NCBI GenBank assembly: GCA_903856085.1
Contig: CAIOAT010000013.1
Coordinates: 39,430 to 103,429, forward strand
DNA length: 64,000 nt
Direction: 5' to 3'
Origin: Candidatus Omnitrophota bacterium
GTDB lineage: Bacteria; Omnitrophota; Omnitrophia; Omnitrophales; Aquincolibacteriaceae
The translations under genes were made by a program, and so were the position numbers. Position 1 is the stretch's first letter, and every line of letters begins with the position of its first letter. The notes beneath the pieces are model-generated. The model was not told the origin of the DNA and did no database searches. It saw only the letters and a program-made list of their open reading frames with translations. This document shows, in pieces, positions 1 through 64,000 of this stretch.

Positions 1-90
1 AAGATGCGCGATCGCGGCTCCGTTGATGCCGCCGCCGATCACGAGAAGGTCATAAGTGGTTTTTTTAAACTGCTCTATATTTCTTTGCAT
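1..90 (-). CDS. glpD: FAD-dependent glycerol-3-phosphate dehydrogenase (GlpD/GlpA family), N-terminal 30 codons only; gene continues beyond window start
   Basis: Reverse complement of 1-90 reads ATG then MQRNIEQFKKTTYDLLVIGGGINGAAIAHL. The DLLVIGGGINGAGIA-type Rossmann FAD motif is typical of the GlpD N-terminus. It lies 96 nt downstream of glpK on the same strand. Confidence 0.6.
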   Translation of the reverse strand, partial: MQRNIEQFKKTTYDLLVIGGGINGAAIAHL

Positions 91-186
91 CGCATACCGC
101 CTTCATATTCCATTGACATCGAAACCCGGAACTCGCACCTCAAGCCACACGCATGGACCACGAAAACGCAGTGCGAGGCCCGGCTT

Positions 187-1665
187 TTACAGCAAAGTCC
201 TTCGAACGGCCTTCTGCCATCCTTGATAAAATTTCGAGCGCTCGCCGGGTTTCATCGCCGGCACAAAAATGCGGTCGACTTGGTGCTGCTTCTTGAGATC
301 ATGACTCTTTTTCCAGAGCCCCATCGTGACACCGGCCAAATGCGCCACACCGCGGGCCGTGAGTTCGATCACTTTGGGACGAATGATCTTCGAGCCAAGG
401 ATATCCGCCTGGAACTGCATAAGAAAATTATTCTTGCACGCGCCGCCATCCACTTTCAACTCATGGATCGGACGGCCGAACGCCTTTTGCATAATATCGA
501 AAACGTCGCGGCTCTGATAAGCGATCGCTTCAAGACACGCCCGGATCAAATGAGCGGTGGTGGTCCCACGCGTGATCCCGGCAATCAAACCGCGCGCGTC
601 ACTTTTCCAGTAAGGCGCACCCAAGCCCACAAACGCCGGCACCACATAAACCCCACCTGTATCTTTGAGATTCCTGATCGGTTTTTCAGTTTCTGCGGAA
701 CTCCGGATAACCTTGAGACCGTCACGCAGCCACTGAATGACCGCGCCCCCGATGAAGACGGCACCTTCGAGCGCATAAACGGGCCTGCCTTTGAAATCGC
801 AAGCGAGCGTCGTCAGGAGTCCTTCTTTTGAAACAACGAGTTTCTTGCCCGTGTTCATCATGATGAAACAACCCGTGCCGTAGGTGTTCTTGCTGGTGCC
901 GGCTTCGTAACAACCCTGGCCGTAAAGCGCGGCCTGCTGATCCCCCATCACTCCCGCAATCGGAATGCCGGCCGGAAGTCCTGCGATCTTTCGTGTGGTC
1001 CCAAAAATTGAGCCGGACCGCCGGAGTTCCGGCAGAACCTTGGCGGAAACACCAAAGATCTTAAGAAGCTTCGGATCCCACTTTTTTGTTTGGATATTGA
1101 GAAGCAGGGTGCGCGAGGCATTCGTAAGATCGGTCACGTGCGACCGCCCGCCGGTGAGTTTCCAGATCAACCAACTGTCGATCGTGCCGAACGCGATCTT
1201 TCCCCGGGCTGCCCTTTGGCGAAGACCCGGAACATGATCGAGCAGCCACTGGATCTTGGTGCCAGAAAAATAAGGATCCAGCACAAGCCCCGTTTTCTTA
1301 TGGATCAACGGTTCGTGCTTTTTATGCGCCCGGCAAATATCGGAAGTCCGGCGGCATTGCCAAACGATGGCGTGATGGACAGACCTTGAGGTCTCGCGGT
1401 CCCACATCACCGTGGTTTCCCGCTGGTTGGTAATGCCAAGGGCAAGGATCTCTCCGGGAGCGATCTTGCTTTTGCAAACGGTCTCCCGGATCACAGTCTC
1501 GCAGGAGCGCCAGATCTCCTGGGCGTCGTGTTCCACCCAGCCGGGTTTAGGGAAATACTGTTTAAACTCGCGGTAGGCACTCGCGACGGTTTTCCCGTTC
1601 ACATCAAAAAGAATGGCCCTCGAACCGGTCGTTCCCTGGTCGAGCGCGAGGATGTAACGCTTCAC
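187..1665 (-). CDS. glpK: glycerol kinase (FGGY family)
   Basis: The ORF track gives 187..1794, but homology begins at VKRYILALDQGTTGSRAILFD, which is the classic GlpK N-terminus. The likely start is the GTG at 1665-1663, overlapping the cdaA stop by 4 nt (GTGA). FGGY motifs are present throughout. Confidence 0.9.
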   Translation of the reverse strand: MKRYILALDQGTTGSRAILFDVNGKTVASAYREFKQYFPKPGWVEHDAQEIWRSCETVIRETVCKSKIAPGEILALGITNQRETTVMWDRETSRSVHHAIVWQCRRTSDICRAHKKHEPLIHKKTGLVLDPYFSGTKIQWLLDHVPGLRQRAARGKIAFGTIDSWLIWKLTGGRSHVTDLTNASRTLLLNIQTKKWDPKLLKIFGVSAKVLPELRRSGSIFGTTRKIAGLPAGIPIAGVMGDQQAALYGQGCYEAGTSKNTYGTGCFIMMNTGKKLVVSKEGLLTTLACDFKGRPVYALEGAVFIGGAVIQWLRDGLKVIRSSAETEKPIRNLKDTGGVYVVPAFVGLGAPYWKSDARGLIAGITRGTTTAHLIRACLEAIAYQSRDVFDIMQKAFGRPIHELKVDGGACKNNFLMQFQADILGSKIIRPKVIELTARGVAHLAGVTMGLWKKSHDLKKQHQVDRIFVPAMKPGERSKFYQGWQKAVRRTLL

Positions 1666-2450
1666 GTCAGATCGTCCAGCACTTTGGTGGTGACAATAAA
1701 ACTCGCGTTCTTGAGACGAAGAATGTTCCGTCCTTTCAACACCCACTGCAGCGTCTTCAGGAACTCGGAGCGGTCCGCGATCTGGACGAGACAACCCCGA
1801 TAGGCAACGCTGATCTGGCCGCGTTCTTCGGAAACCACGAGCGCGATGGCATCGGTTTTTTCCGTGATCCCGATCGCCGCCCGGTGCCGCGTGCCGAAAC
1901 TCGGTGAAAGATCGGAAAGCGACGCAAGAGGCAGAATGCCCTTCACGGTCTGCATACGCCCTTTGTGCACAATAAGCGCGCCGTCATGCACGGGAGATGA
2001 GGTCAGAAACAACGGAACGAGAATTTCAGATTTGATCTCTGCGTCAAACGGCATGCCGCCTTTCATGAACGGACGAAGAGGCTGTTTGCGCTGGAGAATA
2101 ATAAGTGCGCCGACTTTACGGGATGCCATGCGCTCCATAGCCGACCAGATCTCCAAAAGATACTGCGGGAGCTGCGGTGTCTTCCAGAAGATATTCCCAA
2201 ACCGCTCGACGGTCCAAAGAACCGCCGCAACCAGCATATCGACACACAGCACCCCCCCCGCAATCACGAGGAACACGATCCCGGCACGATACACGAATAA
2301 AACGTCCACGGCAGGCACGGCGAAAAAAAGTGCGGTCCAAAGGCAGAAGCCCCCCGCCAGATACTTAAGCGATGACCTAAGCCAGACAAGTTTGACCGGA
2401 TAAAAAAAATATCCAAGGGCGATCACGACGGCAGTCAGGGTGACAAACAT
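1662..2450 (-). CDS. cdaA: diadenylate cyclase CdaA (c-di-AMP synthase, DisA_N/DAC domain) with N-terminal transmembrane helices
   Basis: Three N-terminal transmembrane helices precede a DAC domain (GALIILQRK, HDGALIV, GTRHRAAIGITE, ALVVSEERGQISVA). Its stop overlaps the glpK start. Confidence 0.85.
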   Translation of the reverse strand: MFVTLTAVVIALGYFFYPVKLVWLRSSLKYLAGGFCLWTALFFAVPAVDVLFVYRAGIVFLVIAGGVLCVDMLVAAVLWTVERFGNIFWKTPQLPQYLLEIWSAMERMASRKVGALIILQRKQPLRPFMKGGMPFDAEIKSEILVPLFLTSSPVHDGALIVHKGRMQTVKGILPLASLSDLSPSFGTRHRAAIGITEKTDAIALVVSEERGQISVAYRGCLVQIADRSEFLKTLQWVLKGRNILRLKNASFIVTTKVLDDLT

Positions 2451-2525
2451 GGACGTTCCTCCAGGAATGTTCGTTCTCTCTAATATTACGGCAGAACGCG
2501 CCGCAAGATTGACCGTAACTTCGGG

Positions 2526-3443
2526 CTAGGCCGTCTTACGGACGATCAGTTTTGGAAGATACCGTTTTGAAACAGGCTGGTGAGCCGGACCTTCGATCTG
2601 CCGGATCAAAATATTCACCGCGTCCTTCCCCATTTGAGCAAGAGGCTGGCGAACGGTGGTCAGCGGAGGTGAGAAACTTTTCGCGTGTTCATTGTCGTCG
2701 AAACCGATCACGGCCATGCTTTTTCCGGATTCCTTCAGCGCCCGGAGCACACCGAACGCGAGATCATCATTCCCGCAAACGATCGCCTCCGGCAGATTCT
2801 TTTCCCTGAGCCATTTTTTCATCACTCGATACCCTTCGGCCTCGCTGTTCGCTTTTCCGGCCCGAATCCATTTTTGATGGAACGGAATGCGCTTTGCCTT
2901 CAAAGCTTTTACGAATCCCTCTTCTTTGAGACGGGTATCGATAAACGGAACAAGGACTTTTTTCTTTCCGACCGTAAACGAAACAGACATCGGCCCGTGC
3001 AACATCCCAATCTTGCGGCACCCTTTTTTCACAAGATGCGCCACAGCTTGGGCCATTCCCGAAGCAGTGTCCGTGGAAACGTTATTCACCCGAAGCCCGG
3101 AGACAGGATCATTGACGACCAGCACCCGAGAGTGTGCCGTTGTTTCAATCAGTCCGGCGACCGAAGGATGGATCCATCGCCAGGTCAGAATGAGAAGTCC
3201 ATCCAGCCCGTTCTTCGCGAAAATCTCCTCCAGGCTTTTGTACGGTTTGGCGGGCATCATAATGATCTTGATGCGGCCCCCTGCTGCCTTGATCCGCGGA
3301 AGGATCCCTGACAAAAGACCTAAGTGATAATTGGAATGGAAAATATCCTTAGCGGGAGTGGTGAGAATACCGAAAGTGTAAGAACCTTTTTTCAAAGGAA
3401 GATCTGAGGACCGCGGGAACGCATCAGGCCCGGCCGCTCTCAC
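2526..3443 (-). CDS. LacI/GalR-type ligand-binding-domain protein (Peripla_BP_3 fold) lacking the N-terminal HTH
   Basis: IVCGNDDLAFGVLRAL, AVIGFDDNEHAKSFSPPLTTVRQP and GMLHGP are typical of LacI-family effector domains. There is no HTH at the N-terminus and no room upstream for one, because the next ORF abuts. The start is a GTG. Confidence 0.6.
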   Translation of the reverse strand: MRAAGPDAFPRSSDLPLKKGSYTFGILTTPAKDIFHSNYHLGLLSGILPRIKAAGGRIKIIMMPAKPYKSLEEIFAKNGLDGLLILTWRWIHPSVAGLIETTAHSRVLVVNDPVSGLRVNNVSTDTASGMAQAVAHLVKKGCRKIGMLHGPMSVSFTVGKKKVLVPFIDTRLKEEGFVKALKAKRIPFHQKWIRAGKANSEAEGYRVMKKWLREKNLPEAIVCGNDDLAFGVLRALKESGKSMAVIGFDDNEHAKSFSPPLTTVRQPLAQMGKDAVNILIRQIEGPAHQPVSKRYLPKLIVRKTA

Positions 3444-3757
3444 GCACCGGCCTCGGCGACCTCTACGGAAAGGGCTTTCCAGGCATCGGTCGGCTCATCG
3501 TATTGGGCTTCGATCGTGACATCATCGTTCTCGTGGATATCCTTGAGAGAAGTGACGCCCGAAAAGATAGTAGCCTGATCGACCAGGATCTCTTTTTTCT
3601 CTTCGATGTCCGTGATCGGATCGATCTCACTGATCGTGATCGTCTTGGCCTTGGAGTCGATCTTCTGGACCTCGCCGTCAAACCATTCTGCGCGAAGCAT
3701 CACCCCCAACGGGAGCATCAGAACCAAAAGAAGGGCAATGACCTTGGAAGCTTTCAT
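3440..3757 (-). CDS. small secreted protein, hypothetical (signal peptide MKASKVIALLLVLMLPLGVML)
   Basis: The ORF is 3440..3826; the internal ATG at 3757 begins a canonical signal peptide. No recognizable family. Confidence 0.4.
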   Translation of the reverse strand: MKASKVIALLLVLMLPLGVMLRAEWFDGEVQKIDSKAKTITISEIDPITDIEEKKEILVDQATIFSGVTSLKDIHENDDVTIEAQYDEPTDAWKALSVEVAEAGA

Positions 3758-3865
3758 GGTTTCTTTCTTGCGCTGCGTTGCTGTTGATCTTGAGGGCTCG
3801 CAGCTCTTGAAAATTTCTCGGTTCAAAAAAGTAAAACGCCTGAGATAGAATACTCCAAGAAGGCG

Positions 3866-5632
3866 CTAACCGACAATCAATAAATGGCAATCTTTGCGGA
3901 GGTTATGGGCGAGTGTACGCAGCACGTCGCCGCGTAAAAGATTGATGAGCGCGCTGCGTTTCGTAGAACCAATCGCCACGGCCTTAACATCAAGGTCTTG
4001 GGCAGCGCGTGCGATCAACCGGCCGGGGTTATCCCCCACCATCCAGATCGGGACCGCCGTGATGCCGCGTTTTTCCATCTCTTCCTGGGCCTGCGCGAGC
4101 ACCTCCACGGATTCCCGTGACGGCTCCATTTCAGTCGGAAGCTCGGGCGATGGAGGCGTTTCTTCCACATAACTCAGATAAACCGAATTCTCGCCCATCG
4201 CCTTCACGTGAAGGGCGGCCTCTTCGAGTAGTACCAGATTAAACGATTTCAAAGCGACAAGAGCGGAACTTTTATAAAGCCCCGTAAGTTCCTTCGCCTC
4301 CGCCACGGTAAGCACGTTCACGGTCGAGGCCAGTTCCGGCATCGTGACCGGTGCGATCATCTTGGCCGCATAACGCAACGCCAAACCGGCCCCCACAATA
4401 GTAAGAACAAAGAAAAGCGCGTTCTGCTTCTGAATCGCGATCGTCACTTCGATAAAAAGCGTGATGATCCCGCCCGCGGCCAAAAGAACGCGCTCCCAAA
4501 GTTTCAATCGAAGTCCAAAGTTCGTCGCGCAAGTCGAAAGGTTGAGTGCAATCGCCCCCACGACACCAATCGCATAAAGAGCCGCCAGATGAACAATGTC
4601 CTTCTCAACAACAAGCACAAAGACCGGAACCAAAGTCGCGATGATCAGCGCAAGCCATGGCATCCCAAAGCGATTAAGCTTCGAAAAGATAGGCGGCAGT
4701 TCACGATCCTTGGCCATCACAAACTGGATACTTACCAAATCGGAGATAGCCGTGTTTCCCGCCGACAAAAGAAGAAAGCCGAACGCAATTGAAATGATCT
4801 GCCCAAACCAAGGGCCAATGTAATAAATGCCCAGGGCACGCAACATATCCTCCGTATGCCCCGTAAGGCCGGGGATGGCGTTCATCGCGATCCCCAGAAG
4901 GAATGTCAGGAGCGAAACTTCGATCAGTACCGGCATGATCGCACGCCGAGAGGTTTTCGCGACCGGTTCCACCATCACGCCAGTCATATTCGCAATGGCC
5001 TCCACGCCCGAAAGCGCAAGCACAATCCCGACAAAGACTGGCCAGTTCTTGATGAATCCGCCCACCGGCATTGTAAGATGAACATGCGAAAGACTCGGCA
5101 CGGTAAAAGCAAAAAGAATTAAAGCGGTAAGAGAGGCAAACACAGCAATCACCGCCGCAACCGTGCCGCCCTTCGAAGGCCCGACCCAGTTGATGGCGCC
5201 AATCGCAAGGATCGCGCCAATGGCCCAGAGTTCGGGATACGGCACATTAAAATAATGAAAAGCATCCAGCACACTCAGGGACACAGTCACCACGTAATCC
5301 GCTACCAGGAGAAGTGCGCCAATCACGGCGAGGGTCTGTGAGCGGTGTTTGACCGAGGAATAAACGCCACCGCCGTCGGGATAAATGCGGCAGATGATCG
5401 TATAACAAATACCGACCAGGACCATGAAAAGCGACATGAGTCCGAGGAAGAACCAGGAGGCGTGACCGGCAAGGGCGAAAGCAATACCAAGAACATAGGC
5501 CTTGCTCGTGCCCCAGTCGCCATAGAGCATGGCGCCGGCATGATACCATTTAAGTTCGCGAGGTCTTTCGACCCGTTTGATCATGAGAGCCATAGGAAGT
5601 GCGTAATATAGCAGAAGGGACCAGACAATCAA
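3866..5632 (-). CDS. APC-superfamily amino acid/cation permease with C-terminal universal stress protein (UspA) domain
   Basis: About 12 transmembrane helices with an APC-like layout are followed by a roughly 140 aa cytoplasmic tail. The tail has Usp-like motifs (VAIGSTKRSALINLLRGDV, HLLIVG). Confidence 0.8.
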   Translation of the reverse strand: MIVWSLLLYYALPMALMIKRVERPRELKWYHAGAMLYGDWGTSKAYVLGIAFALAGHASWFFLGLMSLFMVLVGICYTIICRIYPDGGGVYSSVKHRSQTLAVIGALLLVADYVVTVSLSVLDAFHYFNVPYPELWAIGAILAIGAINWVGPSKGGTVAAVIAVFASLTALILFAFTVPSLSHVHLTMPVGGFIKNWPVFVGIVLALSGVEAIANMTGVMVEPVAKTSRRAIMPVLIEVSLLTFLLGIAMNAIPGLTGHTEDMLRALGIYYIGPWFGQIISIAFGFLLLSAGNTAISDLVSIQFVMAKDRELPPIFSKLNRFGMPWLALIIATLVPVFVLVVEKDIVHLAALYAIGVVGAIALNLSTCATNFGLRLKLWERVLLAAGGIITLFIEVTIAIQKQNALFFVLTIVGAGLALRYAAKMIAPVTMPELASTVNVLTVAEAKELTGLYKSSALVALKSFNLVLLEEAALHVKAMGENSVYLSYVEETPPSPELPTEMEPSRESVEVLAQAQEEMEKRGITAVPIWMVGDNPGRLIARAAQDLDVKAVAIGSTKRSALINLLRGDVLRTLAHNLRKDCHLLIVG

Positions 5633-5877
5633 TTTAACTTTTATCGAAGAATGGGGCCTGTCTCCCTTTCTATAATAGATCTCCTTTCCCGTGAGTGTTA
5701 AAATTGGGCTGGCATTTTCCAGGCATTACGCCTATTATACGAGTCCATTCAGCAAGATCCTTCAAGAACTCTATTCAACTTCAACAATGTAAAGATAGTT
5801 ATTAGCTTGAGCTCTGCGTTTCTTGGTTATTCCACAGAAGATTTGCAGACTTGAGTTATTAATTCGACTGGAGACAT

Positions 5878-8357
5878 ATGAAAAAATTTTTTACTCGAGT
5901 TTCTCTTCTAGGCACGCTCTGCCTCGGTCAAGGCGTCGCATGGGCCAGTGAAGCGGATCTGAAGATCCCGGACCTCCATGAGGGACACTTCACCATGTTC
6001 GGCGGTCTTTCGGGTTTCCAGATCCTCCTCTACGGAGCCATGGTGATCCTCGGGACGGTCGGTTTATCCCTTTACCAGTTCTATAATGTGAAGGCTCTTC
6101 CCGCCCACAAGTCGATGCTTGACGTCTCGGAAACTATTTTCCAAACCTGCAAGACCTACCTCAAGCAGCAGGTAAAATTCCTTACGATCCTGTTCGCGAT
6201 CATTGCATGCGCGATGAGTTATTACTTCCTGGGACTCAAGCACGAGCCTCTCGCAACCTTGGGATTGGTCCTCTTTTTCTCGGTGGTCGGCATGGCGGGG
6301 TCTACCCTGGTAGCATATTATGGGATCCGCGTTAACACCTATGCTAACTCAAGAACCGCATTCGCCTCCCTGCGTGGAAAGCCTTGGGATGTGGTCAATA
6401 TCCCCATGCGCTCCGGCATGTCCGTCGGCCTTTTCCTGATCTCCGTCGAGCTGGTGATGATGGTGATCATCCTGCTCTTCGTGCCACGCGACATCGTCGG
6501 GTACTGCTTTTTGGGGTTTGCCATCGGAGAATCGCTAGCGGCGAGCGCTCTGAGGATCGCGGGCGGCATTTTCACCAAGATCGCCGACATCGGCTCGGAC
6601 CTCATGAAGATCGTCTTCAAGGTGAAAGAAGATGACCCGCGCAATCCCGGCGTCATCGCCGACTGCACAGGCGACAACGCTGGCGACTCGGTGGGACCTA
6701 CCGCTGACGGTTTCGAGACCTACGGCGTTACCGGCGTCGCACTTATTTCGTTCATCACCCTCGCGGTAAAAGATCCCTCCCTTCAAGCAAAGCTCATCGT
6801 CTGGATCTTCGCCATGCGTTTTTTGATGGATTTCATGTCAGGAGCTCCTATTTCATCAACAAAGCCATCTCCGAACGCAAGTACAAGGACTTGAAAGAAT
6901 TCGATTTCGAGGAGCCCCTCACGCGCCTGATCCAGATCGCTTCGGCCCTCTGCATCTCCACCTCGTTCGGGATGTCGTACCTGCTGGTCGGTGATCTCCC
7001 GGATCCGACGCTCTGGTGGAAACTCGCCTCGATCATCACTTGCGGAACTTTAGCGGCTTACCTCATTCCAGAATTCACTAAGGTCTTCACTTCCTCCCAC
7101 TCCAAGCATGTTCAAGAGATCGTCACCGCATCACGTGAAGGCGGAGCATCGCTCACGATCCTCTCGGGCCTTGTGGCAGGTTATTTCTCAGCATTCTGGA
7201 AAGGTATTCTCATCGCGGGTCTCATGTTCGCAGCCTACTTGATCTCGGGAACGGGGCTCCAGAACATCATGCCGCACGCCTCGGTCTTCGCGTTTGGTCT
7301 GGTGGCTTATGGCTTTCTCTGCATGGGCCCGGTGAACATTGCGGTGGACTCCTACGGTCCGGTGACGGATAACGCCCAATCGATCTTCGAATTGGCTCAG
7401 ACGGAGTCGATCCCCGGAATCGAGAAGGAGATCGAGAAGGATTTCGGATTCAAGCCTGATTTTAAAATGGGCAAGCACTACCTGGAAGCTAATGACTCGG
7501 CAGGCAACACCTTTAAGGCCACCGCGAAACCGGTACTGATCGGGACGGCCGTCGCCGGCGCAACGACGATGATCTTTTCGATCATCCTGCTTCTCCAGCA
7601 TCACCTCCAGGAGGGCGTAATCGCCGCGGCGGCAGGCGCACTGGTTCCCGCGAATGCCGGAGAGATGCTGTTAAACGCAAAGCTGTCGCTCACGGCTGCG
7701 CCGATCCTCTTGGGAATTCTGTGCGGTGGCGCTGTGATCTTCTGGTTCTGCGGCGCTTCCATTCAAGCCGTGGCCACCGGGGCCTACTCCGCTGTCGAGT
7801 ACATCAAGAAAAACTTGAACCTCGATAAGAAAGAGGCCGATCGCGCGGATTCAATCAAGGTCGTGCAGATCTGTACCGAGTACGCTCAAAAAGGGATGTG
7901 GAATATTTTCATCGGGCTGCTCATGCTCACACTCGCCTTTGCGATGTTCGACCCTTATTTCTTTATCGCCTACCTCATCGCCATCGCCACTTTCGGCCTT
8001 TTCCAGGCTATGTTCATGGCCAACGCGGGCGGCTCGTGGGACAACGCAAAGAAGGTTGTGGAGGTCGATTTGGGAGAGAGGAACACGCCGCTTCATTCCG
8101 CGACCGTCATTGGCGACACCGTGGGAGATCCCTTCAAGGATACCACTTCAGTGTCCCTCAACCCGATCATCAAGTTCTCGACCCTCTTCGGCATGCTTGC
8201 CGTCGAGATCGCGATCAAGATGAACCCGGCAACGACCCGCATCAGCGGAGTAGTCTTCTTCGCTACAGGACTGTTCTTCGTCTGGAGGTCTTTTTACAAG
8301 ATGCGGATTCCGCGGCTGGCGACCCCAGCGGCAACAGACAAAACGTTGGTTTTGTAG
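5878..8357 (+). CDS. hppA: membrane-bound proton-translocating pyrophosphatase (H+-PPase), reading frame broken near 6843-6855 (sequencing error or pseudogene)
   Basis: Two consecutive ORFs, 5878..6894 (frame 1) and 6891..8357 (frame 3), together cover a full-length H+-PPase of about 820 aa. Motifs include GGIFTKIADIGSDL, DCTGDNAGDSVGP, GGASLTILSGL and DTVGDPFKDTTSVSLNPIIK. One extra T in the T-run at 6850-6852 would restore a continuous frame (...SGAPIFINKAISERKYKDLKEFDFEEPLT...). Confidence 0.85.
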
Positions 8358-8374
8358 AAGAAATCAATAAAAAA

Positions 8375-8412
8375 GCGCAGGACGGCGTACCGTCCTGCGC
8401 TTTTTTTATTTT
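8375..8412. terminator. Rho-independent terminator after hppA (stem gcgcaggacgg / ccgtcctgcgc plus T-tract)
   Basis: GCGCAGGACGG-cgta-CCGTCCTGCGC is followed by TTTTTTTATTTT, directly 3' of the hppA stop. It is flanked by an A-run and so could act in both directions. Confidence 0.65.
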
Positions 8413-8506
8413 CTAAACTAAAACAGTCTCGATAAGAGAAACGTCCCTATTCGGCTGCAAAGGATAGCTATTGGTTCTGTAAATCTTATGTGAGGCCTGA
8501 AATCTA

Positions 8507-9427
8507 TTAACTGCCCAGCCCAGAGGCGGGACGAAGCACCGAAATCAGGATACTGATCCCCAAAATTGACGCGACCGCCACGAGCGCCACCCCCACCGGA
8601 ATGTAAAAAAAACCTGAGACCAGCATTTTGACTCCGATGAAAGCCAAAACAACCGAAAGACCGTAATTAAGATAACGAAAAAGCCTCATTAATCCTGCCA
8701 GAGCGAAGAAGATTGAGCGTAATCCCAACACCGCGAAAATATTCGACGTGTAAACCACGAAGGAATCGGTCGTGATTCCCAGAACCGCAGGGATCGAATC
8801 CATTGCGAAAACAATGTCGGTGGTCGCGATCACAAGCAAAACGACCACCAGCGGCGTTGCGTATTTTTTTTCGCCTCGCAGGACAAAAAACTTTTCGTGT
8901 TCGTAGTCTTCGGTAACCGGCATAAATTTCCGAAAAATTTTCACAAGAGGGTTTTTAGCCGGATCAACTTCTTTTTCTTCACCAAACGCCAGTTTGTAGG
9001 CCGTGACGATCAAAAGGGCCCCGAAAATATAAAGAATCCAGTGGAAACGGCTGATCAATGTAACGCCAGCTGCAATAAAAATGATGCGGAAGATAATCGC
9101 ACCCATAATTCCCCAATAAAGCGTCTTGTGTTGATAGTGGCTCGGCACTTTAAAAAAATTGAAGATCAGAAGGAAAACAAAAAGGTTATCCACGCTCAAG
9201 GATTCTTCGAGAAGGTAACCGGCCAAAAACTTCATGGCCATCTCGTGTCCACGAAAAATCAGAATTCCGAGGTTGAAAAGAAATGCCAGACCGATCCAAA
9301 GTCCGCTCCAAATGAGCGCTTCCTTGATTTTGACTTCGTGTGCCTTTCGGTTGAAGACTCCGAGATCAAGAAACATCATCCCGCAAACCAGAATGCCGAA
9401 AACAGTCCAGGCAAAAATATTGTTCAT
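8507..9427 (-). CDS. terC: TerC family integral membrane protein
   Basis: Carries the TerC signature EESLSVDNLFVF and multiple transmembrane helices. The start is likely the ATG at 9427 (MNNIFAWTV...), preceded by GGAG 6 nt upstream; the ORF track extends to 9457. Confidence 0.8.
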   Translation of the reverse strand: MNNIFAWTVFGILVCGMMFLDLGVFNRKAHEVKIKEALIWSGLWIGLAFLFNLGILIFRGHEMAMKFLAGYLLEESLSVDNLFVFLLIFNFFKVPSHYQHKTLYWGIMGAIIFRIIFIAAGVTLISRFHWILYIFGALLIVTAYKLAFGEEKEVDPAKNPLVKIFRKFMPVTEDYEHEKFFVLRGEKKYATPLVVVLLVIATTDIVFAMDSIPAVLGITTDSFVVYTSNIFAVLGLRSIFFALAGLMRLFRYLNYGLSVVLAFIGVKMLVSGFFYIPVGVALVAVASILGISILISVLRPASGLGS

Positions 9428-9482
9428 TAAAAACTCCGATCTGTGCAAGAGGGTCATTGCCCCTCTCTGCCTTTAGCAAAGA

Positions 9483-9504
9483 AGGCCAACCCCGAAGGGT
9501 TGGC
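9483..9504 (-). promoter_or_regulatory. stable hairpin (9-bp stem, CGAA tetraloop) in the terC 5' leader; candidate terminator of the upstream small gene or riboswitch expression platform
   Basis: GGCCAACCC-cgaa-GGGTTGGCC. On the minus strand it is followed by UUCUUUGCU, and it ends 56 nt upstream of the terC start. Confidence 0.35.
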
Positions 9505-9692
9505 CTTCTCCCGTGATTTTATCCTAAATAAAAACAATCTGCAACGCCGACGGGATTAGCTCTTGGTTCGGACCGCAGATTAGCCCGCCTCACCTCCCTT
9601 TAAGAAGCTCGGTTCACCCTTCTATTTTTCCCGTTCCCCTACACTGGGTATTAGGCGATCATGCCCCAGCCCTCTCGGGCAGGAAGCAAGTC

Positions 9693-9998
9693 TTACATCT
9701 TTACTTCTTTCAACGCTTCTTTCTCTTCCACCTTGATATCCTTAACAGCTTCTTTTGCTTCCGCTTTTACTTCCGCGGTTTCTTCCTTTGCTTCGGCCTT
9801 GATGTCCTTGGCGGTCGCCGGAGCGGAAAGCTCTTTCACTTCAACGGCCTCGCCTACCACATCACCGGTCGCCGCATTTTCCGCCACAACAACCGTTTCA
9901 TCGACAGCAACGGGTTCCTGCTGTTGAGCGGCAAACGCAAAAGCCGGGCAAAGCATCAACGCCACTACGAAAAGACTTACCACTGATTTACTCTTCAT
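9693..9998 (-). CDS. small secreted low-complexity protein (signal peptide; Lys/Glu/Ala-rich repeats AEAKEETAEVKAEAKEAVKDIK)
   Basis: Signal peptide MKSKSVVSLFVVALMLCPAFAFA followed by a KEA-rich repetitive tail. No recognizable family. Confidence 0.5.
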   Translation of the reverse strand: MKSKSVVSLFVVALMLCPAFAFAAQQQEPVAVDETVVVAENAATGDVVGEAVEVKELSAPATAKDIKAEAKEETAEVKAEAKEAVKDIKVEEKEALKEVKM

Positions 9999-10427
9999 AT
10001 CCTTAAATCTCCTTTTTGTGCTACTTTTTCGCGGCGCAGCCCAGATCTTCTTGGGTTTGTGTGAGGCGGTACTGCACCATCACTCGAAATCTCCCTCATT
10101 TCGCCTGGGTATAAAAAAAACGCCTTCAAGTTCCAAGCAATACCCTGCACCTGCAGGCCATCACTTAAAACCAAAGACGTTGTTTAGCGTTTACTTTCCA
10201 CGTCACCGAGAGGCTTAAGGCCTTCCGGTGCTACCCTTTCAAAACTTCGGGGTTCTTTCGGGTTTCACCTCACTGTTGTTTTCGACTGTTACCAAAAGTG
10301 TACGTTGGAAAACGTTCCCTGTCAAATGGGCTAGGCCTTTTTTCAATCTAATCTGCCAGGGGATTTTGATGCGCCAAAAAGGATCATAAAAACCACAAGT
10401 CGTTGATAATAAAAGAGATGGAGATGC

Positions 10428-12065
10428 TCAAATCTTTCTTTTATCCGAGACCCAGAATTCCATTCTTTTATTGAGCATGAGCCGTGTCTGGGCATCCAAA
10501 GCGGGCATCGCGCTCAGAAAAACAAGAATGAAAGGAACGAGGAACCACTCTAATCCATGGATCAAAGTCCAGAAGAACGAGAACCTTTTCTTCTTTTTTG
10601 GAAGGAGCCAAAGACTCATGATGATGGTCCCCAAGAGAGCGATTGTGGAGAGTCCAAAGATCGCCTGGGTAAACCGGCCCGCATTGTAATAAAGAACGGT
10701 GTTCGAAAATTCATTGCCCGCGGAGATCGCGGGAAGCCATCCAACAAAGGTCAGCAAGAATGGCAGGGCCGCCCAAGTAACCTGACCCTCAAAAAGCTTG
10801 AAGCCGTGCTGAAGTTTGTCGGAAAAGGATATTTTTTTATTCACAAGGAATCCGCGCATCACAAGCGGGAAATTCTCCACACCCCACGCCCACCGCCTTT
10901 TTTGCTTGTAAAGACTCCCCACGGTCCCCCACCACGAGCCGGCATCCACGATATCCATAGACAGAGTCGTTGGCATCGGAACGACCTGATAGTGCCCATC
11001 GAAATAGAGGTAGGACTTCCAAAAGATCCCGGAATCTTCCGAGATCATGTCCGTCGACCAATACCCCACGTCCACGAGCGCTTTAAAACTCATGCTATGG
11101 CTTGAGAACGTCACAAGTCTTTCCGGATCGGTGGTCTCGATCAGCTGAAAAAAAGAAGAACCGGTCTCGATCACGCGCGCGAACCCGGGCACTTCCCAGA
11201 TATTGTTATGAAAAACAGGGATGGGCTGAAAACTCGCCCGGTGCCGGTCAGGGCAATTCATAAAACAATAGGTCAGACAGGCAAAGTAATCGGGACCCAC
11301 GACCGTGTCCGCATCAAAACAAGAAACGATCACATTCTCGAACGGGATCTTGTTCTCTTCAAAATACTTCGCCGCAGCTCTCGCGGCATAACTCGCATTC
11401 GCACCTTTCACTCGGGCCTCCCCGGGAAGACCATCCGGATGCTCCACCACAAGGAACCCCATGAACCGGTCACGATACTCGCCCGCGATCCGCGTCATCC
11501 CTTCTCTCACGGACTGCTCGGCCCTTGCTTCCACCGCTAGCGTGATGATCGTCTGCCGGGCAAAAGCCTTATTTTGGGCGACACTCAAGACGTTCGCCGC
11601 CACCACCGACGGAGATTCTTTTACGACGGGGATCACCACTAAATGGAAGATCTCCGAGGATTGCGGCACGATGTCCCCTGATTTTTCCAGTCGTTCCAGA
11701 TCTTTCTGATGCGTCCAATGAGAGATTCGTTTATACCAGTCTTTCTCACGACACGCCTTGCGGGTTTCTCCAAGATAAGCATCGAAGCGATCCATCCCGC
11801 GGATCCTTGCCAGCCAATCCGTGTCCTTTTCGATCGAAAGTCTGACATAGGAAAGAAGAAGAAAGATCGTCAGATAAAAAAGCCGTAGGACCCAGGCTAA
11901 CATAAAAGCGATCACAGCGATTGCGGCAACCAGGGGCGCCCAGATCGAAAGCGCCACCAGCCCCAGGATCAAGGTCCAACTGGTCAGGCCCGGAAGCGTT
12001 TCGAAGAAACGCTGCAGGATAATTTCTTTTTTGCTCAACCCCTGACGCGAATAACGGAATTTCAT
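10428..12065 (-). CDS. membrane-embedded processive family-2 glycosyltransferase (polysaccharide synthase; DxD and Q-x-x-R-W motifs)
   Basis: Two N-terminal transmembrane helices, a GT-A core with CFDADT (DxD) and KQKRRWAWG (QxxRW), then four or more C-terminal helices. This topology resembles cellulose, chitin and hyaluronan synthases. There is no PilZ domain. Confidence 0.8.
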   Translation of the reverse strand: MKFRYSRQGLSKKEIILQRFFETLPGLTSWTLILGLVALSIWAPLVAAIAVIAFMLAWVLRLFYLTIFLLLSYVRLSIEKDTDWLARIRGMDRFDAYLGETRKACREKDWYKRISHWTHQKDLERLEKSGDIVPQSSEIFHLVVIPVVKESPSVVAANVLSVAQNKAFARQTIITLAVEARAEQSVREGMTRIAGEYRDRFMGFLVVEHPDGLPGEARVKGANASYAARAAAKYFEENKIPFENVIVSCFDADTVVGPDYFACLTYCFMNCPDRHRASFQPIPVFHNNIWEVPGFARVIETGSSFFQLIETTDPERLVTFSSHSMSFKALVDVGYWSTDMISEDSGIFWKSYLYFDGHYQVVPMPTTLSMDIVDAGSWWGTVGSLYKQKRRWAWGVENFPLVMRGFLVNKKISFSDKLQHGFKLFEGQVTWAALPFLLTFVGWLPAISAGNEFSNTVLYYNAGRFTQAIFGLSTIALLGTIIMSLWLLPKKKKRFSFFWTLIHGLEWFLVPFILVFLSAMPALDAQTRLMLNKRMEFWVSDKRKI

Positions 12066-13519
12066 TTTATCGCCCCCTGGGTTTCTTTTTCCAATTCATT
12101 GATCACGCCGGAAAAGGTGATCCCCTCCGGAAGAATATCCGCAGCCACAAGCTCGCCCCTGGAGGGTTCCAGATAATAAAGTCTTCCGGTTTTTTCAGCA
12201 TAAAAAACCTCGCTCCGCGCCCGCACACTCACGAGCTTCTCCAGGGGAATGTCCCGCTCCCCCATCCGTGCGAGAAATATTTTATCGTCATCGCAGAACA
12301 GGACATACGCGGCATCATAGACAAAATAGGCCTGGCGGATGTTCTTTCCCTTCTCAAAAAGCCACTCGATCTCGGGCCCACGCTCAAAAAATTCTTTTTT
12401 TCGTTCCGGTTTTTCAAAATCCAGAACCCCGACCCGCTCCCCCTGCCACAACACGACCTTCCTTCCCCCCGCATCGGTCTGATATCCCCGCACCCCTCCG
12501 TCCACAAAACGGTAGGGCAGCGCGTTTGAAAAAAGTTCTCCGCGGTCTCCGTAGAAACAGATCGTATGATTTGAAATAAAATCGATCTTATATTTCATCT
12601 CTCCCCTGAAAAGATTTTCGAGAAAAATGCCTTTTTCCACCAGGGACTCTTCTCCTCTTTTGGCGTTGAAACCCAACCGGACAATCGAGGACCCGCAAAG
12701 AGCATAAACTTTGCTCCTAAAAAGCCCGAAACCCCGGATCTTTGAAAGGAAATCCGAAAGCACTGTCATCTTTTCAAGGTCCAATCGTGAAAGATCCTGG
12801 CCCAACAACGCGAAAAGATAATCGGGATGGCTACCCTCCCACGAGATCTCGTCTGGCTCTCCCCCTGTAAAAAGGATCGAGAGATCCTTCGCTTCCGATT
12901 TTTCTTTATCAAGCTGGCACCCCAGGAATTTCATGCCCCCGGAAGTCTTCACCTGAAGAATAATGAAGGAACTCTCTTTGACCTTGAAAACCCTGACGAG
13001 TTTTGCTTCCGCGAACGAAGATGTTTCGGGGAGGACTGAACGAGAAACTTCATTCTTCCAGTCAAAAACCTTCAGATCTCCGGCACGCTCCCCACTTTTA
13101 AGAAGCAGAAAATGTGTCCCGGAAACAGTCCAAAGGTCTTCGAAGGGCGCGGCGACCAAGGTCCGGATCTTGACACTTTGAGGAACCAACAAAACTTTTT
13201 CAAAGTTAACGGCCTTCCCCGACTCCACTTTCACCTTCCGTTCCCAAGCCCTATGATCGCGCAAAAGGATCTTCACATCGTACTGTCCAGGAAGAAGGTT
13301 CCGGATCGTGGCGGGCGTCCTTTCCGCGTAGCGTCTCTTCGCAATCAAAATGGAAGCATTCACGGGAAGCGTCTCGATATGGATCAGTCCCGTCTTGGCA
13401 AATCCTTCTTCGACCTTGGGCGTGAAGATATAGCCGAACGCATAGAGGATAATGATCGGGCACAGAGCAAGATAGAGCGCAAGAAAAAGATAAAAAAGGA
13501 TCTTCCGGAAAATAATCAT
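12062..13519 (-). CDS. membrane-anchored PEGA-domain protein, putative partner subunit of the adjacent GT2 synthase
   Basis: An N-terminal transmembrane helix is followed by a PEGA-like segment (TLPVNASILIAKRRYAERTPATIRNLLPGQYDVKI) and about 380 aa of unknown fold. Its stop overlaps the synthase start by 4 nt, indicating translational coupling. Confidence 0.55.
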   Translation of the reverse strand: MIIFRKILFYLFLALYLALCPIIILYAFGYIFTPKVEEGFAKTGLIHIETLPVNASILIAKRRYAERTPATIRNLLPGQYDVKILLRDHRAWERKVKVESGKAVNFEKVLLVPQSVKIRTLVAAPFEDLWTVSGTHFLLLKSGERAGDLKVFDWKNEVSRSVLPETSSFAEAKLVRVFKVKESSFIILQVKTSGGMKFLGCQLDKEKSEAKDLSILFTGGEPDEISWEGSHPDYLFALLGQDLSRLDLEKMTVLSDFLSKIRGFGLFRSKVYALCGSSIVRLGFNAKRGEESLVEKGIFLENLFRGEMKYKIDFISNHTICFYGDRGELFSNALPYRFVDGGVRGYQTDAGGRKVVLWQGERVGVLDFEKPERKKEFFERGPEIEWLFEKGKNIRQAYFVYDAAYVLFCDDDKIFLARMGERDIPLEKLVSVRARSEVFYAEKTGRLYYLEPSRGELVAADILPEGITFSGVINELEKETQGAIK

Positions 13520-13636
13520 GGCAGCACATTATGCCATAAGGCGTCCTTGTCGTTCCCTTCTTTTTTAAAATGGTCGACAAGGACAGCACGCCCCTATCGG
13601 CGAAAGCTTAAAGCTGTGGGGATAGGCTCGAAGGAA

Positions 13637-15115
13637 TCAGACGCCCGAAGCCGGGAATGAAACCGTGAACTCCGCACCATGGCCCAGAAGGCTCGCGACC
13701 TCAATCTTTCCTCTATGGACCTCCGCAATCCAGCGGCAAAGCCCCAACCCGATCCCCGTGGAGGGAATCCCTTCTGCAGAATTCTGGGGACTGAAAAATT
13801 TATCGAAGATCTTCGTCATATCTTCCGCAAGAATCCCCTTCCCAGTATCTCTCACGATCAAAAGAGACTGTCCCCCGCGCCGAACAGCCTCAAGCGTTAC
13901 TCGACCCTCTGAGGGCGTATGTTTGATCGCATTCTCTAGAAGATTGGCGATAAGGCGTTCCAAGAGCCTTCTTTCTCCCTGGATCCGGACCGATCTTTCC
14001 GCTGCGACTTGAAGCGAGATATTTTTTTCGCGAACAATCTGATCAAAACTCTGTGCCACGGAGCGGATCAACGCTTCCAACTCCAAGACCTCCCACTGTA
14101 CCGCCAATTCCCCATCCTCCGCGTGTGCCACCGCCAGCAACTGCTCCACCACATGTGCCATGTCATTGACCACATGAAGCTGATTGCGAAGCACTCGTTC
14201 ATATTCCTCATCAGTCCGGGATTTACGAAGAACAAGTTCTATTTCCCCTTTCATCACGGTCAGAGGCGTACGAAGTTCATGCGAAGCCGCAGCGCTGAAC
14301 TGACGCAACCTTTTGAAACCGCGTTCGAAACGATCGAGCATCTCATTGAAGGTAACACCCAGCCCTTGCAATTCATCTCCTGTTTTTGGCACTTCAATGC
14401 GCTGATGAAGTCGTGATTCACTCATCTGCCGGGCTTCGCGAATCATTTTTCCGACGGGACGCAGCGCAAGACTCGCCAAAAACCATCCGATCACACTGGC
14501 CAAGATCGCGGTCGACGGAATCAGCCAAAGCAACCAGCTTCTCAAACGTTCCAGCGAGGCGTCTGTCTGGAGAAGGGATATCGCCACTTGTACAAAATAA
14601 AGCGAGCGACTCTTTTCAAGAATAGGATACGTCGCTATACGCACTCGATGGCCGTCAGCAACACGATAGGTCTCATAAAACGTCTTTCCAGAACTCGCCC
14701 CCTGGAGCGTCTGAGCATTGACGGGGATCACCCAATTCGCCAAGCTTGGGGAAAAAGCCAATGTTTCGCCCTTTTTGGAAATAATGCGAACAGGACGAAC
14801 GGTATCCAGTTCATCCGTCACCTCGGCCCATCGCCCGACAAGCGCCGGAAATTCTCCACGGGTAACATTTTCAAGAAAAATTTCCGCGATCTTATCCTGA
14901 GAAGAAATGTTCGGATTTTTAGCCACAACTTCGGCTTTCCCAAAAGATTCGATAGCATCCCCAACCCCATCCGCCTCGGAAATCAATAATCGATCGACAT
15001 CCCGAACAAGGTTGGACCGAACATTGGTGTAAAGCACCCCCCCGAACAGAGAGAGGATCACGATCAAGATCGCGGCATACCAAAGAGTCAGAGAAAAGCG
15101 GATGGAGCGGATCAT
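13637..15115 (-). CDS. sensor histidine kinase (2 transmembrane helices, periplasmic sensor, HAMP, HisKA, HATPase_c)
   Basis: H-box AAASHELRTPLTVMKGEIE, and N/G boxes LIANLLENAIKHT and DTGKGI...GIGLGL. There is a periplasmic loop of about 160 aa. It overlaps the response regulator gene by 4 nt. Confidence 0.85.
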   Translation of the reverse strand: MIRSIRFSLTLWYAAILIVILSLFGGVLYTNVRSNLVRDVDRLLISEADGVGDAIESFGKAEVVAKNPNISSQDKIAEIFLENVTRGEFPALVGRWAEVTDELDTVRPVRIISKKGETLAFSPSLANWVIPVNAQTLQGASSGKTFYETYRVADGHRVRIATYPILEKSRSLYFVQVAISLLQTDASLERLRSWLLWLIPSTAILASVIGWFLASLALRPVGKMIREARQMSESRLHQRIEVPKTGDELQGLGVTFNEMLDRFERGFKRLRQFSAAASHELRTPLTVMKGEIELVLRKSRTDEEYERVLRNQLHVVNDMAHVVEQLLAVAHAEDGELAVQWEVLELEALIRSVAQSFDQIVREKNISLQVAAERSVRIQGERRLLERLIANLLENAIKHTPSEGRVTLEAVRRGGQSLLIVRDTGKGILAEDMTKIFDKFFSPQNSAEGIPSTGIGLGLCRWIAEVHRGKIEVASLLGHGAEFTVSFPASGV

Positions 15116-15792
15116 TCTATTTCAGGGATCTGGAGGATGTAACCCTTCCCGCGCACGGTCTCCAGAAGTTTCGGTAAAAAGCCGTCGTTGATCTTTTGCC
15201 GCAATCTCGCGATATGGACATCGATGACATTAGAAAATGTATCAAAATCAGCTTCCCACACATGTTCCGAAAGCTTGGTTCGTGTCACAATCTCGTTGGG
15301 ATGGCGCAGAAAAAATTCGAGGAGGTCATATTCCCGGTTCGTCAGATCAAGGTCTTTGCCACCGCGCCGCACCCGGTGTTTCAGGGTGTCCATTTGAAGA
15401 TCTCCTGCGGTAAGTACCGTCGGGACCATGTCTCCTCGGCGCCTGAGCAGCGCACGGACGCGTGCCAACAGTTCCTCGAAACCAAAAGGCTTGGTCAGAT
15501 AATCATCCGCCCCCGCGTTCAACCCTTCTACTTTATCCTTGGGTTTATCCTTCGCGGTCAAGATCAAGACCGGCGTGCCACACTTGGACCCACGAAGCGT
15601 TCGCAAAACCTCCATCCCGTCCTTTTTGGGCAGCATGAGATCCAAAATGATGAGGTCATATTCGATGGTCTGGGCCATAAAAAGCGCCTTTTCACCGTCC
15701 GCAGCCATATCCACGGCATACTGTTCTTCCCGTAGGCCTCGGCGGACAAAACTAGCAACGCGGCTGTCATCTTCAGCCAAAAGAATGCGCAT
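15112..15792 (-). CDS. OmpR/PhoB-family DNA-binding response regulator
   Basis: Receiver domain (MRILLAEDD...DLIILDLMLPKKDG...LILTAKD) plus a winged-helix output domain (LTNREYDLLEFFLRHPNEIVTR...RGKGY). Confidence 0.9.
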   Translation of the reverse strand: MRILLAEDDSRVASFVRRGLREEQYAVDMAADGEKALFMAQTIEYDLIILDLMLPKKDGMEVLRTLRGSKCGTPVLILTAKDKPKDKVEGLNAGADDYLTKPFGFEELLARVRALLRRRGDMVPTVLTAGDLQMDTLKHRVRRGGKDLDLTNREYDLLEFFLRHPNEIVTRTKLSEHVWEADFDTFSNVIDVHIARLRQKINDGFLPKLLETVRGKGYILQIPEIE

Positions 15793-15931
15793 CAGAACCT
15801 CTTTGGGTGAATCGTTTCAAGAAACGAAGCTCTATCCTAGATTGCAAAATCTTATCACTAAATCCAAAGACAAAGACAAATAAATCATTCAAGAAAACAG
15901 GCAGGCCTGATTCAACTACGCGCTAAAAAAC

Positions 15932-15964
15932 AAAGGGAGCCGCCCTTTTCAGGCAACTCCCTTT
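15932..15964 (-). terminator. Rho-independent terminator of the small ORF at 16003-16179 (stem AAAGGGAG/CTCCCTTT, U-tract on minus strand)
   Basis: The minus strand reads aaagggag-ttgcctgaaaagggcgg-ctcccttt-gtttttt, immediately 3' of the small ORF stop. Confidence 0.5.
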
Positions 15965-16002
15965 GCGCCAACACAGTATCCGAAAAGTTTTCGGATAGGT
16001 CC

Positions 16003-16179
16003 TTATGACACCTTCTTCGCTTCAACAACCGTGCCGCCTAAAGCTTTGCAGGCATCGACGGTCCTGACCCATTTCGCTTTTCCATTCACGCTACATTCCA
16101 CGCGCTTAGCGGGCATCGCGGCATAAGCAGCAGTTCCAGCGACCATCAACATGAGCGCAATCATGAGCATCTTTTTCAT
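16003..16179 (-). CDS. 58-aa secreted small protein (MKKMLMIALMLMVAGTAAYAAMPAKRVECSVNGKAKWVRTVDACKALGGTVVEAKKVS), below the ORF-track length cutoff
   Basis: ATG at 16179 with GGAGA 7 nt upstream. It has a signal peptide with an A-Y-A cleavage motif, two cysteines, and its own terminator downstream. Confidence 0.4.
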   Translation of the reverse strand: MKKMLMIALMLMVAGTAAYAAMPAKRVECSVNGKAKWVRTVDACKALGGTVVEAKKVS

Positions 16180-16480
16180 CGTGTTTCTCCTTTGTTAAAT
16201 CGTTTTTCAATTTTTATCTTCGATCTTCCGCTTACGAACCTAAGGGCCCGGCATCGATCTCCGATTTATGATAGAAGTATAGCCCTTCCGACATTACGAA
16301 AAGATGAATCCAACATTACATTTTCTTCATCTTCCAACCAAGTCCTGACCTTCCCTTCAATGGCGACTTGACGGCCTTCGCCTCAGCTTGCTTCCTCTGA
16401 GCATGGTCAAAGACGGCCCCAGCCTTCATTTCTTTTTCCAGTGTAAAGACGCGCGAACCCTCTGCCGATGTCTTAAGGCC

Positions 16481-17113
16481 ATGATAAACTCTCTTGATTT
16501 CGCGATCCTTTCTTTCACTTCCCTTTTTGTCATTGTGGACCCAGTCGGGCTCATCCCTGCCTTTTTAGCCATGACTCAAAAAAACACCAGCCAGGAACGA
16601 GTCCGCATGGCCCAGCTAGCTTCCCTCATCACGTTCGGCATTCTGATCCTGAGCTTCTTGTTCGGTCAGCGGCTTCTTACAGCGTTCGGGATCACACTTC
16701 CAGCCTTTGAGATTGCCGGAGGCATTGTGCTCCTTCTGGTAGCGTTGGACATGCTCCAAGCGCGCCGCACAGCCCTCAAAGAAACCCAAGAAGAAAAAGC
16801 AGAAGGCATTACCAAGGAAGATGTCGCCGTCACCCCCATGGCCATCCCCATGCTTGCGGGCCCCGGAGCCATTACCGCGGTTATTCTGTTGACAAACAAG
16901 GCTGAAACATTCTCACAACATATGATCTTGGCAGGCGCTATCTTTCTTGTCTCGGCGCTGACACTCCTGATCCTCTGGACCGTTGCCGTCCGTTCCAAAA
17001 TACTCAGCGTGATCGCCCTCAAGATTACGGGGCGCCTCATGGGTCTCATCCTCGCCGCGATCGCAGTTCAGTTCATTCTGAACGGCGTCCTGGCAGCCCG
17101 TCTTTTCAGCTAG
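16481..17113 (+). CDS. marC: MarC family (UPF0056) integral membrane protein
   Basis: MINSLDFAILSFTSLFVIVDPVGLIPAFLAM... is the typical MarC N-terminus, with six transmembrane helices. The ATG at 16481 has AAGG 6 nt upstream; the ORF track begins at 16388. Confidence 0.8.
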   Translation: MINSLDFAILSFTSLFVIVDPVGLIPAFLAMTQKNTSQERVRMAQLASLITFGILILSFLFGQRLLTAFGITLPAFEIAGGIVLLLVALDMLQARRTALKETQEEKAEGITKEDVAVTPMAIPMLAGPGAITAVILLTNKAETFSQHMILAGAIFLVSALTLLILWTVAVRSKILSVIALKITGRLMGLILAAIAVQFILNGVLAARLFS

Positions 17114-17232
17114 CTCAAGAAAAATCCTCTCAGACCCCTTGTGTCTCCAGCACTTTGCGTATATACTTCGAAGCGTTAATAGTTAATAGATTGAACCATT
17201 CTGACACGCCGACGACGCCGGAGATTTAAACC

Positions 17233-17682
17233 ATGGGTGAACGAGAAGCCTTCGCAGCAAGTTTCAGGGAACTCCATCCCAAGTTCTCCCGCATGTACGC
17301 CCAAATGCTCACCCGGGTCGATCTGACGCTGCCCCAATACACCCTTCTTTATCAACTGATGCTCTTGGGTACCGTTTCCATGACCGAAATCAGCGGCCGC
17401 CTCGAGATCACCAAACCGGCTGTCACGAACCTGGTGGACCGCCTAGAAGAAAAAAAATTCCTCAAACGCATTCCCCACACCAAAGACCGGCGCGTCATCT
17501 TGCTTGAGATCCTTCCCAGGGGAGAAAAGATCATCACGGAGATCCAGGGACGAAGCCTGGACCTTCTCCTGAAGGCCTACGATCAATTCAATGGGAAAGA
17601 ACACCAAGTGATCCGTTGTTTCTACGCAACGGTCTCAAAAGTCATGGATGATTTTTTGTTGAGGTCTAAAAATGAGGACTAG
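17233..17682 (+). CDS. MarR family transcriptional regulator
   Basis: Winged HTH: LTLPQYTLLYQLMLLGTVSMTEISGRLEITKPAVTNLVDRLEEKKFLKRIPHTKDRRVILLEI. Located directly upstream of the efflux genes. Confidence 0.85.
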   Translation: MGEREAFAASFRELHPKFSRMYAQMLTRVDLTLPQYTLLYQLMLLGTVSMTEISGRLEITKPAVTNLVDRLEEKKFLKRIPHTKDRRVILLEILPRGEKIITEIQGRSLDLLLKAYDQFNGKEHQVIRCFYATVSKVMDDFLLRSKNED

Positions 17683-18988
17683 AAACTTCCTGATTTTCTG
17701 TCTTACACTTTTCGTTTCATTTTTGCCATTTGCTCAGTCCCGTGAAAGCACTTCCCCTGTCCCTGCGGCTGAAACAGATTCTCTTTCCCTGGAAGAATGC
17801 TACCACCTCGCCCTTGTCCAAAGCGAAATCGTGGGCATCCAGAAAGAAGCCATCTCCCGCGCCACGGCGCAAATATTCAATGCGGCAAGCCAGGGACTCG
17901 GCAATGTGGATTTCATCATTGATCGCACGTTTCAGGATGGCCAAAGCGGCAACTTGAGTGTGAGTAGTCCGTCTGGAAGCGCCCCAGTGAGTTCTAACGT
18001 ACACGAAAGCAAATTCACGATCAGCCAGCCGCTTTTCCAGGGTTTTAAGGCTATCGGCGCTTTGACGGGCGCCGGAAGCTATAAACAGGAGCAAACGGAA
18101 GCATGGATCCGCGCCAAGGAGCTTCTTTATACGGATGTGGCTCGCGCTTTTTATAACGTCCTGCGCTATGAGAAAGAGATCGAGATCAACCAAGGCATTC
18201 GCGAACTTCTTCAGGAACGAATTAAAGAGCTGGAAGGGCGCGAAAAAATCGGCCGCTCCCGTGTAAGCGAAGTGATCACGGCCAAAACCAATCTTAAAAT
18301 ACTTGAGGCGGACCTGGCCGCCTCTCAGGGAGCCCTTGCCACGGTCCGTTATATGTTGGAATTCCTAACCGGAACCGAACTTGGGGAGCGCAAACTTGAA
18401 GAAGAAACCTCGGAAGAGGTCTCATCGCAAACGCTTACCGAGCATCTCAAAATGGCCGCGACACGATCCGACGTTAAAGCCGCGGAACAAGCGGTCAAGA
18501 CCGCTTGGCGCGGCATCCTGGTCGCCCAAAGCGGATTCTGGCCTACGCTCACACTCAATCACAATCAATACATGCGCCGCGAAGGCACTTTAGCAAATCT
18601 GGATTGGGACACGCTTTTCAGGTTCGACGTCCCTCTTTTCTCAGGCGGTGAGACCATCGGACAGGTAAAAGATTCCGTAAGCATCCTAAAACAGAAAAAA
18701 CTTTCTTTTACTCTCGCCAGACGCCAGGCCGAACTCGATATCAAGCAAAGCTATCAGATCTGGCTTTCTGCTAAAGAAACAAATGCTCTCTTAATGGAGG
18801 CGGTCCGAGATGCCCAGAAAAATTACGAGATCCAGTCCGAGGAATACACCCGCAGTCTCGTCAGCAATCTGGATGTCCTCGCAGCCCTGGAATCTCTTCA
18901 TAATGCCCGGCAGCGCCAGAACCTGACCTATTATGTAATGAAACAAGATGAGGCGGCCTTCCGGGTCGCCGTCGGAGAAGTGTCATGA
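17672..18988 (+). CDS. TolC-like outer membrane efflux protein (outer membrane factor)
   Basis: Signal peptide and two OEP repeats (LSLEECYHLALVQSEIVGIQKE...; ...AAEQAVKTAWRGILVAQSGFWPTLTL). It overlaps the RND permease gene by 4 nt. Confidence 0.8.
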   Translation: MRTRNFLIFCLTLFVSFLPFAQSRESTSPVPAAETDSLSLEECYHLALVQSEIVGIQKEAISRATAQIFNAASQGLGNVDFIIDRTFQDGQSGNLSVSSPSGSAPVSSNVHESKFTISQPLFQGFKAIGALTGAGSYKQEQTEAWIRAKELLYTDVARAFYNVLRYEKEIEINQGIRELLQERIKELEGREKIGRSRVSEVITAKTNLKILEADLAASQGALATVRYMLEFLTGTELGERKLEEETSEEVSSQTLTEHLKMAATRSDVKAAEQAVKTAWRGILVAQSGFWPTLTLNHNQYMRREGTLANLDWDTLFRFDVPLFSGGETIGQVKDSVSILKQKKLSFTLARRQAELDIKQSYQIWLSAKETNALLMEAVRDAQKNYEIQSEEYTRSLVSNLDVLAALESLHNARQRQNLTYYVMKQDEAAFRVAVGEVS

Positions 18989-21900
18989 ATTTATCTGAAA
19001 TCTCGATCAAGAACCCAGTGTTTGCGTGGATGCTCATGATTGGACTTATGGTGTTCGGCATCCTCGGTTGCCACGGGATGGGCGTTGGGCAGATGCCGGA
19101 CGTGGACTTCCCTGTTTTAAATGTCAGTGTTAACTGGGAAGGTGCTGCGCCCGAGGTCATGGAAAGCGACGTGGTCGATATCATTGAAGATTCTGTCATG
19201 GGAATCCAGGGATTGCGCGATATCTCCTCCTCTTCCGCGGAGGGAAAAGCCAATATTAAGCTCGAATTCGATCTTGACCGCGACATTGACGTCGCACTTC
19301 AAGAAGTCCAAAGCAAGATCTCTGAGGCCCGCCGGCGCCTTCCAATCGACATCGATCCCCCCATCATTCAGAAATTCAATCCTGAAGACCAGCCGATCAT
19401 GTACCTTGCGGTCACATCACGTCTTCCTTTAAAAGATCTGATGGACTTTGTCGACCGGAGCATTAAGGACCGTTTCAAGACCGTTCCAGGCGTCGGCGAT
19501 GTCTTTTTGGGCGGATTCTTGGAACGGAATCTCCGTGTATGGATCGACACGAAAAAACTTCTCGCATACCAACTAACGGTCGAAGACGTGATCAACGCCA
19601 TTCAAAAAGAGCATGTGGAAATTCCCGCCGGAAGGCTTGAAACCCAGGAAAAAGAATCTTCCGTACGCGCGATGGGCGAAGCGCGGTCCGTTGAGGAATT
19701 TGAAAAGATCGTCATCAACAATCGTAACGGCTTACCTATTTATCGTCCGATCAAATTAAGCGAGGTGGCCCGGATTGAAGACGGTCTTGCCGACCTCCGG
19801 AGAATGTCGCGGGCGATGGGAGAGCCGGCCGTCGGCCTCGGGATCCGGAAACAACGCGGCGCAAATACCGTCGCCGTGGCCGAAGGCGTCAAAAAACGGC
19901 TCGCGGAGATCCAGCGTGATCTTCCTTCGGATTTTTCGATCGGGATCAATTTTGACTCAAGCAAATTCATCAGCGACAGTGTTCATGAACTTTACCTGAC
20001 CCTCATCCTCTCCGCCGTTCTCACGTCCCTGGTATGCTGGCTCTTTTTGGGTTCATGGAGCTCGAACATGAATATCCTGCTCGCGATCCCGACCTCAATC
20101 CTCGGAACTTTCATCGTGATGAAGTTCGCGGGTTTCACCATGAACATATTCACATTACTCGGACTCTCGCTCGCCATCGGCATCGTGGTAGACGATGCCA
20201 TCATGGTGCTTGAAAATATCGTCCGCCATCGAGAACTGGGCGAAGGCAAGATCGATGCCGCTTTGAAAGGTTCCAAAGAAATCACATTCGCAGCCTTGGC
20301 GGCCACACTCGCCATCGCGGCGATCTTCCTTCCCGTGGTTTACATGAAGGGTATTATTGGAAAATTCTTCCTCCAGTTCGGCATTACGATCACCGCCGCC
20401 GTCTTTCTTTCGCTCTTGGAGGCTTTAACGCTCGCCCCCATGCGATGTTCACAATTACTTGAGATAGGAGAAAGAAAGACGCGATTCGGGAGAGCTTTTG
20501 AACACGGCATGGTTAAACTGAATGAATTCTACGGCAAAAGCCTTGTAGTGGCACTCAAGCATAAGTGGAAGGTGCTTCTATTTTCTTTTATTTTTTGTGT
20601 CGCCTCTTATATGATCACGGCCCCTTTGCTCAGAAAAGAATTCGTCCCGGCACAGGACCAAAGCATGTTCCTGGCCGCCCTGGAAACACCCATCGGCTCC
20701 TCGATTTATTTCACCAATGAGCGTTTCAAAGCCGTCGAGGAATATGTCATAAAGCACCCTTGCGTCAAACGCTACTTTTGCGTTATCGGTGTGCGCATGG
20801 GCGGGATGGAAGGCGAAGTGAATGCGGGCATGCTTTTCGTAACTCTCAAAGATCCGAAAAACCGCCCCTATGATCCAAAGCTTGGACGGCGTCCGACTCA
20901 ACAGGACGTGATGGACAAGTTCCGAACCGACATCAATAAGATTCCGAACGTCAAAGCAATCATGCAAGACCTTTCCACTCGCGGATTCTCTGCCACACGC
21001 GGGTATCCCATCGAGTTCTCGATTCGCGGACCTAATTGGGACAAATTAGTTGAGTACGCCGGAACGATCCAGGATAAGATGAAAAAGAGCCCGTACTTTC
21101 AGGATGTTGACAGCGATTACCGATCCGGCGTCACCGAAGTACGGATCACGCCGGATCGTGATAAGGCTTTCGGTCATGCCGCGAGCGTCGAAACGATCGC
21201 GAGAACCGTGAACGCCATGATCGGTGGCGAACGCGTAGCGAAATATACAAAGGATGGAAGGCGTTATGACGTCCGGGTCAAGGCAACCGATAAGGACCGG
21301 CAGACCATCGAGAATATCAAGGATCTTTGGATATGGAATAACCGCGGAGAGATGGTCCAACTCGTGGATGTTGTCAAAATTACGGAACGTCCCAGTCTCC
21401 TGAGCATCACCCGCCAAGGACGCGAACGCGCCATCAGCCTTTACGCGAGTGCAACCACCGGGAAATCGCTTGCTACGGCCATTCAGGAAGCCCAAAAGAT
21501 CGCGGAAGAGACGCTCCCTGACCCCTACCGTGTTGTTTTCAGCGGCTCGAGCCAAACTTTCAAGGAATCGATGATGAGCCTGATCTTCGCACTTGTCATG
21601 GGCATCATCGTCGCCTACATGATCCTGGCTTCCCAATTCAATCACATCATCCATCCGATCACGGTCCTCCTGGCGCTCCCGTTCAGTCTCGTGGGCGCTT
21701 TCTGGGCGCTTCTGATCGCAAACCAATCTCTCAGCATCTTCAGTTTCATCGGCCTTTTGCTTTTGATGGGAATCGTGAAAAAGAACTCCATTTTGCTCGT
21801 GGATTTCACCAACCAGATGAGAGCTCGAGGCATGAATACTTACGACGCACTCCTCACGGCCTGCCCGATCCGGCTACGCCCGATCATTATGACCTCGGTC

Positions 21901-22137
21901 TCCACCATCGCGGCCGCAGTCCCACCCGCCCTAGCGCTCGGTCCCGGCGCGGAAACCCGTATCCCGATGGGCGTCGCGATCATCGGCGGCGTGCTGGTCT
22001 CAACGCTTTTGACACTGTTCGTGGTACCAGCCTTCTATCTGGTGTGCGACAAGTTGGAACAAAAAGGATCGTTCGGCGCGGTCGTTGATGCTTTCAAATC
22101 CAAGCTTTCGGTCCTTTTTCAAAAAAAACAGGCCTGA
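18985..22137 (+). CDS. RND (HAE1, AcrB/CzcA-like) inner-membrane efflux permease
   Basis: 1050 aa with 12 transmembrane helices and two large periplasmic loops. Conserved AcrB features include MNLSEISIKNPVFAWMLMIGL and GLSLAIGIVVDDAIMVLENI. Confidence 0.9.
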   Translation: MNLSEISIKNPVFAWMLMIGLMVFGILGCHGMGVGQMPDVDFPVLNVSVNWEGAAPEVMESDVVDIIEDSVMGIQGLRDISSSSAEGKANIKLEFDLDRDIDVALQEVQSKISEARRRLPIDIDPPIIQKFNPEDQPIMYLAVTSRLPLKDLMDFVDRSIKDRFKTVPGVGDVFLGGFLERNLRVWIDTKKLLAYQLTVEDVINAIQKEHVEIPAGRLETQEKESSVRAMGEARSVEEFEKIVINNRNGLPIYRPIKLSEVARIEDGLADLRRMSRAMGEPAVGLGIRKQRGANTVAVAEGVKKRLAEIQRDLPSDFSIGINFDSSKFISDSVHELYLTLILSAVLTSLVCWLFLGSWSSNMNILLAIPTSILGTFIVMKFAGFTMNIFTLLGLSLAIGIVVDDAIMVLENIVRHRELGEGKIDAALKGSKEITFAALAATLAIAAIFLPVVYMKGIIGKFFLQFGITITAAVFLSLLEALTLAPMRCSQLLEIGERKTRFGRAFEHGMVKLNEFYGKSLVVALKHKWKVLLFSFIFCVASYMITAPLLRKEFVPAQDQSMFLAALETPIGSSIYFTNERFKAVEEYVIKHPCVKRYFCVIGVRMGGMEGEVNAGMLFVTLKDPKNRPYDPKLGRRPTQQDVMDKFRTDINKIPNVKAIMQDLSTRGFSATRGYPIEFSIRGPNWDKLVEYAGTIQDKMKKSPYFQDVDSDYRSGVTEVRITPDRDKAFGHAASVETIARTVNAMIGGERVAKYTKDGRRYDVRVKATDKDRQTIENIKDLWIWNNRGEMVQLVDVVKITERPSLLSITRQGRERAISLYASATTGKSLATAIQEAQKIAEETLPDPYRVVFSGSSQTFKESMMSLIFALVMGIIVAYMILASQFNHIIHPITVLLALPFSLVGAFWALLIANQSLSIFSFIGLLLLMGIVKKNSILLVDFTNQMRARGMNTYDALLTACPIRLRPIIMTSVSTIAAAVPPALALGPGAETRIPMGVAIIGGVLVSTLLTLFVVPAFYLVCDKLEQKGSFGAVVDAFKSKLSVLFQKKQA

Positions 22138-22190
22138 CACATATTCATTTTCACCTATCCTTAAAGACTCTCCGGCTCTAACATAGAGCC

Positions 22191-22808
22191 ATGCCTATGG
22201 AACTTATCCTTCAGCCGCTTTTGGCAGGACTCTCGGTTGGGGCCTTTTGCCTCACCTACTGTTTTCCCTTCATAGGCACTTTCTTCGGCGCAGAAGAACG
22301 CAGCCCCAAGAAAAACTTTTTGATCCTTCTTGAATTTCTGGGCGGACGTCTGGCGGGTTATCTTTGTTTCGGCCTGCTCGTGGGCTACCTCGGCGAGAAG
22401 TTCGACCCCCGGTGGCTACGCCGCGCCACGGATATTTCTTTCATCGTTCTCTCCCTTGCACTTTTCTTTTATCTTCTCGGCCTTGTACGTGAAAAAAACT
22501 TCTGCCGACCCCCGAAATTTCTTAAAGCCCGGAGCCCCATGCTCATGGGTTTTTTCATGGGAATCAATCTTTGCCCTCCGTTTTTGCTGTCCGTCACTTA
22601 TGTTTTTTCCCGGCATAGCGCCCTTTATGGCATAGCTTACTTCGCGCTTTTCTTTCTCGCGAGCTCCCTCTATTTTCTACCAACCGTCTTTGTAGGGCTT
22701 GCTTCCAGAGCTAAGGAATTCCGAACCATGGCACGCACAAGCGGCTTTCTGGTAGCCACCTTGTTTTTTATTTACGGGATCTATTCGCTTGTTCATAATA
22801 GGCTTTAG
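22191..22808 (+). CDS. integral membrane protein (about 6 transmembrane helices) with intramembrane CxxxC and CPP cysteine motifs; possibly a CcdA/DsbD_2-like thiol-disulfide transporter
   Basis: CLTYCFPF lies in TM1 and NLCPPFLL in TM4. There is no close family match I can assert. It sits 10 nt upstream of the radical SAM gene. Confidence 0.45.
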   Translation: MPMELILQPLLAGLSVGAFCLTYCFPFIGTFFGAEERSPKKNFLILLEFLGGRLAGYLCFGLLVGYLGEKFDPRWLRRATDISFIVLSLALFFYLLGLVREKNFCRPPKFLKARSPMLMGFFMGINLCPPFLLSVTYVFSRHSALYGIAYFALFFLASSLYFLPTVFVGLASRAKEFRTMARTSGFLVATLFFIYGIYSLVHNRL

Positions 22809-22817
22809 CATGGAGAC

Positions 22818-23960
22818 TTGAGGATGAATATCACGCAACTGCTTAAAAAGATTCTTTCTTTTTTCTTCCTAGCGATCGTTCTTGGAGCAACGCTTCTTTT
22901 TATTTACCGACGTGAAAATTCCGTCCGCGCGGATGACTCCCTGGACAAGACAGGCTTTCATGAAGCCCGCTATTATGAACCCCTGCCCCAAAAGAGGGTC
23001 CAGTGCTTCCTCTGCCCCAATGAGTGCACCTTCTCATCCGGCCAGTTTGGCGCTTGCAAGGCTCGCAAAAATATCGATGGAAAACTTTATTCCATGGTCT
23101 ACGGCAAGATCGCGACCTCGCACGTGGATCCGATCGAGAAAAAACCATTCTTCCATTTCCTCCCGAGCAGCACGGCTTTCTCCATCGCCACAACCGGCTG
23201 CAACATGCACTGCCTTTTTTGTCAGAACTGGGAGATCTCGCAGGCCTTCCCCGAGGATGTGCCAACCCAAGCCGCAACGCCTGACAAGGTTGTAGCCCAA
23301 GCGCTCGCCAACGGCGCCCGATCCATCGCCTTCACCTACAACGAACCTGTGATTGCTTATGAATATATGCTGGATATCGCGAAGCTCGCCAAAAGCAAGG
23401 GGCTCAAGACCGTGGTTGTCTCAAGCGGCTACATCGAGGAAGAACCGCTCAAGGAACTTTTGAAATACATCGATGCGTACAAAGTCGACCTCAAAGCCTT
23501 CAATGAAAAATTCTACCGGAAGTTTACAGGCGGTCGGCTGGCGTCGGTCCTGGAAACCCTCAAGACAATCAAGCAAAGCGGCGTATGGCTGGAGATCGTG
23601 AACCTGATCGTCCCCGGGGAAAATGATAGCGATGACGAACTCCGCGCCATGGCGCACTGGATCCACTCAAATTTGGGCGACAGCGTACCGCTCCATTTCA
23701 GCCGGTTCTTTCCACAATACAAACTCAAGAACCTTCCGCCTACGCCTCCTGAAACGCTCATTCGCGCACGCAAGATCGCTATGGACGAAGGACTCAAATA
23801 CGTTTATACCGGAAATATCGCTTATCCCGAAGGCGAGGCGACTTATTGCCCGGAATCGAAGGAAAAAGCTATTGTCCGCCAAGGTTATTTTGTTATCGCG
23901 AACCACCTGAAAAATGGAGCTTGCCCCGATGGAGAACAAATCCCCGGCGTCTGGAAATAG
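22818..23960 (+). CDS. AmmeMemoRadiSam-system radical SAM enzyme (PFL-activase-like), with N-terminal transmembrane anchor
   Basis: CNMHCLFCQNWEIS is the CxxxCxxC motif. VQCFLCPNECTFSSGQFGACKARKNIDGKLY is the typical N-terminal cysteine-rich region of AmmeMemoSam radical SAM enzymes. The N-terminus has a transmembrane helix (LLKKILSFFFLAIVLGATLLFIY). Confidence 0.8.
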   Translation: MRMNITQLLKKILSFFFLAIVLGATLLFIYRRENSVRADDSLDKTGFHEARYYEPLPQKRVQCFLCPNECTFSSGQFGACKARKNIDGKLYSMVYGKIATSHVDPIEKKPFFHFLPSSTAFSIATTGCNMHCLFCQNWEISQAFPEDVPTQAATPDKVVAQALANGARSIAFTYNEPVIAYEYMLDIAKLAKSKGLKTVVVSSGYIEEEPLKELLKYIDAYKVDLKAFNEKFYRKFTGGRLASVLETLKTIKQSGVWLEIVNLIVPGENDSDDELRAMAHWIHSNLGDSVPLHFSRFFPQYKLKNLPPTPPETLIRARKIAMDEGLKYVYTGNIAYPEGEATYCPESKEKAIVRQGYFVIANHLKNGACPDGEQIPGVWK

Positions 23961-25530
23961 CCTGCGCACACCCGGTGTGTACGGCGGATGGATTACGATC
24001 GCATTACTATCACTGGCGTTCACGTTCTCCACGCCTGGTGAAAAAAATGATGGGAACAGAGATGCGAACGTCCGAAGGGCAGCTGTGGCCGGAAAATTTT
24101 ATCCCAGGGACAGAGCTACGCTTGAGAACTACGTGGACACCCTGCTCCTCCAAGCCAACCCGCCAGCGATCAAAGATCCGATCCGCGCGATCATGGTCCC
24201 GCATGCTGGTTATGTTTTTTCAGGCCCGGTCGCGGCTTATGCTTACAAGGAGCTTGAAGGCCGCGACATTAGCACGGTGATCTTGATCGGCAACAGCCAC
24301 CACCATTATTTCAATGGCATCGCGGTCTACGCCAAAGGTGCCTTTGAAACACCACTGGGTCTTGTTCCCGTCGACGAGACGCTCGCCGCAAAACTCCTGG
24401 CGGCCGACCCTGCCATCATCGACCGCCCCGATATTCACGAAGGCGATCACGTACTGGAAGTGCAACTTCCCTTCCTCCAGCGCATTCTGAAAGATTTCAA
24501 AATAGTCCCCATTCTCTTCAGTGGCGACTCGCCGGAACTTGCCAGAAAACTCGCCCGCATCCTTCCCCCGTTCCTGAATGACAAAACCTTGATCGTTGCG
24601 AGCACCGATATGTCTCATTATCCACCCTATGCCGATGCCACGGCCTCGGACCAAAAAACGCTCGACGCCATTCTGACCGGAAAAATGGATGATCTAGACG
24701 CTACTTTAAAAACGCTCGACACTGAACATGTCCCTCAGGCTGAAACTTTCCTCTGCAGTCCCAGCGGCGTACGCGTCGCCATGCTCCTCGCACAAAGTTC
24801 CGGAAACATTAGCCCCGTTCTTTTGAAATATGCAAATTCGGGAGATTCACCGGCCGGCGATAAAACCCGTGTGGTCGGCTACGGCGCCGTCGCCTTCATC
24901 GCAAAGCAAGCCGCGGGACCTGCCGCACCTCCGGCCCCTGGCGAAGAAAAGAAAAGTGCGGCAGATAAAGAAAAAATAACCTCTTCGGAAAAGGAAGAAC
25001 TCCTGAAGATCGCACGCTCCACCGTGGAAAGTTACGTTCGAACTGGAAAAATCCCTGAATTTTCTCCCGCTTCCCCGGCCCTCAAACAGCCGCTAGGTGC
25101 TTTTGTAACACTGAAAGAAAACGGCCAACTTCGCGGCTGTATTGGCCGCTTCGATCCTTCCGGACCTCTTTATCTCACCATCCAGCAAATGGCCGTGTCC
25201 GCAGCCTCGCAAGATCCACGGTTCAGACCTGTTGGCTCCAATGAACTCGGACGGTTGGAATACGAGATCTCGGTTTTAAGCCCGTTGAGAAAAGTTCGTG
25301 CGGCAGATGAGATCACACTTGGCGAACACGGCGTTCAAGTCTCGAAAGGATTTCATCATGGCGTTTTCCTGCCGCAAGTAGCAACGGAGACGGGATGGAG
25401 CAAAGACGCTTTCCTCAGCGAACTTTGCTCTCAGAAAGCCGGATTGCCAAGAGACTGCTGGAAAGATCCAGCGGTGAGTTTACAGATCTTTACGGCGGAC
25501 GTCTTTTCGGAAGAGAAGCAGCAGCATTAG
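23914..25530 (+). CDS. fusion protein: MEMO1-like domain (AmmeMemoRadiSam system protein B) + AMMECR1 domain (protein A), with N-terminal transmembrane/signal segment
   Basis: The N-terminal half (IMVPHAGYVFSGPVAAYAYKEL, IGNSHHHYF, IVASTDMSHYPP) is MEMO1/DUF52-like. After an AGPAAPPAPGEEKK linker, the C-terminal half is AMMECR1 (LGAFVTLKENGQLRGCIGRF, HGVFLPQVATETGW). It overlaps the radical SAM gene. Confidence 0.8.
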   Translation: MELAPMENKSPASGNSLRTPGVYGGWITIALLSLAFTFSTPGEKNDGNRDANVRRAAVAGKFYPRDRATLENYVDTLLLQANPPAIKDPIRAIMVPHAGYVFSGPVAAYAYKELEGRDISTVILIGNSHHHYFNGIAVYAKGAFETPLGLVPVDETLAAKLLAADPAIIDRPDIHEGDHVLEVQLPFLQRILKDFKIVPILFSGDSPELARKLARILPPFLNDKTLIVASTDMSHYPPYADATASDQKTLDAILTGKMDDLDATLKTLDTEHVPQAETFLCSPSGVRVAMLLAQSSGNISPVLLKYANSGDSPAGDKTRVVGYGAVAFIAKQAAGPAAPPAPGEEKKSAADKEKITSSEKEELLKIARSTVESYVRTGKIPEFSPASPALKQPLGAFVTLKENGQLRGCIGRFDPSGPLYLTIQQMAVSAASQDPRFRPVGSNELGRLEYEISVLSPLRKVRAADEITLGEHGVQVSKGFHHGVFLPQVATETGWSKDAFLSELCSQKAGLPRDCWKDPAVSLQIFTADVFSEEKQQH

Positions 25531-27726
25531 AAGAGCGTTTACAGCACCCAGAAGTATGAGTGTCTGAGGAACTCCCAAGATCGGAATGAAAAATCCAGCG
25601 GTCAGAAGAGCGCCCAGCGCCGAGCCCCCAAGATCCGCCGCGTAAACACTCCCGAGCCGGTTGCCTTCACCCCGGACGAGATAAAGCCGGTTCGCAAATG
25701 GAAAGGCAGCCCCAGCGATAAGACCGCCCCCGAGCGCCATGCCTAAAAAAACAAACTGATATTCTTCACCCAGAAAAAACCCTTTTGAAAAGATCCTCAC
25801 GCAACCTTTGATGATCAAAAAGAAAAATACTGCGTTCATTCCATGAAGTCCTGCAAGTCCAAACCTCTCGGGAATCTTTTTGAGGCCCAACGCTACCCAG
25901 GTCCCCGCCCCGAGTCCCACCATGAACACCGTGATCACCCAGGCAAGCCGGTAGTAAAGATCTCCAAACGCCGCCTGAAAAAGATAGATCACCACGATCT
26001 CAAACGCCATCAAAGAAAAACCGGCCGTCCCCATACTAACGAACGCGAGTTTCCTTATGCCCTTCTGCGTCCCCCCGGAGAAAGCAACAAGGAACAGGAC
26101 CAGGCATAAACCCACCGTCAGAATGACCGGGAAAGGAAGGGTCGACCCGAAAAAGAAGGCTTTCGTGATCTTGGGATCGAATTGACTGAGCCACTGGAGA
26201 AATTCGAAATAACAAGTGCGCGGCCGGAGGTCTGTGTTCTTTGTCTTCCATATCGAATTACTGAAAGCCGTCGAGACCCGCCCCACGCGATCGTTCGTAA
26301 GCCGGTAGCGGATCTGATCCGCCGTTACAAAATCGGACCGTATCTGCCGTTCGGAGAGCCGATCGATCATTTCCTTAGAACCCAAAGACGACGCCTTCCC
26401 CGCAAAAGCCAAAAAGAAAAGCGTGTCCTCAGGAAGCGCCTTCACGGAAGGAAAAACCTGACTGAGCGTCGCGAAGATCGAGCTACCAAGCCGTTCCAGT
26501 TCTGGCGTCATGATGTTCGCCGCAAACGTAATATGGGTGGCAAAAACGCCACCGACCGAAAGATGGGAACGGATAGAACGGAAGAATTGCTCTGTGTAAT
26601 TTCGATTGATGAGCACCGAAGCTGGATCCGGAAAATTCGCAATAATCACATCAAATTTCTCTCCTTCTCGTTTAAGAAAATCCCTCGGATCCGCAGCCTC
26701 AAGCTGCACCCGGGGATCGCGAAGCGTCCCTTGGAGATCCTGCGGCAGAAACCCGCGGGCGATCTTCAAAAACTCAGGGTCCAGCTCGACTGCGCGAACC
26801 TCTCGGGGGCCATGTTTTAAGATCTCCTGCAAAGGCCCGTTGAATCCGGTCCCAAGGAGCAGGACCTTTTGAGGTCCCGGATGCGAAAGCATCGGAAAAT
26901 GGACCAGATACTCACTCGCGAGGGCTTCCCGATCCGCGCCCAGAAGCAGGCCGCTCTGATAGAAATTATATTGCGCCCCTAGCTGCGTGACAGACACATT
27001 GCCGTGGACGGTATTCTCCGTCAGGACAAGCCTTTCGTTCGGGAACCGTAACTGAGACGTCCGTTGCTGCAAAGAAGCGCTGCTCATAAAAAGCCCTGCC
27101 GAAAAAAGAATCGCTGTAAAAACAAAAAGCCCCAGAATCTTTTTCTTGAGAAAAATATGAAAAATCCCGCAGGCAGTCACGAGATTTAAAACTGCGAGAA
27201 TCGCTGCCACCCGAAATTCATTAGTGAAAACAAGCACAAAACTAAAAACGGTCCCGCCCACGATGAATCCAAGGCATTCCCAGAAATACGCCCACCCCAC
27301 CGTTCGCGCCGATTCCCCCTCCGACGTTTGAGATAACTGGGCTCGTGCCGCAACCGCGAATTGCATCCCCAGTACCCCGCATAGAGGCACAAGAACAGCC
27401 AGCGAATAGAGGAGAGAGGGAATAAATTCCGGAAGCGCCCCTGCCGGAGTCCCAAGAACCAACTTGCCGGAGCGTATAAGGATGATCGTGAAAGGAAAAA
27501 GGAAGGCTATAAGAACGTGGCAGATTGCAAGCATCCGAAAAGCTTTTTTTGCATCGCAGGAGAATCTTGAGCCTAGCGCAGTCCCCAAGAGCCAACAGAA
27601 GAGAACCCAGCCGATGAAAAACTCATTGGCGTAGAAACTCATCGCAAATTCCCGGATCACCACCACCTGGGAAATAAGCGACGAAAACCCGAGAATAGCA
27701 AAGGAGAGGATAAGGATCTTTTTCAT
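25480..27726 (-). CDS. polytopic membrane protein fused to a spermidine synthase-like (polyamine aminopropyltransferase) domain
   Basis: Roughly seven N-terminal and four C-terminal transmembrane helices flank a SpeE-like core (VLLLGTGFNGPLQEIL...VRAVELDPEFLKIARGFLP...FDVIIANFPDP). Confidence 0.75.
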   Translation of the reverse strand: MKKILILSFAILGFSSLISQVVVIREFAMSFYANEFFIGWVLFCWLLGTALGSRFSCDAKKAFRMLAICHVLIAFLFPFTIILIRSGKLVLGTPAGALPEFIPSLLYSLAVLVPLCGVLGMQFAVAARAQLSQTSEGESARTVGWAYFWECLGFIVGGTVFSFVLVFTNEFRVAAILAVLNLVTACGIFHIFLKKKILGLFVFTAILFSAGLFMSSASLQQRTSQLRFPNERLVLTENTVHGNVSVTQLGAQYNFYQSGLLLGADREALASEYLVHFPMLSHPGPQKVLLLGTGFNGPLQEILKHGPREVRAVELDPEFLKIARGFLPQDLQGTLRDPRVQLEAADPRDFLKREGEKFDVIIANFPDPASVLINRNYTEQFFRSIRSHLSVGGVFATHITFAANIMTPELERLGSSIFATLSQVFPSVKALPEDTLFFLAFAGKASSLGSKEMIDRLSERQIRSDFVTADQIRYRLTNDRVGRVSTAFSNSIWKTKNTDLRPRTCYFEFLQWLSQFDPKITKAFFFGSTLPFPVILTVGLCLVLFLVAFSGGTQKGIRKLAFVSMGTAGFSLMAFEIVVIYLFQAAFGDLYYRLAWVITVFMVGLGAGTWVALGLKKIPERFGLAGLHGMNAVFFFLIIKGCVRIFSKGFFLGEEYQFVFLGMALGGGLIAGAAFPFANRLYLVRGEGNRLGSVYAADLGGSALGALLTAGFFIPILGVPQTLILLGAVNALLMLLLLFRKDVRRKDL

Positions 27727-27807
27727 GTGCCTTTATGGGTCGAGCTGTCCCCGGGGAAAAGTCAGCTTCCATCCGGGGATGGGGCCACCCTACGCCTAAA
27801 GATCTCC

Positions 27808-28695
27808 CTAAGAAACCTTCCCGGAAAGAATACGGATCTCACGCTGCGGGTAAGGCATCGTGATCTGGGCAACGATAAGCGCTTTATGGATCGCCAGATT
27901 GATCGCGCAAAGAGTCTGGAAATATTTCGTCGTCGGGATCCAGTAGCGGCAACCGATGTTGATCGAAGAATCCCCGAACTCCTGAAGACCAACTTGCGGC
28001 TTGGGCGTCGCGGCAACCTCTGTAAAGCCCGCGATCGTCTTCTGAATCACCCCAATGGCCTTTTCCGGATCATCGGAGTAGCTAATGCCCACCATGTTTT
28101 CCACGATCTTGAACTTAAAGGAATTGTGAATGATCTCGCCCACAATACTCTTGTTCGGGATTGTGATCTTCACGCCATCCTCATCGGTGAGGATCGTCGA
28201 AGATAGGGTCACTTCATGGACCACCCCGCTTTGACCTGTCACTACAATGGTATCTCCCACCACGAACGGATGCCCCAGGATGATCGATATCCCGGCGCCG
28301 TAATTGGAAAGAGGACCCTGCAACGCCATGCTCGCGCCGAAAGCTCCCGCCCCGATCACCGCAATAAAGGGCGCGATCGTAATGCCGAATTTTCCAAGCG
28401 CGATAATGATGGCGAAGGCCAGAATCGCGATCTTAATACAGGACGCTATAAACTTTGATAAGGTGATATCGATCTTCTTTTTCTCACAAAGCTTGAGCAC
28501 AACTCCCTGCGCCCAATTCCCGATAAGATTTCCGATAATAAGAACGAGAATGGCCCCAATGACCTGGAGGCCGTACTCCGTCCCAAAATCAATGAGCTTA
28601 TTGATGAGCTTCTGTACTGTGGTCATTTCTTTTTCCATAAATTTCCCTTCAAGCAATTTTTGCGCTGCTGTCTGCACTGTAGACGATACGGGCAT
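27808..28695 (-). CDS. mechanosensitive ion channel, MscS family
   Basis: Three transmembrane helices then the MscS beta-domain (GDTIVVTGQSGVVHEVTLSSTILTDEDGVKITIPNKSIVGEIIHN). Confidence 0.8.
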   Translation of the reverse strand: MPVSSTVQTAAQKLLEGKFMEKEMTTVQKLINKLIDFGTEYGLQVIGAILVLIIGNLIGNWAQGVVLKLCEKKKIDITLSKFIASCIKIAILAFAIIIALGKFGITIAPFIAVIGAGAFGASMALQGPLSNYGAGISIILGHPFVVGDTIVVTGQSGVVHEVTLSSTILTDEDGVKITIPNKSIVGEIIHNSFKFKIVENMVGISYSDDPEKAIGVIQKTIAGFTEVAATPKPQVGLQEFGDSSINIGCRYWIPTTKYFQTLCAINLAIHKALIVAQITMPYPQREIRILSGKVS

Positions 28696-28801
28696 TTGTC
28701 ACCTCCGTCATTTTATCACCTAACTCCTGCGAGGAAAATGTTCGAATTCCGAATGGACGCTACTCTCTTTCCGCAATAAGGTCACTTTCGTTTCAAGGTG
28801 T

Positions 28802-29941
28802 TTACTTTTTCGGGAGAAGCGCAGGGAGTGAAATAAAAAAGGTCGTCCCTTTACCTTCCAAAGATTCAAATCCGACCTTCCCTTTTAAGTATTGCTCCGT
28901 AAAAAGTTTTACACTGTAAGTCCCAAGACCGCGACCCGGGCCCTTGGTACTGAAAGAACGCTGGAACACCTGATGCTGGACCTCTTCGGTCATGACAGCG
29001 GGGCCGTTCACTGAGAATATTTTTTTTCCAGCCTCCTCCCTGAATGCCACCTTGACTGTTCCTTGCTCGGGAGTCGCTTCCAGGGCGTTTTTCACGAGAT
29101 TGCCCAGCACGCGCCAGAGAAGATTGACATCTGTGGTGATCCTGGCGGAAAGATCCGGACACTGCAACAGAATCGTTTTCTTCTTGGCCTGAGGGCTTTG
29201 CTTGTAGCGCTCGACAAGTTCCTGGAGAATGGAGCCGATCTCAATATCCTGAAGGTCCGGCGTGTACTGGCCCTCTTCCGCAAGGAGCAGATCCCTCTGT
29301 TCCGTAATGGCATTGTCCAGCCGCTTGCTGAAGCGGAAAATTTCTTCGACCGCCGCGGTATCGGTCGGGATAATGCCATCGCGAACATTCTCGGTGTAGG
29401 CCTTCAAGATGGCTGTATCGTTCAAGATATCATGAAAAAAAACGTGTTCCAGGGCCGCGCGTCGTTTTTCGTCCTGTATATTTCTTATTAAAAAAAACGT
29501 GAAAGGGATTTTTTCGATTTCCACAGGAGAGGCCCACACACGCAGATCCAGGGAAGCTTGCCCTGATGGAGCATTGACCGTAATGCGGCATTCTCCGGAC
29601 TGGGCTTTCCCTGTCTGAGCGATCAGAATGGCATTCACTGCACCGCACTCGCGACAGAATTCCGAAGTCCCGCAGCCCGCTTTTTCCTTAAAAGCATTAA
29701 CACAGTTGAATATTTCTCCCGGACGTTTTCCGACGATCGTCTCTTGGGATTTCAGTGCGAGGGTCTGCAGAAGCTCCCTGTTGCAATAGATGGCCTGACG
29801 ATTCTTGTCGAGGATCAGAACGATTTCGGGATAGAGGTTCAGGACTTTTGAGAAAACCTCCGATCGGACGATCGTCTGAGTCTCTTGGGCGATCTCATGA
29901 TCATTGGACCTTACCGGGGATGCGAATTTGGTTCCTTCCAT
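28802..29941 (-). CDS. cytoplasmic PAS-domain sensor histidine kinase with a four-cysteine cluster (C-x10-C-x5-C-x2-C) in the sensor domain; no cognate regulator adjacent
   Basis: The PAS-like region carries CVNAFKEKAGCGTSEFCRECG. H-box is FFHDILNDTAIL and the ATPase boxes are LVKNALEAT and KGPGRGLGTY. The likely start is the ATG at 29941, with GGAGGGG upstream; the ORF track extends to 30100. Confidence 0.75.
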   Translation of the reverse strand: MEGTKFASPVRSNDHEIAQETQTIVRSEVFSKVLNLYPEIVLILDKNRQAIYCNRELLQTLALKSQETIVGKRPGEIFNCVNAFKEKAGCGTSEFCRECGAVNAILIAQTGKAQSGECRITVNAPSGQASLDLRVWASPVEIEKIPFTFFLIRNIQDEKRRAALEHVFFHDILNDTAILKAYTENVRDGIIPTDTAAVEEIFRFSKRLDNAITEQRDLLLAEEGQYTPDLQDIEIGSILQELVERYKQSPQAKKKTILLQCPDLSARITTDVNLLWRVLGNLVKNALEATPEQGTVKVAFREEAGKKIFSVNGPAVMTEEVQHQVFQRSFSTKGPGRGLGTYSVKLFTEQYLKGKVGFESLEGKGTTFFISLPALLPKK

Positions 29942-29993
29942 AACAATTCCCCTCCTTTCTACGTCTCTACGTCGCCGTTCATGAAAAAAAATA

Positions 29994-30359
29994 CTACGGC
30001 TTGGGCGATTTATTATAAGACTTGTCGAAATCCTGCCACTGCTGCTGCACCTGCTTCTGAATCTGCTGGGTTTTTTCCTGGAGTTGTTTGGCCAGAACAT
30101 CCCATTGTTGCTGAAGCGTTTTTAAAGTCTCCTGGGCATCCGCTTCCATCTTTTTAGAAGTCTCCGAGACTTTCATCGCCCCTGTCGAAAAACTCTCGTC
30201 GGCAGTACCCTTCAGCTCCCGAGCTACCTCACCCGCTTGTCCTCCAAGACTTTGTAACGCGGCTTGCATGTCAGGAGACGTCTGATCCTCCGTCGCATAA
30301 CCCACCCCCGCTGAGACCACCATTATCACAAACACCATGATTAGTATCTTGCTCTTCAT
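29994..30359 (-). CDS. small secreted Gln/Lys-rich coiled-coil protein, hypothetical
   Basis: Signal peptide MKSKILIMVFVIMVVSAGVGYA, followed by Q-rich heptad-like repeats. Confidence 0.45.
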   Translation of the reverse strand: MKSKILIMVFVIMVVSAGVGYATEDQTSPDMQAALQSLGGQAGEVARELKGTADESFSTGAMKVSETSKKMEADAQETLKTLQQQWDVLAKQLQEKTQQIQKQVQQQWQDFDKSYNKSPKP

Positions 30360-30403
30360 AATTCCCCCCGGGTTGAGCTGCGCTCCGTACACCGTACGAT
30401 GTA

Positions 30404-31207
30404 CTAGCTTTTATAATATTTCTCTGCCTCGGGAATTTCTTTTTGAATGTCTGCAATCCGGCGCGCGTTCGCGGGATGGGTGGAAAGTAATTCCGGAGGT
30501 TTCGCTCCGCCCAAAGAACTCATCCTTTCCCAAAAAACAACCGCCGTTTTGGGGTCATAACCCGCCCGGGCCATAAGCACCAACCCGATATGGTCGGCTT
30601 CGGACTCGTGACTCCGACTGTAGGGCAAGAGGATCCCGACCTGCGAGCCAGCACCATAGGCCTGCATCAGGATCTGCTGGGCCAAGGCCGGCTTTGTTTT
30701 CGTGAGCTGCGCGAGCCCCATACCGCCCGCCTGGACTAGAAGCTCCTGGCTCATGCGCTCACCGCCATGATTCGCGAGGGCGTGCGCCACTTCATGGCTC
30801 ATGACGGTCGCCAGGCCATTCTCATCTTTCACGGCCGGCAAAATCCCTGTGTAGACCACGATCTTTCCGCCCGGCATACAGAACGCATTCACAGTTTTGT
30901 CATCCTGAATAAGATTGAATTCCCATTTGTAGTTCTTGAGGTCCTTTTCCATGCCGTTCTCACGCATAAAAGTCTCTGCCGAACCCGCGATCTTTTGGCC
31001 GACCTCCGTGACCTTTTGATTCCATGACGCGTCGGTCGAAACCTTGGACTGGCTCAGGACTTGCTTGTAATTTTGATCGCTCAGGCTCAAGAGTTCGCCT
31101 TGGGGAATAAAGGAAAGCTGTCTGCGGCCCGTGATCGGGACCGTGGAACAGCCGATGAAAAATAACAGGATTGCGAGGCGGGATATTCTTCTCATAAACA
31201 TCTCCAT
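30404..31207 (-). CDS. M48 family zinc metalloprotease lipoprotein (YcaL/BepA-like)
   Basis: HEVAH zinc-binding motif (MSHEVAHALANHGGERMSQ) and a lipobox (LFFIGCST). Confidence 0.8.
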   Translation of the reverse strand: MEMFMRRISRLAILLFFIGCSTVPITGRRQLSFIPQGELLSLSDQNYKQVLSQSKVSTDASWNQKVTEVGQKIAGSAETFMRENGMEKDLKNYKWEFNLIQDDKTVNAFCMPGGKIVVYTGILPAVKDENGLATVMSHEVAHALANHGGERMSQELLVQAGGMGLAQLTKTKPALAQQILMQAYGAGSQVGILLPYSRSHESEADHIGLVLMARAGYDPKTAVVFWERMSSLGGAKPPELLSTHPANARRIADIQKEIPEAEKYYKS

Positions 31208-31249
31208 GCGGATAAAGAAGCTAGGGTTAAAAGCATTCCTTACTACGGA

Positions 31250-32644
31250 GTGATATTATACAATAAGGTCTGTGCAATGGAGGACAAAATTCGAATGCAT
31301 TTCGCGCCAAAGCAGAATTCGTTCCTTTGCTTTTTCCTCACCCTCGCCGTCGCCTTTTCCGGCTGCGTCCGGTACCGACCCCATCCCATGGAAAACGCCT
31401 CCTTCATGGAGCGGAAGCAGACCCAGACCCAGGGCAAACTAACCGTGACCGTCGCGGTCTTGAGTGACAAGGAAAGTAAGCAACTCTTTGGCGTGGCGCT
31501 GGCCAAGAAAGGCATCCAGCCTGTCTGGATCGAGATTGAGAACCTGGACACAATCCTCTATTTCTTTATCCCTAGGAATCTGGACCCGAACTATTATTCC
31601 GCAGGAGAGGCAGCCTACATGGCCCACTACAGGCAGGGGAAACAATTCCTTGAGGCGGGATTGGTCGGGATCATTTTTTTTCCGTTGCTCGCCCTAATCC
31701 CGATTTCTTTCTTCAGAGCCCGTTCTGCCAATAAAAGAATGGACGCTCTTTTCAACAAGCTCTCGCTACCAAGCCATGTCGTCATGCCAGGGGCTAAAAA
31801 AGCGGGATTCGTTTTCGTCTCGGTCGATGAAGGCACAAAACATGTCCGTCTGGACTTGATCGGTGACAAAGAGGCGCACACCACGTTCGATTTTGTGGTG
31901 CCAATCCCGGGAATGAAACCCGACTATACGACCAAAGATTTCGAGGCCCGTTATCCCGGCAAGGCGATCGTGAATTACGATGAGAAAAAATTGATCAAGG
32001 CGCTGACGGAACTTCCTTGCTGCACGACGAACAAAAAGGGAACGAAGAACGGAGACCCGCTCAACCTGGTGGTGGTCGGAGAGTTGGAGGACCTTGTGAC
32101 GATCTTCACTTCCGCCAGATGGGATGAAACCCGGGAGCTGTCATTCAAATCGGGACTGGCTATGGCCAAGGCATTCATCACCGGCTCAAGCGACCGATAT
32201 TCCCCCATCAGTCCTCTTTACTATGACGGACATCCGCAGGATATCGCATTCCAGAAATCCCGGGACACCATCAACCAGCGGCTTCATCTGCGCCTGTGGT
32301 ACACCCCCATGCGCTACAGGACAAAACCTGTTTGGGTCGGGACCATCAGCCGCGATATTGGAGTGAAATTCACTTGGTCGACCTGGTACATGACCACGCA
32401 CAAGATCGACCCGAATCTGGATGATGCGCGAAACTATCTTTTGGCGGACCTGGCGGAAGTACAAAAAGTTTCGCAGTATGGTTTTACCGACAATGTGGCG
32501 CTTGAACGCTCCACAAAACCCAAAAAAAATCTTACCGGAGACCCCTACACCACGGACAACCGCCGGCTTGCGATCGAGCTTTCGAATGAAGACGCCCTGC
32601 CCGTCACTTTCTCCTGGAATAATTTGATCCAGGAAGAGAAATAG
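31250..32644 (+). CDS. lipoprotein with LssY_C-like C-terminal domain (hypothetical)
   Basis: Lipobox LAVAFSGC. The C-terminal region (GDPLNLVVVGELEDLVTIF...RLHLRLWYTP) resembles the LssY C-terminal family. The start is uncertain (M1, M10 or M16). Confidence 0.5.
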   Translation: MILYNKVCAMEDKIRMHFAPKQNSFLCFFLTLAVAFSGCVRYRPHPMENASFMERKQTQTQGKLTVTVAVLSDKESKQLFGVALAKKGIQPVWIEIENLDTILYFFIPRNLDPNYYSAGEAAYMAHYRQGKQFLEAGLVGIIFFPLLALIPISFFRARSANKRMDALFNKLSLPSHVVMPGAKKAGFVFVSVDEGTKHVRLDLIGDKEAHTTFDFVVPIPGMKPDYTTKDFEARYPGKAIVNYDEKKLIKALTELPCCTTNKKGTKNGDPLNLVVVGELEDLVTIFTSARWDETRELSFKSGLAMAKAFITGSSDRYSPISPLYYDGHPQDIAFQKSRDTINQRLHLRLWYTPMRYRTKPVWVGTISRDIGVKFTWSTWYMTTHKIDPNLDDARNYLLADLAEVQKVSQYGFTDNVALERSTKPKKNLTGDPYTTDNRRLAIELSNEDALPVTFSWNNLIQEEK

Positions 32645-32723
32645 CTTAAAACGTCCAAGATCACGGGGCTGTTTCGCTGAAAAGTGCGACGCATCACGCC
32701 CTCTCCGTCGTATCCCTGAAGAC

Positions 32724-32760
32724 AAAAAAACCCCGCTGGCCGAAGCCAACGGGGTTTTTC
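32724..32760. terminator. bidirectional Rho-independent terminator between convergent genes (lipoprotein + / cspA -)
   Basis: AAAAAAA-CCCCGCTGGC-cgaa-GCCAACGGGG-TTTTT. A 9/10-bp stem with tetraloop, flanked by A- and T-runs. Confidence 0.65.
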
Positions 32761-32779
32761 TTAGTTCCAGTTGTGGTTC

Positions 32780-32980
32780 TTAGATCTTCACAACGTTGGA
32801 GGCTTGTTCGCCCTTGGGACCGTGGGTCACTTCAAATTCGACCGCTTGGCCTTCTTCCAAAGACTTGTATCCCTCACCCTGAATAGCGGTGTGATGCACG
32901 AACACATCAGCGCCACCCTCACGGGAGATGAATCCATAGCCCTTTGAGTTGTTAAACCACTTCACTTTACCTTGTACCAT
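32780..32980 (-). CDS. cspA: cold shock protein (CspA family), 66 aa
   Basis: [30 protein letters not shown]..., with RNP1 and RNP2 motifs. ATG at 32980; a long (about 340 nt) 5' leader is typical of csp genes. Confidence 0.9.
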
Positions 32981-33326
32981 GGTTGATATTGCTCCTTTCA
33001 CTAGAATTATAGTAACGCATGACAAGTTCAACCTTCACTACGGTAAAAACATCAACCTGGTGCAGTTGGAACTAGCCCGCTTTGTTGTCCCCATCCGGGG
33101 AGTTCGAAACAGGGTAAAAACAAAAAACCGCAAGGCAAACATACGACCTTGCGGTACACATCATGTTCTACCTCTTGCTTACTACGGGAGAACTATGCCC
33201 TATGGCGTACCGTTTGTCAAATTTTATTTTGAAGAGCCCCCGGAAGGCCTTTGCCATTCCCTAGGTATCGTATAGAATAATCCCTCTTTTAAAACACACG
33301 TTCTTATCTCTTAGAAAGGATCCTTT

Positions 33327-33899
33327 ATGCCCCAGATCTCAGCCAATGACCTGGAAAAGAAACTTTACCTCGAAGTAGACGGCCAGCCGTATTTCGTGCT
33401 TGATGTCAAATTCGCAACGCCTTCCGCGCGCGGGGCTTCCACCATGGTCAAGGCCAAGGTTCGCAATCTCTTGAACGGCGCGGTGCAGGACAAGACCTTC
33501 AAGACAAGCGAAAAATTCGAGGTTCCCGACGTGGAGAAAGTTCCCGCGGTTTTCCAATATGTCCAGGGAACGACGTATCACTTCATGGATAACGTCGCCT
33601 ACGAGGAATTCATGCTTACGGCGGAAAAACTCGGTGAGCAAAAATTCTACCTAAAAGAGAACCAGGAAATGCTGGCCCTGAAACTGAACGGCGTGGTGGT
33701 TTCTCTGGAACTGCCGGTTTATGTCGAACTCGCCATCGCGGAGACCGATCCCTCGATCAAAGGAGCTTCCATTTCAGGCCGTTCCACCAAAAAAGCGAAG
33801 CTTGAAACAGGACTCGAAGTGCAGGCGCCGCTCTACGCGGAAATAGGAACGATCATGCGGGTGAATACCGAGACCGGCGAAGTATCCGGCCGGGCTTAA
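33327..33899 (+). CDS. efp: translation elongation factor P
   Basis: Full-length EF-P, 190 aa. Confidence 0.9.
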   Translation: MPQISANDLEKKLYLEVDGQPYFVLDVKFATPSARGASTMVKAKVRNLLNGAVQDKTFKTSEKFEVPDVEKVPAVFQYVQGTTYHFMDNVAYEEFMLTAEKLGEQKFYLKENQEMLALKLNGVVVSLELPVYVELAIAETDPSIKGASISGRSTKKAKLETGLEVQAPLYAEIGTIMRVNTETGEVSGRA

Positions 33900-33950
33900 C
33901 GGTCAACCTCCGCCCTTCCGGATTCTTCAAATAAGGTTTTTTGCCTCTTC

Positions 33951-34181
33951 CTACTGCACACCCATCCCGGCATCAGCAGGGGCATCGGCCATCGGCAAGT
34001 TCTCGGGAGCTCTCTCACCAGGCGTGGAATCCGAATCGCCTTCAAAAGCCGAAGGATCCGAGTCATTCTCTTCGGCCTGGCTGTCGATCTCTGCAACTCC
34101 CCTCTCGGCATAAAGCGCCGGAGTACCCATCAACGCGACGAGGAAAAACACCAAAAGCCCATAAATCATTTTTTCCTTCAA
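33951..34181 (-). CDS. small secreted acidic protein, hypothetical
   Basis: Signal peptide MIYGLLVFFLVALMGTPALYA, then a D/E/S-rich tail. Confidence 0.35.
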   Translation of the reverse strand: MKEKMIYGLLVFFLVALMGTPALYAERGVAEIDSQAEENDSDPSAFEGDSDSTPGERAPENLPMADAPADAGMGVQ

Positions 34182-34198
34182 GATATCCTCCTTTTGTT

Positions 34199-34762
34199 TT
34201 ACGACGCCCTGCTGGACTGACGATACGCATTAAATGAACTGACATCTTCTAAAAGCTTTCTTGTTTTAGGGACGATCTTGTCTTCCGCCGGATAACCGAG
34301 AGAGATCACAATATCGATCTTCTTATTTTTTGAGATCTTCATTTCTTCCTTCAAAGCCTTTTCATCAAACCATCCGATCCAACAGCTCCCGATCCCGAGT
34401 TCCTGGGCCTGCAGGATCAAATGCTCGCAAGCGATCCCTATATCCACGAGACAATACCGCGTGTCCCGGACCTGCCCCCCGAACGAGGCCAGGAATTGCT
34501 CTTTTTCCGAAACAACCGCGACAAGGACCGGCGCTTCTTTGGCGAATTTATTCATCGAATAAAGCCCGGAAAAGATCCGCTCCGCCACACGTTTCCGAAG
34601 CCCCGGTTCGTCGATCATGATGAAATGCCATGGCTGGGAATTGCATCCCGAGGGCGCAAGCCGCGCGGCCTCGATGCATTTCAGAAGATCTTCCTTCGCG
34701 ATCGGTCGTTCAGAATACCGCCGCACACTCCGCCGTTGATGAACCAGCTCTGTAAAGGTCAT
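34199..34762 (-). CDS. nitroreductase family protein
   Basis: RRSVRRY, LAPSGCNSQPWHF and GIGSCWIG are nitroreductase-fold motifs. Confidence 0.8.
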   Translation of the reverse strand: MTFTELVHQRRSVRRYSERPIAKEDLLKCIEAARLAPSGCNSQPWHFIMIDEPGLRKRVAERIFSGLYSMNKFAKEAPVLVAVVSEKEQFLASFGGQVRDTRYCLVDIGIACEHLILQAQELGIGSCWIGWFDEKALKEEMKISKNKKIDIVISLGYPAEDKIVPKTRKLLEDVSSFNAYRQSSRAS

Positions 34763-35922
34763 TTCGCCCCAGAAATATCGATAAGCCTCTGGATCACTTC
34801 TTCAACCAAACGATTGGGCGTAGACGCCCCAGCCGTAACACCCACCTTGATCTCCCCCGCCGGAAGCCAGCCCGAAGTTTCAAGAACCTCCTGAGCGCCG
34901 ATCTTCTTATGCCGGATCTTCTCGCCTGAGAGAATCGAAGACGCATCTTCCACATGGTAGGCCGGACAAAATTCCGAAGCGATCTCCGCCAGATGGCCTG
35001 TATTGCTCGACTTGTAACCCCCGATCACAAGAATGACATCCATTTTTTTCTCACCCAGTTTACGGATCGCGTCCTGCCGGTCCTGCGTCGCGGAACAGAT
35101 CGTGTCAAAATGACGGAAACGATTCGAAAGTTCGGCCTGACCGTAGCGAGCCCCGAGAGCCAAGCGCAACATTTCTGAGATCTCGATCGATTCTCGCGAC
35201 AACATCGTCGTCTGGTTCGCAAACCCGATCTTTCCAAGATCCTTGTCCGGATGAAACCCCTCCGAACAAGCGTCCTTAAAAGCCATAAGGAACGAATCCC
35301 GGGTCCCGAATCCCGCGATATAGTCACAAACCTGTTTCGCCTGATCTTTATTCTTCACCACCAGATATTTTGCGGCCCGCGAACAAGTTGCGCGCGTCTC
35401 CTCGTGGTCATATTTGCCGTGGATCACAGACGTGAATCCATCCTGGCTGTAAGATTCCACCCGACGCCACACGCTCATCACGGACCCACAGGTCGTATCC
35501 ACGATCACGCAACCTTTTTTCTGAAATTCTCTTAGCGCTTCGACCGGCACCCCGAAAGCAGGCATGATGACCACATCTTTTTCGGTAATCTCAGAACGCG
35601 AAGCGTCGTCGATAAGGATCTTCACGCCCATCCCCTGCAGCTCCGCGTTCACGCGCGGGTTGTGAATGATTTCGTTGGTGAGAAAAATACGCCGGTCCGG
35701 AAAACGCGCGCGGGTCTCATAGGCAAACTCGACGGCACGCTCCACGCCGTAGCAAAAACCAAACTCTTTTGCCAGGCGGATCTCAAGCCGCCCTGTTCTC
35801 AGCGAGAATCCTGCCGTGCGGATCTTATCGATAAGAGGACTGTGATAGCTTTGATCGAGCTGATGCTGGACGATCCCTTTAATCCCGAAACTTGCGCGGA
35901 ATGTCTTTTCGGGTTCGGTCAT
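34759..35922 (-). CDS. ispH: 4-hydroxy-3-methylbut-2-enyl diphosphate reductase (IspH/LytB)
   Basis: LAKEFGFCYGVERAV, FLTNEIIHNPRVN and VIGGYKSSNTGHL. It overlaps the nitroreductase gene by 4 nt. Confidence 0.9.
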   Translation of the reverse strand: MTEPEKTFRASFGIKGIVQHQLDQSYHSPLIDKIRTAGFSLRTGRLEIRLAKEFGFCYGVERAVEFAYETRARFPDRRIFLTNEIIHNPRVNAELQGMGVKILIDDASRSEITEKDVVIMPAFGVPVEALREFQKKGCVIVDTTCGSVMSVWRRVESYSQDGFTSVIHGKYDHEETRATCSRAAKYLVVKNKDQAKQVCDYIAGFGTRDSFLMAFKDACSEGFHPDKDLGKIGFANQTTMLSRESIEISEMLRLALGARYGQAELSNRFRHFDTICSATQDRQDAIRKLGEKKMDVILVIGGYKSSNTGHLAEIASEFCPAYHVEDASSILSGEKIRHKKIGAQEVLETSGWLPAGEIKVGVTAGASTPNRLVEEVIQRLIDISGAK

Positions 35923-35932
35923 GAGGACTTTC

Positions 35933-36934
35933 TTAAGAGGAAGTGATCTTACGGACTGTCACGCCCGCTTGCTCAAGCAGCTTGAGGGAGATCTCCAGGA
36001 AAGGATAATTACCCTGAAAAACGACTTCGCCGATCCCGGAATTAATGATCATCTTGGTACACATCAGACAGGGAGAAAAAGTTGTGTAAAGCGTGGCGCC
36101 TTTGACACTCACGCCGTGATAGGCCGCCTGCACAATTGCGTTCTCCTCGCCATGCGAGCAGAGACATTCTCCGAGATCTTTTCCGGAAGCATCAATCGCG
36201 TTGCAACGAGGGCAACCGCCGTCACTGCAATTCTTGATCCCCCGAGGCGTTCCATTGTAGCCGGTCGAAATGATGCGTTTGTCTTTGACGATGACGGCGG
36301 CGATCTTCCGCTTCATGCAGTTGGCACGCATGGCCACGACCTTGGCGATATTCATGAAATACTCATCCCAGCCTGGCCGCGGAGCCTTTTGAGCAAGATC
36401 AAGAAAGATCGACTTCACCTTCTCATGCATTTCCTTCAGCGGCCCGTTGTTATCCACCTGAAGATCCGCCAAAGCGATCGTTTGATCGAGCTGTTGGTCG
36501 GTTTGGCTCGCACTTTTCGCTTCCTTGACCTCAAGCGCCTGAAAATCCTCCCACACCCGCGGATCGTTCTCCCGGCCACGCTGTTTGAGGCGTTCGAAAC
36601 GAAGCCGTTCCGGAGCATGGACGCGAACGAGAGTGAAATCACGGCGACGACGGAAGACCTGGACCTCGGAAGGATGGCGAATGGAATCAATCACATAATT
36701 TTTTTCGGGATCCAGCTTCGCGAAGATCCGTTCGGCCAGGCAGCCCGGTCCTTCTTTTTCGCGCAGCTCATTGCCGAGCGCGACGAGCACATCACGCGCG
36801 ATCTCCTGACCCCGTTTCTTGGCCTCCTCCCGGAGCGCGTCGGAAAGCGAATAGTAATGAAAGCCTCGGTCTTTTAGAAAATTCGCCGCCTCCCCTTTTC
36901 CCGATCCGTTCTTGCCTGTCAGTCCAATGATCAT
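35933..36934 (-). CDS. fusion: N-terminal P-loop nucleotide kinase-like domain + C-terminal dCMP deaminase (ComEB/Dcd-type, zinc-binding)
   Basis: P-loop IIGLTGKNGSGKGEAANFL. The C-terminal deaminase carries HGEENAI and SPCLMC, plus an extra CPRC pair. The start is likely the ATG at 36934, overlapping the upstream stop. Confidence 0.7.
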   Translation of the reverse strand: MIIGLTGKNGSGKGEAANFLKDRGFHYYSLSDALREEAKKRGQEIARDVLVALGNELREKEGPGCLAERIFAKLDPEKNYVIDSIRHPSEVQVFRRRRDFTLVRVHAPERLRFERLKQRGRENDPRVWEDFQALEVKEAKSASQTDQQLDQTIALADLQVDNNGPLKEMHEKVKSIFLDLAQKAPRPGWDEYFMNIAKVVAMRANCMKRKIAAVIVKDKRIISTGYNGTPRGIKNCSDGGCPRCNAIDASGKDLGECLCSHGEENAIVQAAYHGVSVKGATLYTTFSPCLMCTKMIINSGIGEVVFQGNYPFLEISLKLLEQAGVTVRKITSS

Positions 36935-37560
36935 AAAGTTCCTTTTGGAAGATGGATCCAAAAATCAGGAGAGTAGAAACGCTGATCGCCCGCGTGCCGT
37001 TCCACAAAAACAAGATGATGCGCGTTCTTGCCATCTTTTACTTCAGGCAATGCAGCGATCTCTCGAAGGTTCTCTCCATGTTTCCCGGCCGGAGGCCTTA
37101 TAAAACCCACGGACTGTTTCTCCAGGCGGAAGGCCGCCTCTTCAATGTCATCCACGCGAAGCGCCATGGCATAAGGCTTTTTATCTCCAAAATGCGCGAC
37201 CCAATCCAGCCCGGACTTTTCATGGGGATGTTCGACCAGGATCGCCGGAGCACAGCCCCTGCGTAAAACCTCTACGCCATGCCCTTTATGCTCAAGGACT
37301 TTGGCAGCGGGATCTCGTTCATACCCCATCTCGAGAAATTCATTCGCCCTCTCTTTGAGGTGAATGGTGCGAAAAATAAAATGGTCCAGAATGGGACGGA
37401 CCCCGATCCCAACAAGCGACAAACCGCGCGTCACAACCCGGACCGCAGTATTCTCCACAGCAAGATCTGCGGCATATTGCTTCAGGATCTGTTCCATGAG
37501 GGCGGGGTCTTTACAGCCGGGAGCAGATGACATCTTGAGTTCCTCATCGTTCAAAGACAA
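36931..37560 (-). CDS. VOC (glyoxalase/bleomycin-resistance/dioxygenase) family protein, hypothetical
   Basis: Two beta-alpha-beta-beta-beta-like modules (ILDHFIFRTIHL...; PYAMALRVDDIEEAAFRLEKQSVGF). Confidence 0.5.
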   Translation of the reverse strand: MSLNDEELKMSSAPGCKDPALMEQILKQYAADLAVENTAVRVVTRGLSLVGIGVRPILDHFIFRTIHLKERANEFLEMGYERDPAAKVLEHKGHGVEVLRRGCAPAILVEHPHEKSGLDWVAHFGDKKPYAMALRVDDIEEAAFRLEKQSVGFIRPPAGKHGENLREIAALPEVKDGKNAHHLVFVERHAGDQRFYSPDFWIHLPKGTL

Positions 37561-37587
37561 AGCTTGCCTGCCCCGGCGCGCAAGGCA

Positions 37588-37760
37588 GGCAAACCCAATT
37601 CTCTATCAAGAATCAAAGGTTAATTGGATTAGTCCTGGCAACCTTCAGTTAAAAGAAATAGATGTCAGGACAAACCCAATTCTCTATCAAAAATTTTAAA
37701 GCTTACTTGGACTAGCCCTGGCAGCCTTCATCCAAAAAAATAGATGCCGGGGCAAACGGG
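37588..37760. repeat. tandem direct repeats, about 2.3 copies of a 77-83 bp unit, each with a short inverted repeat (CCAATT...AATTGG)
   Basis: The units begin (gc)aaacccaattctctatcaa(g/a)aat... at 37591 and at 37671; a partial third copy (caaacggg) begins at about 37753. Each unit ends tagatg(t/c)c(a/g)gg. Confidence 0.6.
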
Positions 37761-37781
37761 AAAAACCTATACGAGCTTACT

Positions 37782-38093
37782 CTACTTCAGCGTATTTCCG
37801 GGTTTTTTCGGGGCTTCATCCTTCGAACGAGGCGTTGCCTTGGCGTTGGACTTGAACTGGACTGAAAGATCCGCATTGATCTTGGCATAAGTCGGGTCCA
37901 TATCCTCAGATTCGACGATCGAGCCAACCGGACATTCCGCCGCACAAGCGCCGCATGAAATACAGGTCCCCGGATCGATCACCATAAAATCTTTCCCCTG
38001 ATACGTTCCTGGATAGATCGCTTCGGTGGGACAAACACCGGCGCAAAGACCGTAGCGTTCGCCGTGACATTTCTCAGTAATTACATAAGCCAT
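37782..38093 (-). CDS. fdxA: 7Fe-type ferredoxin (FdxA-like; one [3Fe-4S] and one [4Fe-4S] cluster)
   Basis: MAYVITEKCHGERYGLCAGVCPTEAIYPG...DPGTCISCGACAAECPVGSI. The ATG at 38093 has AAGGAGA 7 nt upstream; the ORF track extends to 38174. Confidence 0.85.
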   Translation of the reverse strand: MAYVITEKCHGERYGLCAGVCPTEAIYPGTYQGKDFMVIDPGTCISCGACAAECPVGSIVESEDMDPTYAKINADLSVQFKSNAKATPRSKDEAPKKPGNTLK

Positions 38094-38204
38094 GCTGTGA
38101 TTCTCCTTAGTGGATGTTGGTTTTGAAAGAGGCCGTATTTTAACCGCTCCCCCTCCCAGCGTCAATGCTTTCAAACCCGCAACACCCCCTACGAGGTGGC
38201 GAGG

Positions 38205-39058
38205 CTACTGAAGACTCAGGGTCTCGAGACGGGTCACACGATCTTCGATGGAAGGATGCGTGCTGAAAAGGGCCGTCCATCCCTTCCCGGAAAGCGGATT
38301 CACGATAAAGAGATGCGCGGTCGCAGGCACGGCATCACGCAGCGGAAGACGCTTGGAAGCAGCCTCGATCTTTCTGAGCGCACTTGCGAGATAAAGAGGT
38401 TCTTCGCAGAGCTTGGCACCGCCGAGATCAGCTCCGTATTCTCTGGAGCGTGAGATCGCAAGTTGGATGAGCATCGCAACAAGGGGCATCACGATCGATA
38501 CCATGATCCAAGCCAGCGGATGGCCGTTATCACGATCATCACGCTCACCACCCCAAAAAAAGGACCAACGAAACATGGAGGCGATCATGCTGAGTGCGCC
38601 GGCCAGGGTCGCTACGATCGAAGATAACAGGATGTCGTGATTCAGAATATGTGAGAACTCGTGCCCTAGAACTCCGGAAAGCTCCTCCTGATTAAGAAGC
38701 CCGACAATCCCGTGCGTGACCGCGATCGCCGCGTGCTTCGGATCGCGACCCGTCGCAAAGGCGTTTGCGGAAGCCGATGGGAGCATATAGAGCCGGGGCG
38801 CGGAATGCCGGCTTTTTCGGACAGCTGCCTTACAATCTCAAAAACCTCGGGCGCCTCATCTTTAGTCAAGGGCTGAGCCCGATGCATCGCGAGCGCGATC
38901 CTATCGCTGAACCAGTAAGAAACAAGATTCATCAGGCACGCGAAAAAAAAAGCAACCATCAAACCGCTCGGCCCGCCCAATGCATAACCGCAAAAAACAA
39001 CCAGAAGCGTCAGAAACAGTAGAAGGAATGTCGTTTTAAAAAAATTCGTCACACCCAT
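38205..39058 (-). CDS. htpX: membrane zinc metalloprotease HtpX (M48B), frame broken at a G4/C4 homopolymer near 38804-38807
   Basis: ORF 38666..39058 carries the HtpX N-terminus (...LSEKAGIPRP) and ORF 38205..38786 carries the remainder (RLYMLPSASANAFATGR...HEFSHILNHD...). One extra G/C in the 38804-38807 run joins them as ...GIPRPRLYMLPSA.... Confidence 0.8.
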
Positions 39059-39321
39059 CGCTTTTTTTGTCCTATCTCAACTCGCTATGACTTTAATGAG
39101 CGCCTATGTCCCAGGGGAGATCCCAACTCCCCGCAAGAGGCACCCCCTATGGTTTTTGCCCAGGACATGCTCGACAGCACCGGCTTCACAAGAAACGGGG
39201 CTGAAACAATACCTCCCAGAGGCATCCTTTTACTTTCTTTTTTGTTCTCCGGTCGCAGGAATCTTTTTATATAAATATGCCGGAGAATACCCGGAGGATA
39301 CTGATATCCCCTCGCGAAATT

Positions 39322-40512
39322 TTAATGCGTCAATTTATCGTAAACTTCCTGGCTGATAAAACCCTTTTTGAGGATGAAATCGAGTTTCTTCTGATTCTTC
39401 GGGCCGTATTTAGGGCTGGAGGGGCTTAACCGGTCCGCGAATGTTTTACCGGCAAGATAGTTGTCGTAAGCCGCGCCTACCCAAATCGCGAGATCCTCGG
39501 AAGCACATTGCCCGCCCTGAGCCCCCAGAAAACCGTTCTTGGTACTCGTCTTCTGGAAGTCCTGATAATACTCCTTCATATTCGCACCCTTAAAATAACA
39601 AGACGCGCCCGAGATAGTGGCCCACTCGCTTTGCTGGTCCGGTACGCCGAAATTGATCTTTAATTTATAATCGTAAAGATGGGCGGCCTCGTGAAAGAAA
39701 ACCGTCGGTTGATCATAAAGCGAACCTTTGAGCACAAGGCTCCCAGAGCTGGGGTCGGCATACCCGCCTTCGCCTCCTTTTAAAAAACGCGCGTCTTCCA
39801 CAAAAACAATATGCTTGATCGCCTTGGCAAAGCCCGCGGGCAATAGATCAATGTAGGATTTTATCTTGTCCCGGGACGCTTGATCCGGGAAATGCTGGAA
39901 CGCGATCCCCCGGTATTCCTCCTGAGGCGATTCGTCGACGAGCTGAGCCAGATCCGTGCATACCACATTTTTGACAAATGCTTGATCGGCCGGATCCACG
40001 GGAAGATCGCCGGACGCGGAAGCTTGAAAGTGATCAATCTCAAAATTATCTTCCATGCCGAGGCGTATGCAGGGGATCATCTTGGGAAGATCGCCGGAAG
40101 AATATAAACCCAATTTCTTGACCTCGAGCTGGTCGACGTAGAATTTTGAAGACTCGCCGTTCCAGGCGAGCTTCAGGCTGTGCCAGTCGCCTATTTTAAA
40201 ATCATAGGGATAGACAAACGCGGCCAACACGCAGCGCCCGAACTTTCTGTGAACGATCAGCTTGTCCTGAATGATCTGGATCTCGAAACTTTCCGCGATG
40301 TCCGAGGAAACTCCGAGCAGTAGAACATGGTTGTGCGGATCTTGGGAAATATTTTTCAAGAGTTTGACGCGAAACTCGAAAGTCCCGGAACCGGAAGAGA
40401 TGCTTTGATCTTGGAGATCATGATAGCTCGTCGTGAGCGCCGGGCACACCCCAGACGCCACAAACAAGAATAAACCCGCAAGAATGAAACTTTTTCTAAC
40501 CATGAACCGCAA
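39322..40512 (-). CDS. secreted protein with N-terminal LamG/concanavalin-like domain and zincin-like HEAAH motif (putative metalloprotease), hypothetical
   Basis: Signal peptide, then LamG-like WHSLKLAWNGESSKFYVDQ, then C-terminal FFHEAAHLYDY (HExxH). Confidence 0.5.
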   Translation of the reverse strand: MRFMVRKSFILAGLFLFVASGVCPALTTSYHDLQDQSISSGSGTFEFRVKLLKNISQDPHNHVLLLGVSSDIAESFEIQIIQDKLIVHRKFGRCVLAAFVYPYDFKIGDWHSLKLAWNGESSKFYVDQLEVKKLGLYSSGDLPKMIPCIRLGMEDNFEIDHFQASASGDLPVDPADQAFVKNVVCTDLAQLVDESPQEEYRGIAFQHFPDQASRDKIKSYIDLLPAGFAKAIKHIVFVEDARFLKGGEGGYADPSSGSLVLKGSLYDQPTVFFHEAAHLYDYKLKINFGVPDQQSEWATISGASCYFKGANMKEYYQDFQKTSTKNGFLGAQGGQCASEDLAIWVGAAYDNYLAGKTFADRLSPSSPKYGPKNQKKLDFILKKGFISQEVYDKLTH

Positions 40513-40753
40513 ACGCCTCCTGCGCTAATTACCGGTCTTGGGCTTTTAGCCCAATGGGCAGCAGCACTTACTAATCACTTCCTTGAGAATAATGAGGACG
40601 CCCAGAACCGTCAGAGCGACCTGGCCCCAGGTCACCTGCCATCAGGCGAACACGATCACCAGCACTCCCAAAACGCAGAACATTTGATTATGGATCATGA
40701 CATTACCGGAGGATTCTAACACTGGTTTCAAATGTGGTCTATGTGTCCCCTAG

Positions 40754-40778
40754 TATTAACACTTTCTATTAACACTTT
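40754..40778. repeat. tandem 12-bp direct repeat TATTAACACTTT x2, about 215 nt upstream of the SOUL gene
   Basis: tattaacacttt-c-tattaacacttt. It is followed by a GC hairpin, cccccgcttggggg, at 40805-40818. Confidence 0.5.
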
Positions 40779-40992
40779 GACCAGTTGGTATCCGATGAAT
40801 TACTCCCCCGCTTGGGGGACTTTCACAACTCGCTTTTGACCTCAGAAGAGGTCGATATCCTCAAGATCCTGGCGAAGGAACTAGGGTTTGCTCTTGTTTC
40901 GCTGGGTTTTCGCAATAGTATGTTACCTGAGAGTTTGTTACGGTAAAACATATCCATCCCTTGTATCTAAACAAAAGCTATACTTAGGGAGC

Positions 40993-41628
40993 ATGACAAT
41001 GCGAGAAAAAAAAGTCATCATTGCCTGTTTCTTAGGGCTGGCTCTTCTAACCCCAATGAGGTCCGCCATGGCGAAGATTGAAACACCGCCCTATCAAGTG
41101 ATCCAGAGCGCTGAAAAGATCGAGGTGCGGGAATATTCACCGATGATCGTAGCCGAGGTGGAGGTGGCAGGCGAACGCAGCAAAGCGATCAATACCGGCT
41201 TTCGCATCCTCGCCGATTATATTTTCGGGAATAATGCCCCGGGGCAACGCATTACGATGACAGCACCCGTCATTCAGCAAAAGGGTGCCAAGATCGCCAT
41301 GACGGCGCCCGTAAGCCAGACCCAGGACGGGGATCTCTGGAAAGTTCGCTTCACGATGCCTTCTTCCTACACGCTGGAAACTTTACCCAAACCCAACAAT
41401 CCGGCGATCAAAATTATAGCGACCCCTGGTCATCGCACTGTGGGGATTCGCTTTTCAGGATTCTGGACGGATAGGAATTTGCGCAAGAATTTAGAGAAAC
41501 TTGATACCTTTATTCAGACCCAGGGATTAAAAACGGCGGGAAATCCGGTCTACGCATTTTACAATCCGCCCTGGACACTTCCCTTTTTCCGCCACAATGA
41601 AGTTCTCTATAATCTTCAAAACGATTAG
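40993..41628 (+). CDS. SOUL/HBP heme-binding family protein (secreted)
   Basis: Signal peptide, then the SOUL fold (ETPPYQVI...IEVREY...; FRILADYIFGNN; VYAFYNPPWTLPFFRHNEV). ATG at 40993. Confidence 0.75.
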   Translation: MTMREKKVIIACFLGLALLTPMRSAMAKIETPPYQVIQSAEKIEVREYSPMIVAEVEVAGERSKAINTGFRILADYIFGNNAPGQRITMTAPVIQQKGAKIAMTAPVSQTQDGDLWKVRFTMPSSYTLETLPKPNNPAIKIIATPGHRTVGIRFSGFWTDRNLRKNLEKLDTFIQTQGLKTAGNPVYAFYNPPWTLPFFRHNEVLYNLQND

Positions 41629-41671
41629 CAGTTCGGTCTATTTATTTACTCGAATGGTACCAGATACCGTT

Positions 41672-42317
41672 CTACGATGACCGATTCTCAGCCATACCTA
41701 TCACAAAAAGAACCGCATAATCTTTTTTGTTACAACCCTTGACCGAAGGCATTGAGATTCCAGGCGCTACCGGAAAAGCTGCTTTTTCTACTGTGTCCGG
41801 CGAGCAAGAAGCATTGTTTGCAACCGGTGTGTAGCGTGCTGCATGACAGGGCAGGTGCGTCACATCATAAAGCTTCACGCCATGATCGAGTTGCCAGTGC
41901 TGCGAACCGCTTTTGTCCATGGGGTCAACAGTGAGCACACTTGTTACTTTCTGCCCGCCTGTCACGACGTATTTTCCGGAAGGCAAAGGAAAGGTCGGTT
42001 TCTCCATAATCAGGCCGTGTTCCTCAAGCCACCAATCTTGTCTGTCAAATGGCCATTGTGCGAGGGCAACGCCTGTCGCCTTTAACTGCTTGTAGTTTTC
42101 CAACCTGCATCCTCGAGGACCTGGATCTTGACGCCACAACCCCCACAACGCTGCATCGTTCCCAGAGTTTGCACCCGGATCACCCAACGCCACAATGTAT
42201 TGCAAAGGAATGTGTTTGAATCTTGCCTGACTTTCAGCATTAGCAGATTGCACTAAGACAGAAATCATCATGACCATCGCTAAAAGTAAAGGGCTTAAAC
42301 GACTATTTTTTTTCACG
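41672..42317 (-). CDS. secreted hypothetical protein (lower-GC region)
   Basis: Probable GTG start at about 42317 with AAGGA upstream. Signal peptide KKNSRLSPLLLAMVMMISVLVQSANA. No family assigned. Confidence 0.4.
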
Positions 42318-42914
42318 TGATTCCTTATAGAAATCTTTACCTTAGGGTAAAAGCTTTTTTCAATATTCCATAGGCTTTGACGCAATTCAAGCAAAAGACG
42401 GCATAAGTGTAGCATATTATTTTTTATGTCAAAATCATGCCGTGACCCTGAGAGCGTGCGCCCCCTAGTCAGATGCTCCATAGAGGGAAATGGGGTTGCT
42501 CCATGGCCTCATGTGGTATTTTTGAGGCACTTGGACCACGCATCCACACGCACCCCCTCCGGGTGTTTCAATTAGGGAAATTTTGAGCTTTGCTTAGAAT
42601 TGGGCTAATTCCCAATCGCCCCCTGAAAACAGAAAAGGCTTAGCGATAGGGTCAGGAAACTTGGACGCTGCTACAACCAAGCGCATCAACCGAAAGCTAA
42701 GCCTCAGTGCGAGATCACCGGAAGGACGCTCGACTCCTTCAGAACAGCCCCGAAAGGCGGGGTGTTGCCAGTGAAGCGATTTTCTGGCGTCAGCAACCTC
42801 AAATAGGCCATTTGCTTTATCCAAACTGCCTCTAGCCTACGTCGGTCCTATGGGGGATAAAGCCCCTCTCCCTTCGTAAGCCGAACACGTCATGTCAAAA
42901 GAGCACGCCAAGAG

Positions 42915-42955
42915 CGGCTCCGTTACAGTGGGGGTTCAATCCCCCGAGCCTCCAT
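42915..42955 (+). other. tRNA/tmRNA-like 3' fragment (T-arm GGGGG-TTCAAT-CCCCC plus acceptor-like 3' strand) with no matching 5' half; possible att-site remnant
   Basis: ggctccgttacagtgggggttcaatcccccgagcctcca. I found no complementary 5' acceptor strand, D-arm or anticodon arm within the upstream 400 nt, and no tmRNA tag reading frame. Confidence 0.35.
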
Positions 42956-43052
42956 CATCTCTTGGCCTAATAGAACCCTAGCAGACCGGGGATCAAAAAG
43001 GAAGGCCTGCGAAAAATAAATTCGACTACCCTAGATCGTCCCCGGCACGACG

Positions 43053-43295
43053 CTAGGATTTTTCCTGGTGAGTGGTACTGTCGAGGCGGTGGGATTCCTT
43101 CAAGTACTCGAGATTGGAATTGATCTTGCTATTGACCTCTTCATCCGCAGTCTTGTCGGCAACACCCGTCCCTGTTTTTGCTGCCATGGCCACCCGCCTG
43201 ACAACTCTTGTCCCGAAGAGAGCGTAGGCGGGAGAAGCTCCCAACATCGACGCTACCACCATTCCCGCGATCATACCTTTGAGGATCTTTGACAT
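43053..43295 (-). CDS. small secreted protein, hypothetical
   Basis: Signal-peptide-like MSKILKGMIAGMVVASMLGASPAYA. No family assigned. Confidence 0.3.
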   Translation of the reverse strand: MSKILKGMIAGMVVASMLGASPAYALFGTRVVRRVAMAAKTGTGVADKTADEEVNSKINSNLEYLKESHRLDSTTHQEKS

Positions 43296-43322
43296 TCCCG
43301 GGCTCTCCTTACGGCTTTTGTT

Positions 43323-43790
43323 TTACGAGACGATCTGTTTTGCTTTCCCGAGGTCCCCGTGCGCGTTCTTGAGATCCTCCCGGCACTTCGGGGCAACCTT
43401 ATCTTTATTCTTCTCAAGGCACGCCAGAATGCGGCCTTCTCCAATGGCGACCTTGGAGCATAATTGCAAGATGTCCGGTTTGCAGTCCGCGACAAACGCG
43501 TTTACATTATCGATGGCGTTCCTAAACTCGTTCTTAGCTTGATAAAGAGCGGTCAGGCACTGAGTCGATAATTTTTCGTTATGCGCGTAAAGGCACGCAA
43601 CGCCGCGTCCTTGCCCGGGAGTCACGGTCTGGCAATAAGTCTCGAGCTCCGTCTGACAAGCATTCTCGACCCTGTCGATATTCTTGTCCGCGAGTTTTTC
43701 CATCGGTCCTTGCGCCATGGCGGCAGAGACACCCATAACAAAAAGAATTCCTGACAGAATAATAACGTTTAAGGCTTTTTTCATAAACAT
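43323..43790 (-). CDS. secreted protein with two cysteine-rich repeats (C-x3-C-x9-G-x-G-x3-C-L type)
   Basis: Signal peptide, then CQTELETYCQTVTPGQGRGVACL and CKPDILQLCSKVAIGEGRILACL. Confidence 0.6.
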   Translation of the reverse strand: MFMKKALNVIILSGILFVMGVSAAMAQGPMEKLADKNIDRVENACQTELETYCQTVTPGQGRGVACLYAHNEKLSTQCLTALYQAKNEFRNAIDNVNAFVADCKPDILQLCSKVAIGEGRILACLEKNKDKVAPKCREDLKNAHGDLGKAKQIVS

Positions 43791-43981
43791 TGGAAGACCT
43801 CCCCTTAGCTTCGTTAAGTGTATATTTTAATCCGGTACTGATTTTAACGCCTCATGATTGTACCGTGGTACAAGTCAAGAAAAGCCGCGAACTCTTCGTA
43901 CTCTAACCCCTTTGAGAATGGTTTCAATGAATTTTTTGGACGATTTTCCGAAAAGATATGCGGATGCCGGCTCACTGTCGG

Positions 43982-44623
43982 TCAGAATCGGATACCGAGC
44001 TTGCGGAGGTCTTTAATGAGTTGCGAACGGGTTTTGAAGCGGATGGCGTGCATACCGGCTTTCCGGGCGCCTGCGATAAAACTTTTCATGTCATCGATAA
44101 AAACGGTTTCCTCAGGCCTGAGCTTGATCTTCCTCAGGACGCGGCGGTAGATCTTGAGATCGGGTTTGCGCGCGCCCACCTCATGCGACGGGAATTTCCG
44201 GTTGAAATGCCGGAGCAGTTTGAAATGCTTTTTGATGTGGGTGTAATGCATGTGGTTGGTGTTCGAGATCAGGTAAAGCGGGTAATGTTTCTTGATCCGC
44301 GCGAGCAGCCTGTCCATCCCCGGATTTTCCCAGAAGATGTCGTTCCAATAATATTTGAACGTTTTATAAGAAACCGGCTTTTTAAAGATGCGGCACGCTT
44401 CCCGGTAGAACTCCGGGGTCGAGATCTCGCCTCGCGTGTAGGCCTGCTCGAACTTGGAAAGAAAGAAATGCGCCCAGATCCTGATCTGGGAAATACCGCC
44501 GGCCGCGGAGAACCGCCGCGCGGCTTTCTTGACGTCGTAATTCACGAGCACGTTGCCGAGATCGAAGATGATGGCTTTGATTTCTTTATTCTTGGGATTT
44601 TTCATCGGCGGGCATTGTAACAC
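43982..44623 (-). CDS. HAD-superfamily hydrolase (subfamily IA)
   Basis: Motif I IIFDLGNVL, motif II LISNTN, and motif III/IV K...FIDDM. Confidence 0.8.
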   Translation of the reverse strand: MLQCPPMKNPKNKEIKAIIFDLGNVLVNYDVKKAARRFSAAGGISQIRIWAHFFLSKFEQAYTRGEISTPEFYREACRIFKKPVSYKTFKYYWNDIFWENPGMDRLLARIKKHYPLYLISNTNHMHYTHIKKHFKLLRHFNRKFPSHEVGARKPDLKIYRRVLRKIKLRPEETVFIDDMKSFIAGARKAGMHAIRFKTRSQLIKDLRKLGIRF

Positions 44624-44658
44624 AATCGAAATTCGCGGGAAACGACGAACGGAAGACT

Positions 44659-45804
44659 TCAGCCGACAAGCTTGCAGAGCTGGCTCGTGATGAGCCCGAG
44701 ATACGTCCCCATTACATTGCCGAGTATCCCCAGGAGCAATCCGACGGGCGCAAGCGCGGGCTCATAAGCCGCGGCCACGATCGGCGCCGAGGCCGGGCCG
44801 CCGATATTCGCCTGGCTCGCGGTCGCGACAAGGCAGAGAGGAATCCGCGTGATGCGGGACACAATAAGAAGGAATACCGCATGGACCAGCACCAGAGCAA
44901 TCCCGGCCACGATCAAAAGCGGCGCGGAGAAGATGCCCGAGAGACTTGCCCGAGCGCCGATGGAGGTCAGCACCAGGAACAGGAAAAGATATCCCACTTT
45001 AGAAGCTCCATGGCGCTCGAGTTTCCGCAGGGACGTGAATGAAAGCAAAATGCCTAAGGTCGACGCAAGAATAATCGTCCAAGCAAAAGAACCGTTCCCG
45101 AAAACGTCCGCCAGTTTGTTCGAGATCCACGAGCCGCCAAAGGCCACGGCAAGGATCAGCGGAAGGAATTGGAACCGGGTTTTTTCAGGACCGGCTTCAG
45201 CGGCGGCGGTTTTCCGAGCCAGTTCTTCAACCACGCGAAGGTCGGAATGGTTCCACCGGTCATAAGTCTTTTGAAAACCCTCGAGCAGGATCAGAAGCCC
45301 CATCCACGAGTACGCCACAACCGTATCCACCACGATCATCGGAAAAAAGACCGCATCCGGCGTATGAATCGCCTCTTTCACCGCGATCATATTGGCGCTT
45401 CCGCCGATCCAGGAAGCCGAAAGCGCGCCGAATCCCGACCACGCTTCCGCAGGAAGCCATGGCTTGAAGATCCAGACCACAAGCGGCGCACCGAACATGA
45501 TCCCGGCACTTCCGGCGAACATCATGAGAAGCGCGGGCCGGCCGAGTTTCAGGATCGCCTTCATATCCGTCGAAATCAAAAGAAGGATCAATCCCGCAGG
45601 AAGTACCGTGCTCGTGATCTTCGGATAGATCGCGTGCTGCTGCGGAAGAATTCCTAATCCGGAAACGATCATCGGGAGAAAATAGATCCAGAAAAGCGGC
45701 GGCGGGAACCGGAAGAATTTTTTGCATTCCGGATGTTCGGAGAGGAAAAGAATGACCCCTTCGATCAATAGAAGCGCGCAAAGAATGCCGGAAGAGCTTT
45801 GAAT
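44659..45804 (-). CDS. polytopic membrane protein, possibly DUF819 family
   Basis: About 10-12 transmembrane helices with SQANIGGPASAPIVAAAY and GGSANMIAVKEA segments. The family call is tentative. Confidence 0.45.
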   Translation of the reverse strand: MQSSSGILCALLLIEGVILFLSEHPECKKFFRFPPPLFWIYFLPMIVSGLGILPQQHAIYPKITSTVLPAGLILLLISTDMKAILKLGRPALLMMFAGSAGIMFGAPLVVWIFKPWLPAEAWSGFGALSASWIGGSANMIAVKEAIHTPDAVFFPMIVVDTVVAYSWMGLLILLEGFQKTYDRWNHSDLRVVEELARKTAAAEAGPEKTRFQFLPLILAVAFGGSWISNKLADVFGNGSFAWTIILASTLGILLSFTSLRKLERHGASKVGYLFLFLVLTSIGARASLSGIFSAPLLIVAGIALVLVHAVFLLIVSRITRIPLCLVATASQANIGGPASAPIVAAAYEPALAPVGLLLGILGNVMGTYLGLITSQLCKLVG

Positions 45805-45812
45805 CATAAGGT

Positions 45813-46190
45813 CTACGAGAACAGCGCCCGGATCTTCGGGTGGGAGAAATAAAGGAGCCACACCCCGGGAAAGATCACGAACACCGAAACGCGGGGATGC
45901 AGCACGTTACCGATCCGCTCCATCAGAGTTGGCGACTCGAAAATCCAAAACGTCCACACAAAATGGATCAGGTAACAGCCCCACACCAAGGCCGCCACGG
46001 CCAGCCCCCAGCTGAGCCAAAGCGCCCACCGCTTGGACTTCCAGAGCCCCACAAAGCAAGCGATGATCGCGATAAAGATCCCGGCATCGAGAACCGTTTG
46101 AAAGGAAAGAAACCGGTCCGTCATTTCAACAAGCGCGTAGCCCAAATAACCCGCGAACGCCATTCCCAGCATAAGCATTGTTTTTTTCAC
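45813..46190 (-). CDS. small membrane protein (4 transmembrane helices), hypothetical
   Basis: Hydrophobic 125 aa ORF. No family assigned. Confidence 0.4.
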   Translation of the reverse strand: MKKTMLMLGMAFAGYLGYALVEMTDRFLSFQTVLDAGIFIAIIACFVGLWKSKRWALWLSWGLAVAALVWGCYLIHFVWTFWIFESPTLMERIGNVLHPRVSVFVIFPGVWLLYFSHPKIRALFS

Positions 46191-46217
46191 AGCATGTCTC
46201 CTTGCATTTTTTGGCTA

Positions 46218-47291
46218 TTAAACAGGGATAACACCGATGCCCATTTTGACTTTTCGAAGATCATAAACACCTGAACGGGTCACAAAATTGCCGCGCGTCA
46301 CCTGTTCTTCCATAAAAAAAGGCGCGTCAAGATCGATGAAATCAAAACCTCCGAACCCTGCCGCGAGATGCGCCGCCGCGGTGACGGCCAGCGGCGTTTC
46401 CATCATCGTCCCGATCATCAGCTTAATCCCGTTCCGCTTCGCAAGCCGCGCGATCTCATACGCCTCGAGGATACCCGTCTTCATGAATTTCACATTGATC
46501 GCGCCGGCAGCTTTTTCCTTGATCAACCGTTTGGCGTCCTGAAGCGAGGAGACACTCTCATCCGCGCAGACAAGTACTTTCCCTTCGCGCGTCACTTTTG
46601 CGAGTCCCTCCCAATCCTCTTTCGGGACCGGCTGTTCGACGAGGGCAGGTTTGATTTTAAGCCATGCCAATTCTTTCAGGAATTTGAGCGTCTGAGCGGC
46701 CGTAAACCCTTGATTGGCGTCAAGAAAAACCGGGCATTTGCCCGCGATCCGGGCCACCGCCGCGACGCGCTTGAGATCCCGGTCGAAATCCCGGCCGATC
46801 TTCACTTTGAAAGAACGGATACCGCGCCGCAGGATCTCACGCGTGGCAATCTCGGCTTCCGAAATATCGCCGAGCACCACGGTCATGTCGCTATGAAGCG
46901 TTCGCAGCCGGCTGCCAAAAAAACGCCACAAGGGCATCTTTTTTTTGCGCATCACAGCATCCATCAGAGCCATTTCAACCGCGGCAAGCGCGCAAGGATT
47001 CCCGGAGAATTTCCCTTTATATTCTTCCATCAGAGCCTGGAAATCCGCGATGTCGCGGCCTGCGATCTCAAGCGCGGCGGTCCTTAAATTCCCGAGAGTC
47101 CCTGCAACGGTCTCTCCGGTGATATGCGTCGCAACGGCCGCCTCGCCGAATCCGCACACGCCGTCCGAAAGTTCTATTGAGAAAAGAACGTTCTCGAGCA
47201 AGTCATGCTGGCCCTTCGCCGTGCTAAACGGCCGCGTAAGCTTCGCGCGCCAGATCTTCGCCTCTGCTTTTTTGATCGTACTTTTTTTCAC
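46218..47291 (-). CDS. enolase-superfamily dipeptide epimerase (L-Ala-D/L-Glu epimerase / MR-MLE family)
   Basis: N-terminal capping domain, then a TIM barrel with KxK (FKVKIG), Mg-binding DANQ, and the catalytic Lys region. Confidence 0.75.
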   Translation of the reverse strand: MKKSTIKKAEAKIWRAKLTRPFSTAKGQHDLLENVLFSIELSDGVCGFGEAAVATHITGETVAGTLGNLRTAALEIAGRDIADFQALMEEYKGKFSGNPCALAAVEMALMDAVMRKKKMPLWRFFGSRLRTLHSDMTVVLGDISEAEIATREILRRGIRSFKVKIGRDFDRDLKRVAAVARIAGKCPVFLDANQGFTAAQTLKFLKELAWLKIKPALVEQPVPKEDWEGLAKVTREGKVLVCADESVSSLQDAKRLIKEKAAGAINVKFMKTGILEAYEIARLAKRNGIKLMIGTMMETPLAVTAAAHLAAGFGGFDFIDLDAPFFMEEQVTRGNFVTRSGVYDLRKVKMGIGVIPV

Positions 47292-47396
47292 GGATCATTC
47301 CAAGGTGAACGAAATTAAGTGTTTGGTTTTGCCAGGTTTTTTACATTATACTGTTTTCTGGGCCTTTAAAATACCTAAAGCGGGAGAGCGGACGAG

Positions 47397-48164
47397 ATGA
47401 TCAATTTCAAGTCGATCAAAGTTCAGATCAATTTATTCCTCGCTGCTTTCGCCGTCTTCCTCTACCTGAAAGAACCCAGCTTCGCGCTCCTCGCTGGATT
47501 CTTTTGGGCCATTCTTTTTTCAATTCTACTCGAAGGCGCTTTTCTTCTCCCTAAGACGAAGAAACTCCAGATCACGGAGAGCGCCCTTACTTCCGGTTTG
47601 ATTATCGGCTATGTCCTGTCCTCGGGGTCCCCGTGGTGGATGTTCCTCACGGTCGCTCTATTCGCCGTCGGTCTGAAGCACATCCTTCGATTCCACGGAA
47701 AGAATCTGCTGAATCCTGCGGCACTGGGCATCTTCCTGGCCGTGCTTTTACTCAAAGGCAATACGGAATGGAAAGGAACTTATGCCTGGTACCTGCTCAT
47801 TCCCGCGGGTCTTTACATCGTCTACAAGATCAAGAAGATGGAGATCGTCCTGGGCTATCTAGGAATGTCCCTCCTGCTTTTTATCCCTCAGGCCCTCAGG
47901 CAAGGCACTTCCTTAATGGATATCCCGGGCTATTTTAATTTTTTCTTCATCTTTATCATGCTGATCGAACCCAAAACGACCCCTGCCACGCGCTGGCCGA
48001 AGATCACATTCGGAGCCGGGGCCGCGCTTCTGGTTTTTGTTCTTACCGAAAGAGGTTTCCGTTACGAACCCGAACTTTTTGCCCTGCTCGTCCTGAACGC
48101 ACTGGTCCCGTTTCTCAACAAAATCCCTAATTACAAATTTTCAACCCCGAAAAAGATCACTTAA
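47397..48164 (+). CDS. polytopic membrane protein, hypothetical
   Basis: Seven or eight transmembrane helices. Contains NLLNPAALGIF. No confident family. Confidence 0.4.
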   Translation: MINFKSIKVQINLFLAAFAVFLYLKEPSFALLAGFFWAILFSILLEGAFLLPKTKKLQITESALTSGLIIGYVLSSGSPWWMFLTVALFAVGLKHILRFHGKNLLNPAALGIFLAVLLLKGNTEWKGTYAWYLLIPAGLYIVYKIKKMEIVLGYLGMSLLLFIPQALRQGTSLMDIPGYFNFFFIFIMLIEPKTTPATRWPKITFGAGAALLVFVLTERGFRYEPELFALLVLNALVPFLNKIPNYKFSTPKKIT

Positions 48165-48175
48165 AAGGAGCTTCC

Positions 48176-48517
48176 GTGAAAAAAATAGCCCTTCTCCTCT
48201 GTGGAATCCTTATTGCAAGCGCTACCGCCTTCGCACACCCGCCTTCCGATATCAAGATCCAGTTCGATGTCAAAACGCAGACGCTGAATGCCGTGATCAT
48301 GCACCGGGTGAGCAATCCCCTGACTCACTACATTTACAAGGTGGACATCGGGCTCAATGGAAAAGAGGTCAAATCCCTCAGCTTCAAGCAGCAAGCAACG
48401 AACCGGGAACAGCTCGCAACGGCAGTCCTTTCCGGCGTGAAAAAGGGCGATTCACTCAGCGTCGAGGGTTATTGCAACCTGAGTGGGAAATTAGAGAAAG
48501 AGATTAAAGTCGCCTAG
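48176..48517 (+). CDS. small secreted protein, hypothetical
   Basis: Signal peptide MKKIALLLCGILIASATAFA. Confidence 0.4.
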   Translation: MKKIALLLCGILIASATAFAHPPSDIKIQFDVKTQTLNAVIMHRVSNPLTHYIYKVDIGLNGKEVKSLSFKQQATNREQLATAVLSGVKKGDSLSVEGYCNLSGKLEKEIKVA

Positions 48518-48519
48518 CC

Positions 48520-49713
48520 ATGAAGACTCCTCCCCTGAAGGGCAAGGCGGTTATCGGACAATCCGGCGGATGTACTGCGGTCATTAATCAAAGTCTGGCC
48601 GGTGTCGTCATGGCCGCGCGCCATTCAAAGCATATCACCGGCGTCTTGGGCTCACGCAACGGGATCGAAGGCATTCTGAACGGTTCATTCATCGACCTGA
48701 AAACGAAACCGTCAAAATTGATCCGCGATATCGCCAACTCTCCTTCCGCCGCGCTCGGTTCCTCCCGCTACAAACTCAAACCCGGAGATGACCGGAAGAT
48801 CGTTGCGAGCCTCCGGAAACACAATATCCGTTATGTATTCTTGATCGGAGGAAATGATACGGCCAACACCAGTCTTCAGATCGCAAGAGCCGCGGAAAAA
48901 GACCATTATGAGATCCGGGTCATCCATATCCCGAAGACCATCGATAACGATTTAGTCGAAACCGACCATTGCCCGGGATACGGCTCCGTCGCGCGTTTCG
49001 CGGCCGTCACCACGCAAGAAGCAGCGCTCGACACCAAGGCGATGAAGAACGTGGATCCCGTGAAGATTATCGAGCTCATGGGAAGGAATTCCGGATGGAT
49101 TGTCGCAGCCTCGGCGCTTCTTAAAAAATCGCCCCTGGACGCACCCCACATCCTTCTCATCCCGGAAGTCCCGTTCGATGAGACCGCTTTCATCAGAAGA
49201 ACCGAAGCCATCCTGCAATCGATCGGTTATTGCATCATCGTGATCTCAGAAACGATCCGCGATTACGGCGGAAACCGCATCGGCCGAAAAACCGAGGGCG
49301 TGACCTCAGATCCCTTTGGCCACCGTTACGTGGAAGGTGCCTCCGCACGGCTCGCGAGTATTCTTGAAAAAAGATTGAAAGTGCGGGCACGCTTCGACAA
49401 ACCCGGAACGATCCAGCGCATGTCGATGGCTTATATCTCAGAGACCGATCAAAAGGAAGCTTATCAGGCGGGTGTGCACGCCGTAACATGGGCGCTTCAG
49501 GGAATGACCCAGGTCATGGTGGGATTTGATAGAAAATCAGGGGAAAATTACGCCATCACTTATAAGCCGGTGTCACTGGAAAAGATCCCAAGCCGCGAAC
49601 GTGACCTTCCCACTGAATTTTTTGATAAGAAAAAAGGGATGATCACTCCGGCCTTCGTGAATTACGCCCTCCCGCTTCTCGGCAAAAGCCTCCCCGATTT
49701 CGCTTCGTTTTAA
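48520..49713 (+). CDS. pfp: phosphofructokinase family enzyme, likely pyrophosphate-dependent (diphosphate--fructose-6-phosphate 1-phosphotransferase)
   Basis: GQSGGCTAVINQSL, IGGNDT where ATP-PFKs have GGDGS, and PKTIDNDL. Confidence 0.75.
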   Translation: MKTPPLKGKAVIGQSGGCTAVINQSLAGVVMAARHSKHITGVLGSRNGIEGILNGSFIDLKTKPSKLIRDIANSPSAALGSSRYKLKPGDDRKIVASLRKHNIRYVFLIGGNDTANTSLQIARAAEKDHYEIRVIHIPKTIDNDLVETDHCPGYGSVARFAAVTTQEAALDTKAMKNVDPVKIIELMGRNSGWIVAASALLKKSPLDAPHILLIPEVPFDETAFIRRTEAILQSIGYCIIVISETIRDYGGNRIGRKTEGVTSDPFGHRYVEGASARLASILEKRLKVRARFDKPGTIQRMSMAYISETDQKEAYQAGVHAVTWALQGMTQVMVGFDRKSGENYAITYKPVSLEKIPSRERDLPTEFFDKKKGMITPAFVNYALPLLGKSLPDFASF

Positions 49714-49727
49714 GGGGTGTCGGCTCT

Positions 49728-51323
49728 TCACACCGGAGAATCGAGAAGAACGACGTTTGGATTTTTTTCCTGAAAATTCCTGAGAAGCCATTCACTCAGG
49801 AAAAGAAGCACCCTCCGCCCCTGTTCATCCCGAGCCAGGGCAACGCCGTAAGAAAGGATATCCCCTAGATCCGCGTCAGTGAGTGCGCTCTCCGCCCATC
49901 TCAGGATCTTCCACGGTAACATTTCAAGTGTCGACTCCGCGCCGTATTCCTCTTTCAGCCGGTACTGCAAGACCTCGTATTGTAAAGGGCCCACGGCTCC
50001 CAGAAGCGCGGTGTTGGGATTGGCCGGTTTGATCCAGCTGAAGACCTGAACAATATCCTCGGCGAGTAAATGCTCCATGCCTTTTCGAAAGGGCTTATAT
50101 TTCCCCGGCGAGGGATTGTGGATCGAAGCAAAACATTCCGGAGCAAAACGCGGAATGGTGTTAAACACGATCGAAGGATCTTCGCTCACGGTATCCCCCA
50201 CACGAAAATCCGATTTCACGGCAAATCCGACAATATCCCCAGGATACGCCTCGTTGACGGTCTCGCGGCTCTGTCCCAAAAGCGTGTGCGATCCCGCGAT
50301 CCTGACGCTTTTTCCTGTCCTCGTATGAAAAACATCCATATCCCGGATAAACTTGCCCGAACAAATACGCAAAAAAGCGATCCGGTCACGGTGCAACGGA
50401 TTCATATTGGTCTGGATCTTGAAAATGAAACCTGAGAAATCTTTTGAGACGACGGGAATCGACCGCTCCCCCGCGTTTCTTTCTGCCGGTCCTGCGGAGT
50501 ACTTGATGAAACCATCGAGCAAAAGCTGCACCCCAAAGTTATTGGCGGCACTCCCGAAAAAAACCGGGGTTGTTTTCCCTTCAAGCACCGACTCCGGAGA
50601 AAAACCGACATGCGCCGTATCCAAAAGCTCTAATTCTTCTGACGCTTGGGCATAGGATTGTTCGTCCACGATCGTTTTCACTGCCGGGTCCGAAAAACCG
50701 TGCATCGACACCGGAGCCTTATAAGCACCCCCGGGAACTTTTTGAAAAAGGTGGACTTCCTTTTGAAGCCGATCATAAACTCCCCGGAATTCCCGGCCGC
50801 TCCCCAGCGGCCAGTTGACGGGATAGGCATGGATCCCAAGGACGGTTTCCAGCTCATCGATCAACGCAAGAGGAGAAAGACCCGGACGGTCGAGTTTATT
50901 CATAAAGGTAAAGATCGGGATTCCGCGGTGACGACAGATCTCAAAAAGCTTACGGGTCTGGCTTTCGATCCCTTTCCCGGAATCGATCACCATCACGACC
51001 GCATCCACCGCCATCAAGACGCGATAGGTATCTTCCGAAAAATCCTTGTGACCGGGCGTGTCGAGTAGATTGATCCGCCACGGACCGTAATCAAACTGAA
51101 GGAGCGTGGAGCTGATGGAGATTCCCCGCTTCTTCTCCATTTCCATCCAGTCCGAAGCCGTCTCCCGCTCCTGCTTGCGCGCGGTCACAGACCCGGCCAA
51201 CTGAACCGCACCGCCATACAGAAGAAATTTTTCCGTAAGCGTCGTCTTACCGGCGTCTGGATGCGAAATAATCGCGAAAGTCCGCCGTCTCAGAATTTCA
51301 TCTTGGATCAAACCTGCTTGCAT
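49728..51323 (-). CDS. prfC: peptide chain release factor 3 (GTPase)
   Basis: FAIISHPDAGKTTLTEKFLLYGGAVQLAG... and DTPGHKDF. Confidence 0.9.
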   Translation of the reverse strand: MQAGLIQDEILRRRTFAIISHPDAGKTTLTEKFLLYGGAVQLAGSVTARKQERETASDWMEMEKKRGISISSTLLQFDYGPWRINLLDTPGHKDFSEDTYRVLMAVDAVVMVIDSGKGIESQTRKLFEICRHRGIPIFTFMNKLDRPGLSPLALIDELETVLGIHAYPVNWPLGSGREFRGVYDRLQKEVHLFQKVPGGAYKAPVSMHGFSDPAVKTIVDEQSYAQASEELELLDTAHVGFSPESVLEGKTTPVFFGSAANNFGVQLLLDGFIKYSAGPAERNAGERSIPVVSKDFSGFIFKIQTNMNPLHRDRIAFLRICSGKFIRDMDVFHTRTGKSVRIAGSHTLLGQSRETVNEAYPGDIVGFAVKSDFRVGDTVSEDPSIVFNTIPRFAPECFASIHNPSPGKYKPFRKGMEHLLAEDIVQVFSWIKPANPNTALLGAVGPLQYEVLQYRLKEEYGAESTLEMLPWKILRWAESALTDADLGDILSYGVALARDEQGRRVLLFLSEWLLRNFQEKNPNVVLLDSPV

Positions 51324-51370
51324 GACTTGATTACCTTAAGGATTTTGAAATGACCAGAACGAGTCCGATT

Positions 51371-52291
51371 TTATGAAGCCCCACTGGATTGCTGCGATTC
51401 ACGGAGAAAACCCATGTTGCTTTTCCAACCCGGGATCGCTTTACACCAAAGTTCCAGAAATACTTTTTTACCGAGGAATCGTTCGATGTCGAGACGCGCC
51501 GCCGTGCCGATCTGCTTGATCTTTGCGCCACCCTGACCGATCACGATCGCTTTTTGAGAATCCCGCTCGATCACGATCGTAGCGTGAATACGGGTAATTT
51601 TCTCTTCTTCATTGAATTCATCGATCCGCACCGCTCCATCGTAAGGAAGTTCCTCTCCTAGGAAGTGATAGAGCTTTTCGCGTATCATTTCCTGCACATG
51701 AAAACGGACATTCTGGTCGGAGAGTTGATCCTCCGGATAAATGAACTCGCCCTTCGGGAGATACTCCAACGCCTGCTGGATCAAGGTCTTGACGTTCTCT
51801 CCGGTCTTGGCGCTGATAGGAATAAATTCTTTAAAAGCGAAAGCTTTCTGATAAGAATCCAGGGCCAGCAAAAGATCGTCCTTGGGAAAACGATCGATCT
51901 GATTGACTAGAAGAAATACGGGAATGGAAACATCCTGGATCCATTTCAGGATCGCGCGTTCCGCATCTCCCATGGCTTTGGGATAAACCATCCAGAAAAG
52001 AAGATCCGCGTCCGAAAGCGACTGATGGACATCGCGCACCATGCCCTCACCCAAAGCGTCTTTGGGTTGATGCACGCCGGGCGTGTCGAGGAAAACGATT
52101 TGCCCACGATAAGGGCTTTGGACCACCGCGCCATCAGAAACTGTCAGGATCCCGCGGACTACATCGCGTGTCGTTTGAGGTTTTGCAGAGGTCCCGGCCA
52201 ATTTTTCTCCCACAAGATAATTCAAAAGGGTGGATTTTCCGACGTTCGGTCTTCCGATGATCGCGACATGTCCTACTTTAGTCTCAGACAT
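51371..52291 (-). CDS. era: GTPase Era
   Basis: GRPNVGKSTLLN, DTPG and a C-terminal KH domain. ATG at 52291 with GGAGA upstream; 8-nt overlap with the upstream gene. Confidence 0.9.
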   Translation of the reverse strand: MSETKVGHVAIIGRPNVGKSTLLNYLVGEKLAGTSAKPQTTRDVVRGILTVSDGAVVQSPYRGQIVFLDTPGVHQPKDALGEGMVRDVHQSLSDADLLFWMVYPKAMGDAERAILKWIQDVSIPVFLLVNQIDRFPKDDLLLALDSYQKAFAFKEFIPISAKTGENVKTLIQQALEYLPKGEFIYPEDQLSDQNVRFHVQEMIREKLYHFLGEELPYDGAVRIDEFNEEEKITRIHATIVIERDSQKAIVIGQGGAKIKQIGTAARLDIERFLGKKVFLELWCKAIPGWKSNMGFLRESQQSSGAS

Positions 52292-53510
52292 TCTTTTTTT
52301 CTCCGTTGGATCCGGCATTCGTTGCTTCTTGATCTTGGGCCATAAAAGGTTGCGTCAGGATCGCGCCAAGTTTGGTGAGCCCGTACGTCACTTGTCCCGG
52401 CGTATTCGCGGCAATTTTAACGGTCCCGACAATACCGGCCTTGGTCTTGGAGATCAAAGACTTTTGAAACGCCTTCGTGAAAGCGCTGAAAACGCGGAAT
52501 TTGGGGTCCTCGATATCGCCATCGACTTTGATATTCAGCTCCACACTTTTTTGATTTTCTAAAAGAAATTGGATCGCACCGAAAGGATATTTGAGAAGCT
52601 TCTGGGCAGCCGTCGGCGCTGCGAACGTCATGGACTTAAGGGCCAGTAAATGCTCCGATCGAAGACCCCCCTCGACACATAAAAGGTGCGACTTGAGATC
52701 GAAGGTCCCGCTTTGCACTTCCCCGAGGATCCCCGAAAGGAGAAAATCATATTCCGACATAGACCCATCGGTGAGCTGCGCGTTGATATCAAAATTGTCC
52801 CCATCCGCGAATTGACACTTTCCGCCTCCCGAAAAACGGGCCGGAGGATTCTCTCCGAACGTTGCGTCCACATGGATCGTCTCCGTAAAGGTCGGACTGG
52901 TATAATTCGAAAGAAAATCAAAACCGGTCCAATAACCCTTGATATGCTCAAAGATCCACCGGTGCGAGTCGGATTCACGCCGGTCGTCAAAAATGAACGT
53001 CCCCTTCTCGAGTTCCAAACGGTCGATCCGAACACGCCAGGAACCTTCGCCGATATTGCCGTTGTCCGGATCCGGCATCGCACGCTGCGGGACCGGCGGC
53101 CCATCCACATCCAGCCCCATGTTGTGATACCAGTGTTTAACATTGGTGCGAGACCCCTGAGAAGTCATATAGCTCTCAATCGCAAAAACAACTTCATTGA
53201 AATGGGCCTTGCGAATCCGGATAAACTTATTCTTGAGTACCCCGAGATCCAGAGTCAGATCGATCCCCTTGCAAGTAAAATGGTCGCGTCGTTTGAACCC
53301 CGGAGGATTGAGAATCTCGAGTTTTTCAACACTTATACGTGAAAAAAACGGGGAAATACGCATTCCTTCAATATGCACCGGCATGTCAAAGACGCGGGTC
53401 ATTACTTTTTCTAAAAAAGGTTCGGCGGCGATACCCAGAAGTCGGGCGTGCAACATTCCGAGAACCACCAGTCCGATCAAAATAAGGAAAAACAGCCTTC
53501 GTTTCTTCAT
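52284..53510 (-). CDS. membrane-anchored hypothetical protein (N-terminal transmembrane helix; AsmA-like/DUF748-like?)
   Basis: Single N-terminal transmembrane helix, then a roughly 380 aa soluble region. No confident family. Confidence 0.4.
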   Translation of the reverse strand: MKKRRLFFLILIGLVVLGMLHARLLGIAAEPFLEKVMTRVFDMPVHIEGMRISPFFSRISVEKLEILNPPGFKRRDHFTCKGIDLTLDLGVLKNKFIRIRKAHFNEVVFAIESYMTSQGSRTNVKHWYHNMGLDVDGPPVPQRAMPDPDNGNIGEGSWRVRIDRLELEKGTFIFDDRRESDSHRWIFEHIKGYWTGFDFLSNYTSPTFTETIHVDATFGENPPARFSGGGKCQFADGDNFDINAQLTDGSMSEYDFLLSGILGEVQSGTFDLKSHLLCVEGGLRSEHLLALKSMTFAAPTAAQKLLKYPFGAIQFLLENQKSVELNIKVDGDIEDPKFRVFSAFTKAFQKSLISKTKAGIVGTVKIAANTPGQVTYGLTKLGAILTQPFMAQDQEATNAGSNGEKKNV

Positions 53511-54523
53511 CGAGGATTCAACCCTTTCCGGAAAATTTCTTCTTGCGCATAAAGTTCTTTCAACCGTCCAACATCCTCCGGGCTCAATGCTGGTTCGAAA
53601 GACGCCGCCGTATTCTCAAGCACTTGCGCCCGGGTCTTGGCTCCGGCGATCACTGTCGAAACTGCTCCGAATGAGAGCGTGAATTCCAACGCCGCTCTCA
53701 CAAGAGGCAAGATCCGAGACCCCAGTGTTTTTTGGATAAGCTGGATCTTTTGCCAATCAGCTTCCCGCTTTTCAGGAACCCATCGACGGCGGTGATCCTC
53801 CTTAGGAAACTCGTGCGAAGGATCGTATTTCTCGCTTAAAAGCCCTGAGGCAAGTGGCTCCCGGACAATGACCCCGATATCTTTTTTCTCCGCTTCAGGA
53901 AGAATTTTTGTGGTCATACGCTGATCCAATAGATTCAAAATGATTTGGATCGCATGCACCCTCGGATCTTCAAGCACCGCCAAGGCCTCCGCCTCCGTGT
54001 GAACCGAGATCCCGATAAAACGGATCTTTCCTTCTTTCTTCAGTCCTTCCAAAACGCTAACCAGATCGCCTTTTTGGATCAGCTCCAGCGAAGGATTATG
54101 AAGCTGAAAAAGGTCGATCACATCCGTCCCGAGACGCTTGAGACTTTGTTCGCAAGCGAAGCGGACATAATGGGTATCAAAATTTTTCCTGTGCCCGGTG
54201 TGGTTGAGCTTTTCAGGCGATCCCGGCAACAAAGAGGCGGGTTTTTGTGAAGGCGTGTAGAAATCCCAGCCACACTTAGTGGCCAGCGTACAACGGTCGC
54301 GGGCCCGGCCTTTCAGGAATTTTCCAAGAAGTTCTTCGCTGTGTCCTTCTCCGTAGGTGTCCGCCGTGTCAAAAAAATTAACTCCAAAATCCCATGCCGC
54401 CGCTAGAGCTTCGAGAGAATCTTTATCACGGACCGGACCATAGGCATTACCTCCGATGGCCCAACAACCAAAACCCATCTCGGAAACACGCAAACCCGTT
54501 TTTCCAAAACGGCGCTCTTTCAT
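53507..54523 (-). CDS. aldo/keto reductase
   Basis: GFGCWAIGG, the DTADTYG catalytic Asp/Tyr region, and IGISVH. Confidence 0.85.
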   Translation of the reverse strand: MKERRFGKTGLRVSEMGFGCWAIGGNAYGPVRDKDSLEALAAAWDFGVNFFDTADTYGEGHSEELLGKFLKGRARDRCTLATKCGWDFYTPSQKPASLLPGSPEKLNHTGHRKNFDTHYVRFACEQSLKRLGTDVIDLFQLHNPSLELIQKGDLVSVLEGLKKEGKIRFIGISVHTEAEALAVLEDPRVHAIQIILNLLDQRMTTKILPEAEKKDIGVIVREPLASGLLSEKYDPSHEFPKEDHRRRWVPEKREADWQKIQLIQKTLGSRILPLVRAALEFTLSFGAVSTVIAGAKTRAQVLENTAASFEPALSPEDVGRLKELYAQEEIFRKGLNPR

Positions 54524-54592
54524 GTAAGGGGCAACGGCTCCAATCCCGGAAGCTCTAAAAAAGAAGCTAAAGACTTGGGTGGGTTGATCGAA

Positions 54593-54922
54593 CTACTTGG
54601 GGAAAAGTTCGTCAATGGCTTTTTGGATCTTATCCTGAGCCTGATAACCAACGAGCTGTTTCGCGACTTCTCCATCCTTGAAGAAAATAACCGTCGGAAT
54701 GCCCTGGATCCCGTATTTCTGGGGAGTGCCCGGATTCTCATCCACGTTCATTTTTCCGACTGCAACGCGACCGGCATTGGCCACCGCGATCTTTTCGATC
54801 ACAGGCCCGAGCATCCGGCAGGGTCCGCACCATTCTGCCCAAAAATCGACCAGAACGGGTTGGGAGGATTGGAGCACTTCGGTTTGAAAATTCGCGTCGG
54901 TAAGGGTCTTTTCTTTACTCAT
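54593..54922 (-). CDS. trxA: thioredoxin
   Basis: WAEWCGPCRML active site. ATG at 54922 with GAGGAG upstream. Confidence 0.9.
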   Translation of the reverse strand: MSKEKTLTDANFQTEVLQSSQPVLVDFWAEWCGPCRMLGPVIEKIAVANAGRVAVGKMNVDENPGTPQKYGIQGIPTVIFFKDGEVAKQLVGYQAQDKIQKAIDELFPK

Positions 54923-55036
54923 AGGACAGCTCCTCATGGAAAATAACAGTGAAAACCTTGTTGTGACGGAGCTGTACTATACACCGAACAAGCTATTCTG
55001 TCCACACGACCGGAGAATCTCTAAAAGATCGAGTAG

Positions 55037-55408
55037 CTATTCGAGACCGAGGATCTCGGAAATGGCTTTAAATACTTTGTCCACGAACGGTTTTTGGACC
55101 ACCCTTGCAGCGCCGACTTTTTGGGCTAGGACTTCGAGATGCGTTTCCTGCATTGCCGTAAAAAAAATGACGGGAATATGAGCTGTTTCCTTAAGCGCCT
55201 TGAGACGGCGACAGGTCTCGTAACCATCTATATCGGGCATCGCGATATCCAGAAGAATAATGTCCGGCTTCCACGTCATTGCCTTCTCGATCCCGCTAGC
55301 ACCGTCGTGCGCTGTCTCGACCAAAAAACCATGAGATGCGACGCGCATTTTCAGAAGCGTCACCACCACAGGCTCATCATCCACAATCAAGATTTTTCTG
55401 GACGTCAT
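55037..55408 (-). CDS. single-domain response regulator (CheY-like receiver)
   Basis: ILIVDDEP...DIILLDIAMPDIDG...IPVIFFTA. Confidence 0.8.
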   Translation of the reverse strand: MTSRKILIVDDEPVVVTLLKMRVASHGFLVETAHDGASGIEKAMTWKPDIILLDIAMPDIDGYETCRRLKALKETAHIPVIFFTAMQETHLEVLAQKVGAARVVQKPFVDKVFKAISEILGLE

Positions 55409-55448
55409 GATTTCTCCTCACTTAAAAAATAAACGAGAGACTTGGACG

Positions 55449-57239
55449 TCATAATCCTTCTTCCCGCTTGGGAACATCTTCGCTGAGTTCTTTTTCAACA
55501 CAGACCCTGTTCCGTCCTTCTGTTTTCGCCCGGTAAAGGGCCTCATCCGCGCGAAGAACCATCAAATCGGGAATCGTCTCTCCGGGGCTCAATGTCGCGG
55601 CCCCAATGCTCATTGTCAGTGGGATCTTGACGCCCTCATAGCTAAAAGAGTTATGTTCGAACTGACGCCGGATCTTTTCCGCATAGTTAAAAGCCGCGTC
55701 GATCAGATGACATTTCTTGAACATAACAATGAACTCTTCACCGCCATAACGCCCCACGGGATTCATCTCCCCAGTCCCCTCTTCCGTCTGCGTCAAAAGC
55801 CGGAGATTCTCGGCAACATATTTAAGCGCTACGTCCCCCGCCACATGGCCGTACTTATCGTTGATTTTCTTGAAATGGTCCAAATCCAACAGAATGATGG
55901 AGAGCGGTTGCTGTTTCTTATGAGCTTCCACGACCGCCTCGTTAAGCAAGGTCCGGAAATGCCGGATGACATAAAGCCCCGTGAGGCCATCGCGGGTCGC
56001 CAGGGCAAAAAGACGCTCCTGTTCCCGTTTGCCGATTGTAATTGAAAAGACCGCCGAAAAAACGAAAAGCGAGAAGATCAAAAGAAGCGGATTGACCACA
56101 TAAACCCAAACCCCGCGATCGACAAAGAGCCAGAAGGCGAAAAGAACCCATAAAAATCCGAACCCCAGACCGACCATAAGTGAAAAAACTTTCCTCGAAA
56201 AAAGGAAGAGAAAAGAAAGCAAAATTCCGATCGCCAGCAACGCGATCCTGTTCCACCGCAGAGCTACGGGTCGCACAAACTGTTTCATGAGAATGCCGTT
56301 CATGATATTGGTCTGAACCCCGACCGCCGGATAGGCCTCTTCCATCGGGTTTGCCTTGATGTCCGTAAGCCCAAGAGCCGTGAGCCCGATCACGCAGATC
56401 TTGCCTTTGATCTTGTCCGGCGTGATAAGCGGGGGACGGCCCTCACGGATATCCGCATAACTTTTGATCACATCCAAATAAGAATAATGCTGGAAAGAAT
56501 CCTTCCACCTTCCCGCCCAATTGATGAAGATCCTTCCCTCCTGGTCCGTGGGAATGGAAAGCTTTTCCTTCAACATATCTTTGCCAAGATAGTCAAATGC
56601 CACCTTAGCGCCAAGGTAAGAATAGGTCTCTCCGTTATAAGAAAGCCGAGGAATCACCCTTCGGATCGTCCCGTCCTGATCTGGAAAGATGTTCACATGT
56701 CCCACTCCCTTCGCACTGTGTTCGAATTCGGGCATAGAGTGAACCCAGGTCTTTTCCGAACCCAGCGATTCCATCATGACCGGCAAATACACATTCCCAG
56801 CTTCCTTGATCGCCTGAGCCAGGGCCTCATCATCGAATGTAGTGCTGGATTCGCTAAAGATCACGTCGAAAACGATCGCCTTGGCGCCCCACTCGTGGAG
56901 GATATGAACCAATGCGGCGTGATTATGTCTCGGCCACGGCCAGCGCCCGAGCCCTTGAAGGCTGTCCTCGGCCATATCGATATGCACGATGGCCGGATGC
57001 ATCGTGATCGGAGGTCTTTGACGGAAAAAGAAGTCGATAAAAACGTTCTCGAATCGCTCCATGAGAGGCGTTTTCATCACAAGCATATGAAATCCAATGA
57101 TCAGAAGGCAGCAACAGAAATGGATCAAATGCAACCGGAAGGTCGTGCTGAAATAAAAAACTATCTGGCGTTGTTTGCGCCTGAAAAAACTGTCAGGGGT
57201 CTGTAAAAGTCCGGCCGGAGGATTCTTTAATTGAGTCAT
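55449..57239 (-). CDS. CHASE2-domain sensor diguanylate cyclase (GGDEF, active-site GGEEF)
   Basis: N-terminal CHASE2 region (IVHIDMAEDSLQGLGRWPWPR...), three transmembrane helices, and a C-terminal GGDEF domain (RDGLTGLY..., GGEEF, RYGGEEFIV). Confidence 0.8.
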   Translation of the reverse strand: MTQLKNPPAGLLQTPDSFFRRKQRQIVFYFSTTFRLHLIHFCCCLLIIGFHMLVMKTPLMERFENVFIDFFFRQRPPITMHPAIVHIDMAEDSLQGLGRWPWPRHNHAALVHILHEWGAKAIVFDVIFSESSTTFDDEALAQAIKEAGNVYLPVMMESLGSEKTWVHSMPEFEHSAKGVGHVNIFPDQDGTIRRVIPRLSYNGETYSYLGAKVAFDYLGKDMLKEKLSIPTDQEGRIFINWAGRWKDSFQHYSYLDVIKSYADIREGRPPLITPDKIKGKICVIGLTALGLTDIKANPMEEAYPAVGVQTNIMNGILMKQFVRPVALRWNRIALLAIGILLSFLFLFSRKVFSLMVGLGFGFLWVLFAFWLFVDRGVWVYVVNPLLLIFSLFVFSAVFSITIGKREQERLFALATRDGLTGLYVIRHFRTLLNEAVVEAHKKQQPLSIILLDLDHFKKINDKYGHVAGDVALKYVAENLRLLTQTEEGTGEMNPVGRYGGEEFIVMFKKCHLIDAAFNYAEKIRRQFEHNSFSYEGVKIPLTMSIGAATLSPGETIPDLMVLRADEALYRAKTEGRNRVCVEKELSEDVPKREEGL

Positions 57240-57349
57240 AGCTCTTTTTCCATAGACACTTCACGTCAGGGTTCTTCTTAGAGTTTCGGAATCCTTCGCC
57301 ATAAACTTTAAATCTATCCTGACTTATATTTTCTTTTGATTAATGGTAG

Positions 57350-58048
57350 TCAGGATTGCCCCAATTTCCGCTTCTTCCCGCATCGTTTCGCCAGAGGCTT
57401 CCCCGCGGACGAACATAGGCGCCTGATCTCGCAATGCCAACAATCCGGCCGTCGAGCCAAACAGCGCGCGCGTCCATGATGGATGATAAGATGCGCGTAG
57501 AGTGTCCAATCTTTTTTCGGCACTAATTCCATTAGGTCGACTTCGATCTTCACGGGATCGGTGTGGCGTGTCAATCGCAACAAGCGATTGATGCGTATCA
57601 TATGCGTATCAACCGGAATCCCGGGAATCCCAAAGGCATTCCCCAAAATGACATTGGCCGTCTTCCGGCCAACTCCCGGGATCGTGATGAGATCTTCCAT
57701 GCGAGCCGGCACTTTTCCTCTGAATCTTTCAAGAACCGCTTGCGCAGCACCAAGGATATTCTTGGTCTTATTTCTGTAAAAGCCCGTGCTGCGCACCATT
57801 TTCTCGACCTCCCCAGGATCCGCGGCCGCAAAGGCACGCACGTTTGAATATTTTTTAAAAAGGTCTGGCGTGACCTGATTGACGAGCTTGTCCGTACACT
57901 GGGCGGAAAGAACTGTCGCCACCAGAAGTTCCCACGGCGTCAAAAACTTAAGAGCGCATGCGGCATTTGGATAGGCCTTTTCCAGACAACGGAGGATGGC
58001 ACGCACACGCTTCCTTTGGACCGCAAGAGTCTCTTTCATGGATAACAC
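57350..58048 (-). CDS. nth: endonuclease III (DNA glycosylase/AP lyase)
   Basis: HhH-GPD (LPGVGRKTANVILG) and a C-terminal [4Fe-4S] CxxxxxxCxxCxxxxxC motif. Confidence 0.85.
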   Translation of the reverse strand: MLSMKETLAVQRKRVRAILRCLEKAYPNAACALKFLTPWELLVATVLSAQCTDKLVNQVTPDLFKKYSNVRAFAAADPGEVEKMVRSTGFYRNKTKNILGAAQAVLERFRGKVPARMEDLITIPGVGRKTANVILGNAFGIPGIPVDTHMIRINRLLRLTRHTDPVKIEVDLMELVPKKDWTLYAHLIIHHGRARCLARRPDCWHCEIRRLCSSAGKPLAKRCGKKRKLGQS

Positions 58049-58143
58049 TATACTACAGGCTGGCTACCACGTTGAGGCTAAATGTCATGCGTATTGTCCT
58101 CCACTTTTATTTCAAGTATACTTCGTAAATACGGAGAATTTTT

Positions 58144-59181
58144 ATGGCAAAAATGAAGGCGGTCGTTTTCAAAAAACACGGCACAACGGCAGAGCTTGAA
58201 GAAACTTATGTGCCTATTCCAGAACTCGGGAAAAAGGATGTCCTGGTCAAGGTCAAAGCTTGCGCGCTGAACCATTTGGATCTTTGGGTGCTCGGGGGCA
58301 TGCCAGGCGTCAAGGTCAGCATGCCGCATATTCTCGGTTGTGATATCGCGGGCGAAGTCGTTGAAAAAGGCAAAAAAGCTCACGGCATCCCGCTTCATAA
58401 ACCCGTGATCGTCGCACCCGGTATTTCCTGCGGCAAATGCGTTCACTGCAAATCAGGCTGGGACAGTCTTTGCGCCAAATATGAGATCGTCGGATTTCAG
58501 AATAACGGCGGTTACGCAGAATATGTCAAAGTCCCTGCACGGAACATCCTCCCTGTGCTCGGAAATCTCGGTATGGAATCCTGGGCCGCGGTGCCACTTG
58601 TGTTCCTGACGGCGTGGCATATCCTCGTAACACGAGCCGCACTCCAGAAAAAAGAGACGGTACTCATCCAGGCCGGCGGAAGCGGCATCGGAAGCGCCGC
58701 GATCCAGATCGCAAAGCTTCTGGGAGCCCGAGTGATCACCACGGTGGGAAGTGAAGAAAAGGTCAAGCGCGCCAAAGCACTCGGCGCAGATGCTGTCATC
58801 AATTATAAACTGAAAGATTTCCGGACTGAGGTGATGCGCCTGACTCAAAGTGAGGGCGTCGACGTTCTTTTTGAACATATCGGAGGCAACACGTTCACTC
58901 AAAGCGTGCTATGCCTCAAGAAAAAAGGCCGGATCGTTACCTGCGGCGCCACAGCCGGTCGCACCGTTAGCTTTGACCTGCGCTATCTTTACACGCATCA
59001 GCTTTCCGTCATGGGCTCTTATATGGGCGGCATCCCGGAGCTTCAGCGCATCGTCCGGCGCATTCAAGACGGCCGTTTGCGACCCGTGATCGATCAAGTC
59101 TTTCCGTTGCGGGAAGCGCGTCAGGCTCTGAATCGCATGGCCGCCCGCGAAAATTTTGGGAAGATTATTTTAAAACCCTAA
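58144..59181 (+). CDS. zinc-binding alcohol dehydrogenase / quinone oxidoreductase family (MDR) protein
   Basis: GCDIAGEV, GISCGKCVHCKSG and GGSGIGSAAIQIAKLLGA Rossmann motifs. Confidence 0.85.
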   Translation: MAKMKAVVFKKHGTTAELEETYVPIPELGKKDVLVKVKACALNHLDLWVLGGMPGVKVSMPHILGCDIAGEVVEKGKKAHGIPLHKPVIVAPGISCGKCVHCKSGWDSLCAKYEIVGFQNNGGYAEYVKVPARNILPVLGNLGMESWAAVPLVFLTAWHILVTRAALQKKETVLIQAGGSGIGSAAIQIAKLLGARVITTVGSEEKVKRAKALGADAVINYKLKDFRTEVMRLTQSEGVDVLFEHIGGNTFTQSVLCLKKKGRIVTCGATAGRTVSFDLRYLYTHQLSVMGSYMGGIPELQRIVRRIQDGRLRPVIDQVFPLREARQALNRMAARENFGKIILKP

Positions 59182-60075
59182 ATGAAACGCTCCAAACCCT
59201 ATCTCTCCGGCATCCAACTCATGTCCCAAAGCGCGATCTGTTTTTCGATCATGGCGCTTTGCGTCAAGTACGCCAGCACCTCCATCTCTCCCTTCCAGAT
59301 CGTTTTCTTCCGCAGTTTTTTCGGACTAGTGCTTGTACTCCCCTGGATCTGGCGCAAAAAAGTTTCGGTCTGGGGTGAGGAACGGTTGAAACTCACGGCT
59401 CGCGGCATCTGCGGCTTCGGCGCCCTGATCCTGCATTTCTACACGATTGCAAAACTCGAACTCGGTTTTGCGATCATGCTCAATTACACGGCCCCGATCT
59501 TCACGGTGATCTTCTCGATCTTCTTTCTAAAAGAACGGCCGAGCCTCTCCCTTTGTTTTTTGATCCTTTTGTCTTTTGCGGGAGTGGTTTTGCTCAATGC
59601 CCGTTCCGGCGCGGCCTGGGGCCCCGCGGTATGGCTTGCGCTCCTATCCTCGGTCTTCGCCGCATTCGCTTATTTGTCGATCCGCACGATCCGGCACCGG
59701 GAATCCCCTTATACCGTGATCTTTTATTTCACATTGATCTCAACGATCGGTTCACTTTTTTTCCTGAAAGACTGGCGATGGCCAGACTTAAGAACGTGGG
59801 GACTGGTCGCGGGAGTCGTGATCTTTTCTTTCTACGGACAGGTCTGGATGACGACAGCCTTAAGACGGGCGCCCGCCTACCTGGTCACGCCGTTCTCTTA
59901 TCTCCATCCAGTGCTCTCGTTCGGATATGGCTGGCTACTTTGGAGGGATGCCGTCACCTGGGCCACGGCGACTGGTATTTTTCTGATTGTGGGAAGCGGC
60001 TCGCTCATTTCTTGGTTTGAGACAAGGCGAGAAAAAAAGCTTCCTGCCTCCCTCTCAAGCGAATCTTGCCTCTAA
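59182..60075 (+). CDS. EamA/DMT-superfamily transporter
   Basis: Ten transmembrane helices with the two-repeat EamA architecture. Confidence 0.8.
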   Translation: MKRSKPYLSGIQLMSQSAICFSIMALCVKYASTSISPFQIVFFRSFFGLVLVLPWIWRKKVSVWGEERLKLTARGICGFGALILHFYTIAKLELGFAIMLNYTAPIFTVIFSIFFLKERPSLSLCFLILLSFAGVVLLNARSGAAWGPAVWLALLSSVFAAFAYLSIRTIRHRESPYTVIFYFTLISTIGSLFFLKDWRWPDLRTWGLVAGVVIFSFYGQVWMTTALRRAPAYLVTPFSYLHPVLSFGYGWLLWRDAVTWATATGIFLIVGSGSLISWFETRREKKLPASLSSESCL

Positions 60076-60108
60076 CGCTTGCAACCCTATTTTCCAAGAA
60101 AAACGGTA

Positions 60109-60924
60109 TTAAGCTTCGTTACGCTTCTGATCCGTGATTTTGAATGCCGCAAACAGATAGACCAGGTTGATCAGAACGTTCACGGAGAACGGCCAAGCCA
60201 GCGTTTGACCTGGGATCAAGGTTTTGAGCCAAGAGAGTGTAAAAGCCGCCGTGATGGCAAAACACGCCAGATTTAAAATAGCTCCATAGCCAAGTTTTTC
60301 CGTCCGCATGAGATTGAATAGAAGCCCTGCCAGGGAATAAAAAAGACTCGCCGCCATGAAAAATACGAAAGAAGAGATCAGCACCAGAAGCGGCACCACA
60401 AATGACATCGCGCTCTTAACGTTCTGATACATCGTCATCGCGGTAGTCCCGTCGATACGAACCCGCGGCGGCAGTTGCTGAGTCGGGCGCATCCCTGCTC
60501 CGGTAATATCCCGCGCCTCAATTTGTCCCGGCGCACGCTTGATGAAAACCTTTTGTGATGTCACCAGAAAATAAGCTTTGCCCATATCCGCTTCTGTCGC
60601 GGCCGTTTTTGTCATGTCAAAAAGAGCGATCGTTCCATACTGAGGATGCACAAGAGTCGCTGTGGTCTTGCCATTTTCAAGACTCAGACCGGCCGGGGTC
60701 CAGATAAGGACTGGCATATTCGACTGGGTCCATTGTGCAAAGGCATCCGCATGAGGCATCAATTTAACGGAAAGGAGTATCAACACAAGGACTGTCGTAA
60801 GACCTGCCAGATAGAGGCAATAAAGCACACCGCGGCCTGCATTGCTTTTGGCGGCATCCTGATAGACGGGCGGGTAAAAAAGAGCGGTGACGGGAGCGGT
60901 AAAGAACGTGAACATTTTATTCAT
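60109..60924 (-). CDS. polytopic membrane protein, hypothetical
   Basis: Hydrophobic 271 aa ORF. No confident family. Confidence 0.45.
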   Translation of the reverse strand: MNKMFTFFTAPVTALFYPPVYQDAAKSNAGRGVLYCLYLAGLTTVLVLILLSVKLMPHADAFAQWTQSNMPVLIWTPAGLSLENGKTTATLVHPQYGTIALFDMTKTAATEADMGKAYFLVTSQKVFIKRAPGQIEARDITGAGMRPTQQLPPRVRIDGTTAMTMYQNVKSAMSFVVPLLVLISSFVFFMAASLFYSLAGLLFNLMRTEKLGYGAILNLACFAITAAFTLSWLKTLIPGQTLAWPFSVNVLINLVYLFAAFKITDQKRNEA

Positions 60925-61393
60925 ATTGAATCTCCATGATCTTGAGTTTGATCTTTCCTGCCGGAACTTGAATGACGGTCTCTTCGTTCAAGGCTTTCCC
61001 GAGTATGCCGCGGCCGATCGGTGAGGTCACCGAGATCTTCCCCTCGTCAAAATTCGCCTCATCTTGGGATACAAGCGTGTAATCAAAAATATCGCCGCTA
61101 TCGAGATTCTTCACTTTAACTTTGGCGCTCAGATAAGCCTTGTCCTGGGCAATATCCCCTTTGTCAAGAATGCGCGCATTCCCGAGCCTGGCCTCCAACT
61201 GACCGATCCGTATTTCCAGCTGATGCTTCGCTTCCTTGGCGGTCTCCCAATCGGCATTTTCGCTCAAATCGCCGTGCGCCCGGGCCTTTTCAAGCTGGTC
61301 CGCGACCTCGCGACGTTTCTTGGTCTTGAGAAAATTTAAATCTTCGTAAAGCTTATCATAACCCTGCTGCGTTAAGATCACTTTGTCCGACAT
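60917..61393 (-). CDS. greA: transcription elongation factor GreA
   Basis: Full-length GreA (...GDLSENADWETAKE...). Confidence 0.9.
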   Translation of the reverse strand: MSDKVILTQQGYDKLYEDLNFLKTKKRREVADQLEKARAHGDLSENADWETAKEAKHQLEIRIGQLEARLGNARILDKGDIAQDKAYLSAKVKVKNLDSGDIFDYTLVSQDEANFDEGKISVTSPIGRGILGKALNEETVIQVPAGKIKLKIMEIQYE

Positions 61394-61411
61394 AATTTTG
61401 GAATCCTTTGT

Positions 61412-62494
61412 TTATTTGATTGAATAAGAACTATCCACCCGGCAAGGTTCGAATCCTGCGTCCTTGATACATCGGATAAGGTCCTCAGAACTTAACCCTT
61501 CAGGAGCGCGGCTTCCCGCCTCATGCATGACCCGTTCCTGGAGATTTGTCCCGCTCATGTCATCCGCGCCGAACGAAAGCGCGACTTGTACGAACTTCAA
61601 GTCCGTCGCCGACCCGTGAGCCTTAATGTGAGAGATATTATCCAGAAGAAGCCTCGAAATAGAAAGCATTTTCAGATCAAGAAAACCGCTGGTTTCTTTG
61701 CCCCCCCGGAGCGCGTTATTTTCGGAATGATACGCAAGCGGCACAAAGGCGCAAAACCCTTGTGTCTCATCCTGGAGCTCGCGCAATTTGAGAAGATGCG
61801 CTACGCGTTGCCCGGCGGTCTCAATATGCCCGTAAAGCATCGTGGCGTTGGTTTTGATCCCCGCCTTGTGTGCGGTCCGATGGATCTGGAGCCACTCCTC
61901 CCCGGATATTTTTTTAGGACAAATTTTAGCCCGTACCTCCGGGTCAAAAATTTCCGCCCCGCCCCCGGGCATCCCGTCTAACCCGGCCTCCTGAAGCCTG
62001 CGCAGAACTTCGGCCCAGGACACTCCCGAGTGCTTGGCCATAAAATCGATCTCGGGGGCACTGAATGCCTTGATAAAAAGATCTGAGCTCACCCCACGGA
62101 TCCGCTTCACCATTTCCAGATAATAATCAAGCCCGAGCGCAGGATTATGACCGCCCACGATATGAACTTCATTGATCTGCCAGCGATCGACCGCATTCCG
62201 GACTTTTTGTTCGATCTCCTCAAGCGTCAACGTGTAAGCGTCGGGCGCATCCGCATCACGGGAAAAGGCGCAGAACTCGCAACGGGCAGAACAAATATTC
62301 GTGGGATTGAGATGAAGGTTCAGGGCGTAGAAAGCCTGGCGGCCATGCATCCTGTCACGAACCTCATGCGCCATCTGACCGATCGCAAGAATGTCTGTGC
62401 TATTGAAAAGCTGCACGCCCTCTTCGAAAGACAGGCGTTCCTTATTCTGGACTTTTTGGGCGATTGTTTGAAAGAAATAAGCTTCGGGGTTCAT
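61412..62494 (-). CDS. radical SAM enzyme of the MqnC/MqnE (futalosine menaquinone pathway) / CofH family
   Basis: NICSARCEFCAF is the CxxxCxxC motif, with a C-terminal TIM-like domain. I cannot tell MqnC from MqnE by eye. Confidence 0.7.
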   Translation of the reverse strand: MNPEAYFFQTIAQKVQNKERLSFEEGVQLFNSTDILAIGQMAHEVRDRMHGRQAFYALNLHLNPTNICSARCEFCAFSRDADAPDAYTLTLEEIEQKVRNAVDRWQINEVHIVGGHNPALGLDYYLEMVKRIRGVSSDLFIKAFSAPEIDFMAKHSGVSWAEVLRRLQEAGLDGMPGGGAEIFDPEVRAKICPKKISGEEWLQIHRTAHKAGIKTNATMLYGHIETAGQRVAHLLKLRELQDETQGFCAFVPLAYHSENNALRGGKETSGFLDLKMLSISRLLLDNISHIKAHGSATDLKFVQVALSFGADDMSGTNLQERVMHEAGSRAPEGLSSEDLIRCIKDAGFEPCRVDSSYSIK

Positions 62495-62536
62495 GGTTGG
62501 ATCTTTCTTGCTAACGCGGCGTGCAGCGGTTGATTT

Positions 62537-64000
<1,464 letters not shown>

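What the first reader, a model, noticed from the sequence alone, without database searches (positions are those of the whole stretch)
22191..25530. Membrane-tethered AmmeMemoRadiSam system with a fused MEMO1-AMMECR1 protein and a partner membrane protein carrying cysteine motifs
What the sequence shows:
- A radical SAM enzyme with the CNMHCLFCQN motif and the N-terminal cysteine-rich region typical of AmmeMemoSam enzymes.
- A single 538 aa protein in which a MEMO1-like domain is fused through a Pro/Ala linker to an AMMECR1 domain (LRGCIGRF).
- A six-helix membrane protein directly upstream with CxxxC in TM1 and CPP in TM4, resembling a CcdA/DsbD-type thiol-disulfide transporter.
- Predicted N-terminal transmembrane or signal segments on both the radical SAM protein and the fusion protein.

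Why it matters: the three-part AmmeMemoRadiSam system (AMMECR1, MEMO1 and a radical SAM enzyme) is widespread but has no known function, and the three are usually separate soluble proteins. The membrane tethering, the B-A fusion and the co-located membrane protein that may carry redox equivalents across the membrane could all help clarify what the system does.
Basis: partly seen in the sequence, partly recalled or inferred. Interest (0 to 1): 0.72.

Follow-up and report, generated by a model that had tools for sequence, protein, structure and literature searches.

The report
Radical SAM system predicted outside cytoplasm
This Omnitrophota locus is a real AmmeMemoRadiSam system whose enzymes carry export signals and sit next to a CcdA-like membrane electron carrier, which suggests that a radical SAM enzyme, a class thought to work only in the cytoplasm, acts here on the outer face of the cell membrane.

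Summary
22191-25530 encodes a six-helix DsbD_2 protein, a TIGR04337 radical SAM (rSAM) enzyme and a Memo-AMMECR1 fusion (TIGR04336 + TIGR04335), all above curated cutoffs and arranged as one operon.

The interpretation needs revising in three ways.
1. The fusion is common: at least 597 species-level genomes across many phyla.
2. The N-terminal hydrophobic segments are best read as export signals, not tethers. Fusion homologs carry AxA sites, lipoboxes or anchors. rSAM orthologs carry an N-in/C-out anchor (117 of 120), Sec signals, or Tat signals (21 loci). Natural fusions place the rSAM domain directly after DsbD_2 TM6, after flavinylatable FMN_bind domains, or after NapH/NosR-like modules.
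3. The DsbD_2 link is real. All 49 metagenomic loci with at least 45% identity have the rSAM gene downstream. It occurs in 14 of 15 Sec/anchor-type loci and 0 of 21 Tat-type loci. Its best structural match is CcdA.

A fourth partner was missed: the convergent 14-helix protein at 25480-27726, whose degenerate spermidine-synthase-like domain is predicted to face outward.

Best reading: an extracytoplasmic AmmeMemoRadiSam variant with a dedicated trans-membrane reductant supply. Localisation is predicted, not shown. How SAM and Fe-S clusters would reach the enzyme is unexplained.

The parts
22191..22808 (+). DsbD_2-family (CcdA-like) six-helix membrane protein, 205 aa. It has C20-x3-C24-x-P26 in TM1, C128-P-P in TM4 and an invariant C105 in the K/R-rich TM3-TM4 loop. 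Both termini are predicted to lie outside.
22812..22815 (+). GGAG ribosome-binding site, 8 nt upstream of the rSAM ATG at 22824.
   Evidence: Sequence read directly.
22824..23960 (+). AmmeMemoRadiSam radical SAM enzyme, 378 aa (alternative TTG start at 22818).
   Evidence: TIGR04337 392.7 bits against a cutoff of 220. PflA and NrdG models score far below their cutoffs. Radical_SAM 83.9 bits.
22824..22916 (+). N-terminal signal-anchor of the rSAM enzyme (MNITQLLKK + 20 uncharged residues + YRRE). Predicted N-in/C-out.
   Evidence: Conserved in 120 of 120 homologs. The charge-difference rule predicts N-in/C-out in 117 of 120, mean delta -2.73. Orthologs carry Sec or Tat signals at the same position. 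In the natural fusions P0361 and P0364 this helix is replaced by DsbD_2 TM6.
23929..25530 (+). Memo-AMMECR1 (protein B-protein A) fusion, 533 aa (alternative ATG at 23914). Its start overlaps the rSAM gene by 32 nt.
   Evidence: TIGR04336 247.3 bits and TIGR04335 177.9 bits. Pfam Memo 186.8 and AMMECR1 183.6 bits. GGAG 9 nt upstream.
23929..24036 (+). N-terminal export signal or signal anchor of the fusion (basic n-region, WITIALLSLAFTF h-region, S-L-A/F-T-F-S candidate cleavage region).
   Evidence: 103 of 110 homologs have a hydrophobic 12-mer scoring at least 1.8 before the Memo domain. Across clades the forms are AxA sites, lipoboxes (33) or uncleaved anchors. The same is seen across phyla.
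24073..24897 (+). Memo (protein B) domain with invariant PHAG, GNSH, S-x-D-x-S-H-Y and Cys276 (533-aa numbering).
24997..25506 (+). AMMECR1 (protein A) domain with LRGCIG, preceded by an Ala/Pro/Lys-rich linker (24898-24996).
25480..27726 (-). It is convergent with the fusion gene and overlaps its 3' end by 51 nt.
   Evidence: Spermine_synth 83.3 bits; NF037959 42.9 bits against a cutoff of 40. Third most conserved neighbour family, in 31 of 85 loci. Found only with signal-bearing fusions, 31 of 67 against 0 of 16. Present in 33 of 38 metagenomic DsbD_2 loci that are long enough to show it. It lies in the same operon in Bacteroidota, for example L029.
26140..27078 (-). Spermidine-synthase-like adenosyl-binding domain (aa 217-529) of the fourth partner. 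It is predicted to face outward and lacks the canonical catalytic Asp.
   Evidence: Alignment-averaged topology: 18.7 K/R in even loops against 8.1 in odd loops, and the domain is loop 7. Best PDB match is Thermus SpeE 3anx/1uir, E 1e-22. E314 and P368 are invariant and D346 is kept in 24 of 27, but the first Asp of D-x-x-D-P is N, G or S (D in only 1 of 27) and the GGG(D/E)G acid is lost.

Best explanation
The locus encodes an envelope-facing (extracytoplasmic) variant of the AmmeMemoRadiSam system, together with its own trans-membrane support proteins.

**Shown by computation**
- The three canonical families are present.
- The genes form a tight operon.
- The DsbD_2 gene is a conserved, specific partner of this rSAM clade and is sometimes fused to it.

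**Inferred from signals, charge rules and domain fusions**
- The Memo-AMMECR1 fusion is exported by an N-terminal Sec-type signal or anchor.
- The rSAM enzyme is held in the membrane by an N-in/C-out signal anchor, so its catalytic domain is on the outer face, in the same compartment as Memo-AMMECR1.

**Inferred by homology and context**
- The DsbD_2 protein works like CcdA. It would take reducing equivalents from the cytoplasm, probably through thioredoxin and its cytoplasmic-loop Cys105, and pass them through the TM1 CxxxC and TM4 CPP cysteines to the outside.
- Its most likely job is to keep reduced the many cysteines of proteins exported unfolded by Sec. These are the Fe-S ligands of the rSAM enzyme and the catalytic Cys residues of AMMECR1 and Memo. 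CcdA does the same for apocytochrome c.
- This would explain why DsbD_2 accompanies Sec/anchor-type rSAMs but never Tat-type rSAMs, which would be exported already folded and loaded with cofactor.
- In related lineages NapH/NosR-like and FMN_bind modules, fused or adjacent, would supply the single electrons needed for SAM cleavage.

**Speculative**
- The convergent 14-helix protein, with its outward-facing degenerate spermidine-synthase-like domain, would handle a SAM-derived adenosyl ligand outside the cytoplasm.

The chemical reaction and the substrate of the system remain unknown.
For: **Family membership:**

**Operon structure:**

**Export of the fusion protein**
- 103 of 110 homologs have signal-like N-termini, of three interchangeable kinds: AxA sites, 33 lipoboxes and uncleaved anchors. 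The same is seen across phyla.

**rSAM domain outside the cytoplasm**
- 117 of 120 homologs are predicted N-in/C-out.
- Orthologs that score 349-379 bits on TIGR04337 carry Sec signals or S/T-R-R-x-F-L-K Tat motifs: 21 Tat, 5-6 Sec and 9 anchor types among 56 loci. TIGR01409 passes its cutoff in 2 of the 10 tested.
- 22 of the top 150 rSAM cluster representatives have Tat-like N-termini.
- In the natural DsbD_2::rSAM fusions P0361/P0362, P0364 and P0379 (Kiritimatiellota) there is no helix between TM6 and the rSAM domain.
- TM + FMN_bind + rSAM fusions (P0366, P0374) carry the D-x-x-[ST]-G-A-T flavinylation motif. FMN_bind and NapH-like modules are described as extracytosolic electron-transfer devices in PMC8238504.
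- In P0368, a NosR-like module + TM + rSAM, the charge pattern places the rSAM domain outside.
- P0377 is a signal peptide followed by Memo-AMMECR1-rSAM in one chain.
- All 36 exported-type rSAMs sit next to a signal-bearing fusion.

**DsbD_2 as a specific redox partner**
- 5 of 5 neighbourhoods and 49 of 49 metagenomic loci at 45% identity or more.
- A second DsbD_2 subfamily, in a different gene order, occurs in other Omnitrophota and Planctomycetes.
- Present in 14 of 15 Sec/anchor-type loci and 0 of 21 Tat-type loci, Fisher p = 4e-9.
- Both subfamilies share an invariant C-x3-C-x-P in TM1 and C-x-P in TM4.
- DsbD_2::Fer4_5 fusions occur in L155 and L156, and P0371 combines DsbD_2 + FMN_bind + Fer4_5 + rSAM.
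Against: - No localisation has been measured. All topology rests on heuristics, because SignalP, DeepTMHMM and TOPCONS were not available.
- To my knowledge there is no known pathway that assembles Fe-S clusters outside the cytoplasm for Sec-exported proteins, and no known SAM pool there. The window's rSAM has KK rather than RR and does not match the Tat motif.
- In Prevotella-type loci the fusion carries a signal but the adjacent rSAM does not. The two proteins therefore need not share a compartment.
- The anchor of triple fusion P0363 has no clear charge bias.
- No thioredoxin-like acceptor, which is the usual CcdA partner, is present in the locus.
- Thiol-disulfide exchange cannot itself reduce an rSAM [4Fe-4S] cluster.
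- DsbD_2 relatives include permeases. The second subfamily's best NCBIfam similarity is ArsG at 38-41 bits, far below its cutoff of 200.
- The Fisher tests ignore phylogenetic non-independence, since the Sec/anchor types are all from PVC-group lineages.
Confidence: 0.5

Rival explanations
1. Inner-face tether. The N-terminal helices only anchor the rSAM enzyme, and perhaps the fusion protein, to the cytoplasmic face of the membrane. SAM, ferredoxin or flavodoxin, and Fe-S assembly are available there. The system would act on a membrane lipid or on a substrate handed over by the membrane partners.
For: - To my knowledge, every characterised radical SAM enzyme works in the cytoplasm or an equivalent reducing compartment.
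- The window's rSAM has no RR motif.
- The Prevotella-type rSAMs next to signal-bearing fusions have no signal.
- Anchor P0363 has an ambiguous charge bias.
Against: - The charge rule predicts N-in/C-out in 117 of 120 homologs.
- Orthologs have cleavable Sec signals or Tat signals at the same position.
- Fusions place the rSAM domain after DsbD_2 TM6 with no extra helix, directly after a flavinylatable FMN_bind domain, or behind a signal peptide together with Memo-AMMECR1.
- Lipoboxes on fusion homologs are incompatible with a cytoplasmic location for Memo-AMMECR1.
Confidence: 0.2
2. DsbD_2 is a permease rather than an electron carrier. It would move a small molecule across the membrane for the exported enzymes: the substrate, the product, a metal for the Memo site, or even SAM. 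Its cysteines would serve as ligand-binding residues.
For: - NCBI names for the homologs are 'sulfite exporter TauE/SafE family protein'.
- The second subfamily's best NCBIfam similarity is the organoarsenical efflux permease ArsG.
- No thioredoxin-like acceptor is in the locus.
- CPx motifs bind soft metals in P-type ATPases (my own knowledge).
- An exported rSAM would need SAM to be supplied.
Against: - The cysteine arrangement, one Cys-Pro motif in TM1 and one in TM4 of a 3+3 helix protein, is the CcdA/DsbD signature, and the best structural match is CcdA.
- The protein is repeatedly fused to, or adjacent to, dedicated electron-transfer modules (Fer4_5/NapH-like, FMN_bind) and to the rSAM enzyme itself.
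- It is absent from all 21 Tat-type loci, which would need a substrate or SAM permease just as much.
- The ArsG score is far below its cutoff (38-41 bits against 200).
Confidence: 0.2
3. Split-compartment maturation. The rSAM enzyme acts in the cytoplasm, or during translocation at the membrane, on the Memo-AMMECR1 precursor or on a lipid-linked intermediate. Only the product is exported. DsbD_2 and the Spd-like protein would serve the exported Memo-AMMECR1 enzyme.
For: - Prevotella-type loci combine a cytoplasmic-type rSAM with a signal-bearing fusion.
- The rSAM is related to protein-activating enzymes, with weak PflA and YjjW similarity.
Against: - It cannot explain the Tat and Sec signals on rSAM orthologs.
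- It cannot explain the single-chain proteins in which the rSAM domain follows extracytoplasmic domains or a signal peptide.
Confidence: 0.08
4. The gene neighbourhood is inherited synteny with no functional meaning.
For: Most linked loci come from one phylum, and the Fisher tests are not phylogenetically corrected.
Against: - The linkage persists down to 45% identity of DsbD_2 while the flanking genes differ.
- Two DsbD_2 subfamilies occur in two different gene orders.
- In-frame fusions occur in at least three lineages.
Confidence: 0.02

Closest known systems
AmmeMemoRadiSam system (TIGR04335 protein A/AMMECR1, TIGR04336 protein B/Memo, TIGR04337 radical SAM enzyme)
   Same: All three families are present above curated cutoffs and are adjacent and co-oriented. 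The rSAM enzyme has the CxxxCxxC motif and the N-terminal CxxCPxxC motif. The AMMECR1 LRGCIG motif and the Memo His/Asp/Cys site are conserved.
   Different: - Both polypeptides carry N-terminal export or anchor signals that lie outside the family models.
- Proteins B and A are fused, which is common.
- The locus adds a CcdA-like DsbD_2 protein and a 14-helix spermidine-synthase-like protein.
- I found no description of an exported variant in the searchable literature. Burroughs et al. 2019 (J Biol Chem 294:10211), the main comparative study of Memo contexts, could not be read.
CcdA / DsbD-beta transmembrane thiol-disulfide electron transporters
   Same: - Pfam DsbD_2 membership.
- Six helices with both termini predicted outside.
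- One conserved Cys-Pro motif in TM1 and one in TM4.
- It would serve Sec-exported, cysteine-rich metalloprotein precursors, as CcdA serves apocytochrome c (my own knowledge).
   Different: - TM1 has two cysteines (CxxxC) and there is an extra invariant cysteine in a cytoplasmic loop.
- The window protein does not hit PF02683 DsbD_TM or any NCBIfam model.
- No thioredoxin-like acceptor or cytochrome c maturation genes are nearby.
- The apparent clients are an rSAM enzyme and Memo-AMMECR1.
NapH/NosR-type FMN_bind + Fer4_5 extracytosolic electron-transfer modules (PMC8238504)
   Same: In sister lineages these modules are fused to the same rSAM clade or sit in the same locus (P0367, P0368, P0371, L008, L155, L156). 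This implies that the membrane partners supply electrons outward.
   Different: The window itself has no such module. Only DsbD_2 is present. The 2021 survey of flavinylated systems does not mention radical SAM or Memo partners.
Polyamine aminopropyltransferase SpeE / fused MFS-spermidine synthase (NF037959, PRK03612)
   Same: The central domain of the 748-aa neighbour matches Spermine_synth and solved SpeE structures (E 1e-22). It keeps the Gly-rich loop and the ribose- and adenine-binding acidic residues.
   Different: - It scores far below the equivalog cutoffs: TIGR00417 87 bits against 250 and PRK03612 161 against 472.
- The catalytic Asp and the dcSAM gatekeeper acid are lost.
- The domain is inserted between two 7-helix bundles and is predicted to face outward.
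- It is tightly associated with exported AmmeMemoRadiSam loci.

Membership tests
AmmeMemoRadiSam system | The radical SAM enzyme scores above the TIGR04337 cutoff and not as a PflA/NrdG activase. | tested here: met
   392.7 bits against a cutoff of 220. TIGR02493 scores 71.4 against 231.75 and TIGR02495 50 against 131.
AmmeMemoRadiSam system | Protein B (Memo-like, TIGR04336) and protein A (AMMECR1, TIGR04335) are present and adjacent to the rSAM gene. | tested here: met
   247.3 bits (cutoff 26) and 177.9 bits (cutoff 99) in one fused ORF that overlaps the end of the rSAM gene.
AmmeMemoRadiSam system | CxxxCxxC radical SAM cluster motif. | tested here: met
   CNMHCLFC is read directly in the translation. 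Radical_SAM Pfam scores 83.9 bits.
AmmeMemoRadiSam system | Soluble cytoplasmic proteins. This is the usual, implicit expectation and not a formal criterion. | tested here: not met
   Both proteins have conserved N-terminal hydrophobic signals or anchors. 90 of the top 150 rSAM representatives have none.
CcdA/DsbD transmembrane electron transporter | Membership of the DsbD/CcdA TM-domain families (PF13386 / PF02683). | tested here: met
   PF13386 scores 64.4 bits against 24.9. PF02683 is not hit by the window protein, but the sister subfamily hits it at 35-37 bits against 27.1.
CcdA/DsbD transmembrane electron transporter | Six TM helices (3+3) with the N- and C-termini outside. | tested here: inconclusive
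   Six helices, with 13 K/R inside against 6 outside. The same bias is seen in 5 sister proteins. This is a heuristic only, with no dedicated predictor or experiment.
CcdA/DsbD transmembrane electron transporter | A conserved redox cysteine next to proline in TM1 and another in TM4. | tested here: met
   C20/C24-x-P26 and C128-x-P130 are invariant across both subfamilies.
CcdA/DsbD transmembrane electron transporter | CcdA-like fold. | tested here: inconclusive
CcdA/DsbD transmembrane electron transporter | A thioredoxin-fold acceptor outside the cytoplasm, or a cytochrome c maturation context. | tested here: not met
   None in the window locus, and none among the conserved neighbour families of 85 loci.
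CcdA/DsbD transmembrane electron transporter | Thiol-disulfide electron transfer across the membrane. | not testable with these tools
   Needs redox-state trapping or reconstitution.
Tat (twin-arginine) substrates | S/T-R-R-x-F-L-K motif before the hydrophobic region of the rSAM enzyme. | tested here: not met
   The window protein has LLKKILSF. Among its 120 homologs the two residues before the core are KK in 81, KR in 16, RK in 7 and RR in 4. Orthologs in other phyla do have the motif.
Polyamine aminopropyltransferase (SpeE), for the 748-aa neighbour | Scores above the equivalog cutoff and has the catalytic D-x-x-D-P and GGG(D/E)G motifs. | tested here: not met
   TIGR00417 scores 87.3 bits against 249.55. 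The window protein has NFPDP and GTGFNG. Across the family the first Asp is present in only 1 of 27.
Fused MFS/spermidine synthase (NF037959), for the 748-aa neighbour | Scores above the subfamily cutoff. | tested here: met
   42.9 bits against 40, which is marginal. Orthologs L029 and L016 score 36.9 and 35.6, below the cutoff.

The most novel reading that the evidence does not exclude
A whole radical-SAM pathway operates outside the cytoplasm. A sizeable clade of TIGR04337 enzymes, including this one, would be the first radical SAM enzymes to work in the periplasm or on the outer face of the membrane. Electrons would be delivered across the membrane by DsbD_2, NapH-like and flavinylated FMN_bind modules. 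SAM, or a SAM-derived adenosyl ligand, would be provided or handled by the 14-helix protein whose degenerate spermidine-synthase-like domain faces outward. Memo-AMMECR1 would then act on a cell-envelope substrate.
Probability: 0.35. Interest if true: 0.9.

Novelty: new variant of a known kind. Interest (0 to 1): 0.78.

Why it matters
AMMECR1 and MEMO1 are conserved from bacteria to humans and are linked to disease, yet their biochemical function and that of their radical SAM partner are unknown.

This locus, and the roughly 165 related loci examined here, show a widespread variant in which the enzymes carry export signals. They are wired, by gene linkage and by natural fusions, to recognised trans-membrane electron-transfer modules. 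If the localisation is confirmed, three things follow:
1. It would overturn the assumption that radical SAM chemistry is confined to the cytoplasm.
2. It would point to a cell-envelope substrate for the system.
3. It would identify the electron-supply route, and possibly the SAM-supply route. This gives concrete, testable handles on a long-standing 'function unknown' system, including cultivable Bacteroidota with Tat-type versions.

Tried and rejected
- **PDB sequence searches** with the DsbD_2 profile and with a subfamily-B protein gave nothing even at E = 10. I therefore could not align the cysteines residue by residue to CcdA.
- **Burroughs et al. 2019** (J Biol Chem) could not be retrieved by DOI or PMC id. 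I recall that it links Memo contexts to nucleotide-base and isoprenoid modification, but this is unverified.
- **Literature searches** for AmmeMemoRadiSam, AMMECR1 + radical SAM, AMMECR1 + MEMO1 + bacteria, periplasmic or Tat radical SAM, and flavinylation + radical SAM returned no functional or localisation study. The one Tat paper that mentions a radical SAM protein was irrelevant.
- **First domain-boundary regex** for the fusion was too loose for distant sequences. I redid it anchored on PHAG.
- **Single-sequence TM picking** for the 748-aa protein gave 10-16 helices. I replaced it with an alignment-averaged profile.
- **Triple fusion P0150** (900 aa) was rejected as evidence. It is a singleton whose junction shows the frame switch expected from an indel in the 32-nt gene overlap.
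- **L143** looked like a DsbD_2-rSAM fusion, but the long ORF is in a different frame from the DsbD_2 gene.
- **Cytochrome c domain idea.** I considered that the Acidobacteriota rSAM extensions were cytochrome c domains because of a CxxCH motif. The motif sits at the position of the family's CxxCP motif, so this was not adopted.
- **NapH-like, FMN_bind, Tat-motif or CxxCH proteins elsewhere in the window:** only an ordinary ferredoxin at about 37.9 kb.

Full report
**1. What is in the window**

Between 22191 and 25530 there are three co-oriented ORFs.
- **ORF 1** (22191-22808, 205 aa) matches Pfam DsbD_2 at 64.4 bits (cutoff 24.9) and no NCBIfam model.
- **ORF 2** (378 aa from ATG 22824) matches TIGR04337, the AmmeMemoRadiSam radical SAM enzyme, at 392.7 bits (cutoff 220).
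- **ORF 3** (533 aa from ATG 23929) matches TIGR04336 (protein B, Memo; 247.3 bits) and TIGR04335 (protein A, AMMECR1; 177.9 bits) in one chain.

The junctions look like an operon. The DsbD_2 stop is 15 nt from the rSAM ATG. A GGAG lies 8 and 9 nt upstream of the two ATGs. The rSAM and fusion genes overlap by 32 nt. Source names on the closest database homologs place the organism in Candidatus Omnitrophota.

**2. The fusion is ordinary**

A scan of one genome per species found at least 597 relatives of the fused protein. They occur in Bacteroidota, Planctomycetota, Acidobacteriota, Desulfobacterota, Chloroflexota, Omnitrophota and others. All of the top 120 database hits are also fusions. The B-A fusion therefore carries no novelty by itself.

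**3. The N-terminal segments are conserved and behave as export signals**

*Fusion protein.* 103 of 110 homologs have a hydrophobic segment before the Memo domain. Its form changes between clades: the 'LSLAFTFS' type of the window's clade, classic AxA cleavage sites, 33 lipoboxes, and some uncleaved anchors. All of these forms imply the same topology, with the protein body outside the cytoplasm. The same holds across phyla in the 80 genome loci.

*rSAM enzyme.* All 120 close homologs have a 4-10-residue basic N-terminus, a ~20-residue uncharged core, and then Y/S-R-E. The charge-difference rule predicts N-in/C-out for 117 of 120.

*rSAM orthologs elsewhere.* Orthologs in other Omnitrophota and in Planctomycetes have cleavable Sec-type signals, for example '...LPNALA|DTP'. 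Orthologs in Bacteroidota, Acidobacteriota, Aminicenantes, Desulfobacterota, Ignavibacteria and others begin with S/T-R-R-x-F-L-K twin-arginine motifs. Ten of these were confirmed as TIGR04337 members (349-379 bits), and the curated Tat model TIGR01409 passed its cutoff on two of them.

*Tally.* Among 56 loci where the rSAM N-terminus could be judged, 21 were Tat-type, 9 anchor-type, 5-6 Sec-type and 20 had no signal. Every one of the 36 exported-type rSAMs sits beside a signal-bearing fusion. In an independent exhaustive search, 22 of the top 150 rSAM cluster representatives had Tat-like N-termini and 90 had none.

**4. Natural domain fusions support an outside location**

| Protein(s) | Architecture | Note |
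|---|---|---|
| L154 / P0361 | DsbD_2::rSAM, 543 aa | DsbD_2's sixth helix runs straight into the rSAM domain. The protein is recorded from several sources, and a 540/543-identical variant differs only in the linker |
| P0364, P0379 | DsbD_2::rSAM | Same design. P0379 is from a Kiritimatiellota MAG |
| P0366, P0374 | anchor + FMN_bind + rSAM | No helix between FMN_bind and the rSAM domain. P0374 is from Planctomycetota |
| P0367, P0368 | anchor + FMN_bind + 2×Fer4_5 (NapH/NosR-like) + one helix + rSAM | In P0368 the K/R pattern (inside loops 7, 3, 7, 6; outside loops 0, 2) puts the rSAM domain outside |
| P0371 | DsbD_2 + FMN_bind + Fer4_5 + rSAM | |
| P0377 | signal peptide + Memo-AMMECR1-rSAM in one chain | |
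| P0363 | anchor + rSAM-Memo-AMMECR1 | No internal hydrophobic segment |
| P0376, P0378 | rSAM behind a CBM_11-like domain or a beta-propeller | |

DsbD_2's termini are predicted to lie outside. In the DsbD_2::rSAM fusions this places the rSAM domain outside too.

All five FMN_bind domains carry the D-x-x-[ST]-G-A-T flavinylation motif. [quoted passage not shown]

All the fusion proteins tested are TIGR04337 members at 362-416 bits.

**5. The DsbD_2 protein is a specific partner and most likely a redox one**

*Linkage.* Five homologs, 67% down to 47% identical, all sit upstream of an rSAM gene and a fusion gene while the flanking genes differ. In a metagenome scan, all 49 assessable loci with at least 45% identity have the rSAM gene directly downstream. 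The linkage fades below about 40%.

*A second subfamily.* It passes both the DsbD_2 (71-76 bits) and DsbD_TM (35-37 bits) cutoffs and lies downstream of the fusion gene in other Omnitrophota and in Planctomycetes. Both subfamilies share an invariant C-x3-C-x-P in TM1 and C-x-P in TM4.

*Correlation with signal type.* One or other DsbD_2 subfamily is present in 14 of 15 loci with Sec- or anchor-type rSAMs and in 0 of 21 with Tat-type rSAMs (Fisher p = 4e-9). This test is not corrected for phylogeny. The pattern makes mechanistic sense: Sec exports unfolded chains whose cysteines must stay reduced, whereas Tat exports folded, cofactor-loaded proteins.

*Other redox context.* DsbD_2 is also fused to NapH-like Fer4_5 modules in L155 and L156, and a stand-alone NapH-like gene sits inside the locus of a 66%-identical relative, L008.

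*Caveats.* There is no thioredoxin-like acceptor in the locus. The superfamily includes permeases, with weak ArsG similarity. Thiol chemistry cannot itself reduce an rSAM cluster.

**6. A fourth partner was missed**

The convergent gene at 25480-27726 encodes a 748-aa protein with a Spermine_synth domain at 83 bits. NF037959, 'fused MFS/spermidine synthase', scores 42.9 against a cutoff of 40.

- **Conservation.** In unbiased clustering it is the third most conserved neighbour family, in 31 of 85 loci.
- **Association.** It occurs only with signal-bearing fusions (31 of 67 against 0 of 16, p = 3e-4). It is enriched with exported-type rSAMs (25 of 36 against 3 of 20, p = 2e-4).
- **Gene order.** In Bacteroidota it lies inside the operon in the order fusion, Spd-like, rSAM, for example L029. 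It is present in 33 of 38 sufficiently long metagenomic DsbD_2 loci, and is convergent in 32 of them, as in the window.
- **Topology.** An alignment-averaged profile of 27 members gives 7+7 helices with both termini inside and the ~310-aa domain outside.
- **Catalytic residues.** The domain is homologous to solved aminopropyltransferases (Thermus SpeE, E 1e-22) and keeps the adenosyl-binding residues. It has lost the catalytic Asp and the dcSAM gatekeeper acid. I read it as an adenosyl- or SAM-binding module rather than a true spermidine synthase. Any role in supplying SAM is speculation.

**7. Counter-evidence and limits**

- No dedicated signal or topology predictor and no experiment was available.
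- To my knowledge there is no known route for Fe-S cluster insertion into Sec-exported proteins, and no known extracytoplasmic SAM pool.
- The window's rSAM has KK, not RR.
- Prevotella-type loci pair a signal-bearing fusion with a signal-less rSAM, so co-localisation is not universal.
- Several fusion proteins are singletons, although P0361, P0366, P0374, P0376, P0377 and P0363 are replicated.
- The window has no NapH-like or FMN_bind gene, so a single-electron donor for this particular locus is not identified.

**8. Comparison with what is known, and verdict**

Membership of the AmmeMemoRadiSam system is met on every tested criterion. Membership of the CcdA/DsbD superfamily is met at the family and cysteine-motif level. 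It is inconclusive for fold and topology, not met for the usual thioredoxin-like partner, and untestable for activity.

I found no paper describing exported AmmeMemoRadiSam components or Tat-signal radical SAM enzymes in the searchable library. The one comparative paper most likely to have touched on this, Burroughs et al. 2019, could not be read.

I classify the locus as a new variant of a known kind. It would be surprising if confirmed: an extracytoplasmic radical SAM enzyme with its own trans-membrane redox supply.

Noticed in passing
L003:6630-6944 (also L002:6630-6950 and L004:6715-6975): Sister loci have an extra ORF of about 100 aa with three hydrophobic helices between the DsbD_2 and rSAM genes. 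It has no Pfam or NCBIfam match and is absent from the window, where the gap is only 15 nt.
   Followed up: partly
L039, L041, L049, L050, L065, L070, L087 (rSAM N-termini): Tat-type rSAMs of Acidobacteriota, Syntrophales and Ignavibacteria have long N-terminal extensions and a C-x2-C-H motif where other family members have C-x2-C-P-x2-C. I could not tell whether this is a heme-c-like site or only a variant set of cluster ligands.
   Followed up: no
L071, L075, L076, L078, L080, L085 (Prevotella and Prevotellaceae): The Memo-AMMECR1 fusion has a signal peptide, but the adjacent, shorter (~290 aa) rSAM enzyme has none. This mixed configuration argues that the partners need not share a compartment.
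   Followed up: partly
L008:8592-9527 (-); L155:4968-6257; L156:4950-6290: A close relative of the window locus has a NapH-like Fer4_5 gene between the fusion gene and the Spd-like gene. More distant loci encode DsbD_2::Fer4_5 fusion proteins upstream of the rSAM gene.
   Followed up: yes
P0376 (681 aa) and P0378 (919 aa): rSAM domains of this clade are fused behind an N-terminal anchor to a CBM_11-like domain or to a Reg_prop/PorZ-like beta-propeller. Both are domain types typical of cell-surface proteins.
   Followed up: partly
window 23929-23960 and 25480-25530: The conserved 'MEKKSPASGN' N-terminus of the fusion proteins is the alternative reading frame of the conserved rSAM C-terminus (DGEQIPGVWK), because the two genes overlap by 32 nt. 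The fusion gene and the convergent Spd-like gene overlap tail to tail by 51 nt.
   Followed up: yes
window 18985-22137 (+): The gene directly upstream is an RND efflux permease (ACR_tran 938.5 bits). It is not conserved next to the locus, except that L006 also has an RND permease gene a few kb upstream. It appears unrelated to the system.
   Followed up: partly
window 37782-38174 (-): A small ferredoxin-like ORF (CAAECPVG motif) is the only other protein with an Fe-S motif found by the motif scan of the window. It lies about 12 kb from the locus and no link was established.
   Followed up: no
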